From: a virus
IMG/VR virus record: IMGVR_UViG_3300045988_097942
Length of the DNA stretch: 64,000 nucleotides
Strand: one strand, 5' to 3'
Shown: one piece after another, positions 1 through 64,000 of the stretch
Numbering within the stretch: the first letter of the stretch is position 1
How the letters are laid out: every line of letters begins with the position of its first letter
Notes under the pieces: model-generated
Told to the model about the DNA's origin: nothing
What the model saw: only the letters and a program-made list of their open reading frames with translations
The model's database searches: none
Program-made: the position numbers and the translations under genes

Positions 1-9613: not shown

Positions 9614-10165
9614 AAATTCTTTAACAGTAGGTAAATTTAAAATACCATAAAATCCTCTATTTCTATCGTTATTATTATCAAAAGTAATATAATCAAAATT
9701 TATATCTGAAAAATCCTTTTCATCTGTAATAAATCTACGACATATTTCTAAACAATTTGGTACTTTTTCTCTTTTAATATTTCTTAACAATCTTGTTTTA
9801 TCACTACAATCAATAAAAATAGGTAAAATATCAAGTTTATTATCTTGTAATAAACATTCAATTCCTTGAATATTAAAGACCCCTACATTTATTTTATCTT
9901 CTTTTAAAGATTCTATTGGAGTTCCATAACACCAATCATTAAAAACTGTAGCTTCAAGCATAGACATATTAAGTACCTTTTGAGCAAACTCTTCATTTGA
10001 TAAAAAATGATAATGAATACCATCTCTTTCATAATCTCGCGGCGGCCGCGTAGTACATGAAATAATTCCATTCATATTATAATTAGTAGTTAGCCATTTT
10101 TGAATAGTATCTTTTCCCGCCCCACTCTTTCCGAATAGGGCGAGAACTTTATATTTATTTTCCAT
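9602..10165 (-). CDS. Deoxynucleoside monophosphate kinase-like P-loop kinase
   Basis: LALFGKSGAGKDT Walker A resembling T4 gp1 (SGVKRSGKDT). Confidence 0.5.
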   Translation of the reverse strand: MENKYKVLALFGKSGAGKDTIQKWLTTNYNMNGIISCTTRPPRDYERDGIHYHFLSNEEFAQKVLNMSMLEATVFNDWCYGTPIESLKEDKINVGVFNIQGIECLLQDNKLDILPIFIDCSDKTRLLRNIKREKVPNCLEICRRFITDEKDFSDINFDYITFDNNNDRNRGFYGILNLPTVKEFLTS

Positions 10166-13100
10166 TAATTACTCTCCTGACCGTAACGTTCATGTTCTAG
10201 TTGCATTTCTCCATTTTCTACATTTGTTATTTTATATAACTGATGTGTAGATGTATGCTTATAAGATTTAGCAACAAAGGTATCTTCTCTGCGGAAACCA
10301 GTTACCATAATCTTGCTTCCTCTTGAGAACCAACCTTTTTCTTTTACTTTCTTAGTTCCATCCTCTTGCACTTCAGATATCTGCCGATTAAACATAGCAA
10401 AGTATTCTTTTGTGAATTTAACATTTACTACACCATTAGTTGTCAATATTGTTACTGATGAACGAGTATCATTTTTACTTATAACTGTTCCAATTATTTT
10501 ATATGTTTTATAAATTGGAATTTCCTTGCTATTCCGTTTAAAGAAGTAATCTACAATAGGAGTCTCTGGCATATTAAAGAAGTTAGAAATACCATACTTA
10601 TCTACGTCTACATCAATTAATTCATGGTCATGATAGTAGAAACATAAACTTTCCATTTCCCATGCTGAAATTGTACCAGTTGCATACTTATCCCAACATT
10701 CTTTAAATAAGATATAGTTAAACTCTTTTAATACTTCTTCTTGGTTTTCTTTTAACCAATCTCTAGCAGCGTCCATCTCTTTTTGATATATTTTATCCCA
10801 GTCTGTCTGAAGAATACAAGTAATACCATTTATTACACTCAACTTCTCCATATCAAAGAATTGAGAGTAGAATCTTTCACAAACATCATCAAAAATATAA
10901 TATTTACCTACTTTCTTTTCAGCTTTTAAATACTTATTAAAAGTAAATACTCTTTTCTGGAACTCAAGAGATGCAGGTATTAAATCTCTTTGAATTAATC
11001 CATTAAAGTTCTGAAGAGTTAATCTTTTCTTTGCATCACAAACCTTTAATATATAATAAACCATAATTAGTAGTCTTGGTTCTACTCCAAGTTCTTCCGC
11101 CCAGTCTTTTTCTAATAAGTCAAAGCTTCCCGCTTTAATTAAGGAGAACATTGCTGTCTTATTTAATGGACATCTATTCATAAAATCTGTAAAACTACTA
11201 AAAGGTCTATTTTGAATAATTGCATCAATAACTGGTGCTCCTACACCATTCAATGCTTTCATACCAAATAAAATTTGATTATTTTCTACATTTGGTTCAA
11301 AGCTATAATTTGAACGGTTAATATCAATTAAAGATATTTTAATACCTTTAGATATAATATCTCCAAGAGCTTTCGCCACCTTTGCATAATCAGTTGATTT
11401 TTCTTTCTTAACTAATTTTTCTCCATTTTCATCCTCTTCAATTTCATATTCATCTTCTTCTTCCTCTAATGAACCGCTGTTCACAATCAAACAAGCTGTA
11501 TTCCAATAAATTGGATTCCATCTAGTTGCAACAAACATAGTTTGGAAACCTATGAATGAGTATGCAAGAGCGTGAATAATTGAGAATGAATAACCCATCT
11601 GAGGACCAATTCCGCAATCCCAAACATACTGTCCTAAATTTGGACTTTTTGCTTTTGTAAGAACTTGCTCTTTCAATTCAGGAATTTTAGACATTTGCTT
11701 TTTACCAACAATCTTACGTGCGGCATTCGCTTCTTTTAATGTAAATCCACAAATATTTTCGTCCATAAGCATTTTCATTAACTGCTCTTGACTAGGCGGA
11801 ACTCCATGGGAAGATAAGAAGTAAGGTTCTAAAGTTTTCTGTTCTTCTTTAGTTAAACCAGCTCTATCCATTTCTTTATACCAAAGTTCAATATTATTCT
11901 TAAAGCGAACATATTTTTCCATTGGCGTCTTTTGACCTTTTTCTGCAGTCATAAGTCTCATTAAACCATTTGCATCTGCCATCTCTAAAATATTAGTTGG
12001 TTTAATTTTTTTTGCTGCCTGACTGCCCACTTCAGAATCAAATTGGAAGATATTTAATACACTATTCTCTTGAAGTACCTTCCAAATATTTTTATCATTA
12101 ATTGGCAAAACAGATGGATGAAAATATTTATCATAAACTTCTCTTAAAGATAAATTTTTATCAATTTCATTATATTCTTGAAGTAATCTAATAGCTTCTG
12201 CTAATTTATCTTGGACTTCTGTTACTAAGAAATCATATTTTGTCATTCCTGCGGCTTCGCACATATGCAAATCATACTGAGTAATGACTTCTCCTTTTGG
12301 AGTTCTCATAAAACATCCAAATTCATATGGGTCTTCATCAAATAAAATAACTCCAGATGCATGACTACTTCTTTTATTTATAAGTCCTTCTATTGCAATC
12401 ATAATATCTAATAAACCAGGATATTGATTTACTTCATTTATAAATGCTTTAATAGGACGTCTATCTTTATCAGCATTTCCATTTATAACATCGGATAGCG
12501 GCCACAAGAATCCTCTTTCTGATGGAATTAAAGATGACATATATTGGGCAGTATCTACATCGATACCATCTGGATATTCTTCACTTCTATATCCACGACA
12601 GGCAGTTAAGATAGTTGAACGAGTTCCCTCTGTACCAAAAGTAGCTATTAATGTACATCCAAGATTTTTTCTTGATAAATCATCTATATCTTGTCTAAAC
12701 TTTTGTCCGCGCTCTTCTTTTATCTTTTTAATAATTAAAGGACGTTTAGATGGACATAAGTCAAGGTCAATATCGCCTAACTCAACACGTTCTTTATTCA
12801 AATATCTCCAGAATGGAAGTTCCCATTCAATAGGGTCAAGTTGTGTTATTCCTAATAAATAATGATTTAATCCACTACAACTAGAACCTCTTCCTGCACC
12901 AACAATACTCCCACAATCCCAGAACATATTAATGTAATGCTGAAGAGTATTAGGATAACTAAACATATTAGTTTCTAACTTTTCACTAATAGTTGATTTA
13001 ATATCAGCTTCTTCTTCAAGTCTATTCAAATAAGTTTCATTCCATAAATCTTTATCTTTTAAACTTTTAAGACAACTATTTACCCAATATCTATCCTGTT

Positions 13101-14109
13101 CATCATCACTTAATAATAATTTATGAAGAGTTGGATATTCTTTTAAAGAATCATCTTTAGGATAATATTTTACATCAACAGTAGGAATTGTCTGTTTATG
13201 TTCAAGACTATATTCTTCTATTTTATTATATATCTCTATAGAAGTTGCTACCATTTTTTCATACATATCAGGTATGCTTGCAGCGATATTTTCTTTTACT
13301 TCATCTTCACTTTGAAGATAAGCATACTCATAGAAACTTGCTACTTCACGTTCTCCACCTTTAGAGTTTAAGTAAGATTCATGAATGAATCTATCTTCTT
13401 TTTTTAAATAATGTGCATCAGTACCGATTACCATTTGAACATCAAAACATTTAGCAATAGATACTAACGTTTTATTAACTGCAATTTGGTCTTCAGATTT
13501 ACCGGGCGCACATTCAATATAAAAATCTTCTCCAAAGATTTCTTTACAAAAAAGAATAAAATTTACAATTCTATCATGCGCGGCTTCTGCGCTAACAGAA
13601 TCTTTAATCATTCTAGCTGTTATCATATTATGAGTTTGAGTACTAAGTTCTCCGCCCATACAGGCTGATGTTGCTATAACTGAACCTGGATATTTATTCA
13701 TAATTTCTTTTAAATCTTCATAAGTAGTAACAACTCTTTCCATTCCTCTGTCATACCAAGAGTTCATCCATGCTCTTGAAGATAATTCTCTTAACGCTCT
13801 ATGTCCTATTTTATTTTTTGCAATCAAAATAAAGTGATAATATTTTTGACCATTTTCTCTATTCGGACATAAATAAATTTCATTTCCTAATGCAACTTTA
13901 AAATCTGGATATTCTTCTTTTAAAGTTTTTGCATATTGATTAATTTCCATATGACCACATAATGCTTCGTGGTCTGTGATTGTAATACCACTTAAACCTA
14001 ATTCTATCGCTCTATTAATTAAATCTTTTGGACGATTGATACAATCGAGCAAACGAAGATTACTATAATGAGTATGACTATGAACTTCAAATCTTTTTAT
14101 ATTTGCCAT
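10165..14109 (-). CDS. dnaE: DNA polymerase III alpha subunit (DnaE-type, N-terminal PHP domain)
   Basis: N-terminal HSHTHYSNLRLLD...ITDHEALCGH PHP motifs, a GDIDLDL catalytic aspartate motif, 1314 aa. Confidence 0.8.
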   Translation of the reverse strand: MANIKRFEVHSHTHYSNLRLLDCINRPKDLINRAIELGLSGITITDHEALCGHMEINQYAKTLKEEYPDFKVALGNEIYLCPNRENGQKYYHFILIAKNKIGHRALRELSSRAWMNSWYDRGMERVVTTYEDLKEIMNKYPGSVIATSACMGGELSTQTHNMITARMIKDSVSAEAAHDRIVNFILFCKEIFGEDFYIECAPGKSEDQIAVNKTLVSIAKCFDVQMVIGTDAHYLKKEDRFIHESYLNSKGGEREVASFYEYAYLQSEDEVKENIAASIPDMYEKMVATSIEIYNKIEEYSLEHKQTIPTVDVKYYPKDDSLKEYPTLHKLLLSDDEQDRYWVNSCLKSLKDKDLWNETYLNRLEEEADIKSTISEKLETNMFSYPNTLQHYINMFWDCGSIVGAGRGSSCSGLNHYLLGITQLDPIEWELPFWRYLNKERVELGDIDLDLCPSKRPLIIKKIKEERGQKFRQDIDDLSRKNLGCTLIATFGTEGTRSTILTACRGYRSEEYPDGIDVDTAQYMSSLIPSERGFLWPLSDVINGNADKDRRPIKAFINEVNQYPGLLDIMIAIEGLINKRSSHASGVILFDEDPYEFGCFMRTPKGEVITQYDLHMCEAAGMTKYDFLVTEVQDKLAEAIRLLQEYNEIDKNLSLREVYDKYFHPSVLPINDKNIWKVLQENSVLNIFQFDSEVGSQAAKKIKPTNILEMADANGLMRLMTAEKGQKTPMEKYVRFKNNIELWYKEMDRAGLTKEEQKTLEPYFLSSHGVPPSQEQLMKMLMDENICGFTLKEANAARKIVGKKQMSKIPELKEQVLTKAKSPNLGQYVWDCGIGPQMGYSFSIIHALAYSFIGFQTMFVATRWNPIYWNTACLIVNSGSLEEEEDEYEIEEDENGEKLVKKEKSTDYAKVAKALGDIISKGIKISLIDINRSNYSFEPNVENNQILFGMKALNGVGAPVIDAIIQNRPFSSFTDFMNRCPLNKTAMFSLIKAGSFDLLEKDWAEELGVEPRLLIMVYYILKVCDAKKRLTLQNFNGLIQRDLIPASLEFQKRVFTFNKYLKAEKKVGKYYIFDDVCERFYSQFFDMEKLSVINGITCILQTDWDKIYQKEMDAARDWLKENQEEVLKEFNYILFKECWDKYATGTISAWEMESLCFYYHDHELIDVDVDKYGISNFFNMPETPIVDYFFKRNSKEIPIYKTYKIIGTVISKNDTRSSVTILTTNGVVNVKFTKEYFAMFNRQISEVQEDGTKKVKEKGWFSRGSKIMVTGFRREDTFVAKSYKHTSTHQLYKITNVENGEMQLEHERYGQESN

Positions 14110-14183
14110 ATCTTTTTTCCTTTACTCTTTAATATATAATAATTATATCATAATTTTAATTAAAAGTCAACTACATTATTCTT

Positions 14184-14792
14184 TTATAAATCCTCTATAA
14201 TATCTTCTTTTTCAAAATAAATTGTTTCACATAAGCAATTTGGATGATATGGTGGAAGTTCTATTTCAGATTCTAAATGTACTTCTCCATCACAATATTC
14301 ATTACAAGTATCGCAGCCTTCTCCTGCAATTATTTCAACATATTCAGTATTAAGTTTCTTTTGCATTGAATAAGAAATAATTTTAAAACTTTCAGTATCT
14401 ATAATTAATCCTAAATGATAAAATAATATTAATATTTCATCTTGAGATGGATTTTCATGTAAAATTTCCTTGAACCAATTTTCTATTCTTTCTTTAAAAG
14501 TTTTTCCATCTGCATCATAAAAAATTTCTTGTAAGTTCAATACTTTTTTAGAATCGAATGATTTTGAATATATTTTTTTCAATTCTGATAAAGTGGTAGA
14601 AAGATTTTTGGTTAATACTTCTTCAATGAAATTTATACTTTCTTTTGCTGCATTATTTGTATTATCTTTAATTTCTTTTTTAAGTAATTTATATAATTCT
14701 TCTTTTGCATTTTGATTATCTGCTATAATAAGATTATATAACTTTCGTATATCGTTTATACGTTTTTCTCTTATTTTTTTTGATACTTTCAT
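14184..14792 (-). CDS. Hypothetical protein with a C-terminal Cys cluster
   Basis: CDTCNEYCDG...HPNCLC. Confidence 0.35.
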   Translation of the reverse strand: MKVSKKIREKRINDIRKLYNLIIADNQNAKEELYKLLKKEIKDNTNNAAKESINFIEEVLTKNLSTTLSELKKIYSKSFDSKKVLNLQEIFYDADGKTFKERIENWFKEILHENPSQDEILILFYHLGLIIDTESFKIISYSMQKKLNTEYVEIIAGEGCDTCNEYCDGEVHLESEIELPPYHPNCLCETIYFEKEDIIEDL

Positions 14793-14858
14793 ATGCTACC
14801 CTCTTCTTCTAAAAGCATATACTTCTTTTATTATTTTACATTTTTATTATTTTACATA

Positions 14859-16031
14859 TTAGCTCCTAATTAATACAAGCTTTTCAGAAGCTCTTGTACA
14901 ACAAGTATAAAGCCATCTTGCATGCTCTACTCTATCAAATGGAAAATTTTCTTCTATTACTAAAACTTTATCATATTCAGACCCTTGTGATTTATGTCCT
15001 GTTATACAGTATCCATAAGTAAATTCGAGAGGAACTAAATGTCTTGTTTTAGGGTTTTTACTTAATTTAAAGCTAGTTTTCCAATCTAAAGTTGCTTCAC
15101 CAGTAGATATCATTAATTTATCCATTTCAAGAGAGTCAAAGTGAGAACCACTATCAGTATTAAAATTTGCTATAAGAACTGATAATTGTTGTCCTCCTAC
15201 ATATCGTGGAAGTTGGTAAAAAGTACTAAATGAATTATTTAATACTCCTATTGTTCCATTAATAAGCGGGTCTTCATTATCTGCGAATATTTCCCAATAA
15301 TTTCTTAAACAAATAATTTTATCTCCATCCTGTGGACCACCACTTTTTCCGGTTAGCTCTCTCATTTGATTATTAATACCAATTCTTGTTGCATTTGTTC
15401 CACAAATAATTTGATCTGCCCATTGTAACATACCAGTATTAAGTTCATGTTTAGGAGCAATAATTACTTCATTGCCTTGCATAGTATGAAGAGGTTTTTT
15501 TTCACGAATATCCATAGTTAATCTAATAATTTCAGATTCTTGTGCCTGTCGCATTATTTCATCAAGAAAGATATGCGGATTGTCAAGTAAATGATTATCT
15601 TCATTCTTATCTACAGGCGGCAACTGGAAAGGGTCTCCAAGACAAATAATATGTACATTATACTTAAATAAAAGTTCCATAATTGTCTTTGGAGCCATTG
15701 ATACTTCATCTACAATAACAATATTATATGGTATTTCTTCTACCGGAATCCGCACAAATGTCCCGTCTGGTTTTGGAAAACTTTTATATAATAATTTATG
15801 TAATGTGCTTACATTCTTATTGCCTTTCTTTAATAAAACCTGTGCAGCTTTACCAGTAAAAGTAGCATAACAAACTTCTTCTTCAGGAACGTCTAAAGCT
15901 TCTATAATAAAGCGAACAAGGGTAGACTTTCCGGCTCCCGCGTATCCAGCAATTACAGTAAATTTCTCATGATTTCTATATCTCTCTACTGCAATCCTTA
16001 ATCCTTGCTCTTGTTTTGTATTTAATATCAT
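14859..16031 (-). CDS. SF1B DNA helicase, Dda/RecD-like
   Basis: Walker A AGYAGAGKST and motif VI ITGHKSQGSEYD. Confidence 0.75.
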   Translation of the reverse strand: MILNTKQEQGLRIAVERYRNHEKFTVIAGYAGAGKSTLVRFIIEALDVPEEEVCYATFTGKAAQVLLKKGNKNVSTLHKLLYKSFPKPDGTFVRIPVEEIPYNIVIVDEVSMAPKTIMELLFKYNVHIICLGDPFQLPPVDKNEDNHLLDNPHIFLDEIMRQAQESEIIRLTMDIREKKPLHTMQGNEVIIAPKHELNTGMLQWADQIICGTNATRIGINNQMRELTGKSGGPQDGDKIICLRNYWEIFADNEDPLINGTIGVLNNSFSTFYQLPRYVGGQQLSVLIANFNTDSGSHFDSLEMDKLMISTGEATLDWKTSFKLSKNPKTRHLVPLEFTYGYCITGHKSQGSEYDKVLVIEENFPFDRVEHARWLYTCCTRASEKLVLIRS

Positions 16032-16342
16032 AATATTTCAACAACCTTTCCATAAATCTGAGATTTTCCAACCCAACCATTTATATGACCATGATTATTA
16101 GATATTTGATAAGTAGTATCATTTTTGATTGCAGAAATTTTATGAAGATAAAAATGACCAGCAACTTTTACAAATACTATATCATTTTTATTTAAAATTG
16201 TATCATTAGTTATAGGACTAACTCGAACTGCTTGCCCAGATTTTAAAATAGGAGTCATTGATTGACCATAATCAATCACAATACATTCTTCACCATTTTT
16301 TAAATGTTCTGCGGTTATAACATTTTCTTTTCCTTTGAACAT
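16028..16342 (-). CDS. S24 (LexA/UmuD-like) peptidase domain protein
   Basis: GQSMTPILKSG...NDIVFVKVAGHFYLHKI matches the S24 Ser/Lys dyad region. Start chosen at MFKGKEN (AAGGA RBS), because the class-A promoter lies inside the longer track ORF. Confidence 0.6.
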   Translation of the reverse strand: MFKGKENVITAEHLKNGEECIVIDYGQSMTPILKSGQAVRVSPITNDTILNKNDIVFVKVAGHFYLHKISAIKNDTTYQISNNHGHINGWVGKSQIYGKVVEIL

Positions 16343-16375
16343 ATTTATTTTCCTTCCTTTAATATTTCTATTTAT

Positions 16376-16404
16376 ATTATAACATATTTTTATGCAAAAA
16401 TCAA
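16376..16404 (-). promoter_or_regulatory. Sigma70-like promoter TTGATT-N17-TATAAT
   Basis: Minus strand reads TTGATTtttgcataaaaatatgtTATAAT. Confidence 0.65.
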
Positions 16405-16423
16405 TAAATGGATTTTGGAGCAA

Positions 16424-16975
16424 TTAAATATATTTCCAGTGTAATTTTTCATGAGTAATAGGATGTTTTCCTGCTGACATTCCCTTTCCATGAAGATATG
16501 AACTTATAGTACTTGGGTCTTTTAAATTACGCCATTTAGCAGCATCAGTAAGAGAATTAAAAATTTCTTGAGTTTCAATACATTGAACTTTTACAGTTCC
16601 ATTTTTACCTCCTCTAAATCCTCTTTTTCTACTTCCTTCTTTATGTTTTTGTTTAGTTTCTTCTGTGTAAAAATAACCAATTTTATTTCTTTTTTCTTTT
16701 TTTAATGATATATTATATCCATATTTAGGATTATCTGATTGATAATATTTAATCCAATATTGCTCTCGTTCTAAAGCTTTTTCTTTAGTAATAATATTAT
16801 CTTCAATTATTTCATGCAGAAAATGTTTCCATCCATATTCTAAAATAGCAGAAAAGAAACGAGGACAAGTTTTATAACCTCGTCCTCCTTTCCATCTTAT
16901 TTCAGGACTATTCCCAGTATAGCCTATATATACTAATCCATTTTCTATATTGGTATGTTTATATATTTTATACAT
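16424..16975 (-). CDS. GIY-YIG homing endonuclease
   Basis: N-terminal IYKHTNIENGLVYIGYTG motif plus the conserved Arg/Glu, free-standing between replication genes. Confidence 0.8.
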   Translation of the reverse strand: MYKIYKHTNIENGLVYIGYTGNSPEIRWKGGRGYKTCPRFFSAILEYGWKHFLHEIIEDNIITKEKALEREQYWIKYYQSDNPKYGYNISLKKEKRNKIGYFYTEETKQKHKEGSRKRGFRGGKNGTVKVQCIETQEIFNSLTDAAKWRNLKDPSTISSYLHGKGMSAGKHPITHEKLHWKYI

Positions 16976-17048
16976 AATGCAAAATCTCCATTAAAATTTC
17001 CAAAACCCATTTTGAAATCTAAAACTTGGTCAAGTACGTCCCGAGCAG

Positions 17049-18869
17049 TTAAAAGAAATATTTACAAGAATCTACGATTTCATAATCCTCAAGCATAATC
17101 TGAGCATTAACCCATCCGCTCCATTCATTCTTATTACACTTGCCGATTATATCCATCTTAATAAAACCATCAGTTGCAATTTTATCATATTCTTCTTGAC
17201 TTGAACCAAATTTTATAATAGACACTTTATTTGGAAGTACGATTTTTAATGTAGGAGTTTTATCTGGAGACATTAAAGTAACCATATCTTTAGTTACTTT
17301 TAAATCTTTAATAGCTATTAAAGATTCATCAACATCTTTACCCCAATAACAACCCATTTCTGCAATATCAAGAATGTTTTGTGGGTTCACTTCATTTCCA
17401 TTATATATATAATCTACATAATAAAGCGGTTCTTCACTCATATCTTTAAGTATTTCATTTGTTGAAGATATAAAATCATCTATATTCTTCTCTTCAATAC
17501 CTAAACCAAATGCACCTTGATGACCAACTTCATACATTGTTTTACCAGTAGCCGCGCATATATCTTTAAACTCTGTAATTCCAACTTTATCACAACCACG
17601 CGCGGAACCTTGATATGAAACATTCACATGACATAAAGAAGCTCCATAATCGCTATCATTTTCATCCCAACAAGTATAACTTTCATTTTCTTCTACTCTT
17701 GTTAATATACAACAAGGTCTTTGATATTTAGCCATAAATTTATTAGCAATTAATCCTGCTATATTTCTATCTACTTGACCAGGTTTCAATAAAAATAAAA
17801 GCACTTTGTTATCTAATAAATTTTGTTCAATTATCATATTTTCAAGAAATGCCATTCCAGCATCTTGTGCTCTTGTTTGTCTATTTTTAACATTAGTACA
17901 AGTACGCAATGCTTGTTCAACTAATTGTTCTTCTTCTCCAAGCTTATGTCCTCTTTTATTTGAAAGAATCATTTTAAATGCTTTAAACTTTAACATAGAT
18001 TCAAATAAAAGTAATTTTTCTTCAGCTGTACCACTTCTTACCATAGCGTTTACAAAAGGAGCAATATAGAACGCAGCTCCCCATGAAGTAATATGCTTAC
18101 CTAATTTGAATTGGTTTTTTTGCCATATTGAATAAATGAAAGGATTATGAATATTATTTGGTTCAAATCCTTTGTTTATTAAATGTTTAGTTTCATATGA
18201 TAATAATGACATCATATCTGCTGTAAGTCCAAGAGCAACTAAATCAAGATATTGTTCTGCATTAGACGTTCCTAATAAAGAATCAATATATCTACAAAAT
18301 TGCCAAGTTACTCCAACACCAGATAAATGTTTATTAGGATAATCACTCAACTGATTATTTATAATAATAGCATCTTCTGAAATACTTTCAGCTTCATGGT
18401 GGTCTAATACTATTACTTGACAACCAGATTCTTTTAACTTTTTATGACATTCATAGTCATTACTACCTGCGTCTGGAACGATTACAAGTGGATATTTCTG
18501 TTCTATAAGAACATCACAAAAATCACTTAATCCATGTTGTTTACCATCATGAATATAATAAATAAGATGCCCCTCAACCCAAGCTGGAAAAATATCATAT
18601 AAATAATTTATTAAGAGTGCAGAACTTGTAAAACCATCACAATCGCTATCGACAATTAAACCAATAGTATTTCCACTTTGTATATTTCCTACCAATGCGG
18701 AAGCCGCAGCTTTTAAATTCTCCTCACCTAAACCTAAGAAAGAATTTATATCATCATCTGTCGTATTTATATAATGTGGTATATCTTCTCTCTTCAATCC
18801 TCTATTTGTAAGCACTTGTTCAAGTGCAGTATAATCTCTATTTACTTCTTTAATTAACTGATATTTCAT
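17049..18869 (-). CDS. DHH/DHHA1 phosphoesterase, RecJ-like exonuclease
   Basis: Motifs VDSDCDGFTSSALL and LDHHEAE. Confidence 0.7.
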   Translation of the reverse strand: MKYQLIKEVNRDYTALEQVLTNRGLKREDIPHYINTTDDDINSFLGLGEENLKAAASALVGNIQSGNTIGLIVDSDCDGFTSSALLINYLYDIFPAWVEGHLIYYIHDGKQHGLSDFCDVLIEQKYPLVIVPDAGSNDYECHKKLKESGCQVIVLDHHEAESISEDAIIINNQLSDYPNKHLSGVGVTWQFCRYIDSLLGTSNAEQYLDLVALGLTADMMSLLSYETKHLINKGFEPNNIHNPFIYSIWQKNQFKLGKHITSWGAAFYIAPFVNAMVRSGTAEEKLLLFESMLKFKAFKMILSNKRGHKLGEEEQLVEQALRTCTNVKNRQTRAQDAGMAFLENMIIEQNLLDNKVLLFLLKPGQVDRNIAGLIANKFMAKYQRPCCILTRVEENESYTCWDENDSDYGASLCHVNVSYQGSARGCDKVGITEFKDICAATGKTMYEVGHQGAFGLGIEEKNIDDFISSTNEILKDMSEEPLYYVDYIYNGNEVNPQNILDIAEMGCYWGKDVDESLIAIKDLKVTKDMVTLMSPDKTPTLKIVLPNKVSIIKFGSSQEEYDKIATDGFIKMDIIGKCNKNEWSGWVNAQIMLEDYEIVDSCKYFF

Positions 18870-19966
18870 AATATAATTCTCTCCTTAAATAGTTTCATAA
18901 AGGTTTCAGGTCCTCTATCTATTGGAGAGTCCTTATAACCTAATAAATCTGTCTTATCGAACATGAAAGTAATTTGCACATATCCGCTATATTTAGTGTG
19001 AATTGCCTTCAACTTCTTCGTCCATCTTTTCCACTCATCATCGCCAATTTTTTTAAACTGCTTATCAAATGCTATAACAATTTCCTTCACGCCTAAAGAT
19101 AACAATAACTGGACCTGATAAGATATGAGTGAACTCCCGCAACAAGCTACACTAATATCATTTTCTTCACCGAAGTAACTTGCATATAATAAAGTAGATT
19201 TCTCTCCTTCAAAAACGATTGCTTTTTGTATAATACTTATTGCATTTTTGCTGTTGTTTAAATTATATAAATTAAAACTTAAAGGATGATTATACATCTT
19301 ATTATTAAGTTTTGCTGGCATATACTTTCCATTTTTTTCCATTTCTTTAATAAGAGTTCGTTCTCTAATCCCAATTAAATTTCCATCTATATCAAAATGA
19401 GGAATTACAATACCTTCATTTTTAGGGTCATATGCAATACCACGATTCATTATAATATCTTTTTTAATGCCTTCACGTTCCCAGATACTAATTCTTGGTC
19501 GTGGTAAAAATTGTAAAATTTTTGCATCAAATTTTTTTAATTCAACAATTTGTTGCTTTTCTTCATAATTATTAATATGCTCATAATTACTAAGAATTTC
19601 CCAATCTTTTAAAATTTCTTTATCTTGACCAAAATCAAAAGTTTGGGAAGAGTATCCAAAATAAGCTGCAACAAAAGCAATAGCCTTTGGTAATGACCAT
19701 TCTTCTCCTGTACTAATTGTCTTTTGTTTACGAACTAGCTCATATATATCAAAATAATCTCCACAATCAGTATAACACTTAAATAATTTTGTATTATCAT
19801 AATAATAAAGTTTATATGAACCTTGACCCGCAGGATTATGACAAATTGTTCTTGACTTAAATGTATTACCTTCCATCATTGGTTCTCCACCCAAGTCCGC
19901 AGTTAGTTCATATACTTGCTCTATTGTTAAAGATTGTTTGAGTTCATCTTTATTATATCTATACAT
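18866..19966 (-). CDS. dnaG: DNA primase (DnaG-like: CHC2 zinc finger plus TOPRIM)
   Basis: CHNP...FKCYTDCGDYFDIYELV zinc finger and a VFEGEKS TOPRIM motif. Confidence 0.8.
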   Translation of the reverse strand: MYRYNKDELKQSLTIEQVYELTADLGGEPMMEGNTFKSRTICHNPAGQGSYKLYYYDNTKLFKCYTDCGDYFDIYELVRKQKTISTGEEWSLPKAIAFVAAYFGYSSQTFDFGQDKEILKDWEILSNYEHINNYEEKQQIVELKKFDAKILQFLPRPRISIWEREGIKKDIIMNRGIAYDPKNEGIVIPHFDIDGNLIGIRERTLIKEMEKNGKYMPAKLNNKMYNHPLSFNLYNLNNSKNAISIIQKAIVFEGEKSTLLYASYFGEENDISVACCGSSLISYQVQLLLSLGVKEIVIAFDKQFKKIGDDEWKRWTKKLKAIHTKYSGYVQITFMFDKTDLLGYKDSPIDRGPETFMKLFKERIIL

Positions 19967-20072
19967 TATTTCTTCTTTCTCTTCTTATTTCTTTTCTTCA
20001 ATATCTTCTTCTTTTGTTTAGCGGCTTTTTTTATCAAATAACTTAAATCATGTATTTCTATATTATTCTCCA

Positions 20073-21614
20073 TCAAAACGCACTTGTCTCTATGCTTGTT
20101 TTTACTTTTATTTTTAAATCTTCAATTTCCATTAATTCAAATTGATAATTTGTTACAAACATTGGCTCAATTCGACAAGTTCCTCTATCCGCTCTACACC
20201 ATAATAAAATATTTTTATATCTACCTCTACGATTTTTATATACAGATATTTTAATTACTGGAGTATCAAATCCGCCTTGCTGAATAATATCGGATAATGC
20301 TGTTAAATCATCTTGAGACACTTCAAGCATAATCATACCAACATCAATTTTATCTGCAATAGATTTAGCTCCACGTAATAAATTTTGGTCATACTGTTCA
20401 GCACTTCTATATTCTGCATTCAACTGTGTAGCTGTCATAATAAAAATACCATATTCGTTACATAAATCTTTTAATCTAATAGAAATCATAAATAAAATAT
20501 TATCTTCTCTTAATCCTTTTACACCAGACTTAGAAGAAATCTCACTTAAAATTTTCATACTAGAATGAATATAATCAAAGAAAACATAACGAGTATTATG
20601 CTCTCGAACTTCACGTTTAATAGTATTTTCAATATCTTTTAAAGAGAAATCAGGTAATTGGTCTACATATACTGGACTTTTAGCTAAAAGATTTGCTGCA
20701 TATGTTACTCGTTCCCATTCTCCAGGATAGTATTCTCCATTGATAATATGCTCCTCATTCACATCAGCTAAAAATGCTATCATCATGGTTTGAATTTCTT
20801 CAAGTTCCTGCTCTGTTGTAATAAATAATACAGGTTCTTTATTTCCATTCTCAACCCATTTACCTTCAGTTGAACTATATATCTGGTTACATCCAATAGA
20901 ACATACATCTGCAATCATTGAACGAGTTTTACCTACGCCAGTTGCTGCGGAACGAAGATAAAATTTCTTTAATCTAGCTCCACGTGTAATAGTATTAAAG
21001 ATTGGACCATATAATGGATAACCTATTTCTGGAGTTTCTTTAAAGCGATTAAGCAATTCTAATGCACCTTCACCCGCACTTACCGCACCGCCGATACAAT
21101 TATCAATATATTTTAATCTAATATCAGTTATTTTTCTATCTATTAAATCAGCTATATCTTCAATAGAAGTATTATCTAACCAATCTTCTTGAGCCTGTTT
21201 TTTCTTTGTATCCATAATATTATCAGGGTCATACAACCAAGATAAATTCATACCAATACTTTCATACATTCTAAATAAAGTCATTTTCTTCATTCGAGTG
21301 TAATAATAATCAAAAGCAGCTATTTGGGTAGATTGTTTAATCTTTTCCAAATATTCTTGCCCTTTATTGGCTTTATATATAGCTAATTTTTTTGGTCTTT
21401 GTTCAAGATAATCTTCAATCGCATTTAATGGAATTTCTTCAGCACCAAGAGCATGAAGATTATAAATAGACCCAAATAAAACTTGATGAAATTCTTCAGT
21501 AAAATCTTCTTCATTAAAATGATATTTATCTTCCGCATCTAATAAAGAAGGATTATTATAAATGGCACCTATTACTTGAACAATAGATGCTGAATCTGTA
21601 TATTTACTACCCAT
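20073..21614 (-). CDS. Replicative DNA helicase, DnaB family
   Basis: 513 aa with Walker A SAATGVGKTRS and a RecA-like C-terminal domain, located beside the primase. Confidence 0.65.
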   Translation of the reverse strand: MGSKYTDSASIVQVIGAIYNNPSLLDAEDKYHFNEEDFTEEFHQVLFGSIYNLHALGAEEIPLNAIEDYLEQRPKKLAIYKANKGQEYLEKIKQSTQIAAFDYYYTRMKKMTLFRMYESIGMNLSWLYDPDNIMDTKKKQAQEDWLDNTSIEDIADLIDRKITDIRLKYIDNCIGGAVSAGEGALELLNRFKETPEIGYPLYGPIFNTITRGARLKKFYLRSAATGVGKTRSMIADVCSIGCNQIYSSTEGKWVENGNKEPVLFITTEQELEEIQTMMIAFLADVNEEHIINGEYYPGEWERVTYAANLLAKSPVYVDQLPDFSLKDIENTIKREVREHNTRYVFFDYIHSSMKILSEISSKSGVKGLREDNILFMISIRLKDLCNEYGIFIMTATQLNAEYRSAEQYDQNLLRGAKSIADKIDVGMIMLEVSQDDLTALSDIIQQGGFDTPVIKISVYKNRRGRYKNILLWCRADRGTCRIEPMFVTNYQFELMEIEDLKIKVKTSIETSAF

Positions 21615-21617
21615 AGT

Positions 21618-22127
21618 CTACTCCTCATCTTCAAATAAAAGTCTAATTCTCTTTGGCTGAACTCTTGGCGGTAATATTTCAATTACTTTTTCCTTTGGTT
21701 TATATATTTCTATATCTTTACTTTCATTAGCCAATTTTGCCAAATATAAAGTATAATAATATTTTAATGCATCATTATAGACATAAGGAATAATACCAAT
21801 TCCGCCATTTGCTTTTTCTGTTGAATTTCCTTTAATTTCATACCAATAAATTAGAGTCTTTAAAATTCCACTATAAGTAAAATTATATTGTTCTTTATAC
21901 TCTTTAAGTTGCTTCCGCACTTTGGCATTAACATAAGGTTCATCAAAAAGATGCATTATATATTTTTCTAATGCTTCTAAATCTTTTTCCTCTTGACTTT
22001 TATTTGCTTCATGTTTTTCCGCACATTCTTTATGAGCATATCGACGTGCGGATACTTGGGTAGTAGGCTCTTTATCCCGGTTAAATCGTTCTCCGCAATA
22101 AACACAAGTTACATAATGCGCTGCCAT
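21618..22127 (-). CDS. Hypothetical zinc-ribbon protein
   Basis: CVYCGERF...HKEC. Confidence 0.35.
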   Translation of the reverse strand: MAAHYVTCVYCGERFNRDKEPTTQVSARRYAHKECAEKHEANKSQEEKDLEALEKYIMHLFDEPYVNAKVRKQLKEYKEQYNFTYSGILKTLIYWYEIKGNSTEKANGGIGIIPYVYNDALKYYYTLYLAKLANESKDIEIYKPKEKVIEILPPRVQPKRIRLLFEDEE

Positions 22128-22163
22128 ATGATACCTCTTTTTCTTTAATATTCTTACTATTTA

Positions 22164-22192
22164 ATTATATCATATTTTTTTAAATAAATCAA
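22164..22192 (-). promoter_or_regulatory. Sigma70-like promoter TTGATT-N17-TATAAT, fused to the preceding terminator
   Basis: Minus strand reads cctcatTTTGATTtatttaaaaaaatatgaTATAAT. Confidence 0.6.
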
Positions 22193-22230
22193 AATGAGGC
22201 GTGTCTTATTTAGACCACGCCTCATTTTTC
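22190..22230 (-). terminator. Rho-independent terminator
   Basis: atgaggcgtg/cacgcctcat 10-bp stem plus a U-run. Confidence 0.7.
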
Positions 22231-23265
22231 TTATGCTTTTGTTTGAACTAATTCCTTTAAATCTGTAACAATTAAATCAAGTGCTTCTGTTTGCTCTCTT
22301 GAACACTGATTTACTTTCTGTCCTTTTCCCAAATATTTCTCAGTAATCTGAATAATTCTTGGTTGCCAATAATTTTGGAATTTTTCTTCATTATTATTTT
22401 CAATAATACTATTAACAATGTTATTAAATGTTACTACAAGTTCATCAAAATCAAGTTCTTGTGTAACTTCCGCATAAACATTTGTTCTTTCATCTGTAAA
22501 GAACTCAGCTCCATCCTCTTGCATTTGTTTATCAATAGCATCACCGATTGCTTTTACTAAATCATTATAAGTAAAATCAATATAATCAGGAGTATATTTA
22601 AAGCGGCTACCAGCTATATAACGTGGAGTTCCGCGCATAAACAATTTAGTTGTAGTTGTTCCATCTTCATTTTGAATTGCTCTTGAATATCCAATAATAT
22701 CGCACATACGAGAAACAATATTTCTTGGTTTACTTCCAAGTGTAGGTACAATCTGATTAAATTCTTTACCAGTTTCATCAGTAAATGTTTTATCTACTGC
22801 ATGGCTAATAAGAACAAGACCGTAACCCATTTGAACAATGTTTCTCAAACTTTCATCAAATTCTTTAGCAATCATTGTATATCCCTTACCAAAAGGAATA
22901 TCTCCAATAGAGTCTACGCCAAAACCACCGTCTGAACGTTTTGCATTTGCACAAATATATTTTTCACAAAGGTCATATGCAATATCAGCAGTATCAACAA
23001 TAATTGTTTCAAATTTTTCTTTTACTTTTGGGTCTGGTAATTGTTTTAAGACTTTCTTAAATTCAGCCCATGAGTTAATTGGCTGTGCCATAGCTCCAGG
23101 AATTGCATTATAACCTTTTTCAAAAGCTAAAAGCAAATGTCTTGGAAATTTTGTGGCAATAGTTGTTTTACCAGATTTTGGCTCGCCATAGAAAAATACT
23201 GAATATCCTCTTAAATCGCGGCTAACTTGATGTGGCGCAATATCTAATAAATTAATTCCATTCAT
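22231..23265 (-). CDS. AAA_24 family ATPase (Sak4-like recombination ATPase)
   Basis: YGEPKSGKTT Walker A, 344 aa. Confidence 0.55.
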   Translation of the reverse strand: MNGINLLDIAPHQVSRDLRGYSVFFYGEPKSGKTTIATKFPRHLLLAFEKGYNAIPGAMAQPINSWAEFKKVLKQLPDPKVKEKFETIIVDTADIAYDLCEKYICANAKRSDGGFGVDSIGDIPFGKGYTMIAKEFDESLRNIVQMGYGLVLISHAVDKTFTDETGKEFNQIVPTLGSKPRNIVSRMCDIIGYSRAIQNEDGTTTTKLFMRGTPRYIAGSRFKYTPDYIDFTYNDLVKAIGDAIDKQMQEDGAEFFTDERTNVYAEVTQELDFDELVVTFNNIVNSIIENNNEEKFQNYWQPRIIQITEKYLGKGQKVNQCSREQTEALDLIVTDLKELVQTKA

Positions 23266-23340
23266 TTCCTATTTTATCTCCTTATATTCGTCCTAATTTT
23301 AAGTTTAAAATATAAGAGAGACTAAGCTCTCTTATATTTA

Positions 23341-24294
23341 TTAAAAGTTAAAGCCACCTTTAGCTGTAACTGGAGTGCTCATAGCACCTGCTGCAAACGC
23401 GCTTGCCTGTGCAGAAGTTTTTTGAGCGCGATATTCATCTGCTCTCTTCTTAATATCTGCCAAGTATACTTCTCTATCTTGCATAGCTTTGGTAATATCA
23501 TCAGAAGTTAAAACTTTTTCATCACCAAAATCATAAGGAATTTTTGCTGTACCAGTAATAGTCCATTCTTTAGTTTTTCTCTCGTATGTCTTAACCGCAG
23601 CTTCTCCAAATGCAGACTCCTCTGTTCTCTCAACTGTAGTTGTTGTAGCATTAATTTTACCCCATACCTTAGTAAAGATAGGCTCTGCAGGAGTTACACC
23701 TAAATCTTCAAAATATTTCATACCTGCTGCATTTCTTACTACAAATTCAACTGGCAATAAAGCATTTCTAAAGTTAAATACTGCTCCACGAACTGCTATA
23801 TAAGGCTCTGTAATGTTCTTTTCTTCATCAGCTTCAACTAAATTTACATTAGTAATAAGCATATCAGTAGTGAAAGTATTTCTTTCATTCTCTGGACATA
23901 ACTCACCAATAATTGTAACAAATCCGCCTTCATTTGTCTTTACGGATACTAAAGAACCATCCTGTGCATAGAAATCATTTAATGCTAATGCAGTATCAAT
24001 CTTTACTCTTGTTGCCAAATCCTTACCGTCTGTAATAATTGCTTTACCTTCGTCAATAATTTTCTTTAATGCTGCGAAAGTAGCATTTTTTCCGCCAGAC
24101 TTTGTAGTTTCTGTAATGTATGTAAAATGTACTTGAAGTACATTAAGTCCTTCCTCATCTGTTGCAATATCTAACGTACCTGCAATAAACTCTTTACCGA
24201 AGTTAGCTGACTGCTGATTCTGAACTGTCTTTACTGCTAAGTCATGCTGATAAATTCTACCTTCAATATGTTCCTGATTAATCATCTGTTTCAT
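23341..24294 (-). CDS. Hypothetical protein, possibly an ssDNA-binding protein
   Basis: Sits between the recombination ATPase and replication genes; ends in GGFNF. No clear motif. Confidence 0.25.
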   Translation of the reverse strand: MKQMINQEHIEGRIYQHDLAVKTVQNQQSANFGKEFIAGTLDIATDEEGLNVLQVHFTYITETTKSGGKNATFAALKKIIDEGKAIITDGKDLATRVKIDTALALNDFYAQDGSLVSVKTNEGGFVTIIGELCPENERNTFTTDMLITNVNLVEADEEKNITEPYIAVRGAVFNFRNALLPVEFVVRNAAGMKYFEDLGVTPAEPIFTKVWGKINATTTTVERTEESAFGEAAVKTYERKTKEWTITGTAKIPYDFGDEKVLTSDDITKAMQDREVYLADIKKRADEYRAQKTSAQASAFAAGAMSTPVTAKGGFNF

Positions 24295-24371
24295 GTTTGT
24301 TCTTTCTCCTATTCTTTAATTTATGACTTAAACATTTCATACATATATTATATCAAAAATTTTTAAATGTG

Positions 24372-24752
24372 TCAAATATTACTTAAATCTTTATCAATTC
24401 CCTTTTGCGAAATTTCATATGCTACAGGGTCGGTCCCAATTTTATTAACAAAACCTTCTGTGATAAGTTTCTTCATTGACCCGGATACAGAACGAGAAGA
24501 TATAAATAATCCTTCTCCAATTTCTTTAGATTTAAACACATTATTATATTTTTGATAATTTTCTTGCATATATTTGAGAATTTTTGCACCATTCTCAGTT
24601 ATTTCTGGTTTTGGACCAGTAGTTTTTTCAGATTTTAATTCTTCAAAAAAATCTAAAGCCATACAATTTTCTTTATCTTTTTTTAATTCCTCAATATCGC
24701 ATGGCTTTAATAAATCCTCAACCATTTTAATAAAAGCTTCTTTTTTTGTCAT
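24372..24752 (-). CDS. Hypothetical winged-helix DNA-binding protein
   Basis: Acidic N-terminus; C-terminal segment SRSVSGSMKKLITEGFV is HTH-like. Confidence 0.35.
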   Translation of the reverse strand: MTKKEAFIKMVEDLLKPCDIEELKKDKENCMALDFFEELKSEKTTGPKPEITENGAKILKYMQENYQKYNNVFKSKEIGEGLFISSRSVSGSMKKLITEGFVNKIGTDPVAYEISQKGIDKDLSNI

Positions 24753-24840
24753 TACTAATTAAACTCACTTTCTTTAATATAATTTCTTTTTTCTTATAAT
24801 TATATTATAACATTTTTTAATTAGTAAATCAACTATTTTA

Positions 24841-25743
24841 CTACGAATCTTGTTTAACCTCTTCGTCAATAAAGATGAACTCTTGAGCATATGGAAGAGT
24901 TCTTGCCCATTGAATAAAACTTTGTTCTACAGGAGTATGAATACCTGACCATTCATTTAATTTATGATTGCGGCGTTGACTCTTAGAACAAATAGCCAAA
25001 AGGTTCTCATAGTTAAAAGTTACTGTTCTTGTCTGTAACCAACTTTCAGGTAACCAACGAATTAACTCCTTCCAGTAACGAACATCTTTAGTTTCAAGAT
25101 ATTTTAAACGAAGTCCTTCTAACATATCTATTAGACGCACTATTGTTTTCTTACTATCATAGCAACTTACACATTCTCCAATAGGAACTCCATTCCAATT
25201 TAAACTATCAGTATAATCATCTATTTCAAAACAATCAAGAGTAATAGGCTTTGAAGTTAATTTATGCATTGTAGATGTGCTATTTGCAACTGTACCCACT
25301 TTATAAGTATCAAATTCTTTCCACCAATAAAGTGGAGCAGTAATATCAACAGATACAAATATTTGACGCATAAACTTACGATGTTCTGGTCCTGCTTTAA
25401 TAAGTTGTTGCGCTAAACGCATATCATTTGGACCTATATGAGCAACTTCCGCGATTTCTGGATATTTTTGAGAATCTGTTTGTAAAGTTCCATTTTTAAT
25501 TAACCATTGGTCAATATTATTAAATTCTTTATTTAATTCTTTATTATCATATTCATATCCATATAAATCCATATCAGGATGTTTTTTTTGCATCCATGCT
25601 TCAGTTACTTCATAATCTTGCTCTGTATCGTTTAAATTAAGTAAACCAAAAAAGCTATCACTCTTATCCCAACTATTTTTAGGATTTCTCATACCTCTTA
25701 ATGCATTTTTAAAATTCATTACTTGTGTATTTTCAAATTTCAT
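24841..25743 (-). CDS. Hypothetical protein
   Basis: 300 aa. A weak ThyX-like pattern (APLYWW...STSTMH) lacks the RHR motif, so no function is assigned. Confidence 0.4.
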   Translation of the reverse strand: MKFENTQVMNFKNALRGMRNPKNSWDKSDSFFGLLNLNDTEQDYEVTEAWMQKKHPDMDLYGYEYDNKELNKEFNNIDQWLIKNGTLQTDSQKYPEIAEVAHIGPNDMRLAQQLIKAGPEHRKFMRQIFVSVDITAPLYWWKEFDTYKVGTVANSTSTMHKLTSKPITLDCFEIDDYTDSLNWNGVPIGECVSCYDSKKTIVRLIDMLEGLRLKYLETKDVRYWKELIRWLPESWLQTRTVTFNYENLLAICSKSQRRNHKLNEWSGIHTPVEQSFIQWARTLPYAQEFIFIDEEVKQDS

Positions 25744-25780
25744 TTAAGTCTCCTTATTTATAACAATTTCTAATTAATAA

Positions 25781-26695
25781 TTATTTATTTCCTTTAGTAG
25801 AATTATATGAATAAATATTAGATTGATATAGTTCTATCCAAAATTTTTCTTTTTCATTAAGTTGTTCTCTTGGACATTCTTCCATTAATTCAAAAGAGAA
25901 ATTCCATATTCCATCTTTTTGCATAGCATTATAAAGTTTATTAGTTGCGGAAGCCTCGATTCCAAGTCCGCACTTACAATGGTCTTTCCATCTTTGAGCT
26001 ACATCTACAGACTGACCAATATAACATTGTTGCGTTTTTAGATTAGTAATTTTATAAATACCACAAATCTTTTTAGTTCCTAAAATACGATTACACATTT
26101 CAGTTGTTTGTTTTTGAAAATAAGTAGACCATATTAATTTACTTAAAATAACAGGTTGATGCAATGATAATTTTACTGTTTCTAATTTCATTACATCTTC
26201 TAAATCTTTATCTGAAATACTTAATTTATAAAATTGCAAATTTTGTTCTTTTTCCATTTCGCGGAGATTGGCTTGAACGCCAGCACTAAGAGCTTCCCGC
26301 ATTTTATTAAGTTCTTTTTCACAAAGCTCTTTTTCCGTTATTAAATTTTGCATTTTTATATCATATTCTTGTTCAGCTTTAATATAACTTTGCTCTAAAG
26401 TATGTAAATATTGTTCACTAGCATAAGAGAGATTTTCTTTATATAAATTTATTTGTTCAGAAATATTATTTTTTTCTTTTTCATGTTGTTCTTCAAAAAT
26501 TTGTTTTTCTTTTTCTATATCTAAAATTAGCTTTGTTCTCTGTTTGCAAAGTTTATCATATTCTTCTTGAAGTTTTTCAAATTCTGATTGTTCAATTTGT
26601 TTAGAAACTGTTATTTTATTTGCGTCTATATAAAATTTTATACCTGCTCCTAAAATACATAGAGCAAGTATAAAAAATAATATTTCAAATATCAT
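25781..26695 (-). CDS. Membrane-anchored coiled-coil protein with a C-terminal GIY-YIG nuclease domain
   Basis: N-terminal TM helix ILFFILALCILGAGI, about 170 aa of coiled coil, then ICGIYKITNLKTQQCYIGQSVDVAQRWKDH. Confidence 0.6.
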   Translation of the reverse strand: MIFEILFFILALCILGAGIKFYIDANKITVSKQIEQSEFEKLQEEYDKLCKQRTKLILDIEKEKQIFEEQHEKEKNNISEQINLYKENLSYASEQYLHTLEQSYIKAEQEYDIKMQNLITEKELCEKELNKMREALSAGVQANLREMEKEQNLQFYKLSISDKDLEDVMKLETVKLSLHQPVILSKLIWSTYFQKQTTEMCNRILGTKKICGIYKITNLKTQQCYIGQSVDVAQRWKDHCKCGLGIEASATNKLYNAMQKDGIWNFSFELMEECPREQLNEKEKFWIELYQSNIYSYNSTKGNK

Positions 26696-26705
26696 CTTAT
26701 TTACC

Positions 26706-26736
26706 TATAAAAAAATGCGGGGCAATTAGCCCCGCT
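26706..26736 (-). terminator. Rho-independent terminator
   Basis: gcggggc/gccccgc stem plus a U-run. Confidence 0.7.
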
Positions 26737-26753
26737 GTCATTAAAGTATATAA

Positions 26754-27029
26754 TTAAGCCTTCTCAGGTTCTGGAGCATCTGGGTCGAAAGACTCGCCTT
26801 CAGCTGTCAGCTTGATAAACTTAACTGGCTTATGTGTGCCATCTTCCAACTCAATCTCAGCAGGAATTCTTTCCATTAAGCCCTTCTTCTGGAAGGCAGA
26901 AGTAACGATACCATTTACGCTACGAACCTCAAGTCCAGTAGCCTCTGCGATATCTGCCGCAGTAACATTTGCTCCACCTAGACTCTTTACATAATCAAAT
27001 ACTTTTCTTGAATTTTCTTTTAATGCCAT
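26754..27029 (-). CDS. Hypothetical small protein, probably DNA-binding
   Basis: 91 aa, HTH-like segment ADIAEATGLEVRSVNGIV. Confidence 0.35.
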   Translation of the reverse strand: MALKENSRKVFDYVKSLGGANVTAADIAEATGLEVRSVNGIVTSAFQKKGLMERIPAEIELEDGTHKPVKFIKLTAEGESFDPDAPEPEKA

Positions 27030-27120
27030 TGTTTTTATTCTCCTTGTTTTAAATAATAATATTATAGTATTTTTTAGAGATTATCTTATCTCTTGATGAT
27101 TATATTATATCAAAAAATTT

Positions 27121-27312
27121 TCATTTTGTCAATAATTTTTTTCTTTGAATATAATCATCTAATAACAAAACATCCTCAAAAGAGAGGGAAGACATTATAT
27201 TTTCAATTTTTTGTTGATTTTCTTGAACATTTTTGCCCAAAAGTAATTCTTTTTCCGCTTTCACTATCTTTTGAGCAGCTATTTTTAAATGTTTGTTTTG
27301 TTTATCTTTCAT
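27121..27312 (-). CDS. Hypothetical small protein
   Basis: ORF with its own class-A promoter-like sequence upstream. Confidence 0.3.
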   Translation of the reverse strand: MKDKQNKHLKIAAQKIVKAEKELLLGKNVQENQQKIENIMSSLSFEDVLLLDDYIQRKKLLTK

Positions 27313-27343
27313 ATATCTATTATATCAAAAAATTTTAAATTTT

Positions 27344-28483
27344 TCAAAATATCGCAGATAAAGTGCAATCCTTTGCATTCTTATCATCATGTATACCCTT
27401 ATAAAAGCCATGACGTATAGTATGCTCCTTGTTGTCCTTTTCCATACATTGTATCTTGCATACTTTATTTAACCATAACTCTGGATGTTCGCTCATAGAT
27501 TGTTTCATTTCATCAGAAATACCTGAATGAATTGTTCCTATATTAACAAGAACACCATTTTCATCATAAGCACCAATTTTAATACGAGCATTAAACCAAC
27601 CCATATAATATGGTTTAGTTACTAATACACTCTTATGATTAATATTTCTATATGAAAACCAGCCTTTATCTGACCTTTCGCATTCTATCCACTCACCATT
27701 TGCATCTTTTTCATAACAGATACAATAATTCCATGTATCAGATTCACTTCCATAATACTCCTTAGTTGGTTCTTCAAATCCAATGATAATTGCATCAGCA
27801 AAATCAACCTTTTTCGCTTTCAAATTAGTATCAGGTCTTTTTCCAGGCTCATAAATACCAGTTTTCTTTTTAATAACCATACCTTCTTCACCTGAATCAA
27901 GAGCAATACCAACTCTTTCATAAAGATTATCTTCCCAAGCTTCAGCTAATTCAATAAAAGAATAATTACTTAAATTATGTAACTCATAAATTTTCTGTAA
28001 GATTTTATATCTCATTTCATTATTTACTTTGTTACGAACTAAATCAACTCCATCATACATAATAATATCATGTAAATAATAATGAATTTGTCCCCACTTG
28101 CCATTTTGACGCTCAATAGCTTTAGCAGGAAGACATCCCATGATTTCAGTGCAATTTTTTGAACTTCCGCCTGGATAATATATTTCTCCAACTAAAATAG
28201 TATGAGGTGGTAAACAATCAAGAGCTTGAATTATATGAGGAACATTTTCAGATTTTTCAGCTTGTAATCCAGTCTTTTTACTTGCAGAACGAGAAAATAA
28301 ATAAGAATGATTCTCATGCTTTTCAAACTGATACCAATATCCATCTTTCTTTAGCTGACCAAAATATTCTCCACTATCACAAGCTTTTTTAAGAGAAGCA
28401 TCTGTACTTTGATGAATTAACATAGATTCATACATTATTGCTTCTGGATATAATTCTTTAATTTTCTCTTTATCAAATGCCAT
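27344..28483 (-). CDS. ATP-dependent DNA ligase
   Basis: Nucleotidyltransferase motifs: KKDGYW (motif I KxDG), EGMVIKK (motif IV) and LKAKK (motif V). Confidence 0.65.
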   Translation of the reverse strand: MAFDKEKIKELYPEAIMYESMLIHQSTDASLKKACDSGEYFGQLKKDGYWYQFEKHENHSYLFSRSASKKTGLQAEKSENVPHIIQALDCLPPHTILVGEIYYPGGSSKNCTEIMGCLPAKAIERQNGKWGQIHYYLHDIIMYDGVDLVRNKVNNEMRYKILQKIYELHNLSNYSFIELAEAWEDNLYERVGIALDSGEEGMVIKKKTGIYEPGKRPDTNLKAKKVDFADAIIIGFEEPTKEYYGSESDTWNYCICYEKDANGEWIECERSDKGWFSYRNINHKSVLVTKPYYMGWFNARIKIGAYDENGVLVNIGTIHSGISDEMKQSMSEHPELWLNKVCKIQCMEKDNKEHTIRHGFYKGIHDDKNAKDCTLSAIF

Positions 28484-28514
28484 TAAATATATTCTCCTTT
28501 ATAACATCTGCGGT

Positions 28515-30854
28515 TTATAATTTAACCGCAGATGTTACATTTCCTTTAATCATTATATTACCCATACTAATTCTACTCAAAAGAGGAATATCCTTAGCTG
28601 AGATGCATATAGAGTTTGGTTTTCCAACTAACAATAAATTATCTTCATCATCAACCATTGCGGCGCCTACTACTAAACCTGTAACATCAGTAGGTTTATA
28701 CGCAACTACACCCTTACCTGCTCTCGCCTGATATGAAAACTCATCCATTGTACATTTCTTACTAAATCCCTTAGCTGTGAAGATTGCTACTGTATCAGTA
28801 TTTTTATGAATTGGAAGTCCTACTACAACTTCATCATCTTCCGCAAGCTTAATTGATTTAACACCTGATGTTACACGACCAATAGGATTAATATCGTCAG
28901 TTGGGAAGTGAATAGACATACCATTTTTTGTAATAATAATCATTTCTTCCTCATCAATAAATGTTACATTTGCTAAAGAATCTCCTTCTTTTAACTTAAT
29001 TGCCGCGATTCCTGTACTTCTTTTTACAGAAGTATACTCCTCTAAATAGGTCTTTTTAATAAGCCCTTGTTTAGTTACAAAAAGTACATATTGAGCATTT
29101 GTCTTTCTATGTAAAGAACTTACTGCAATAACTTTTTCATCATCATCCATAGTTAAAAGAGTTCCAATTCTAACGCCTTTAGAAACATTAGTTCCAACTG
29201 GTACATTATCAACCAACATTTTATACATTTTTCCTTTTGATGTAAATAACATCAAATTATCTATTGTATTTGTTGAGATAGTATCTAATATAGCATCATC
29301 TTCATTTTTAACACCTTTACCATTTCTCTTTTGTGTTTTAAATGAAGATTTAGGGATTCTTTTAATATCTCCAGACTGAGTAACAATTACAACTACATCC
29401 TCTGGAATTACCTCTTGAATTTCTTTCTCTTCTTTTGGAACTTCAATTTGAGCTAATTCTGTGCGGCGGTCATCACCAAACTTCGCCACAATATCTTCTA
29501 ATCTTGCTCTAATATCAGCTTCCTGTAAACTTCTATCACTAAGATGAAGTTCTAATTCAGCTATCTTAACAATAAGTTCTTTCTTTTCATTTTCAAGTTC
29601 TACTTTTTCCAATTTAGCTAACTTAGATAACTTCATATCCAAAATAGCTTTTGCTTGAATTTCTGACAACTTATACTTAGCTTGTAAGTTTACTGAAGCG
29701 ACAGCCGCGCTTTCTGAACTTTTTATTAACTGAATAACATTATCAATATCTTCCAAAGCAATCAACAAACCTTCAACTATATGAAGTCTTGCTTTTGCTT
29801 TTTCCAAATCAAATGTTAATTCCTTTTTTAAACAGTCAATATTATGTTCAACATATATTTTAATACAATCAACTAAATTTAATTCAGTTGGTGTCTTATC
29901 TATCAAAGCTACTTGATTGTAAGAAATAGAAGATTGTAAACAAGTCTTAGCAAATAATTTTCTCAATATTGCTTCTGGCGCACTATCTTTGTTACATTCA
30001 ATAACAAGTCTAAGACCTTTCTTATTACTTTCATCTCTTGCTTCTGAAATACCTTCAATTTCTTTCTTTTCACAAGCTTCAGCTATATCTTCCAAAATTC
30101 CTTCTATTGTTGTTCCATAAGGAATTTCATAAAATATAATATTCTGCTTTTCAATATTATATTTTCCGCGAACTTTCACACTTCCATGTCCAGTTTTCAT
30201 AATTCCTGGAATATCATTTTTATTTATAATTAATCCACCTGTTGGAAAATCTGGACCAGGTAAAGTTACTTCATTTCCATCCATATAATCATAGATAGCT
30301 TGAGCAACTTCTTTCAAGTTATGTGGTAACCAGTTACAAGCCATTGCTACACCAATACCTGTGTTTGGATTGCAAAGTAAATTTGGAAAGATAGCTGGTA
30401 ATGTTATAGGTTCATCTGTAGTTTCATCATAATTCAATGTAAACTCTACATTCTTTTTCTTCATTCCTGCTAATAAACCAACTTCAGCAATCTTAGCTAA
30501 TCTTGCTTCTGTGTAACGCATATGAGCAGGACCATCACCAATTATATTACCATTATTACCATGCCAGTCAATCAGTGGATATCTCATAACCCAATCTTGA
30601 GATAATCTTACCAAAGCTCCATAAATTGAACTATCTCCATGTGGGTGATACTCACCCATAACATCACCAACAATACGCGCCGCCTTAACATGAGGCTTTG
30701 CATATACTCTTCCTTTCTCAAAAGTAGACCAAAGTATACGTTTTGCAACAGGCTTTAGTCCACTTTTAGAATCTGGGATTGCACGGTCTGTATTTACAGC
30801 AACCGCATATTCTATAAAGTTAGTACCTAACTCTTGTTTAACATCATTCTGCAT
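28515..30854 (-). CDS. Type II topoisomerase subunit A (GyrA/ParC-like)
   Basis: AVAVNTDRAIPD...LKPVAKRILW active-site region. Start at MQNDV, which overlaps the gyrB-like stop by 11 nt. Confidence 0.8.
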   Translation of the reverse strand: MQNDVKQELGTNFIEYAVAVNTDRAIPDSKSGLKPVAKRILWSTFEKGRVYAKPHVKAARIVGDVMGEYHPHGDSSIYGALVRLSQDWVMRYPLIDWHGNNGNIIGDGPAHMRYTEARLAKIAEVGLLAGMKKKNVEFTLNYDETTDEPITLPAIFPNLLCNPNTGIGVAMACNWLPHNLKEVAQAIYDYMDGNEVTLPGPDFPTGGLIINKNDIPGIMKTGHGSVKVRGKYNIEKQNIIFYEIPYGTTIEGILEDIAEACEKKEIEGISEARDESNKKGLRLVIECNKDSAPEAILRKLFAKTCLQSSISYNQVALIDKTPTELNLVDCIKIYVEHNIDCLKKELTFDLEKAKARLHIVEGLLIALEDIDNVIQLIKSSESAAVASVNLQAKYKLSEIQAKAILDMKLSKLAKLEKVELENEKKELIVKIAELELHLSDRSLQEADIRARLEDIVAKFGDDRRTELAQIEVPKEEKEIQEVIPEDVVVIVTQSGDIKRIPKSSFKTQKRNGKGVKNEDDAILDTISTNTIDNLMLFTSKGKMYKMLVDNVPVGTNVSKGVRIGTLLTMDDDEKVIAVSSLHRKTNAQYVLFVTKQGLIKKTYLEEYTSVKRSTGIAAIKLKEGDSLANVTFIDEEEMIIITKNGMSIHFPTDDINPIGRVTSGVKSIKLAEDDEVVVGLPIHKNTDTVAIFTAKGFSKKCTMDEFSYQARAGKGVVAYKPTDVTGLVVGAAMVDDEDNLLLVGKPNSICISAKDIPLLSRISMGNIMIKGNVTSAVKL

Positions 30855-32754
30855 TGTATGTTGCCTCCTCGCTATGAGCCTTGATGTATGCTTTTCTTGC
30901 TGTAACACCAGTTCCCATTAGTTGGTCAAATAAAATGTTTGTTGTTTCAATATCTTCAACAGTTATTTGCTTAATAATACGATTCTTAGGATCTGTAAGT
31001 GTCTCTTCTGTTTCTTCAACACTCATTTCACCAAGACCTTTTAATCTATTAACAGAAAACTTTTTACCTTTATTTTCAATTTTATACTGCTCTAATGCTT
31101 CATCGTTCTTTAAATAAACATAACCTTTTGAAGTTGTAATTTTATAAAGAGGTGGAACACCAGCATAAATATATCCATCTATAATTAATTGCGGACAGAA
31201 ATTCCAGATGAAAGTATAGAACAAATTCTTAATATGAGCACCATCAACATCGGCATCAGACATAATAATAATTTTTCCATATCTTAAATCTTCAGGTTTA
31301 TAAGTTACACTCATTGTCTTAGAGTCAATAATCAAGCCAAATGCATCAATCATAGTCATAATTTCCGCATTTTTCTGTATCTGCGCAAGAGTTGCTTTTT
31401 GAGTATTTAATATTTTACCTCTTACTGGCATAACCGCCTGAGTTAAATTATTACGTGCCATCTTTAAATTACCAGATGCGCTATCTCCCTCAGTGATGTA
31501 AATTTCACATTCTTTACGATTTTTACTATTGCAATCAGCTAATTTACTATCAAACTTAACTACTTTTTCTTTCTTTTTCTTTTGAGTTTCACGAACAGCT
31601 TCTCTAGCTTTCTTCGCTGCATCTCTAGCCTTACGAGCGCTAATGGCTTTATCTGCAATTTCTTTTAGCTCTTTTTCATTGTTCATGAACCAAATTTGAA
31701 GATTTTCAGATAACGCTTGAACAAATGGTTTAATATCTATCTTTGTGATACGACTCTTTACTTGTGCATCATAAGATACATTTGGTGCAGTCATATTAAA
31801 TACAAGATACATTCCCTCTTGAATATCATCACCAGTTAAGTTTTCATCTTTTTCTTTCAACCATTTCTTCTCTCTGAAGAACTTATTAAACTCTCTTGTT
31901 AAAACTGTCTTTAACTGAGTAATGTGCGGACCTGACTCTGTAAGACCTGTATTTACATATGGAACAATAGTAGATGAATAATTAGATGTATAAGTCATAA
32001 CTAAATCCATCTTATTCTTTCCATCAACGAAGTTAATATTGAAACGATTCTTAATAATTTCCTTCGCGGCAACCGCCTTATCTACTAAATCATTTAATCC
32101 ATGCTCTGATTTATAAATAATTTCTGTTCCATTATCATTAAGTATAATACTTAAACCTGGACATAAACATGAGATAGTCTCAAATAAAGGCTTAATTACT
32201 TTCATGTCAACTTCTGTATGAGTAAAAAATTCCTCACTTGGCTTCCATGTTACACAAGTTCCACTATCTTTCTTAGGATAATCTTCAACTTTTCTTGTAT
32301 CAAAAACGCCTTCTTTAAAGTCTATCTGTTCAGTCTTTCCATCTCTCCAAGTTACAGCTTTTAACCAATGAGATAAGAAAGTTGTAATTTTTGAACCAAT
32401 ACCAAAAGAACCTAATGATGTTCCTTCATAGGTTCCATCTTCACGATATTTACCTGATGTATTAAGAACACTAAATGCAGCTTCTAATATTGTTTTTCCA
32501 TCTTCTCTAAATGAATTAGGAATAAAACCTTGCCCATAATCTCGTACACTTATTACATCTTTATTTACTATTACTTCAATTTTGTTACCATGACCTAATC
32601 TAAATTCATCAACTGCATTTGACACTATTTCTACTAATAATTGTGTAGAATAGGTAGTATCACCAGCATATACTCCTGGACGGAGTCTTGTAAACTCCAG
32701 AGGACTTAATGATTCGATTGAGTCTTCAGTATATAGCTTATTGTTTTCGCTCAT
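30844..32754 (-). CDS. Type II topoisomerase subunit B (GyrB/ParE-like: ATPase plus TOPRIM)
   Basis: LEFTRLRPGVYAGDT and EGDSASG. Confidence 0.8.
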   Translation of the reverse strand: MSENNKLYTEDSIESLSPLEFTRLRPGVYAGDTTYSTQLLVEIVSNAVDEFRLGHGNKIEVIVNKDVISVRDYGQGFIPNSFREDGKTILEAAFSVLNTSGKYREDGTYEGTSLGSFGIGSKITTFLSHWLKAVTWRDGKTEQIDFKEGVFDTRKVEDYPKKDSGTCVTWKPSEEFFTHTEVDMKVIKPLFETISCLCPGLSIILNDNGTEIIYKSEHGLNDLVDKAVAAKEIIKNRFNINFVDGKNKMDLVMTYTSNYSSTIVPYVNTGLTESGPHITQLKTVLTREFNKFFREKKWLKEKDENLTGDDIQEGMYLVFNMTAPNVSYDAQVKSRITKIDIKPFVQALSENLQIWFMNNEKELKEIADKAISARKARDAAKKAREAVRETQKKKKEKVVKFDSKLADCNSKNRKECEIYITEGDSASGNLKMARNNLTQAVMPVRGKILNTQKATLAQIQKNAEIMTMIDAFGLIIDSKTMSVTYKPEDLRYGKIIIMSDADVDGAHIKNLFYTFIWNFCPQLIIDGYIYAGVPPLYKITTSKGYVYLKNDEALEQYKIENKGKKFSVNRLKGLGEMSVEETEETLTDPKNRIIKQITVEDIETTNILFDQLMGTGVTARKAYIKAHSEEATYNAE

Positions 32755-32808
32755 CTATCATACTCCTTATTCTTTTTCTTTATTTATTTATATTATAACA
32801 TATTTTAT

Positions 32809-33291
32809 TTATGTTATCAACTTCATGCCCTTTTCTTCAATAATTTTGTTAAATTTAATTATATTATTAGTAGCAAGAGCATCCGCGAGTTCATTTTCTG
32901 TAACATTAGCATGGCCAGTAGTTTTTACAACTTGACAATTAAAAAAATCTTTGCTAAGATATTTATAAAGAGATTTGACTAAATCAATATTCTCAACTCT
33001 CTTATTTTTACTATTTATCCAGTTATTTTTTGCCCAAGTAAAAATCCAATTATTACACATATTAACTACATAAGCAGAGTCACTATGTATAATACAATTT
33101 TGATTTGGGTATAAGTTTTCCGCGATTTCAAAAGCATGTAAAACCGCTTTCATTTCAGCTTGATTATTTGTTATTTTTTGCTCTTGTTTGTTATATTTAT
33201 AAACTACTTTATTATCATTTATTATAACTACACCGTATCCTCCTGGACCAGGATTACCACGACTACTTCCATCTGTCCAAATATGTATCAT
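32809..33291 (-). CDS. rnhA: Ribonuclease HI
   Basis: MIHIWTDGSSRGNPGPGGYGVVI. Confidence 0.85.
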   Translation of the reverse strand: MIHIWTDGSSRGNPGPGGYGVVIINDNKVVYKYNKQEQKITNNQAEMKAVLHAFEIAENLYPNQNCIIHSDSAYVVNMCNNWIFTWAKNNWINSKNKRVENIDLVKSLYKYLSKDFFNCQVVKTTGHANVTENELADALATNNIIKFNKIIEEKGMKLIT

Positions 33292-33857
33292 TCTTTCATC
33301 TCCTCAATACTATTATAAACAAGCTGAAGTCTTTGTTTACTTAATATATGTTGTATTTTACTTTTATCATTATTATTACATAGTCTTAAATCATCTAAAA
33401 TATGATTAATAAATCTTTGTGTTTTAGGATGCATTGCTATTGGTTTACTAATTTTATTTAACCACCACTGCCATTCACCCTCAAATGTAAAATTATTGCC
33501 CATATAAGCTTGACCTGCTCCAAGATAATCACATAACATTTCACAAACATCTTTAAAAGGCATTCTTAATGGAGTTCCACCATTATCAAAGTTATCTTGC
33601 CAATATTCATAATGATGTCGATTGCGTCCTTTATGATGCAACCATGCTTTTGAATATCCATTAACTTCTTTACAAGCATCTATTGGACTGCGGGTTCCTT
33701 GATAATATTTAACACTTTCAATAAATTCTGTTGGAGAAAATTTAGATAAATCATGCAAAATTCCTCTTAAAGGGATTCCCGCGATAAAACAATATTTTCC
33801 AACATAATATTTATGTTTACAAATTGTTTTAAAATGTTTTAAAGCTTTATTTTTCAT
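33288..33857 (-). CDS. HD-domain phosphohydrolase
   Basis: GILHDLSKF HD motif. Confidence 0.45.
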   Translation of the reverse strand: MKNKALKHFKTICKHKYYVGKYCFIAGIPLRGILHDLSKFSPTEFIESVKYYQGTRSPIDACKEVNGYSKAWLHHKGRNRHHYEYWQDNFDNGGTPLRMPFKDVCEMLCDYLGAGQAYMGNNFTFEGEWQWWLNKISKPIAMHPKTQRFINHILDDLRLCNNNDKSKIQHILSKQRLQLVYNSIEEMKE

Positions 33858-34095
33858 CTCTTTTAATCACTCCTAATTCTATTCCATCAAACATAAGTAA
33901 AATATTATTACGAGGAAATGCTTTTTCAACTTGATTAAATAAAGCTTGTGCTTCATTTATATCCCATTTTTCACTATTTACATACATGACTAAAGTATCT
34001 CCTTCTGATAATGTTAGGTTATTATATTCTTTTAATTTTGGAATAATATTTACTTCTAATGAAGTTTTATTTTCTGTGTTTATTGGTTTGACCAT
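33847..34095 (-). CDS. Hypothetical protein
   Basis: ORF in an operon. Confidence 0.35.
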   Translation of the reverse strand: MVKPINTENKTSLEVNIIPKLKEYNNLTLSEGDTLVMYVNSEKWDINEAQALFNQVEKAFPRNNILLMFDGIELGVIKRDEK

Positions 34096-34209
34096 TAAAC
34101 TTTAATTCCTTTCTATTTATGAACTATGTTATTTTTTATTCTAACTTTAGAATAATATAATTTTTGAAGAAAGTCAAACCAGTCTCTAAAATCGTTAGTT
34201 AAAATAGAC

Positions 34210-34245
34210 AAAAAAAGAGCGAGTAGCAAATTGCTACTCGCTTAA
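34210..34245 (-). terminator. Rho-independent terminator after the endolysin gene
   Basis: agcgagtagcaa/ttgctactcgct perfect 12-bp palindrome plus a U-run. Confidence 0.75.
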
Positions 34246-34247
34246 AA

Positions 34248-35804
34248 TTAAACTCTTTTAGTATAGTCGAGACAAATCCATCCAGCACCAGATTTCAATT
34301 TACCCCAATTTCCTTGAGTTTCTATTATAGTGTAAGTGCCTTTATTAGTAATAGTTCCGTTAGTTCCATAATTAGTTCCAGGACCTTTTCTAATATTAAG
34401 AGCATTAGCAGTTACTTTTACTAAATAAGATGCGGCAGTTGCAGTTGAAGACGCTGTAGAGTTAGTTGAAGATGCTGTAGAGCTACTTCCCGCGATTGTT
34501 TTTCCTATTGTTACATAAGAAGCATTTTCAAGATAAATCCATCCAGCTCCTGATTTTAATTTACCCCATCCATTAGATACTTCAGAAATAGTAAAAATAC
34601 CTTTTCCAGTTGTACCTTTAATAGCTCCACTCATAGAAGGTTGACTTCTATAGTTTAAATCAGAAACTAATACTGTTACTGTAAATGGAACGCTAGGGAA
34701 AGTTTTATTAGTTGCGGCTGCGCTTGAAGAACTACTAGTTTGAGTAGTAGTAGAAGTAGAGTTGTTATTTCCGCCTAGTGCAGCAGTAACTTTAGAAGCT
34801 AAATCTCCCATTCTTGAATACATCCAATCACCTGGACAACTTTTATTAGCAAACCAACGATGTACTGTTAAAAGCATTTCATTTGATTTTGGAGTATAAT
34901 TAGCAGTCTTAGTTTTATCTCCAAGCCAAAGTAATTTAGTTTTTCCATTTCTTTTGCAAATATCAATACATAATGTAATTAATTTATTATAAACAACATC
35001 ATTAAACGCATAAGGTGATGTTGTATCAGAAGCACATTCAATAGTGACTGCTCTTTGATCATTAGAAGCGCTACTTGAACACCAGCTTCTATTAGATTCA
35101 TCTACTACTAATATTACACGTCCATCTTTGCCAATACCATAATTACAACTTGCTTGTCTACTAGAGCTTGTAAAACAATTTCCAATAGCTTCAGCGGTTA
35201 ATTGACCTACTACACAGTGAGGAGTAATAGTATCAATCGTATGAGTTCTTGTTCCACTATGATTCGGACTTTTTACTGTACAATTTACTAATGAACTATT
35301 TGTATATCCCATATTATTCTCCTTTTTTTCTATATTATCATATTGAGTTAAATTCCAGGTTTTAATTACAGACATATTATTATTAACATATTGTAATGAT
35401 GTTGCATATCCATCATTTTTAATATTTGTTAAATATTGCTCTGCATCTGTTATATTTTTTAAATTATTATATCTAGTAACTCCAGTTCTACCAAATAAAA
35501 ATTTAAAATAGCCTTCGACTCCCTTTTCAAGAGAAGAGAAACTACACCATTTCATAGTTGAGCTGGTATAAGAACCATCTGCATTCTGCTCAGAGCCTAC
35601 TTTAATATATTCCTTATTTTTACTTACTGTACTTGAATATTTTAAACCAAAATAATTATGTGCTTTTGTAGCTAATTCAGAAGTTCCATATGCGGATTCT
35701 AAACAGGCTTGTGCGATAATAGGTGAATATACTTTTATATCATATAAAGGAGCGTATTTTTGGACATACTTAGCAACTTGAGTAATAAACTCTTGTTTTG
35801 TCAT
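34248..35804 (-). CDS. Multidomain endolysin: glucosaminidase, amidase_2 (PGRP-type) and two SH3b domains
   Basis: N-terminus AQACLESAYGTSELATKAHNYFGLKY (LytD/FlgJ-like). Central domain has H...CPGDWM, an amidase_2 signature. Two C-terminal GWGKLKSGAGWI repeats are SH3b cell-wall-binding domains. Confidence 0.85.
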   Translation of the reverse strand: MTKQEFITQVAKYVQKYAPLYDIKVYSPIIAQACLESAYGTSELATKAHNYFGLKYSSTVSKNKEYIKVGSEQNADGSYTSSTMKWCSFSSLEKGVEGYFKFLFGRTGVTRYNNLKNITDAEQYLTNIKNDGYATSLQYVNNNMSVIKTWNLTQYDNIEKKENNMGYTNSSLVNCTVKSPNHSGTRTHTIDTITPHCVVGQLTAEAIGNCFTSSSRQASCNYGIGKDGRVILVVDESNRSWCSSSASNDQRAVTIECASDTTSPYAFNDVVYNKLITLCIDICKRNGKTKLLWLGDKTKTANYTPKSNEMLLTVHRWFANKSCPGDWMYSRMGDLASKVTAALGGNNNSTSTTTQTSSSSSAAATNKTFPSVPFTVTVLVSDLNYRSQPSMSGAIKGTTGKGIFTISEVSNGWGKLKSGAGWIYLENASYVTIGKTIAGSSSTASSTNSTASSTATAASYLVKVTANALNIRKGPGTNYGTNGTITNKGTYTIIETQGNWGKLKSGAGWICLDYTKRV

Positions 35805-35811
35805 GTCTTAT

Positions 35812-36159
35812 TTACTCTCCTTTTACATAAATTTTTAAATTTTCATTTTGTTCTAATAATTCTCTAAATTTAGTTAAAACCTCATCAACTAATATACTAA
35901 ATTGTTCAAAAGCAATAGTTTTAGCTAACCAAGGAAATTTAGCAACAAACATATCATATACATAACGAAGTTTAATTTGTCCTGTGCCAGAACCTAATTC
36001 TTTTTCAGCTTCAGTTACAGCATATAATAACCATTCTTTTACTTTTGTAATTTGCTCACTTGTTGGGCGTTTAATAAAAGCATAAATGCAATATCCGCCA
36101 ACTACAAGAACAGCAATGGCGGCAACTAAGAGATACCAATAATTAACTAAAAATTCCAT
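35812..36159 (-). CDS. Putative holin (LL-H/phiLC3-like)
   Basis: N-terminal TM helix followed by a soluble tail, located next to the endolysin. Confidence 0.5.
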   Translation of the reverse strand: MEFLVNYWYLLVAAIAVLVVGGYCIYAFIKRPTSEQITKVKEWLLYAVTEAEKELGSGTGQIKLRYVYDMFVAKFPWLAKTIAFEQFSILVDEVLTKFRELLEQNENLKIYVKGE

Positions 36160-36174
36160 ATGTATATCCTCCTT

Positions 36175-36585
36175 TTATCCTACGGATTCGTTATTATTGT
36201 TATTTAGAGCAGAATCATAAACAATTCCGCCCACTGTATTTTCTTTTGTAGACTTAACTGCATACACAGCAAATCCAAAAACTTCTCCTACTATTGTACC
36301 TATTAGAGTAACAAGAGGAGTAAAGTCTGGGGCAAGCCCAGTTTGTAGTGCTAATTGAATACTTTGGATGGTAGCCCATCCAGTAAATAATTCAACCATA
36401 GTGCAATTTATAAATAAAAAAAGAATAAGTAACTTAGTTGTTGTTAGTTTAGATTTATCTTTTAAACTATTTCTTAACTTTGCCTTATCTTTCTCTATTT
36501 TTATTTTTCTTTTAAGTAATTGTTTATTTTTTGCCCAATCTTTTTCCTCTTGGACAAGTTTCTCTTCATCTAACATTTTAATCAC
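36175..36585 (-). CDS. Hypothetical membrane protein, possibly a second holin or spanin
   Basis: K-rich coiled-coil N-terminus plus two TM segments. Confidence 0.35.
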   Translation of the reverse strand: MIKMLDEEKLVQEEKDWAKNKQLLKRKIKIEKDKAKLRNSLKDKSKLTTTKLLILFLFINCTMVELFTGWATIQSIQLALQTGLAPDFTPLVTLIGTIVGEVFGFAVYAVKSTKENTVGGIVYDSALNNNNNESVG

Positions 36586-36711
36586 CTCGAAATTAAAAAG
36601 AATCCACGCTATTTTTAGCGTGAGTTCTATATTATAAAAATTGGTTTAAAAATTACCAAAATGCATTTTTGGTTTCAAAAGTCGACAGTAAGCGTCCCGA
36701 GCAGACTATTA

Positions 36712-37944
36712 TTACATCATTTGCGCTAACTGAGCAATTCTACTTCTATATATATTTACTAATGCAACTTCTCCATATACTTTATCGCTTCTAAAGATTT
36801 CTGATACTCGTCTCATACCATTATTATTACCAGCATATATTGATAAATCAACTTGAGCATCACTATCTCCATCTAAGATACAGATTGAATCTTCTCCAAT
36901 TCTTTGAAGAGCTAATCTCATTAGTTCAATATCTAAATTTTGTGCTTCAGTAATGTAGATACCTGCTTTTAAACCTGTAGTATCATATCCACGAATATCA
37001 GACATTGGTAATAAATCTATTTTACCTTCATATATTAAACGTTCTACTTCAGCTCTATCACCAAGCTTACTTGATAAGAAGTTACCTATTTGAGAATCAA
37101 GTAATTTTTCTGTGCGGGAACCTGGATAATATCCTAATTTAGCTGAACCAGAAGTTGCTACAGTATTACAAAAAATAATTATTTTATCAATATCTCCTTT
37201 TTCTAATAAAGAAAATAAGTATCCTATAGCTAGATATGATTTTCCTGTGCCTGCACATCCGCGAATCATAGTTATCTTGTTATTATGTAAACTATCCATT
37301 GCTATTGTTTGATAAGCATCTTTTGGCTTTATTTTTCCAAACATTTTGCTATTGAAAGCAATAAATGGCACTTGCTTAAAACCATCTTCTGTATATTTAT
37401 ATTTATCAATAATTTCTCCTTCTTTATTTTTAATTAGAAGGTATTCATTAATATTTATATCCCAATCAATAGCTGGATTAAATAAATCTGAATAAATTTG
37501 TGCAATTTTTTCTTCTGTATCACAAGTTACTACTCTATATCCAGAATAATTTTGCTCAGTTAATTTAATATATTCAACTTTTAATCCCATTAAACTAGCT
37601 AAATGTTTGCAACACAAATCTTCAGTTACAAAAGTAATAGGATTATCATTAGAATTGCTTTTTAATGCACTTATAATAATTCTACTATCATCTGTCATAG
37701 GAAGAATAGCTGAATTTTTAATATCTTCATCCCAGTCTTGGAGATAAGTAATAATATCATATTCTCCTTCATGCTCATCTAAAAGATGTAATAGTCTTCG
37801 AGCACGAAACTTTATTTCTGGGTCTTTATTAGCAGAGGTTTTGATATTTTCCAATTCTCTAAATGTAATTGTACTTACTTCAAAACGTTCATTAAATGCC
37901 TCATGTAGTTTATTCAATAGAGCACAAGTGTCGTAAAAAATCAT
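36712..37944 (-). CDS. PhoH-like ATPase with an N-terminal PIN domain
   Basis: PIN acidic residues (MIFYDTCALL) and Walker A GCAGTGKSY. Confidence 0.8.
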   Translation of the reverse strand: MIFYDTCALLNKLHEAFNERFEVSTITFRELENIKTSANKDPEIKFRARRLLHLLDEHEGEYDIITYLQDWDEDIKNSAILPMTDDSRIIISALKSNSNDNPITFVTEDLCCKHLASLMGLKVEYIKLTEQNYSGYRVVTCDTEEKIAQIYSDLFNPAIDWDININEYLLIKNKEGEIIDKYKYTEDGFKQVPFIAFNSKMFGKIKPKDAYQTIAMDSLHNNKITMIRGCAGTGKSYLAIGYLFSLLEKGDIDKIIIFCNTVATSGSAKLGYYPGSRTEKLLDSQIGNFLSSKLGDRAEVERLIYEGKIDLLPMSDIRGYDTTGLKAGIYITEAQNLDIELMRLALQRIGEDSICILDGDSDAQVDLSIYAGNNNGMRRVSEIFRSDKVYGEVALVNIYRSRIAQLAQMM

Positions 37945-38086
37945 ATATTTTTACTTCCTTTCTTATTCTGTTCATTTGAATTTAAAAAATAGGACATATT
38001 GATTAACTATTTTTACCCTATTTATATAATTATAACATATTTTTTATTAAAAATAAAATAGACCTTGCTTTAGCAAGGTCTACATA

Positions 38087-38368
38087 TTAATCGTTTTTAC
38101 GATTGACTGTGGTATTCTTAAAGAAGCTACCAATTACACCAAGAGTTCCGCACATAAGAGGCAAAGACTCTTTTGCAATATTAAAACCAAGTAATCCTAA
38201 GCCTTGAATCATTGTGTCACCAAAAGTTACTTTAATTATCCATCCTGTTATCCAACCGCAACAGAATCCAATGAATGGGGACACCAGAATAAGAAGAATT
38301 GCAAGAACAATCACTCCAAAGCATCCAAGTGCGGCTACTGTATCATCATTTTTATTATAATTATACAT
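38087..38368 (-). CDS. Small membrane protein
   Basis: Two predicted TM helices. Confidence 0.35.
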   Translation of the reverse strand: MYNYNKNDDTVAALGCFGVIVLAILLILVSPFIGFCCGWITGWIIKVTFGDTMIQGLGLLGFNIAKESLPLMCGTLGVIGSFFKNTTVNRKND

Positions 38369-38920
38369 TTATTCGTCTCTTAACTTCTTTATTTCTACTA
38401 TAAGGTCTTCAAGATTTACTGGGCTACAGTCATGAGAATCTACACCAACATGATACATATAAGTGCGGATTCCTGATTCATCAGAAAAGAAATTTGTTTG
38501 CTGATGAGTGTGACCATACAGTCCAAGTACGCGATTATTATTTCCGTTAGCTGTGATAGTCGGATAGTGGGTACATACGAAAGTGTGTTTACCCATTTTA
38601 ATTCGGTATCCCATCTGGATATCCTTGAAAAAGTGATTAGTTGCATATGCCTTAAGTCTAGCATCAGTATCATGATTACCAAAAGCAAGATACTTTTCAC
38701 CTTTTAGTTTATTAACTAAGCGGAGTCCCGCCTGAAGGTCTGCTCCCAACATTACATCGCCAAGATGATAAACAATGTCTCCATCCTTAATAGTCTCATT
38801 CCACTTAGTGAGGATTGCTTCATTCATATCCTGTACATTCTGAAAACCACGCGGCTTCCAAAGGAAATCTTTGTCATGGTTAAAGTGAGTATCACTTGTT
38901 AGCCAAATTGTTCTATCCAT
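38369..38920 (-). CDS. Calcineurin-like metallophosphoesterase; likely the polynucleotide 3'-phosphatase partner of the adjacent kinase
   Basis: MPP motifs DTHFNH, GDVM, GNHD and GHTH. Shares a stop/start junction with the pnk-like gene. Confidence 0.6.
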   Translation of the reverse strand: MDRTIWLTSDTHFNHDKDFLWKPRGFQNVQDMNEAILTKWNETIKDGDIVYHLGDVMLGADLQAGLRLVNKLKGEKYLAFGNHDTDARLKAYATNHFFKDIQMGYRIKMGKHTFVCTHYPTITANGNNNRVLGLYGHTHQQTNFFSDESGIRTYMYHVGVDSHDCSPVNLEDLIVEIKKLRDE

Positions 38921-39411
38921 TACATTTCCTCCTTTACTTCAATAGGTTTATTAGGTTCTACAATAAAAATTTTCTTAATTCCTTCCTCAAATTCAGGCAT
39001 CTCAATCTGATAAAACATACGACGGATTGCACTTACAGGAACAAAACTTCTAGTTCCCTCTCTGTTCTGATTTTGTCCGATACAAGTTTCAAGCGGAGTC
39101 TTAATCCAGACTACATCAACTTCAATATTCAGTTCAGGGTTGATAGCAGTAAGAAGTTTATTCCTTGATGCCTTATTCAGATGTGTGGCGTCCGCAAACA
39201 CATCATAGCCATTTTCCAAAGCATTGTTAATTCTTCTTGTATACTCCTTAAAAACCTGTTTTTCTTTGGAGAAGTATTCTTCATCTTCCGCGACCATAGA
39301 AAATCTTACATCATCGCGAGATACCCATACAGAGTGCTCATCAAGATGATTTTGTATCCATGTGCTTTTCCCAGACCCAGGAGTTCCCATTACAATATAT
39401 AATTTATTCAT
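38920..39411 (-). CDS. Polynucleotide 5'-kinase (T4 Pnk kinase-domain-like)
   Basis: GTPGSGKSTW and RDDVR, matching T4 Pnk GCPGSGKSTW and RDDYR, plus the NR.RG..VP lid. Confidence 0.8.
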   Translation of the reverse strand: MNKLYIVMGTPGSGKSTWIQNHLDEHSVWVSRDDVRFSMVAEDEEYFSKEKQVFKEYTRRINNALENGYDVFADATHLNKASRNKLLTAINPELNIEVDVVWIKTPLETCIGQNQNREGTRSFVPVSAIRRMFYQIEMPEFEEGIKKIFIVEPNKPIEVKEEM

Positions 39412-39412
39412 T

Positions 39413-39811
39413 TTACCACCCTCTATTTAGTAAATTTTTAGTTTCATCATTAGGATTTTCTTTTATAATCCTATGACCACATTTGTAGCTATGATTTGAG
39501 TTCCAACATCTTCCATGTTTATTATATTCACATTGAATCTTACTACAAGTCATTAAATCTGCAACAGGAATTCTATTTCCATCAATAAATCGTCCTAACC
39601 TAAACTCTTCCTCAAAATCTTCTCGACTATAAGAGCCAAAAGGTCGCACTTCCGCGTGATTTGTTTCTTTCCTGCAATATAAACAAAATAACTTTTTTAA
39701 ATGACCTGCTTCTCTCTGTTGTCCAGGTTTTCTTGTAATAGGAATGCCTCTCTTTCCACAAGCTGTGCAATAAAATTCACTTGTAGTAATTTCTCCTTTT
39801 TTTGTACCCAT
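39413..39811 (-). CDS. Hypothetical zinc-ribbon protein
   Basis: CTACG...CLYCRKE plus extra Cys/His. Confidence 0.35.
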   Translation of the reverse strand: MGTKKGEITTSEFYCTACGKRGIPITRKPGQQREAGHLKKLFCLYCRKETNHAEVRPFGSYSREDFEEEFRLGRFIDGNRIPVADLMTCSKIQCEYNKHGRCWNSNHSYKCGHRIIKENPNDETKNLLNRGW

Positions 39812-39860
39812 AATTCATCAAATCCTTTCTCTTTATCTTATATAAATATTTTATCATATT

Positions 39861-39898
39861 TTTTTTAAAAAATAAAGTGCAGAAATTAATCTGCACTT
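39861..39898 (-). terminator. Rho-independent terminator ending the NAD operon
   Basis: aagtgcag/ctgcactt stem whose loop contains the nadE stop codon, plus a U-run. Confidence 0.65.
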
Positions 39899-40629
39899 TT
39901 CGGTTGGAAATCTGCTATAGGTCGTAATTTAAAGAGATTTTGTTCATGTAATTTGTCAATTTTTTCTTTTATTGCGGTTGGCGGTTCTATTCCATCCCCA
40001 ATATAAGTATCAAGTGTTTCATAGCTAAATCCCAAATTATCTTCATCAGTCTTTCCGCATAAACCATCTTCTGGAACTTTTTCTATAAATTCAGCAGGAA
40101 GTCCTAATTCATAACCAATAGCTTTAACTTCTCTTACTAAAAGATTATGCAATGGTGAAAAATCTCCTGCTGCATCTCCAAAGATAGTAAAATAGCCAAT
40201 CCAATTTTCACTTTTATTACAAGTATTTACAACACGTCCATTTAATGTTTGGGAATAAGCATATAATGTACACATTCTTATTCTTGCTGGCATATTAGTC
40301 TGTGCTTGTGTGGAAAGAGTTAAAAATACATGATTATCTATTGCTTCAACGGCATCTTTAATATTAGATAAATAAGATTTAATACCAAGATATTTTATCA
40401 CTTCTTCTGAAGTCTGAATACTTTGCTCTCCTTGTGGCATCATAATTCCAATAACTTTATCTTTACCAAGTGCTTCTACGCAAAGAGCAGCTGCGATAGT
40501 AGAATCTTTTCCGCCTGATATACCAATAATAGCAACACAATCTTTACCATTTTTATCAAACCAATCTCTAATCCATTGAATACACTCATCTTTTGTTTTC
40601 TTTGCATCAAATTCGATTGAGGACATCAT
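39886..40629 (-). CDS. nadE: NH3-dependent NAD+ synthetase
   Basis: GISGGKDSTIAAAL PP-loop and overall similarity to E. coli NadE. Confidence 0.85.
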   Translation of the reverse strand: MMSSIEFDAKKTKDECIQWIRDWFDKNGKDCVAIIGISGGKDSTIAAALCVEALGKDKVIGIMMPQGEQSIQTSEEVIKYLGIKSYLSNIKDAVEAIDNHVFLTLSTQAQTNMPARIRMCTLYAYSQTLNGRVVNTCNKSENWIGYFTIFGDAAGDFSPLHNLLVREVKAIGYELGLPAEFIEKVPEDGLCGKTDEDNLGFSYETLDTYIGDGIEPPTAIKEKIDKLHEQNLFKLRPIADFQPKSAD

Positions 40630-41224
40630 AAAACCTCCTTAAATATTCATATACATTTTCTGGTACAATATCTTTTACTTCTTCAAATTTACCTTGCTCA
40701 CATAAACTTCTAACTAAACTTGAAGAAATATTATTTTTTGGAATTTCTATTTCTTGGAAATGACTTTTATATCTTTCTAAACCAGCTTTTTGCAAAGATT
40801 CTTCAAGATTTTCATTTTCTCTTGTACAGGCAATAAACATATTTTCCTCAACAAGAGGTTGCCAATTATACCAAGTGGTCAAAGTTGATATATTATCCAT
40901 TCCTAAACATATATAAAAATTATAAAATTTATAATCCTTATCAAAGCAATCTTTTAATTCTTGAACTGTATCATATGTCTTTTTTGGAAGAAAACTATTT
41001 ACTTCTGTAGGAATATATGTCATATCTTTTGGCGTAGCTTCTTCAATCAATCTACAGCGGCTATGCCCTGGAATCAAAGTCTTTTTCTTTGCCACATAGG
41101 TATCATGAGCTGGGATGAAGTATACCATATTAGCATTGACCGCCTTTTGGGCGGTCTTTGCCATTTCTATATGAGCATTGGTTATTGGATTGAAGCTGCC
41201 TGGTATAAGCAGAATATTATTCAT
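40607..41224 (-). CDS. Nicotinate/nicotinamide mononucleotide adenylyltransferase (NadD/NadM type)
   Basis: PGSFNPITNAHIEM ((H/T)xGH motif) and ISSSLVR (SxTxxR motif). Confidence 0.75.
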   Translation of the reverse strand: MNNILLIPGSFNPITNAHIEMAKTAQKAVNANMVYFIPAHDTYVAKKKTLIPGHSRCRLIEEATPKDMTYIPTEVNSFLPKKTYDTVQELKDCFDKDYKFYNFYICLGMDNISTLTTWYNWQPLVEENMFIACTRENENLEESLQKAGLERYKSHFQEIEIPKNNISSSLVRSLCEQGKFEEVKDIVPENVYEYLRRFYDVLNRI

Positions 41225-42431
41225 GCTCCATTCTCCAATCTATACATCTCTGTAAATAATCTACATACGCGGGATTTTTACACATTCCCTTGCCAGGTGT
41301 ATCAGAAATCTTAGCTACATCCTGTCCGTTACAAAGAGTTGTTTTCATAACAATGTTTAAAGGAGTTGCGATAGTATCATTACTTAAATAAGTTCCAATA
41401 CCGAAAGCTGCCTTAGCTCTACCATTAAAATGTCTAAATAGTTTATCTGCTCTTTCAAAATTTAAGCTATCACTGAATAGTAAAGTTTTAGTTTTAGCAT
41501 CAATTCCAAGATTTTCATAGTGCTCAATCATCTTTTCGCCCCACTCAATCGGGTCACCACTATCATGACGAACGCCACTGAAGAGAGTTGCGTATGTCAG
41601 TTGAAAATCTTTTAAGAAACAATCAGTGGTGATTGCATCTGTCAAAGCAGTTCCATTTAGCACTCCGTATTCTTTTACCCACGCGTCTAATGCATACCAG
41701 TTAGAATATGCAGGATTATGTTTATGATTGCCTTGACCCACGCACATAATCCATTCATGAGCCATTGTTCCAACAGGCGTTAAACCAAACTTCTTAGCAA
41801 GATACACATTGGAAGTTCCAACAAATCTTGATGCACAATGTGCTGTGTCATTCAAATGAGAGAACTTCTCAACTACTAGTTCCTGAGCTTCCGCAGATAA
41901 TCTACGGCGGAGACCAAATTCAGAGAATACGCCTACATACCATTTGCCAGATTTGAGATTAGTGAACTTTTCTTCAAGTCTTTCTTTGAAGCTAGCAATT
42001 AGAGTATCATAGTTATAGTTCATGCGGAAATAAACCTCATTAACGATAGCTAGAGTAGGAATTTCATACATAGAAGTGTTTAACCATGTTCCTCTTGTTT
42101 CAATACTTAATCCGCATTCAGCGTCGGCGGTAATCTCGAAATCTTCAAAACGCGGCTGCCACAGACGAAGAAAGTCTACATAGCTACCTTTAATCCACTT
42201 GATATTTTCAAGATAAGTCAGTTCATCTTCTGTAAAGCGCAGTTCACAATATGCTTTAATCTGTTCTTTAATTTCTTCAACCATTTCAGCAGTAAACTTC
42301 ACATCAGTATTTCTACATTTAAAAGTCCAAGTGGTTTTGTAGTCAGAAAACTGATGATAGATAGCCTGTCCCATGCTGAATTTATACATATCATTTTCCA
42401 GTAAGCTGGTGATAATTCTTTGCAATCTCAT
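41217..42431 (-). CDS. pncB: Nicotinate phosphoribosyltransferase
   Basis: Extensive similarity to E. coli PncB: SLLENDMYKFSMGQA, FVGTSNVYLA, TPVGTMAHEW, GVRHDSGDPIEWGEK and AKISDTPGK. Confidence 0.9.
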   Translation of the reverse strand: MRLQRIITSLLENDMYKFSMGQAIYHQFSDYKTTWTFKCRNTDVKFTAEMVEEIKEQIKAYCELRFTEDELTYLENIKWIKGSYVDFLRLWQPRFEDFEITADAECGLSIETRGTWLNTSMYEIPTLAIVNEVYFRMNYNYDTLIASFKERLEEKFTNLKSGKWYVGVFSEFGLRRRLSAEAQELVVEKFSHLNDTAHCASRFVGTSNVYLAKKFGLTPVGTMAHEWIMCVGQGNHKHNPAYSNWYALDAWVKEYGVLNGTALTDAITTDCFLKDFQLTYATLFSGVRHDSGDPIEWGEKMIEHYENLGIDAKTKTLLFSDSLNFERADKLFRHFNGRAKAAFGIGTYLSNDTIATPLNIVMKTTLCNGQDVAKISDTPGKGMCKNPAYVDYLQRCIDWRMEHE

Positions 42432-42442
42432 ATTTCCTCTCC

Positions 42443-42922
42443 TTATTCGTTAATTACATCAATTTGGCAGCTCTTCATTACTTCCAACGCAGCTTGATGC
42501 TTCTCAGGAGTGACGCCCGCGCAGCACTTAGCGTCAACCGTAATATGCATATTTGGATATAAAGCTCTTAAAATAAGCGCATTTGAAATTACACAGATAT
42601 CAGTACATAAGCCGCAAATCTCAATCTCGTCAATGGTATCAATCCAGTTGTCAAGAACTCTTATCCAATTATCATATCCGAATGTATTCTTGGAAATAAC
42701 TTCTTCATTAGCTTTAACCTCAATTTCAGGGATAATATGCCATCCCTCTGTGGCAACGATACAATGAGGAAAAGGGAGCTTCTCTCCTTCAAGAGTTTCC
42801 ATATAATTTTCATAATGAGTATCTTTGGTGAAAACTACTACATCGTTTGCCGCCCTACATTCTTCAATTTTCTTTACTACAGCAGGCACAATCGTCTGTG
42901 CTTCCGACGTACCCAGTGCCAT
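42443..42922 (-). CDS. pncA: Nicotinamidase (isochorismatase family)
   Basis: DTHYEN...HC metal site and the catalytic Cys context ICGLCTDICV. Confidence 0.75.
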   Translation of the reverse strand: MALGTSEAQTIVPAVVKKIEECRAANDVVVFTKDTHYENYMETLEGEKLPFPHCIVATEGWHIIPEIEVKANEEVISKNTFGYDNWIRVLDNWIDTIDEIEICGLCTDICVISNALILRALYPNMHITVDAKCCAGVTPEKHQAALEVMKSCQIDVINE

Positions 42923-43001
42923 GGATACGAAATCATTTTACATATCTACAACAATTAAGATTTTCATATTTTTCTTTCCTTTTCTCTCATTTCTTATATA
43001 T

Positions 43002-43030
43002 ATTATAACAAAAATTTTAATAAAAATAAA
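43002..43030 (-). promoter_or_regulatory. Promoter of the NAD operon: class-B TTTATT-N17-TATAAT, fused to the upstream terminator
   Basis: Minus strand reads ccTTTATTtttattaaaatttttgtTATAAT, directly after the hairpin at 43029-43054. Confidence 0.5.
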
Positions 43031-43055
43031 GGAGTAGGTTTTAACCTACTCCTTA
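43021..43055 (-). terminator. Rho-independent terminator
   Basis: aaggagtaggtt/aacctactcctt stem plus a U-run. Confidence 0.7.
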
Positions 43056-43057
43056 TC

Positions 43058-43402
43058 TTAATCAATCGTCTCTACATTGAAAGGAATCCACATTTTAGGA
43101 TTGAAGTTAAGAGTGTATTTATACTTATCAACATCGCCGTCTGTTATATCCTCGACTACATAAGTAACATTATCAGACAATCCGATAAAATGTTTCTTAT
43201 ATCTACCATACTCATCCTCAACTGTAACTTCAAGTTGATTATCCGCAACATCAGCATTTATAGACATTTTTCCAGTCATTTGAAAGACAACATCACCCTG
43301 TAAGCAATTAATGACTGTAATTTGTCGCACAGTATTGAAATTATCTGCTTGCTGAGAGATGTTATAGGATACCCTCTCTGCTTCTGTTGAGCATCCGCCC
43401 AA
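43058..43402 (-). CDS. Hypothetical protein, likely a frameshifted lipoprotein
   Basis: The track ORF starts at TTG. About 40 nt upstream, an RBS plus ATG (43442) encodes MKKFFTIMLMVFML in the +1 frame. Deleting one G from the GGG run at 43398-43400 would give MKKFFTIMLMVFMLGGCSTEAE, a textbook lipobox. Confidence 0.45.
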   Translation of the reverse strand: MGGCSTEAERVSYNISQQADNFNTVRQITVINCLQGDVVFQMTGKMSINADVADNQLEVTVEDEYGRYKKHFIGLSDNVTYVVEDITDGDVDKYKYTLNFNPKMWIPFNVETID

Positions 43403-43467
43403 GCATAAATACCATTAACATAATAGTGAAAAACTTTTTCATTATTTTATTCTCCTTTTTCATTATC

Positions 43468-44679
43468 TTATCCATTATGGTACTTGAGTAAAAACTCATT
43501 GGAAACCGCCTTAAAGCTACGGGCTCCGTCCTGAGACCTGAATACTAGACCTTCACGCATTCCGCCATCAATTACAGACTTGTCAGTTGCAATCGCAAGT
43601 AACTCCTCTACAGTATCAGGTAATACGAAATGCTCGTCAACGATAGGTACCCAAGGAATACCATATTCAGCTAAGATTTCTTTAGCCTCTACAGAGTTCA
43701 AACGACCTCTATCAGAGAAGATAAGATTAAATCCTACGAAGTCATGTTCTTTAAGACCATATTCCCTCTTTTGGATTCCTACACCATAAGTCTCACCCTG
43801 GAGAGTTGCCCACTCAAGGTTATACTTCTCAACTAAAGCTGCGAGTACGTCCTCAAAATGATACTTTTCAGCCATTCCAGTGTAGACATTAGTCTCATAA
43901 TAGCAACCCTTATCTGGTTTGTCAAAGACTACATTACGAGAACAGATGTAAAATTCGTGTTTCCTTCTACCCGTTCTACGATATGTAGCAGTAGTAGAAG
44001 TTCCATCAATTTTCTCTGTTGCAATCCATTCAGACTTATCTTCAAGAATCCAAGTCATGTTCTGTACACGCTCTTCATCTGTCTTAGAAACCCAGCTCGG
44101 CCATCCGTTCTTCTTATCTTTCTTTTTACCAAAGAGTGCAAACATAACTTTACGTCCCCACTCACGTCTCATCATCCATTTTGCCCAAGGCTTCTTAAAG
44201 ATATTAGGACGACGCTGTGCCATCTTCTTGTATTTATCAACAGAAGCTGCTTTTCTTTTATTATCTTCCTCAACCGCGTAGGTAACACCGATAACCTCGG
44301 TTACACCCTCATGTTCAATATCTACTCCTTTAGAAATCTGGAACTTAAGACTCTGAACCCAAGAAGGAACTTCAGAGTTCAAAATAAAGTCATCAAGTGC
44401 CATAAGCAGACCCTGAGAAATAACAGTTCCCTTAAAGTATTTCTGAGTTTTAACTTTAAAGTGCTTAGACTCAAGAAACATGAACGGCTCCTTTTCTGGC
44501 ACTTTAGAGTCAATTTCAAAATAGATAGCATAGTCTCTAACTTGGAACTGACCTTTCTTTACCATAATTCTCCATCCACCAACATGAGCAAGTTCAACTC
44601 TATCAGCTCCGGCGATAGGAGAAATGCCATCAATCTTTACTACATATGCTAATTCTCTTTCTCCCTTTGCATTTAACAT
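43468..44679 (-). CDS. ATP-dependent RNA ligase (Rnl family)
   Basis: Motif I EKIDGTS, motif IV EGLVFR and motif V FKAVSNEFLLK. A distinct DNA ligase is encoded elsewhere in the window. Confidence 0.65.
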   Translation of the reverse strand: MLNAKGERELAYVVKIDGISPIAGADRVELAHVGGWRIMVKKGQFQVRDYAIYFEIDSKVPEKEPFMFLESKHFKVKTQKYFKGTVISQGLLMALDDFILNSEVPSWVQSLKFQISKGVDIEHEGVTEVIGVTYAVEEDNKRKAASVDKYKKMAQRRPNIFKKPWAKWMMRREWGRKVMFALFGKKKDKKNGWPSWVSKTDEERVQNMTWILEDKSEWIATEKIDGTSTTATYRRTGRRKHEFYICSRNVVFDKPDKGCYYETNVYTGMAEKYHFEDVLAALVEKYNLEWATLQGETYGVGIQKREYGLKEHDFVGFNLIFSDRGRLNSVEAKEILAEYGIPWVPIVDEHFVLPDTVEELLAIATDKSVIDGGMREGLVFRSQDGARSFKAVSNEFLLKYHNG

Positions 44680-44713
44680 ACTACATCTTTCCTTTCCTTT
44701 TGTTTATATAAAT

Positions 44714-44742
44714 ATTATAACATTTATTTTTTTAAAAATCAA
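44714..44742 (-). promoter_or_regulatory. Sigma70-like promoter TTGATT-N17-TATAAT
   Basis: Minus strand reads TTGATTtttaaaaaaataaatgtTATAAT. Confidence 0.6.
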
Positions 44743-44755
44743 TAATATAATTTAT

Positions 44756-45346
44756 TTATATTTCAATTTCATATGCCGCAGCAAGAGTATCATTGACACT
44801 TCTAATATTTTCACGAAGAACATAAAGAATATCTGCTAACTCAGGATATTTATATTTACCCTGTTTTAAAACTGGAAGTAACATATTTGCTGTTTCTTTT
44901 ACATTTTTTTCAATTCTTTCTTTTTCAAATGTTCCCGCCATAGTTCGCAAATTCATATAACGGTCAAGACCTTTTACTACTAAAGCCCGCCTATTATGAA
45001 GAAGATTTTTAAAATATCTAGCTTTTGTTACTTGTTTATCTTCTCCTTCAATACATTCAATAGTCATATATCGAACAGCATCTTTTACCTTATCACAAAC
45101 AGGCAGCTCTCTATAATTTACACCACAATCTTCAATTACATCATGCAATAAGATAGTCGCAATAATACAATCATCTTTTACTCCAAGAGCAACTGCATAA
45201 CAAGCCATTTGTAAAGGATGAATAATATAAGGAGTAACGCCATCTTTTCTGAATTGTCCTTCATGCTTTTCTTTTGCATATCCAAGAGCTTTCATACTCT
45301 CAGTAAAACCAGCGCCAGTAATATACCCTTTTAAATAAGTGTACAT
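44756..45346 (-). CDS. HD-domain (p)ppGpp hydrolase-like protein (RelA/SpoT HD, Mesh1-like)
   Basis: HPLQMACYAVALGVKDDCIIATILLHDVIEDCG matches the SpoT HD-domain signature. Confidence 0.65.
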   Translation of the reverse strand: MYTYLKGYITGAGFTESMKALGYAKEKHEGQFRKDGVTPYIIHPLQMACYAVALGVKDDCIIATILLHDVIEDCGVNYRELPVCDKVKDAVRYMTIECIEGEDKQVTKARYFKNLLHNRRALVVKGLDRYMNLRTMAGTFEKERIEKNVKETANMLLPVLKQGKYKYPELADILYVLRENIRSVNDTLAAAYEIEI

Positions 45347-45389
45347 TTTTTCAACATTATATTCAGTTATAATATTACTCCTTTCTTAT

Positions 45390-46043
45390 TTAAAAATCAA
45401 ATTCGTAATCAGGCTCTTTTTCAGTTTCTTTTGTAATTTGAAGGAACACAGGAACCCCAATGCCGGTGTAAGACGCAAAGCTGAAGCTGGCATGTCCGCT
45501 GCCGGCGACAAAACAGCAGCTAGCAGAGCTACCAGAGCGAACAGTAGCTAACCACCAGGCGCAGGTTTCACCATCTTCCCAATAACTATTATCTTTACCA
45601 CGATAACCCTTAACTCTTACAACATTGCCTCTTTTATACCATTCAAATTGTTTAATACCTAATTCTTTTTTCTCATCTCCATATTTATTTTGACCAAAAA
45701 CTTGACGCTCACATGGAACAAATAAAAAATCAATATCTTTCATCATACTAACTGGTAAAACTTCTTTATCTCCAATTTTACCAGTTTTATAAATCTGTCT
45801 GAGAATAGAAGGAATCTCTTTATGAGGAGCGCATTTAAAGATTTCATCCATTGAAAAAATATATTTATCTCCATCAATATCAACACAAGTAACAGGATTA
45901 CCTTCAATCATATATCTTTGACCAAGAGCAACCATACCTGCATTAACTGCGGCTTTTAAAGAACATTCAGTTTCATCTGATTTTCTTTTTGGTTTACTGT
46001 CGGAAAATTTAATCATTTTTTTATTACCTCTTTTCTTATACAA
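45390..46043 (-). CDS. Hypothetical protein
   Basis: No recognisable motif. Confidence 0.4.
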   Translation of the reverse strand: MYKKRGNKKMIKFSDSKPKRKSDETECSLKAAVNAGMVALGQRYMIEGNPVTCVDIDGDKYIFSMDEIFKCAPHKEIPSILRQIYKTGKIGDKEVLPVSMMKDIDFLFVPCERQVFGQNKYGDEKKELGIKQFEWYKRGNVVRVKGYRGKDNSYWEDGETCAWWLATVRSGSSASCCFVAGSGHASFSFASYTGIGVPVFLQITKETEKEPDYEFDF

Positions 46044-46091
46044 ATATTATATCAAAATTTTTATTAAAAATCAAAAAGGTAAAAATTTCTT

Positions 46092-46301
46092 TTAGATTGC
46101 TAATTCGCTTAAAATCTTGTTATATTTACTGGTATCCATAGCCTGTTCATATGTATCTTCTTCTACTTTAACTTTAGGCGCAGCAGCCGCCTTATTATTC
46201 TTCTTCTTATTTTTCTTGGTAAGGATACGAATGTCATTTTCAACTTGTTCATGAACATCAACTCTGCCAAGATAATCAAAAAAACTTTCACTCGTTCTCA
46301 T
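46092..46301 (-). CDS. Hypothetical small protein
   Basis: ORF. Confidence 0.3.
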   Translation of the reverse strand: MRTSESFFDYLGRVDVHEQVENDIRILTKKNKKKNNKAAAAPKVKVEEDTYEQAMDTSKYNKILSELAI

Positions 46302-46304
46302 ATT

Positions 46305-46691
46305 TTATACCTCGAATAATTCTGTAATGTCAATAACTTCTCTTGCTAGTGCTGTTTCTTTAATAAAAGTAGTTTCCATTTCATATTCTACATATTCAGT
46401 AGCTAGGTATCTTGTAAATACAAAACCCTGAGCAATAAGAATTTGAGCATCTTCAAGACTATACCAATGAATTAAGTCTTCTTTATGACTACAAGAGCTA
46501 AACCAGTTTCGACCATCCTTATGATAGCGCTCATCGTAGCCCATAGGCAGGTCTTTAGTTTTACAATTCTCTGACTCCCCAATCGTCCAAACTAATTCAT
46601 TATTCAAATTATACCATAATCCTTTTGCAGGGTCTGTACTTTCTAATCTATATAACCACTTAGGTTTATTCATTTTCATTTGCCTCCACAT
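46305..46691 (-). CDS. Hypothetical protein
   Basis: ORF. Confidence 0.4.
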   Translation of the reverse strand: MWRQMKMNKPKWLYRLESTDPAKGLWYNLNNELVWTIGESENCKTKDLPMGYDERYHKDGRNWFSSCSHKEDLIHWYSLEDAQILIAQGFVFTRYLATEYVEYEMETTFIKETALAREVIDITELFEV

Positions 46692-46935
46692 TGATAGAAG
46701 TTAAAAGAAACAAAACAATCAAACATACTTTCCAATTCATATCAAGAGGCGCTTGTATAGCTGTAATGATTGCACTAAATATACCAATTAGATTGATATT
46801 TATTTTAACATCGTTTATAGGGTTCATATTTTCAATATCTTTTTTTATTCTTTTTGGTTTTTGATTAGGCATACATGAATTAGTATAGATACCTTTAAAA
46901 GCCTTGCCATTTGTTTTTCCTGTATATGTTTTCAT
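46666..46935 (-). CDS. Hypothetical small membrane protein
   Basis: Central TM helix. Confidence 0.3.
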   Translation of the reverse strand: MKTYTGKTNGKAFKGIYTNSCMPNQKPKRIKKDIENMNPINDVKININLIGIFSAIITAIQAPLDMNWKVCLIVLFLLTSINVEANENE

Positions 46936-47094
46936 TTTGTTTCCTCTTTAATCGTTATGAGCTAGTCTTAATGCTGCCATTGCTAAACATCCTACAATAA
47001 AACCAGTTATGTATTTTGCTTCAGTAGGAACGGCATTTCCACATGCGCTTCCACAAAAAGATAATGATTAACCAAATTAAATATCAAAATTTTC

Positions 47095-47931
47095 TCATAA
47101 TTTTTCTACTTTCCCTTCCATGTAATCTTTTAAATCTATTGCTACATCATTAAATAGCATAGTTCTATATCTTTCATCTGGTCTTGGATAATCGCGGAAT
47201 TGATGATAATGTCCCCAAAGCCATGCCTTATAATCAAGTTGATACTCAATTTGTCCAAGGTATCTTTCCATATCTTTTTCAACCATTGATTGGTCAACTA
47301 TAGAAAGAAATAAATCAGTAGGTTCATACATAACAGGACAAGTATGAGATAATACTAAATCACAATTCCATCCTTGTTGTTCTATTAAAGCTAAACCAGC
47401 TAATTGTTCACTTTCAGACAACTGTTCCTGTGGAAACCAACTCCAACCCGCTTCAAGTCTTCTATATTTATCTACTGAATAAGCACCAGGAATAACTAAA
47501 GTTTTATAATATTTCTGAACTTCAATATCATCATCAGATGGGTTTTCAGGTGTTACGTAATCTACTCCTGCTGGAATATAATAAAAAGATACAAAATCTT
47601 CTGCATATTTAATGTAAGGATAGTCATTTTCTACCCAAACTTTTCCTCTCCAAAATAATTCTTGATGCCATTTATCTGGATTCTTTTCTGCACAGATACT
47701 TGGTCTTTCTTCATGATTACCACGTACTACAAAATAAGTAAATGGATATTTTCCTAATTCCTTTTTTAATTCTTCATCACGATGATTAAAAAAGAAATTT
47801 AGTCCTGCATCACCAAGTAAGATTAAAGTATTTTCATTGTTATTAAAGGTATATGGATGACGTTGATATAAATCTCGAACAGGTTTCCAACTTCCATGTA
47901 TATCACCCATTAAATAAATCTTTTCGCTCAT
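47095..47931 (-). CDS. Calcineurin-like metallophosphoesterase
   Basis: MGDIHGS, LGDAG and GNHEE motifs. Confidence 0.65.
   Translation of the reverse strand: MSEKIYLMGDIHGSWKPVRDLYQRHPYTFNNNENTLILLGDAGLNFFFNHRDEELKKELGKYPFTYFVVRGNHEERPSICAEKNPDKWHQELFWRGKVWVENDYPYIKYAEDFVSFYYIPAGVDYVTPENPSDDDIEVQKYYKTLVIPGAYSVDKYRRLEAGWSWFPQEQLSESEQLAGLALIEQQGWNCDLVLSHTCPVMYEPTDLFLSIVDQSMVEKDMERYLGQIEYQLDYKAWLWGHYHQFRDYPRPDERYRTMLFNDVAIDLKDYMEGKVEKL

Positions 47932-64000: not shown

Follow-up and report, generated by a model that had tools for sequence, protein, structure and literature searches.

A predicted phage cassette for RNA end healing and sealing that groups a stand-alone Pnk-type kinase, a metallophosphoesterase and an Rnl5-type ligase

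We describe a set of phage genes that we judge, at a rough probability of 60%, to form a cassette for RNA end healing and sealing built from separate polypeptides: a stand-alone polynucleotide kinase, the metallophosphoesterase (MPP) encoded directly after it, and an RNA ligase. The kinase–MPP pair is read as an RNA-mending kit because relatives of the phage have an RNA ligase right beside the pair. The window, meaning the whole stretch of DNA analysed (64,000 nucleotides), derives from a large phage of the gut or rumen. The features needed below are these, with (-) for the minus strand:

38058..38083 (-), terminator-like hairpin (11-bp stem, then a T run) immediately 3' of the membrane-protein gene
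38087..38368 (-), predicted membrane protein of 93 aa, last gene of a tightly packed unit of zinc-cluster protein, kinase, MPP and membrane protein
38369..38920 (-), stand-alone binuclear MPP of 183 aa, aq_1665/COG4186 type, phrog_547
38920..39411 (-), predicted stand-alone 5'-OH polynucleotide kinase of 163 aa, a P-loop kinase of T4 Pnk/CthPnkp type
39413..39811 (-), two-zinc-cluster protein of 132 aa with an N-terminal bL33-like zinc ribbon, first gene of the unit
39874..39899 (-), terminator-like hairpin where nadE ends, boundary between the NAD-salvage block and the kinase–MPP unit
39886..42922 (-), NAD+ salvage block (PncA, NAPRTase, NMNAT, NadE), between the ligase and the kinase–MPP unit
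43029..43054 (-), terminator-like hairpin after a small gene 3' of the ligase, boundary between the ligase unit and the NAD-salvage block
43468..44679 (-), Rnl5-type ATP-dependent RNA ligase of 403 aa, N-terminal OB fold and nucleotidyltransferase domain with a KIDG lysine motif
56795..57520 (-), second MPP of 241 aa, lambda-phosphatase/NinI-like, an alternative or additional candidate for 3'-end healing
57546..58316, microbial PARG

RNA- or tRNA-directed functions of the window include a Thg1-like enzyme, four tRNA genes and the bL33-like protein inside the cassette. An alarmone-hydrolase-like protein is also encoded, and the cassette adjoins a replication and recombination module and a PIN-PhoH gene.

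Both reading frames of the pair lie exactly where a preliminary description of this DNA had placed them, and the assignment of the kinase to PF13671 (AAA_33) that it proposed as a check was obtained (E = 1.1e-21). The T4 Pnk motifs that it quoted are genuine (GTPGSGKSTW aligns with GCPGSGKSTW, RDDVR with RDDYR, and NREGTRSFVP with KRGTKAVP); identity over the T4 Pnk kinase domain as a whole is only 27%. The Walker A motif GxxGxGK[ST] is present as GTPGSGKST at residues 9–17, in which G9, P11, G12, G14 and K15 are invariant across 22 homologues and position 16 (S16) is Ser or Thr. Invariant in the same set are S31, R32, D33 and R36 of the SRDDVR motif, as well as R117, in the lid, and R121. D33 and R36 align with D35 and R38 of T4 Pnk (RDDYR) and with the RDDFR motif of Pnkp1, and R117 aligns with T4 R126; in T4 Pnk, D35 is the catalytic Asp and R38 the Arg that binds the acceptor phosphate, both located after strand 2, and R126 is the lid Arg that contacts the ATP phosphates.

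Searched against the PDB, a profile built from the 22 homologues matched the CthPnkp kinase best (6.8e-15), followed by PSTK (4e-14), Pnkp1 (6.6e-12), T4 Pnk (1.6e-10) and mammalian PNKP (4e-8). All significant matches were polynucleotide or tRNA kinases apart from two weak and poorly described ones (9drz and 9d8a), and no nucleotide or sugar kinase was among them. The best single-sequence PDB match was Pnkp1 of Capnocytophaga gingivalis (4xrp, 5.6e-7) and the best NCBIfam matches were PSTK and bacterial Pnkp; TIGR04075 scored 44.7 bits, relative to a cutoff of 750, over its kinase part alone. The match to phrog_505 ('polynucleotide kinase', E = 1.1e-25) also covers the kinase half alone (positions 1–146 of 295), and a C-terminal HAD (DxDxT) phosphatase domain is absent from the polypeptide, which is 163 aa long and followed by the MPP gene. 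With the motifs aligned, this bears out the earlier view of a T4 Pnk/CthPnkp-type enzyme without a fused phosphatase, and we class the 163-aa protein as a predicted polynucleotide kinase of that type. It is probably not the nucleotide kinase of the phage, since the window has its own guanylate kinase (9602..10165). As a separate candidate identity, 5-hmdU DNA kinase was set aside, the PF18748 match being marginal (E = 0.0098 over 28 residues). The identical kinase protein occurs on 19 independent metagenome contigs, which excludes an assembly artefact.

The next gene encodes, as had been proposed, a binuclear MPP and not a HAD phosphatase: it matches PF12850 (Metallophos_2, E = 4.3e-8) and has the complete series of metal-ligand motifs (DxH, GD, GNH(D/E), H and GHxH). 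Across 23 homologues D10, H12, G54-D55, G81-N82-H83, H118 and H137-x-H139 are invariant, and at least 90% retain D84 and G136. The protein matches phrog_547 ('phosphoesterase') at E = 3.3e-41, its predicted structure is confident (pLDDT 92), and its closest match in both sequence and structure is the aq_1665/COG4186 branch, over other MPP branches. Next after aq_1665, the characterised structural neighbours of the model are LpxH, YfcE and MJ0936, none of which is known to us as an RNA-end phosphatase. In a literature search that extended to metallophosphatases in phage tRNA repair, the COG4186/aq_1665 MPP family was not the subject of any functional study. Motif II reads GDVMLG, so that the second Asp and the Arg of the canonical GDxxDR are missing in a motif-level sequence alignment; at the same level of alignment, the missing Arg falls at the position of Arg237 of CthPnkp and Arg53 of lambda phosphatase, which are essential and contact the phosphate (PMC3675462). 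At this level, the adjacent MPP is not a lambda-phosphatase-branch module with the essential Arg (R237 in CthPnkp). From its intact dinuclear active site and its gene linkage, we predict it to be an enzyme that heals 2',3'-cyclic-phosphate and 3'-phosphate ends.

At the junction of the two genes the kinase stop overlaps the MPP start (TAATG), with a Shine–Dalgarno sequence (AAGGAGG) just 5'. Megablast of positions 36000..46000 against 50,697 phage records gave no match, and as these held no close sequenced relative, searches were made at the protein level and in metagenomes. They yielded 66 non-identical IMG/VR loci with a kinase of 40–60% identity, in 59 of which an MPP gene lies directly downstream of the kinase gene and in 6 farther downstream. 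An Rnl5 ligase is encoded upstream on the same strand in 39 of the 66 (within 1 kb in 29), and the bL33-like zinc-ribbon gene stands directly upstream of the kinase in 43, making the protein a further conserved member of the cassette; the order from ligase to kinase to MPP also appears in phage contigs binned into MAGs. The ancestral arrangement would run from the ligase through the bL33-like zinc-ribbon protein and the kinase to the MPP. The link of the pair to an RNA ligase is stronger than the preliminary description could tell, with relatives that have the ligase immediately upstream. Its notion of a 'split' Pnkp, by contrast, finds no sign of splitting behind it: fused kinase–MPP (Rosetta-stone) genes number 0 in the 66 related loci. 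Common descent could account for much of the gene order that close relatives share.

The MPP family itself is far wider, with 1,391 phage records (about 1,400 sequenced phage genomes). Among 11 other phage lineages sampled, six have the MPP within 2 kb of a Pnk-like kinase and five have it without a kinase. The unrelated phages in which it lies near a Pnk-like kinase, usually with an Rnl1-type ligase, include rV5-like and phAPEC8-like phages, PaP1 and Vibrio phage Ceto, and an Rnl1-type RNA ligase is near the MPP in Schickermooser, PaP1, Ceto and pangalan. No kinase or ligase occurs in the vicinity of the chromosomal homologues of Enterococcus and Lactiplantibacillus, whose neighbours are a 5'-nucleotidase-like gene, a YutD-like gene, a transposase or a signal peptidase; this chromosomal context is uninformative on RNA repair.

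The presence of a second MPP in the window raises the alternative, in our view improbable, that kinase and ligase repair RNA while 3' healing falls to the 241-aa MPP or a host enzyme; the adjacent MPP might then be, for example, a degrader of cyclic-nucleotide or oligonucleotide defence signals, or a nuclease, roles that we would not expect at such odds. The 241-aa protein matches lambda phosphatase (1g5b, E = 1.6e-6) and the phosphatase half of phrog_246 (positions 176–395), the kinase half of which (positions 8–112) is matched by the 163-aa kinase. Because the two proteins match its two halves, phrog_246 is the lineage homologous to the bacterial Pnkp kinase–phosphatase, and it is the 241-aa MPP that, within the window, is truly homologous to the phosphatase module of bacterial Pnkp. 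The likeness to bacterial Pnkp that the preliminary description drew through the adjacent MPP finds no support in that form, the real lambda-phosphatase/NinI-like MPP being this separate gene. Lambda phosphatase and CthPnkp cleave 2',3'-cyclic phosphates (PMC3675462), NinI-like genes are neighbours of the ligase, kinase and MPP genes in Vibrio phage Ceto and stand next to the MPPs of Enterococcus phage EFDG1, and phage calcineurin-like phosphodiesterases have been proposed as counter-nucleotide enzymes (PMC7824862); several phage lineages and bacterial chromosomes have the adjacent type of MPP with no kinase, which points the same way. However, the NinI-like gene lies 17 kb from the cassette, beside the PARG gene, whereas kinase and MPP adjoin each other in 59/66 loci with genes that overlap or almost abut. 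Moreover, the pairing recurs independently with another kinase family (phrog_2071) and another ligase family in unrelated phages, which would scarcely be expected if the genes did not serve one pathway.

The RNA ligase gene named in the preliminary description is confirmed by PF21189 (OB fold, residues 10–93), PF09414 (residues 217–392) and a match to NgrRnl (5cot, E = 2.4e-30). The match to TIGR02306 is significant (E = 3.6e-27) at 95 bits, below the equivalog cutoff of 151; the KxDG lysine is present in KIDG, and an insertion of ~100 aa separates the OB fold from the nucleotidyltransferase domain. By these domains the enzyme is predicted to be of the Rnl5 nick-sealing type and not a T4 Rnl1-type anticodon-loop ligase. 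Rnl5 ligases require a duplex nick, and the physiological evidence for them comes only from radiation resistance and DNA repair in Deinococcus, their roles being termed 'uncharted' (PMC5397189). Deinococcus that has lost the Rnl5 enzyme DraRnl is more sensitive to ionising radiation and reassembles its genome with a delay, and the authors of that work left undecided whether the role of Rnl5/Rnl2 is DNA repair, RNA repair or both (PMC5397189).

These observations bear on a further reading, in which the cassette acts on DNA or RNA–DNA junctions and not on damaged RNA; we give this little credence. Its enzymes would heal nicks with 3'-phosphate and 5'-OH ends in phage DNA, or ribonucleotide-containing nicks in replication and repair, and Rnl5 would seal nicks with RNA on the 3' side, each of which seems to us a rather slim prospect. 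T4 Pnk-type kinases accept DNA as well as RNA. The radiation phenotype of DraRnl, the replication and recombination module and PIN-PhoH gene that adjoin the cassette, and an MPP that adjoins exonucleases in Bacillus phage Juglone are all in keeping with action on DNA. Yet a dedicated DNA ligase, ATP-dependent, is encoded at 27344..28483, so that the phage has no need of the Rnl5 enzyme to join DNA, and the partner ligase in other phages is of T4 Rnl1 type. PSTK, a tRNA kinase, is among the closest relatives of the kinase by profile, and the wealth of tRNA and RNA functions in the window likewise favours RNA as the substrate.

The unit of zinc-cluster protein, kinase, MPP and membrane protein is flanked on both sides by terminator-like hairpins, and the one at 38058..38083 marks its end; the 93-aa membrane protein recurs in a minority of the related loci. 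A promoter scan did no better than shuffled sequence (38 found vs 41 expected). The pair lies directly downstream of PncA, NAPRTase, NMNAT and NadE, which might hint at yet another role, in the metabolism of nucleotides or of NAD: the kinase could act on nicotinamide riboside or nucleosides, and the MPP could be a phosphohydrolase of nucleotides or ADP-ribose. NAMPT or PRPP-synthetase genes also occur near the MPP in PaP1, Ceto and Staphylococcus phage Stab20, and AAA_33 includes small-molecule kinases, with a weak gluconokinase match of our kinase (E = 0.0015). Nevertheless, we hold this role to be very improbable and have largely rejected it. NadE is found near the kinase in 1 of the 66 related loci and PncA in 2, so that NAD genes are missing near ~64/66 while the kinase–MPP–ligase linkage is kept, and here hairpins part the block from the cassette on both sides. 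The polynucleotide and tRNA kinases that dominate the PDB matches (bar 9drz and 9d8a) and the invariant Asp/Arg motif of nucleic-acid kinases argue further against it. Since nearly all related loci are without NadE and PncA, we count the four-gene block as a terminator-bounded insertion outside the repair cassette, one that breaks up the stretch from ligase to kinase in this genome only.

Under the RNA-repair reading, the 163-aa kinase would move the gamma-phosphate of ATP onto 5'-OH RNA ends, a step that we infer from its conserved catalytic residues and its homology to solved polynucleotide kinases. The 183-aa MPP, presumably translationally coupled to it, would strip the 2',3'-cyclic or 3'-phosphate left by metal-independent ribonucleases, as its intact dinuclear active site and gene linkage, and these only, suggest. 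The Rnl5-type ligase would then join 3'-OH and 5'-phosphate ends in base-paired RNA, e.g. nicked tRNA or rRNA, and in the present genome insertion of the NAD-salvage module would have parted the ligase from the other cassette genes. The likely role is to undo, in the course of infection, the damage that ribonucleases of the host inflict on the translation machinery. The preliminary description had expected the pathway to counter anticodon nucleases of the PrrC/RloC/colicin type, which is plausible while unproven; repair of the anticodon loop is not assured because the ligase is of the nick-sealing and not the Rnl1 type.

In T4, Pnkp and Rnl1 repair tRNA against the PrrC anticodon nuclease, and to our knowledge phage RNA repair is understood biochemically for this system alone. 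The present enzymes share with it the kinase fold and catalytic residues (P-loop Lys/Ser, RDDxR Asp/Arg and lid Arg) and a phage-encoded logic of healing then sealing. They differ in that the T4 kinase is fused to a HAD (DxDxT) phosphatase and works with Rnl1, whereas here the kinase stands alone beside an MPP and the ligase is Rnl5 (nick-sealing, with an N-terminal OB fold). As in bacterial Pnkp–Hen1 (Clostridium thermocellum), whose kinase is the best PDB profile match, the 3' healing enzyme would be a binuclear MPP, yet bacterial Pnkp is one trifunctional polypeptide that works with the Hen1 methyltransferase and its phosphatase is lambda-phosphatase-like with the essential Arg237 (PMC3675462), in contrast to the three separate genes here. 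No methyltransferase (Hen1) was found among ~50 of the longer window ORFs compared with Pfam or PHROGs, the window being ~64 kb of a ~146-kb genome. Pnkp1–Rnl–Hen1 of Capnocytophaga gingivalis (4xrp) also spreads repair over separate polypeptides with a separate ligase, but its Pnkp1 phosphatase is a T4-like HAD enzyme fused to the kinase, of a different superfamily from MPPs (PMC4411300), and Hen1 is part of the complex.

Phage neighbourhoods of kinase, ligase and calcineurin-like phosphoesterase have already been predicted as RNA repair systems (PMC7824862, PMC9503650). Those that Iyer, Aravind and co-workers (2021, 2022) predicted in rV5-like phages and further phages of medium or jumbo size carry an MPP of the same family, with a small kinase of family phrog_2071, an Rnl1-type ligase and often Sir2, cREC or MazG partners, unlike the phrog_505-like kinase, Rnl5 ligase and bL33-like zinc-ribbon protein here; both sets are predictions. 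The COG4186 MPP aq_1665 of Aquifex aeolicus (PDB 1xm7) differs in being a structural-genomics protein without a known RNA-repair link. On the Deinococcus radiodurans megaplasmid, DR_B0094 (DraRnl, an Rnl5) and DR_B0098-B0100 (Pnk, PARG and LigB) lie close together (PMC5397189), and the present window likewise has an Rnl5 ligase, a Pnk-type kinase and a microbial PARG. That set is nonetheless bacterial and tied to radiation resistance and DNA repair, with another operon structure and no aq_1665-type MPP reported.

The predicted cassette arranges in a new way a counter-defence strategy already known from phages, and the combination of one MPP family with two kinase and two ligase families shows the modular assembly of such pathways. 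It probably belongs to a phage toolkit against host defences that target translation and deplete NAD; companions in the window are the NAD-salvage genes, PARG, the alarmone-hydrolase-like protein and the Thg1-like enzyme. Known end-healing domains are HAD, lambda-phosphatase-type MPP, HD and 2H. We tentatively propose, as a possibility that falls well short of our confidence in the cassette itself, that aq_1665/COG4186 MPPs are an unrecognised RNA 3'-end healing class, modular with stand-alone Pnk-type kinases and varied ligases, and that the bL33-like protein directs the trio to the ribosome or tRNA. The cassette offers a concrete setting for studying an Rnl5 ligase and, if our reading is true, would provide the first physiological context for such a ligase in RNA repair and add a new branch to the end-healing repertoire. 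Should 3'-end healing prove to be the task of the adjacent MPP, a very widespread orphan family of phage 'phosphoesterases' would gain a function.

The kinase and metallophosphoesterase (MPP) genes, previously proposed as a split kinase-phosphatase working with an RNA ligase, are open reading frames at the positions assigned to them. The proposed interpretation holds in part; the reading we consider most likely (probability roughly 60%) is an RNA end-healing and sealing cassette made up of several polypeptides. The principal features are:

43468..44679, minus strand: Rnl5-type RNA ligase, with N-terminal PHA02142 OB fold and RNA_ligase domain
39886..42922, minus strand: complete Preiss-Handler NAD+ salvage set (PncA nicotinamidase, NAPRTase, NMNAT, NAD synthetase)
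39413..39811, minus strand: zinc-finger protein (bL33-like zinc ribbon)
38920..39411, minus strand: kinase, 163 aa (PF13671 AAA_33, phrog_505)
38369..38920, minus strand: aq_1665/COG4186-type MPP, 183 aa (PF12850, phrog_547)
56795..57520, minus strand: second MPP, 241 aa, lambda-phosphatase/NinI-like (1g5b, E=1.6e-6)

A Pfam profile search matched the kinase to AAA_33 (PF13671, E=1.1e-21), the family anticipated for it, and phrog_505 'polynucleotide kinase' matched at E=1.1e-25, limited to its kinase half (profile positions 1-146 of 295). The protein shares 27% overall identity with the T4 kinase domain, and alignment bore out the proposed T4 Pnk motif pairs GTPGSGKSTW/GCPGSGKSTW and RDDVR/RDDYR, together with the lid pair NREGTRSFVP/KRGTKAVP. 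Established catalytic residues of T4 Pnk include K15, S16, D35, R38 and R126; these align to K15, position 16, D33, R36 and R117 of the window kinase, of which position 16 is Ser or Thr and the others are invariant among 22 homologues. Against solved structures, the 22-homologue profile retrieved nucleic-acid kinases only: Clostridium thermocellum Pnkp (CthPnkp) kinase (6.8e-15), PSTK (4e-14), Pnkp1 of the Pnkp1-Rnl-Hen1 complex (6.6e-12), T4 Pnk (1.6e-10) and mammalian PNKP (4e-8). Guanylate kinase is encoded separately in the window. Judged by sequence, assignment as a 5'-OH polynucleotide kinase is well supported. The closest homologues among sequenced phages, in Bacillus phage Izhevsk (L001, 6001..6975) and other Tsamsa-like phages, are N-terminal halves of 324-aa proteins adjoining a 'tRNA ligase'; one relative's protein is annotated as HD-domain-containing, and these proteins may be another kinase-phosphoesterase combination (putative kinase-HD).

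The MPP matches PF12850 (E=4.3e-8) and phrog_547 'phosphoesterase' (E=3.3e-41), and its AlphaFold model is confident (pLDDT 92). Its dinuclear-metal motifs (DxH, GD, GNH, H118 and the HxH of H137 and H139) are invariant among 23 homologues, and D84 and G136 are kept in at least 90% of them. T4 Pnkp fuses its kinase to a HAD phosphatase, whereas the window kinase stands alone with a separate MPP. Pnkp1 is also a kinase-HAD phosphatase fusion (PMC4411300), and bacterial Pnkp carries a lambda-phosphatase-type MPP inside one trifunctional protein (PMC3675462). The preliminary description held that the kinase-MPP pair mirrors bacterial Pnkp; while its reading frames and motifs stand, this likeness extends to superfamily level only. 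The scissile phosphate is contacted by R53 in lambda phosphatase and R237 in CthPnkp (PMC3675462), but motif II of the MPP aligns as GDVMLG and therefore lacks an equivalent Arg at the motif level. Literature searches found no biochemical studies of the aq_1665/COG4186 family.

Two further MPPs are encoded in the window. Of phrog_246, a family of kinase-phosphatase fusions, the 241-aa protein matches the phosphatase half and the window kinase the kinase half. Directly upstream of it lies a microbial-type poly(ADP-ribose) glycohydrolase (PARG; PF10021, E=6e-28; both genes within 56795..58316, minus strand); Deinococcus also has PARG and Pnk near its Rnl5 ligase. The third MPP (278 aa, phrog_1649) adjoins, at 47095..49082 (minus strand), a Thg1-like tRNA-His guanylyltransferase (3'-5' polymerase; PF04446, E=5e-30; phrog_4717, E=2e-88), which could serve in tRNA 5'-end repair, a putative function needing 5'-phosphorylated ends.

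The ligase contains a KIDG lysine motif and matches Naegleria NgrRnl (E=2.4e-30) and TIGR02306 (DRB0094 family; E=3.6e-27, under the model's equivalog cutoff). Rnl5 substrates are 3'-OH/5'-phosphate nicks in duplexes with RNA on the 3' side, and Rnl5 physiology has been called uncharted (PMC5397189). A nick-sealing ligase makes PrrC/RloC/colicin-type anticodon nucleases, the putative target suggested earlier, less obvious. We infer the kinase step of repair well, the ligase step well as to chemistry and not as to substrate, and the MPP step mainly from linkage. A separate ATP-dependent DNA ligase lies at 27344..28483 (minus strand).

At ~30% GC the window is AT-rich, and GC skew is strongly negative over its long minus-strand gene block. 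Among its genes are a phage replication module, an endolysin and tRNAs. Megablast found no close relative among sequenced phages; an identical kinase protein is encoded by 19 metagenome contigs drawn from several sequencing runs, and contigs of up to ~146 kb carry proteins 97-99% identical to the kinase and MPP products. Elsewhere in the window, an RT-2 RNA motif (RF03077, 81..315, 94 bits, E=2e-20) overlaps the start of a reverse transcriptase-family ORF at 304..1080 (phrog_1423, E=4e-54; region 81..1080, plus strand). NrdD anaerobic ribonucleotide reductase and a likely activase (6899..9313, minus strand) would fit a host living anaerobically in gut or rumen. An 837-aa protein with major-vault-protein shoulder and repeat domains (PF11978, E=1e-21; PF17795) adjoins a 517-aa SPFH/flotillin-like protein (50651..55108, minus strand), a pairing unusual for a phage. 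Four tRNA genes (Cys-GCA, Gly-UCC, Thr-UGU, Ala-UGC) lie near a 494-aa DUF2828/DUF7788 protein (phrog_850 'RNA-binding protein'; 60315..63441 region, minus strand).

Minus-strand order runs from a RelA/SpoT-hydrolase-like HD protein through the ligase, a small gene, a terminator-like hairpin, PncA, NAPRTase, NMNAT, NadE and a second such hairpin, which with the first flanks the NAD-salvage block, to the zinc-finger protein, kinase, MPP, a 93-aa membrane protein, a third hairpin and PIN-PhoH. Spacing is +1 (zinc-finger/kinase), -1 (kinase/MPP, a TAATG overlap) and 0 nt (MPP/membrane), and the MPP start has a strong Shine-Dalgarno sequence upstream. Terminator-like sites number 8 against 3.3 ± 2.3 expected; a promoter scan of the region performed no better than on shuffled sequence, so we claim no promoter.

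Scanning IMG/VR with the kinase alignment gave 80 loci, 66 of them non-identical (kinase identity 40-60%). In 59/66 the MPP is the next gene after the kinase; in six it lies farther downstream and in one it is missing, and no kinase-MPP fusion was seen among them. The zinc-finger gene directly precedes the kinase in 43/66. In 39 loci an Rnl5 ligase is encoded upstream on the kinase strand, at a distance of no more than 1 kb in 29 of them. Phage contigs assigned to rabbit-gut and rumen MAGs repeat the cassette order. NadE and PncA occur in one and two of the 66 loci, respectively. This rarity, with the synteny, indicates that the ancestral arrangement is an unbroken ligase, zinc-finger, kinase and MPP cassette, and that the NAD-salvage block is a later insertion between ligase and zinc-finger-kinase-MPP. 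Nearly all related phages lack the block at this site, so it is probably a mobile module for counter-defence against NAD-depleting immunity. Other NAD-salvage genes (NAMPT, PRPP synthetase) neighbour the ligase, kinase and MPP genes of PaP1 and Ceto, and in Stab20 the MPP has a PRPP synthetase nearby. The 410-aa PIN-PhoH fusion (36712..37944, minus strand), a putative RNA nuclease or ATPase, follows the MPP in 30/66 loci and may be functionally linked to the cassette. Directly upstream of the ligase, the 196-aa HD protein (44756..45346, minus strand) matches the RelA/SpoT hydrolase domain (TIGR00691, E=2e-20) and is a possible small alarmone hydrolase; related loci did not show it near the cassette.

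Because the 66 loci come from related phages, some of this synteny could be due to common descent; we therefore sampled 11 other phage lineages carrying the MPP family. Six of them (Phass-1, E. coli phages Schickermooser and pangalan, Pseudomonas PaP1, Vibrio Ceto, Stenotrophomonas YB07) have a Pnk-like kinase no more than 2 kb from the MPP, and five have an RNA ligase no more than 4 kb away. The kinases of four of those six fall in another small family (phrog_2071, with phrog_505 as second-best match), and their partner ligases are annotated as T4 Rnl1-type, with phrog_562 membership confirmed for Schickermooser only. That one MPP family pairs with differing kinase and ligase families favours a shared pathway over inherited gene order. 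Counting against it, the MPP occurs alone in Streptomyces, Staphylococcus and Enterococcus phages, adjoins exonucleases in Bacillus phage Juglone, and has chromosomal homologues in lactic acid bacteria around which no RNA-repair context was found.

From gene neighbourhoods, Iyer and co-workers predicted that phage RNA ligases act with polynucleotide kinases and phosphoesterases, the latter mostly HAD enzymes and, 'in a small number', calcineurin-like or HD ones (PMC7824862, PMC9503650). The concept of a phage RNA-repair cassette is already known; what is new is the composition, a stand-alone Pnk kinase with an aq_1665-type MPP, an Rnl5 ligase and a bL33-like protein.

Follow-up and report, generated by a model that had tools for sequence, protein, structure and literature searches.

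A predicted NAD+-salvage operon with a nonsense codon in pncA in the genome of an SPbeta-like gut phage

Introduction

Does a gut phage encode the whole route from nicotinamide to NAD+, and is such a pathway carried against host immunity or as a plain metabolic supply? The question is raised by four consecutive genes in a viral record (IMG/VR IMGVR_UViG_3300045988_097942), which was analysed over a stretch of 64,000 nucleotides, referred to here as the window. A first-pass annotation of this DNA had described the genes as a complete salvage operon and as a distinct new phage answer to NAD+-depleting defence systems. Three phage pathways that rebuild NAD+ have been experimentally validated, namely NARP1 (Adps and Namat), NARP2 (Nampt and Nmnat), and NARP3 (PnuC and NadR), and NARP1 is a proven counter-defence pathway. 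In this report, we consider it likely that the locus is an accessory NAD+-salvage operon acquired from the host by a ~140-kb SPbeta-like phage of gut Lachnospiraceae, and that its pncA is broken in this genome.

Operon layout

The cassette consists of four consecutive open reading frames on the minus strand (42443-42922, 41217-42431, 40607-41224, and 39886-40629) that encode, in gene order, a PncA-like amidase, PncB, NadD, and an NH3-dependent NadE. The ORF list and the reading of the quoted motifs agree with the first-pass annotation on this arrangement. The 159-aa frame at 42443-42922 is an N-terminally cut reading of pncA, as the true start is the ATG at 42967-42965. The features of the locus are as follows.

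43029 to 43054, minus strand: terminator hairpin of the preceding VG64-like gene (11-bp stem with 5 GC pairs, then a T-run), the upstream boundary of the operon
43002 to 43010, minus strand: extended -10 promoter TGtTATAAT, 35 nt upstream of the true pncA start, read directly
42443 to 42967, minus strand: pncA, nicotinamidase-type hydrolase of the isochorismatase family (PF00857), conceptually 174 codons with a nonsense codon at position 10
42938 to 42940, minus strand: in-frame TAA in pncA, codon 10 (Q10 of VDMQNDF), CAA to TAA
41217 to 42431, minus strand: pncB, nicotinate phosphoribosyltransferase, 404 aa, intact (PF17767 and PF04095, TIGR01514, PRK05321)
40607 to 41224, minus strand: nadD-type nicotinate-mononucleotide adenylyltransferase, 205 aa, intact (PF01467), overlapping pncB by 8 nt
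39886 to 40629, minus strand: nadE, single-domain NH3-dependent NAD+ synthetase, 246-247 aa, intact (PF02540), overlapping nadD by 23 nt
39874 to 39899, minus strand: operon-closing terminator hairpin (10-bp stem, then a T-run) whose stem overlaps the nadE stop codon

The junctions between the cassette genes overlap or leave a gap of 11 nt, which fits one transcription unit. The extended -10 element is unchanged in 7/7 aligned relatives, and no -35 element was called at this promoter by a consensus scan. In the alignment of relatives, the hairpin at 43029-43054 shows compensatory stem changes (GTAGGT/ACCTAC versus GCAGAT/AACTGC), and no minus-strand hairpin was found between it and the closing hairpin. 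No Rfam family matched the cassette in a search for riboswitches or structured leaders, and the leader is only ~30 nt long. The tight junctions, the extended -10 element, and the two flanking terminators support the proposal that the genes form a single unit running from promoter to terminator. Additionally, all four genes are under purifying selection across the lineage, with pN/pS values of 0.02-0.33 (0.02-0.03 for pncB and 0.04-0.06 for nadD).

The three intact enzymes

Profile-HMM searches against Pfam placed the four proteins in the families that had been named for them (PF00857, PF04095/PF17767, PF01467, and PF02540). The 404-aa and 205-aa proteins, for which membership of unrelated families had been the concern, belong to PF04095 plus PF17767 and to PF01467, respectively.

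PncB contains both the catalytic and the N-terminal domain (PF04095, 2e-66; PF17767, 5e-28) and scores well above the equivalog cut-offs of the NCBIfam models TIGR01514 (417.8 bits against 269.55) and PRK05321 (481.5 against 379). Its motifs include FVGTSN, with Ser at the base-selecting position, and GTMAHEW, which carries the His of the GTxAHEW motif that we take to be the phospho-His. The test applied to PncB was whether this position holds Ser (GTSN) or, as in NAMPT, Asp (GTDT); its role is documented by the NAMPT D219S entry (PMC4919578), and Asp215 is the corresponding residue of Namat.

The 205-aa protein matches PF01467 (3e-17, 63.7 bits against a cut-off of 21) and falls 0.25 bits under the cut-off of TIGR00482 (112.2 bits against 112.45). 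The nucleotide-binding motifs GSFNPITNAH, of the (H/T)xxH type, and ISSSLVR, of the ISSxxxR type, are both present. The first of these had suggested a eukaryotic-type NMNAT or a PPAT, candidates that were rejected because only bacterial NadD structures align over the full length; NMNAT and PPAT structures match just the N-terminal third. The best full-length matches are the Gram-positive NadD structures 2h29 and 2qtr (S. aureus and B. anthracis), and the protein is predicted to be a NadD-type NaMN adenylyltransferase. NadE is recognised by PF02540 (6e-53) and TIGR00552 (169.9 bits against 63.65), has the GISGGKDS sequence of the SGGxDS PP-loop, and has no glutaminase domain.

A nonsense codon in pncA

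The 159-aa frame matches PF00857 with 1e-24 (87.7 bits, cut-off 27), the match beginning at profile position 20. The best matches among solved structures are the PncA proteins of P. horikoshii and M. tuberculosis (entries 1im5 and 3pl1), and D8, D49, H51, H68, K93, and C125 align to catalytic and metal-binding residues of these structures. The Asp/His/His metal motif (DxH...H), which was the criterion for setting nicotinamidases apart from other members of the isochorismatase family, is present as D49, H51, and H68, aligned with D49, H51, and H71 of M. tuberculosis PncA. The PRK11609 equivalog score is far under its cut-off (28.5 bits against 174), that model being built on the longer enterobacterial (E. 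coli-type) PncA. Nicotinamide is thus a probable substrate judged from residues and gene context.

The catalytic triad of M. tuberculosis PncA is D8, K96, and C138. In the present gene, Asp8 lies upstream of the codon-10 TAA and the rest of the catalytic core downstream of it; K93 and C125 are kept, yet the Asp-Lys-Cys triad does not occur on one polypeptide. Only sibling genomes and the conceptual read-through of this gene have the full triad. All of the sampled relatives (14/14) encode intact 174-aa proteins that are 93-98% identical and have CAA or CAG at codon 10, and the closest sibling differs by one base at this codon. An exact-pattern search of IMG/VR for the pncA start of this species gave no matches, and a scan of metagenomes gave one sibling (L172), which has CAA. 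A candidate for re-initiation is the ATG at codon 16, which has no recognisable ribosome-binding site; a product started at Met16 would be without strand beta-1 and the catalytic Asp8.

Recoding of TAA was ruled out. TAA terminates 48/64 genes of the window, which argues that the pncA TAA is read as a stop, long ORFs are normal in the standard code, and the four tRNAs of the window (Cys, Gly, Thr, and Ala) include no suppressor. An assembler artefact was ruled out as well because the same base occurs in L081, an independent Logan assembly of the same genome made with another pipeline; this leaves room for a variant within the sample, as L081 is 100% identical over 9.2 kb and so probably comes from the same sample. 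The truncated PncA is on record from four sources and on three contigs, and it is the only shortened one of the 15 members listed for an 86-member 90% cluster. Additionally, both assemblies share an 8-nt deletion near 43390 that damages the neighbouring VG64-like gene, so this genome may be losing function in this island.

Phage nature and host of the genome

Judged from its genes, the DNA that carries the cassette is that of a ~140-kb SPbeta-like gut phage. The DNA polymerase shares 39.6% identity with SPbeta YorL and with the polymerase of 134-140-kb Enterococcus phages. PHROG matches in the window include topoisomerase II, NrdD, RecJ, DnaB, and endolysin, further phage-type genes in the flanks are XkdX, VG64, and RNA ligase, and the holin/endolysin DNA is 73% identical to a Terrisporobacter phage. 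The window has a GC content of ~30% with genes packed on one strand. Sibling contigs of ~140 kb have the same gene order and phage flanks, the order recurs, together with an intact 174-aa pncA, in relatives drawn from nine further sequencing runs or assemblies, and contigs with these PncA sequences reach ~145 kb. At the DNA level, essentially no close relatives were found in INPHARED. The window showed no integrase, so that a temperate lifestyle is at most a possibility. The similarity of PncB and a distant endolysin match suggest that the host is probably a member of the Lachnospiraceae; a search for a CRISPR spacer or a prophage junction linking phage and host found none.

Host origin of the operon

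PncB is 78-86% identical to the chromosomal PncB of Lachnospiraceae and other Clostridia, and the identities to proteins of the host loci are 36-57% for PncA and 46-57% for NadE. Among 80 host loci, pncA adjoins pncB in 61 and nadE adjoins in 22, and all four genes are found together in none. Since the host loci have the form pncA-pncB(-nadE), the comparison indicates that the operon was captured from a host and that nadD was added by the phage.

Sister cassettes in other gut phages

Elsewhere, 51 other gut-phage loci were observed in which pncA stands beside NARP1-type Adps and Namat genes, with nadE also present in 46/51. In the Namat-like enzymes of these sister cassettes, the nicotinamide-binding Asp is absent and is replaced by Ser or Ala. 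A replacement of PncB and NadD by Adps and Namat in the same slot of closely related phages was considered and found to be unsupported, as only a distant relationship was seen between the flanks of the IMG/VR loci. It is conceivable, but rather doubtful, that the commoner sister cassette (PncA, Adps-like, Namat-like, and NadE) belongs with the intact cassette to one family of phage NAD+ reconstitution pathways that use the deamidated branch. Such a family would be a fourth counter-defence route, fitted to hosts in which PncA is present and NAMPT absent. There, the nicotinamide released by NADases would be deamidated, and the phage would rebuild from nicotinate and finish with NadE. The sister cassette would then imply an undescribed reaction, from nicotinate and ADPR-PP to NaAD.

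Proposed function

In the lineage, the operon would be driven by its own extended -10 promoter, between two terminators, and would encode the entire deamidated route from nicotinamide to NAD+. PncA would convert nicotinamide to nicotinate, PncB would form NaMN from nicotinate and PRPP, NadD would form NaAD from NaMN and ATP, and NadE would form NAD+ from NaAD, NH3, and ATP. In this genome, where a single C-to-T change makes codon 10 of pncA TAA, deamidation would need the PncA of the host, so that only the part from nicotinate to NAD+ would be phage-encoded. The claim that every step is encoded consequently fails at the nicotinamide step, whose codon 10 is CAA or CAG in the relatives. The first-pass annotation held up in its enzyme assignments, its operon structure, and its placement of the genes on phage DNA; its claims of completeness and novelty did not.

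The operon presumably raises the resynthesis of NAD+ in the infected or lysogenic cell. We give nearly an even chance to the survival of NAD+-depleting defence as the selective benefit, and a chance only a little lower to a general NAD+ supply or a conversion that benefits the host; what remains falls to other or unassigned benefits. A counter-defence role is plausible. It is hinted at by the PncA and NadE homologues that stand beside NARP1 orthologues in other gut phages, and by the microbial PARG and the set of RNA-repair genes that the window also holds. For the PARG, an MVP-like protein, and an SPFH protein, PADLOC returned nothing, and the RT drew no more than generic reverse-transcriptase matches. 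A demand from an NAD-dependent phage ligase was ruled out as the reason for the cassette, since the phage DNA ligase is of the ATP-dependent type.

Alternative explanations

That the region is a bacterial chromosome, with a host salvage operon mistaken for phage DNA, is very hard to credit. The identity of PncB to its Lachnospiraceae counterpart reaches 86% and the order pncA-pncB-nadE is common to host loci, but the cassette is flanked by phage-type genes (SPbeta-like polymerase, topoisomerase II, NrdD, endolysin, XkdX, VG64, and RNA ligase), the ~30% GC content and one-strand packing of genes also speak against a chromosome, and the four-gene arrangement occurs in 0/80 host loci. Sibling contigs retain the same flanks, and together with their gene order these bear out the earlier placement of the cassette on phage DNA. 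It is more conceivable, though still unlikely, that a sequencing artefact or a minority variant accounts for the TAA and that the real phage population is pncA+. That only one of the 15 cluster members listed is truncated, the one-base difference from the closest sibling, and the probable common sample of the two TAA assemblies would all fit such an error. The identical base was however obtained by two different pipelines, the truncated protein recurs in four sources on three contigs, and a second independent lesion in the next gene is common to both assemblies. The shared second lesion and the recurring TAA argue for a real variant genome rather than a random base error.

It is quite improbable that this genome expresses all four enzymes as a new counter-defence fed by the nicotinamide that NADases release, as had been proposed. 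The four families do occur in operon order, pncA is intact in sibling genomes, and rebuilding NAD+ is a strategy that phages are proven to use. The codon-10 TAA, however, lies upstream of everything except Asp8, TAA is the main stop codon of the genome and no suppressor tRNA is found in the window, and the codon-16 ATG, with no recognisable ribosome-binding site, would give a product without the catalytic Asp. In the literature searched, no phage Preiss-Handler cluster has been reported as tested against a defence system. The pncA lesion removes the uptake of NADase-released nicotinamide and so weakens a strict reconstitution from NADase products for this genome. A serious contender, although we hold it to be somewhat short of probable, is that the operon serves as a metabolic helper of a general kind, or as a module for lysogenic conversion, in a host that depends on niacin salvage. 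It would then have no specific link to immunity, and the added salvage would sustain NAD+ for phage replication or benefit the lysogen. Since the operon closely duplicates the host's pncA-pncB(-nadE) salvage operon, a plain supply of NAD+ would explain it just as simply. Morons typically have their own promoter and terminators on either side, as is the case here, and the polymerase resembles those of SPbeta phages. A preprint describes prophage nadE and pncA that complement NAD+ synthesis in Eubacterium ramulus, and expression of the host pncA-pncB1-nadE operon rises upon infection by phage PA5oct, a response suggestive of NAD+ demand in general. Against a helper module stand the homologous PncA and NadE genes embedded with NARP1-type enzymes in other gut phages, a neighbourhood rich in candidate counter-defence functions (the RNA-repair genes and PARG), and the lack of an integrase in the window.

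Our preferred reading thus remains a host-acquired accessory salvage operon with a broken pncA. Taken alone, the window holds a canonical host-derived pathway in which one step is genetically inactivated, and pathways of this kind are known in phages. Should the intact cassette protect against NAD+-depleting immunity, the NARP concept would be extended to Firmicutes gut phages and to the deamidated (nicotinate) branch, the one open to hosts whose salvage runs through PncA and PncB. The natural nonsense allele is a built-in control and predicts that protection by the operon of this genome depends on host PncA.

Comparison with known systems

Preiss-Handler clusters in phages are already published and annotated in GenBank, and this type of cassette is not new. 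The proposal of a distinct phage solution is preceded by three cases: the gut NAD-jumbo phages (PMC11662467), the Eubacterium ramulus preprint, and phage Phosso. The NAD-jumbo phages, reported in 2024, have a pncB-nadD-nadE Preiss-Handler cluster, and the idea of counter-defence is explicit in that study (PMC11662467). By description, Kuafu_71 of this group (Microbiome 2024, PMC11662467) resembles the present phage in its clustered PncB, NadD, and NadE from the gut, and its proposed role, NAD+ supply and counter-defence, is the same as proposed here. The NAD-jumbo phages are >200 kb, whereas the present phage is ~140 kb and SPbeta-like, and the operon of its lineage includes pncA. The preprint (2026) concerns prophage genes in a species of the Lachnospiraceae. 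Phosso, a cultured jumbo Sinorhizobium phage (PV764938), has annotated NadE, PncB, NMN adenylyltransferase, and hydrolase genes within ~6 kb; these are interspersed with unrelated ORFs, its PncB is only 30% identical, and its host is a proteobacterium.

The chromosomal pncA-pncB(-nadE) operon of Lachnospiraceae and other Clostridia has the same enzymes in the same order. The phage version differs in that nadD lies between pncB and nadE, in that the operon is located in a replication/accessory region behind a phage promoter, and in that pncA of this genome is a nonsense allele. In tblastn searches with gut-phage proteins, no Adps-like or Namat-like genes were found in the window, and a Pfam scan that covered 39 window proteins (of roughly 64 window genes) showed no NARP signature domains. 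The predicted end result is the same as for NARP1-3, as the phage would rebuild NAD+ in the infected cell. The route predicted from the genes is different, since it would pass through nicotinate, NaMN, and NaAD with other enzymes and intermediates and would need NadE.

Organization of the NAD+ salvage operon

Four minus-strand ORFs (42922-39886) make up the cassette. The features, all on the minus strand and with Pfam matches for the genes, are:

43054-43029, minus: terminator hairpin
43010-43002, minus: extended -10 element TGtTATAAT, unchanged across relatives
pncA ORF, minus, 159 aa as called: Isochorismatase (PF00857), 1e-24
pncB, minus: NAPRTase_N, 5e-28, and NAPRTase, 2e-66
nadD, minus: CTP_transf_like, 3e-17
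nadE, minus: NAD_synthase, 6e-53
39899-39874, minus: terminator hairpin

The family motifs named in the first-pass annotation were right, as Pfam assigns the four families, and NCBIfam scores lie above the cut-offs of TIGR01514 and PRK05321 for PncB and of TIGR00552 for NadE. The adenylyltransferase scored 112.2 bits against the TIGR00482 cut-off of 112.45 and can be aligned over its full length with NadD structures from Gram-positive bacteria; identity as a eukaryotic NMNAT or PPAT was rejected because only the N-terminal third matches. The proposed boundaries and single operon are borne out by the flanking terminators, the extended -10 element and the gene junctions (an 11-nt gap from pncA to pncB, then overlaps of 8 nt between pncB and nadD and of 23 nt between nadD and nadE). 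No further minus-strand terminator lies between the two hairpins, and Rfam found no riboswitch in the cassette.

A nonsense codon in pncA

The operon had been described as a complete route from nicotinamide to NAD+, a description that missed a TAA codon interrupting pncA. The match of the 159-aa ORF starts only at Pfam profile position 20, and the upstream in-frame codons are ATG(42967) AAA ATC TTA ATT GTT GTA GAT ATG TAA AAT GAT TTC GTA TCC ATG(42922). These translate to MKILIVVDM-stop-NDFVSM, so that the TAA falls on the Q of the family motif VDMQNDF. Intact PncA is 174 aa with the N-terminus MKILIVVDMQNDF in all 14 sampled members of the 90% cluster (93-98% identity). At the position of the stop the DNA of relatives reads CAA or CAG; in the closest sibling, a contig from the human gut, the codon is CAA and its flanks are identical. 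In alignments with the M. tuberculosis and P. horikoshii proteins, the catalytic Asp corresponds to residue 8, ahead of the stop; K93, C125 and the metal-binding D49, H51 and H68 follow the stop. We infer that a PncA re-initiated at Met16 should be inactive, since Asp8 and the first beta-strand would both be missing from it.

Recoding of TAA was ruled out, as TAA terminates 48 of the 64 window genes and ORFs of up to 1,314 aa are read normally; none of the window's four tRNAs is out of the ordinary. An assembler artefact was excluded by the identical base in an independent Logan assembly, whose contig matches the window at 100% identity across 9.2 kb and probably comes from the same sample. 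The window genome is thus predicted to encode only the conversion of nicotinate to NAD+, and the use of nicotinamide would need a host PncA, which candidate hosts usually possess.

Besides the stop codon, the sole private amino-acid change in the window PncA is Phe66 (42767-42772, minus), two residues ahead of the metal-binding His68; the residue is Val or Ile in each of the 14 close relatives. Directly upstream of the cassette, the VG64-like lipoprotein gene (PF25682) carries an 8-nt deletion (TTGGATGT) relative to three siblings:

43330-43450, minus: VG64-like deletion region, 8 nt lost between TTGG repeats

The deletion hits the region of the signal peptide and LGGC lipobox, which leaves the signal peptide no longer in frame. 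Together with the pncA stop, the window genome therefore has two adjacent lesions.

Origin and conservation

The cassette lies on phage rather than host DNA. At 39.6% identity over 99% of its length, the DNA polymerase matches both SPbeta YorL and its counterpart in 134-140-kb Enterococcus phages. Other ORFs match PHROG families (topoisomerase II, NrdD, RecJ, DnaB, endolysin), an XkdX gene was found, the holin/endolysin DNA is similar to that of a Terrisporobacter phage, and the genes are packed on one strand at a GC content of ~30%. Chromosomal PncB proteins of Lachnospiraceae (among them Eubacterium uniforme, Agathobacter, Butyrivibrio and Roseburia) share 78-86% identity with the phage PncB. 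Among 80 host loci, pncA is directly upstream of pncB in 61 and nadE is downstream in 22, and none has all four genes together. The cassette was acquired from a host, and the addition of nadD is its phage-specific feature.

The gene order is kept in relatives from nine other sequencing runs or assemblies: Thg1-like, phosphoesterase, HD, RNA ligase, VG64, pncA (174 aa), pncB, nadD, nadE, Cys-rich 132-aa protein, AAA_33 kinase, phosphoesterase, PhoH/PIN. The largest contigs with these PncA sequences are about 145 kb. Against two relatives, pN/pS is 0.02-0.08 for pncA, pncB and nadD and 0.22-0.33 for nadE. By these comparisons selection maintains the NAD+ pathway in the lineage, and the pncA nonsense allele is recent and rare. 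The source is an SPbeta-like phage of roughly 140 kb, probably infecting Lachnospiraceae, in which the four-gene form of the operon has its first gene knocked out.

Other genes in the window

An RNA-repair-like gene set encloses the operon (36712-49082, minus), an arrangement kept in siblings:

48276-49082, minus: Thg1-like
47095-47931, minus: Metallophos
44756-45346, minus: HD_4
43468-44679, minus: RNA ligase with PHA02142 OB fold
38920-39411, minus: AAA_33 kinase
38369-38920, minus: Metallophos_2
36712-37944, minus: PIN-PhoH

Further features are:

81-1080, plus: RT-2 RNA (Rfam RF03077, 94 bits) and reverse transcriptase
50651-55108, minus: 837-aa protein and SPFH neighbour
57546-58316, minus: microbial-type poly(ADP-ribose) glycohydrolase (PARG) domain protein (PF10021, 6e-28)
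60315-63441, minus: DUF2828 + DUF7788 protein (phrog_850) and tRNA array

The RT-2 RNA immediately precedes the ORF of a compact reverse transcriptase (258 aa) and runs slightly into it; in PADLOC the transcriptase has just generic RT and DRT-like matches. The pair opens a short plus-strand block (to about 4715) of genes without any family match; the genome is otherwise coded on the minus strand. The 837-aa protein combines a Vault_3 repeat with the shoulder domain of Major Vault Protein (PF11978, 1e-21) and adjoins a 517-aa SPFH/Band 7, flotillin-like protein; PHROG and PADLOC gave no match for either, and the two are unusual phage content. The PARG-domain protein is a candidate ADP-ribosylation eraser and a second NAD+-linked function in the phage. 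The 494-aa DUF2828 + DUF7788 protein ('RNA-binding protein') adjoins an array of four tRNAs (Cys, Gly, Thr, Ala).

Counter-defence or NAD+ supply

Most likely, the cassette would give infected cells and lysogens a greater ability to turn niacin-type precursors into NAD+. The benefit may be counter-defence, to which the microbial PARG and the RNA-repair gene set in the window point. Additionally, among 80 IMG/VR gut-phage loci found through PncA, pncA adjoins PRPS-like (Adps-like) and NAMPT-like genes in 51, 46 of which also have nadE; the NAMPT-like gene matches the solved NARP1 Namat (PDB 9W5X) at 1e-99 versus 1e-42 for human NAMPT and is a Namat orthologue. The benefit may equally lie in plain NAD+ supply: the operon copies a host salvage operon, a preprint credits prophage nadE and pncA with complementing NAD+ synthesis in Eubacterium ramulus, and phage PA5oct raises expression of the host pncA-pncB1-nadE operon during infection. 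Demand from an NAD-dependent ligase is not why the cassette exists, since the phage ligase is of the ATP-dependent type.

Two of the IMG/VR gut-phage loci serve as examples:

L015, 8001-12108
L001, 8001-15520

In the solved Namat, Asp215 hydrogen-bonds nicotinamide, and mutation of the equivalent Asp219 of human NAMPT to Ser switches substrate affinity (PMC4919578). The 48 full-length PncA-linked Namat-like proteins have Ser (29) or Ala (19) at this position and never Asp; NAPRTases, including the window PncB (FVGTSN), have Ser at the equivalent position. This replacement, with the flanking PncA and NadE, suggests that the sister enzyme joins nicotinate and ADPR-PP to give NaAD, which NadE would complete, a proposal based on a single residue and gene context. 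The sister cassettes may thus be a nicotinate-using, NadE-dependent variant of NARP1; no paper was found in the literature searched tying NARP1 to NadE or PncA. With the lineage and the sister cassettes, a route that reconstitutes NAD+ through the nicotinate branch has a concrete candidate open to testing, and the copy in the window is defective in the very step on which the counter-defence hypothesis relies.

Comparison with known systems

The validated phage pathways NARP1 (Adps and Namat), NARP2 (Nampt and Nmnat) and NARP3 (PnuC and NadR) use enzymes other than those of the cassette. None of their signature genes turned up when the window was searched by tblastn with Adps-like and Namat-like gut-phage proteins and 39 window proteins were scanned against Pfam. 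PncA, PncB, NadD and NadE are unmentioned in an earlier survey of viral NAD+ systems and in the NARP1/2 preprint. A 2024 study reported that 174 jumbo phages from the gut have salvage or Preiss-Handler routes that are complete, named a pncB-nadD-nadE cluster and proposed counter-defence without experiments (PMC11662467). The cultured phage Phosso has annotated NadE, PncB and NMNAT genes near one another, and PncB and NadE homologues occur in 14 and 48 INPHARED phage records, respectively. The suggestion that the cassette is a distinct counter-defence solution does not hold, as phage Preiss-Handler clusters were already published and that of Phosso annotated; the pathway in the window is canonical, host-derived and known from phages before.
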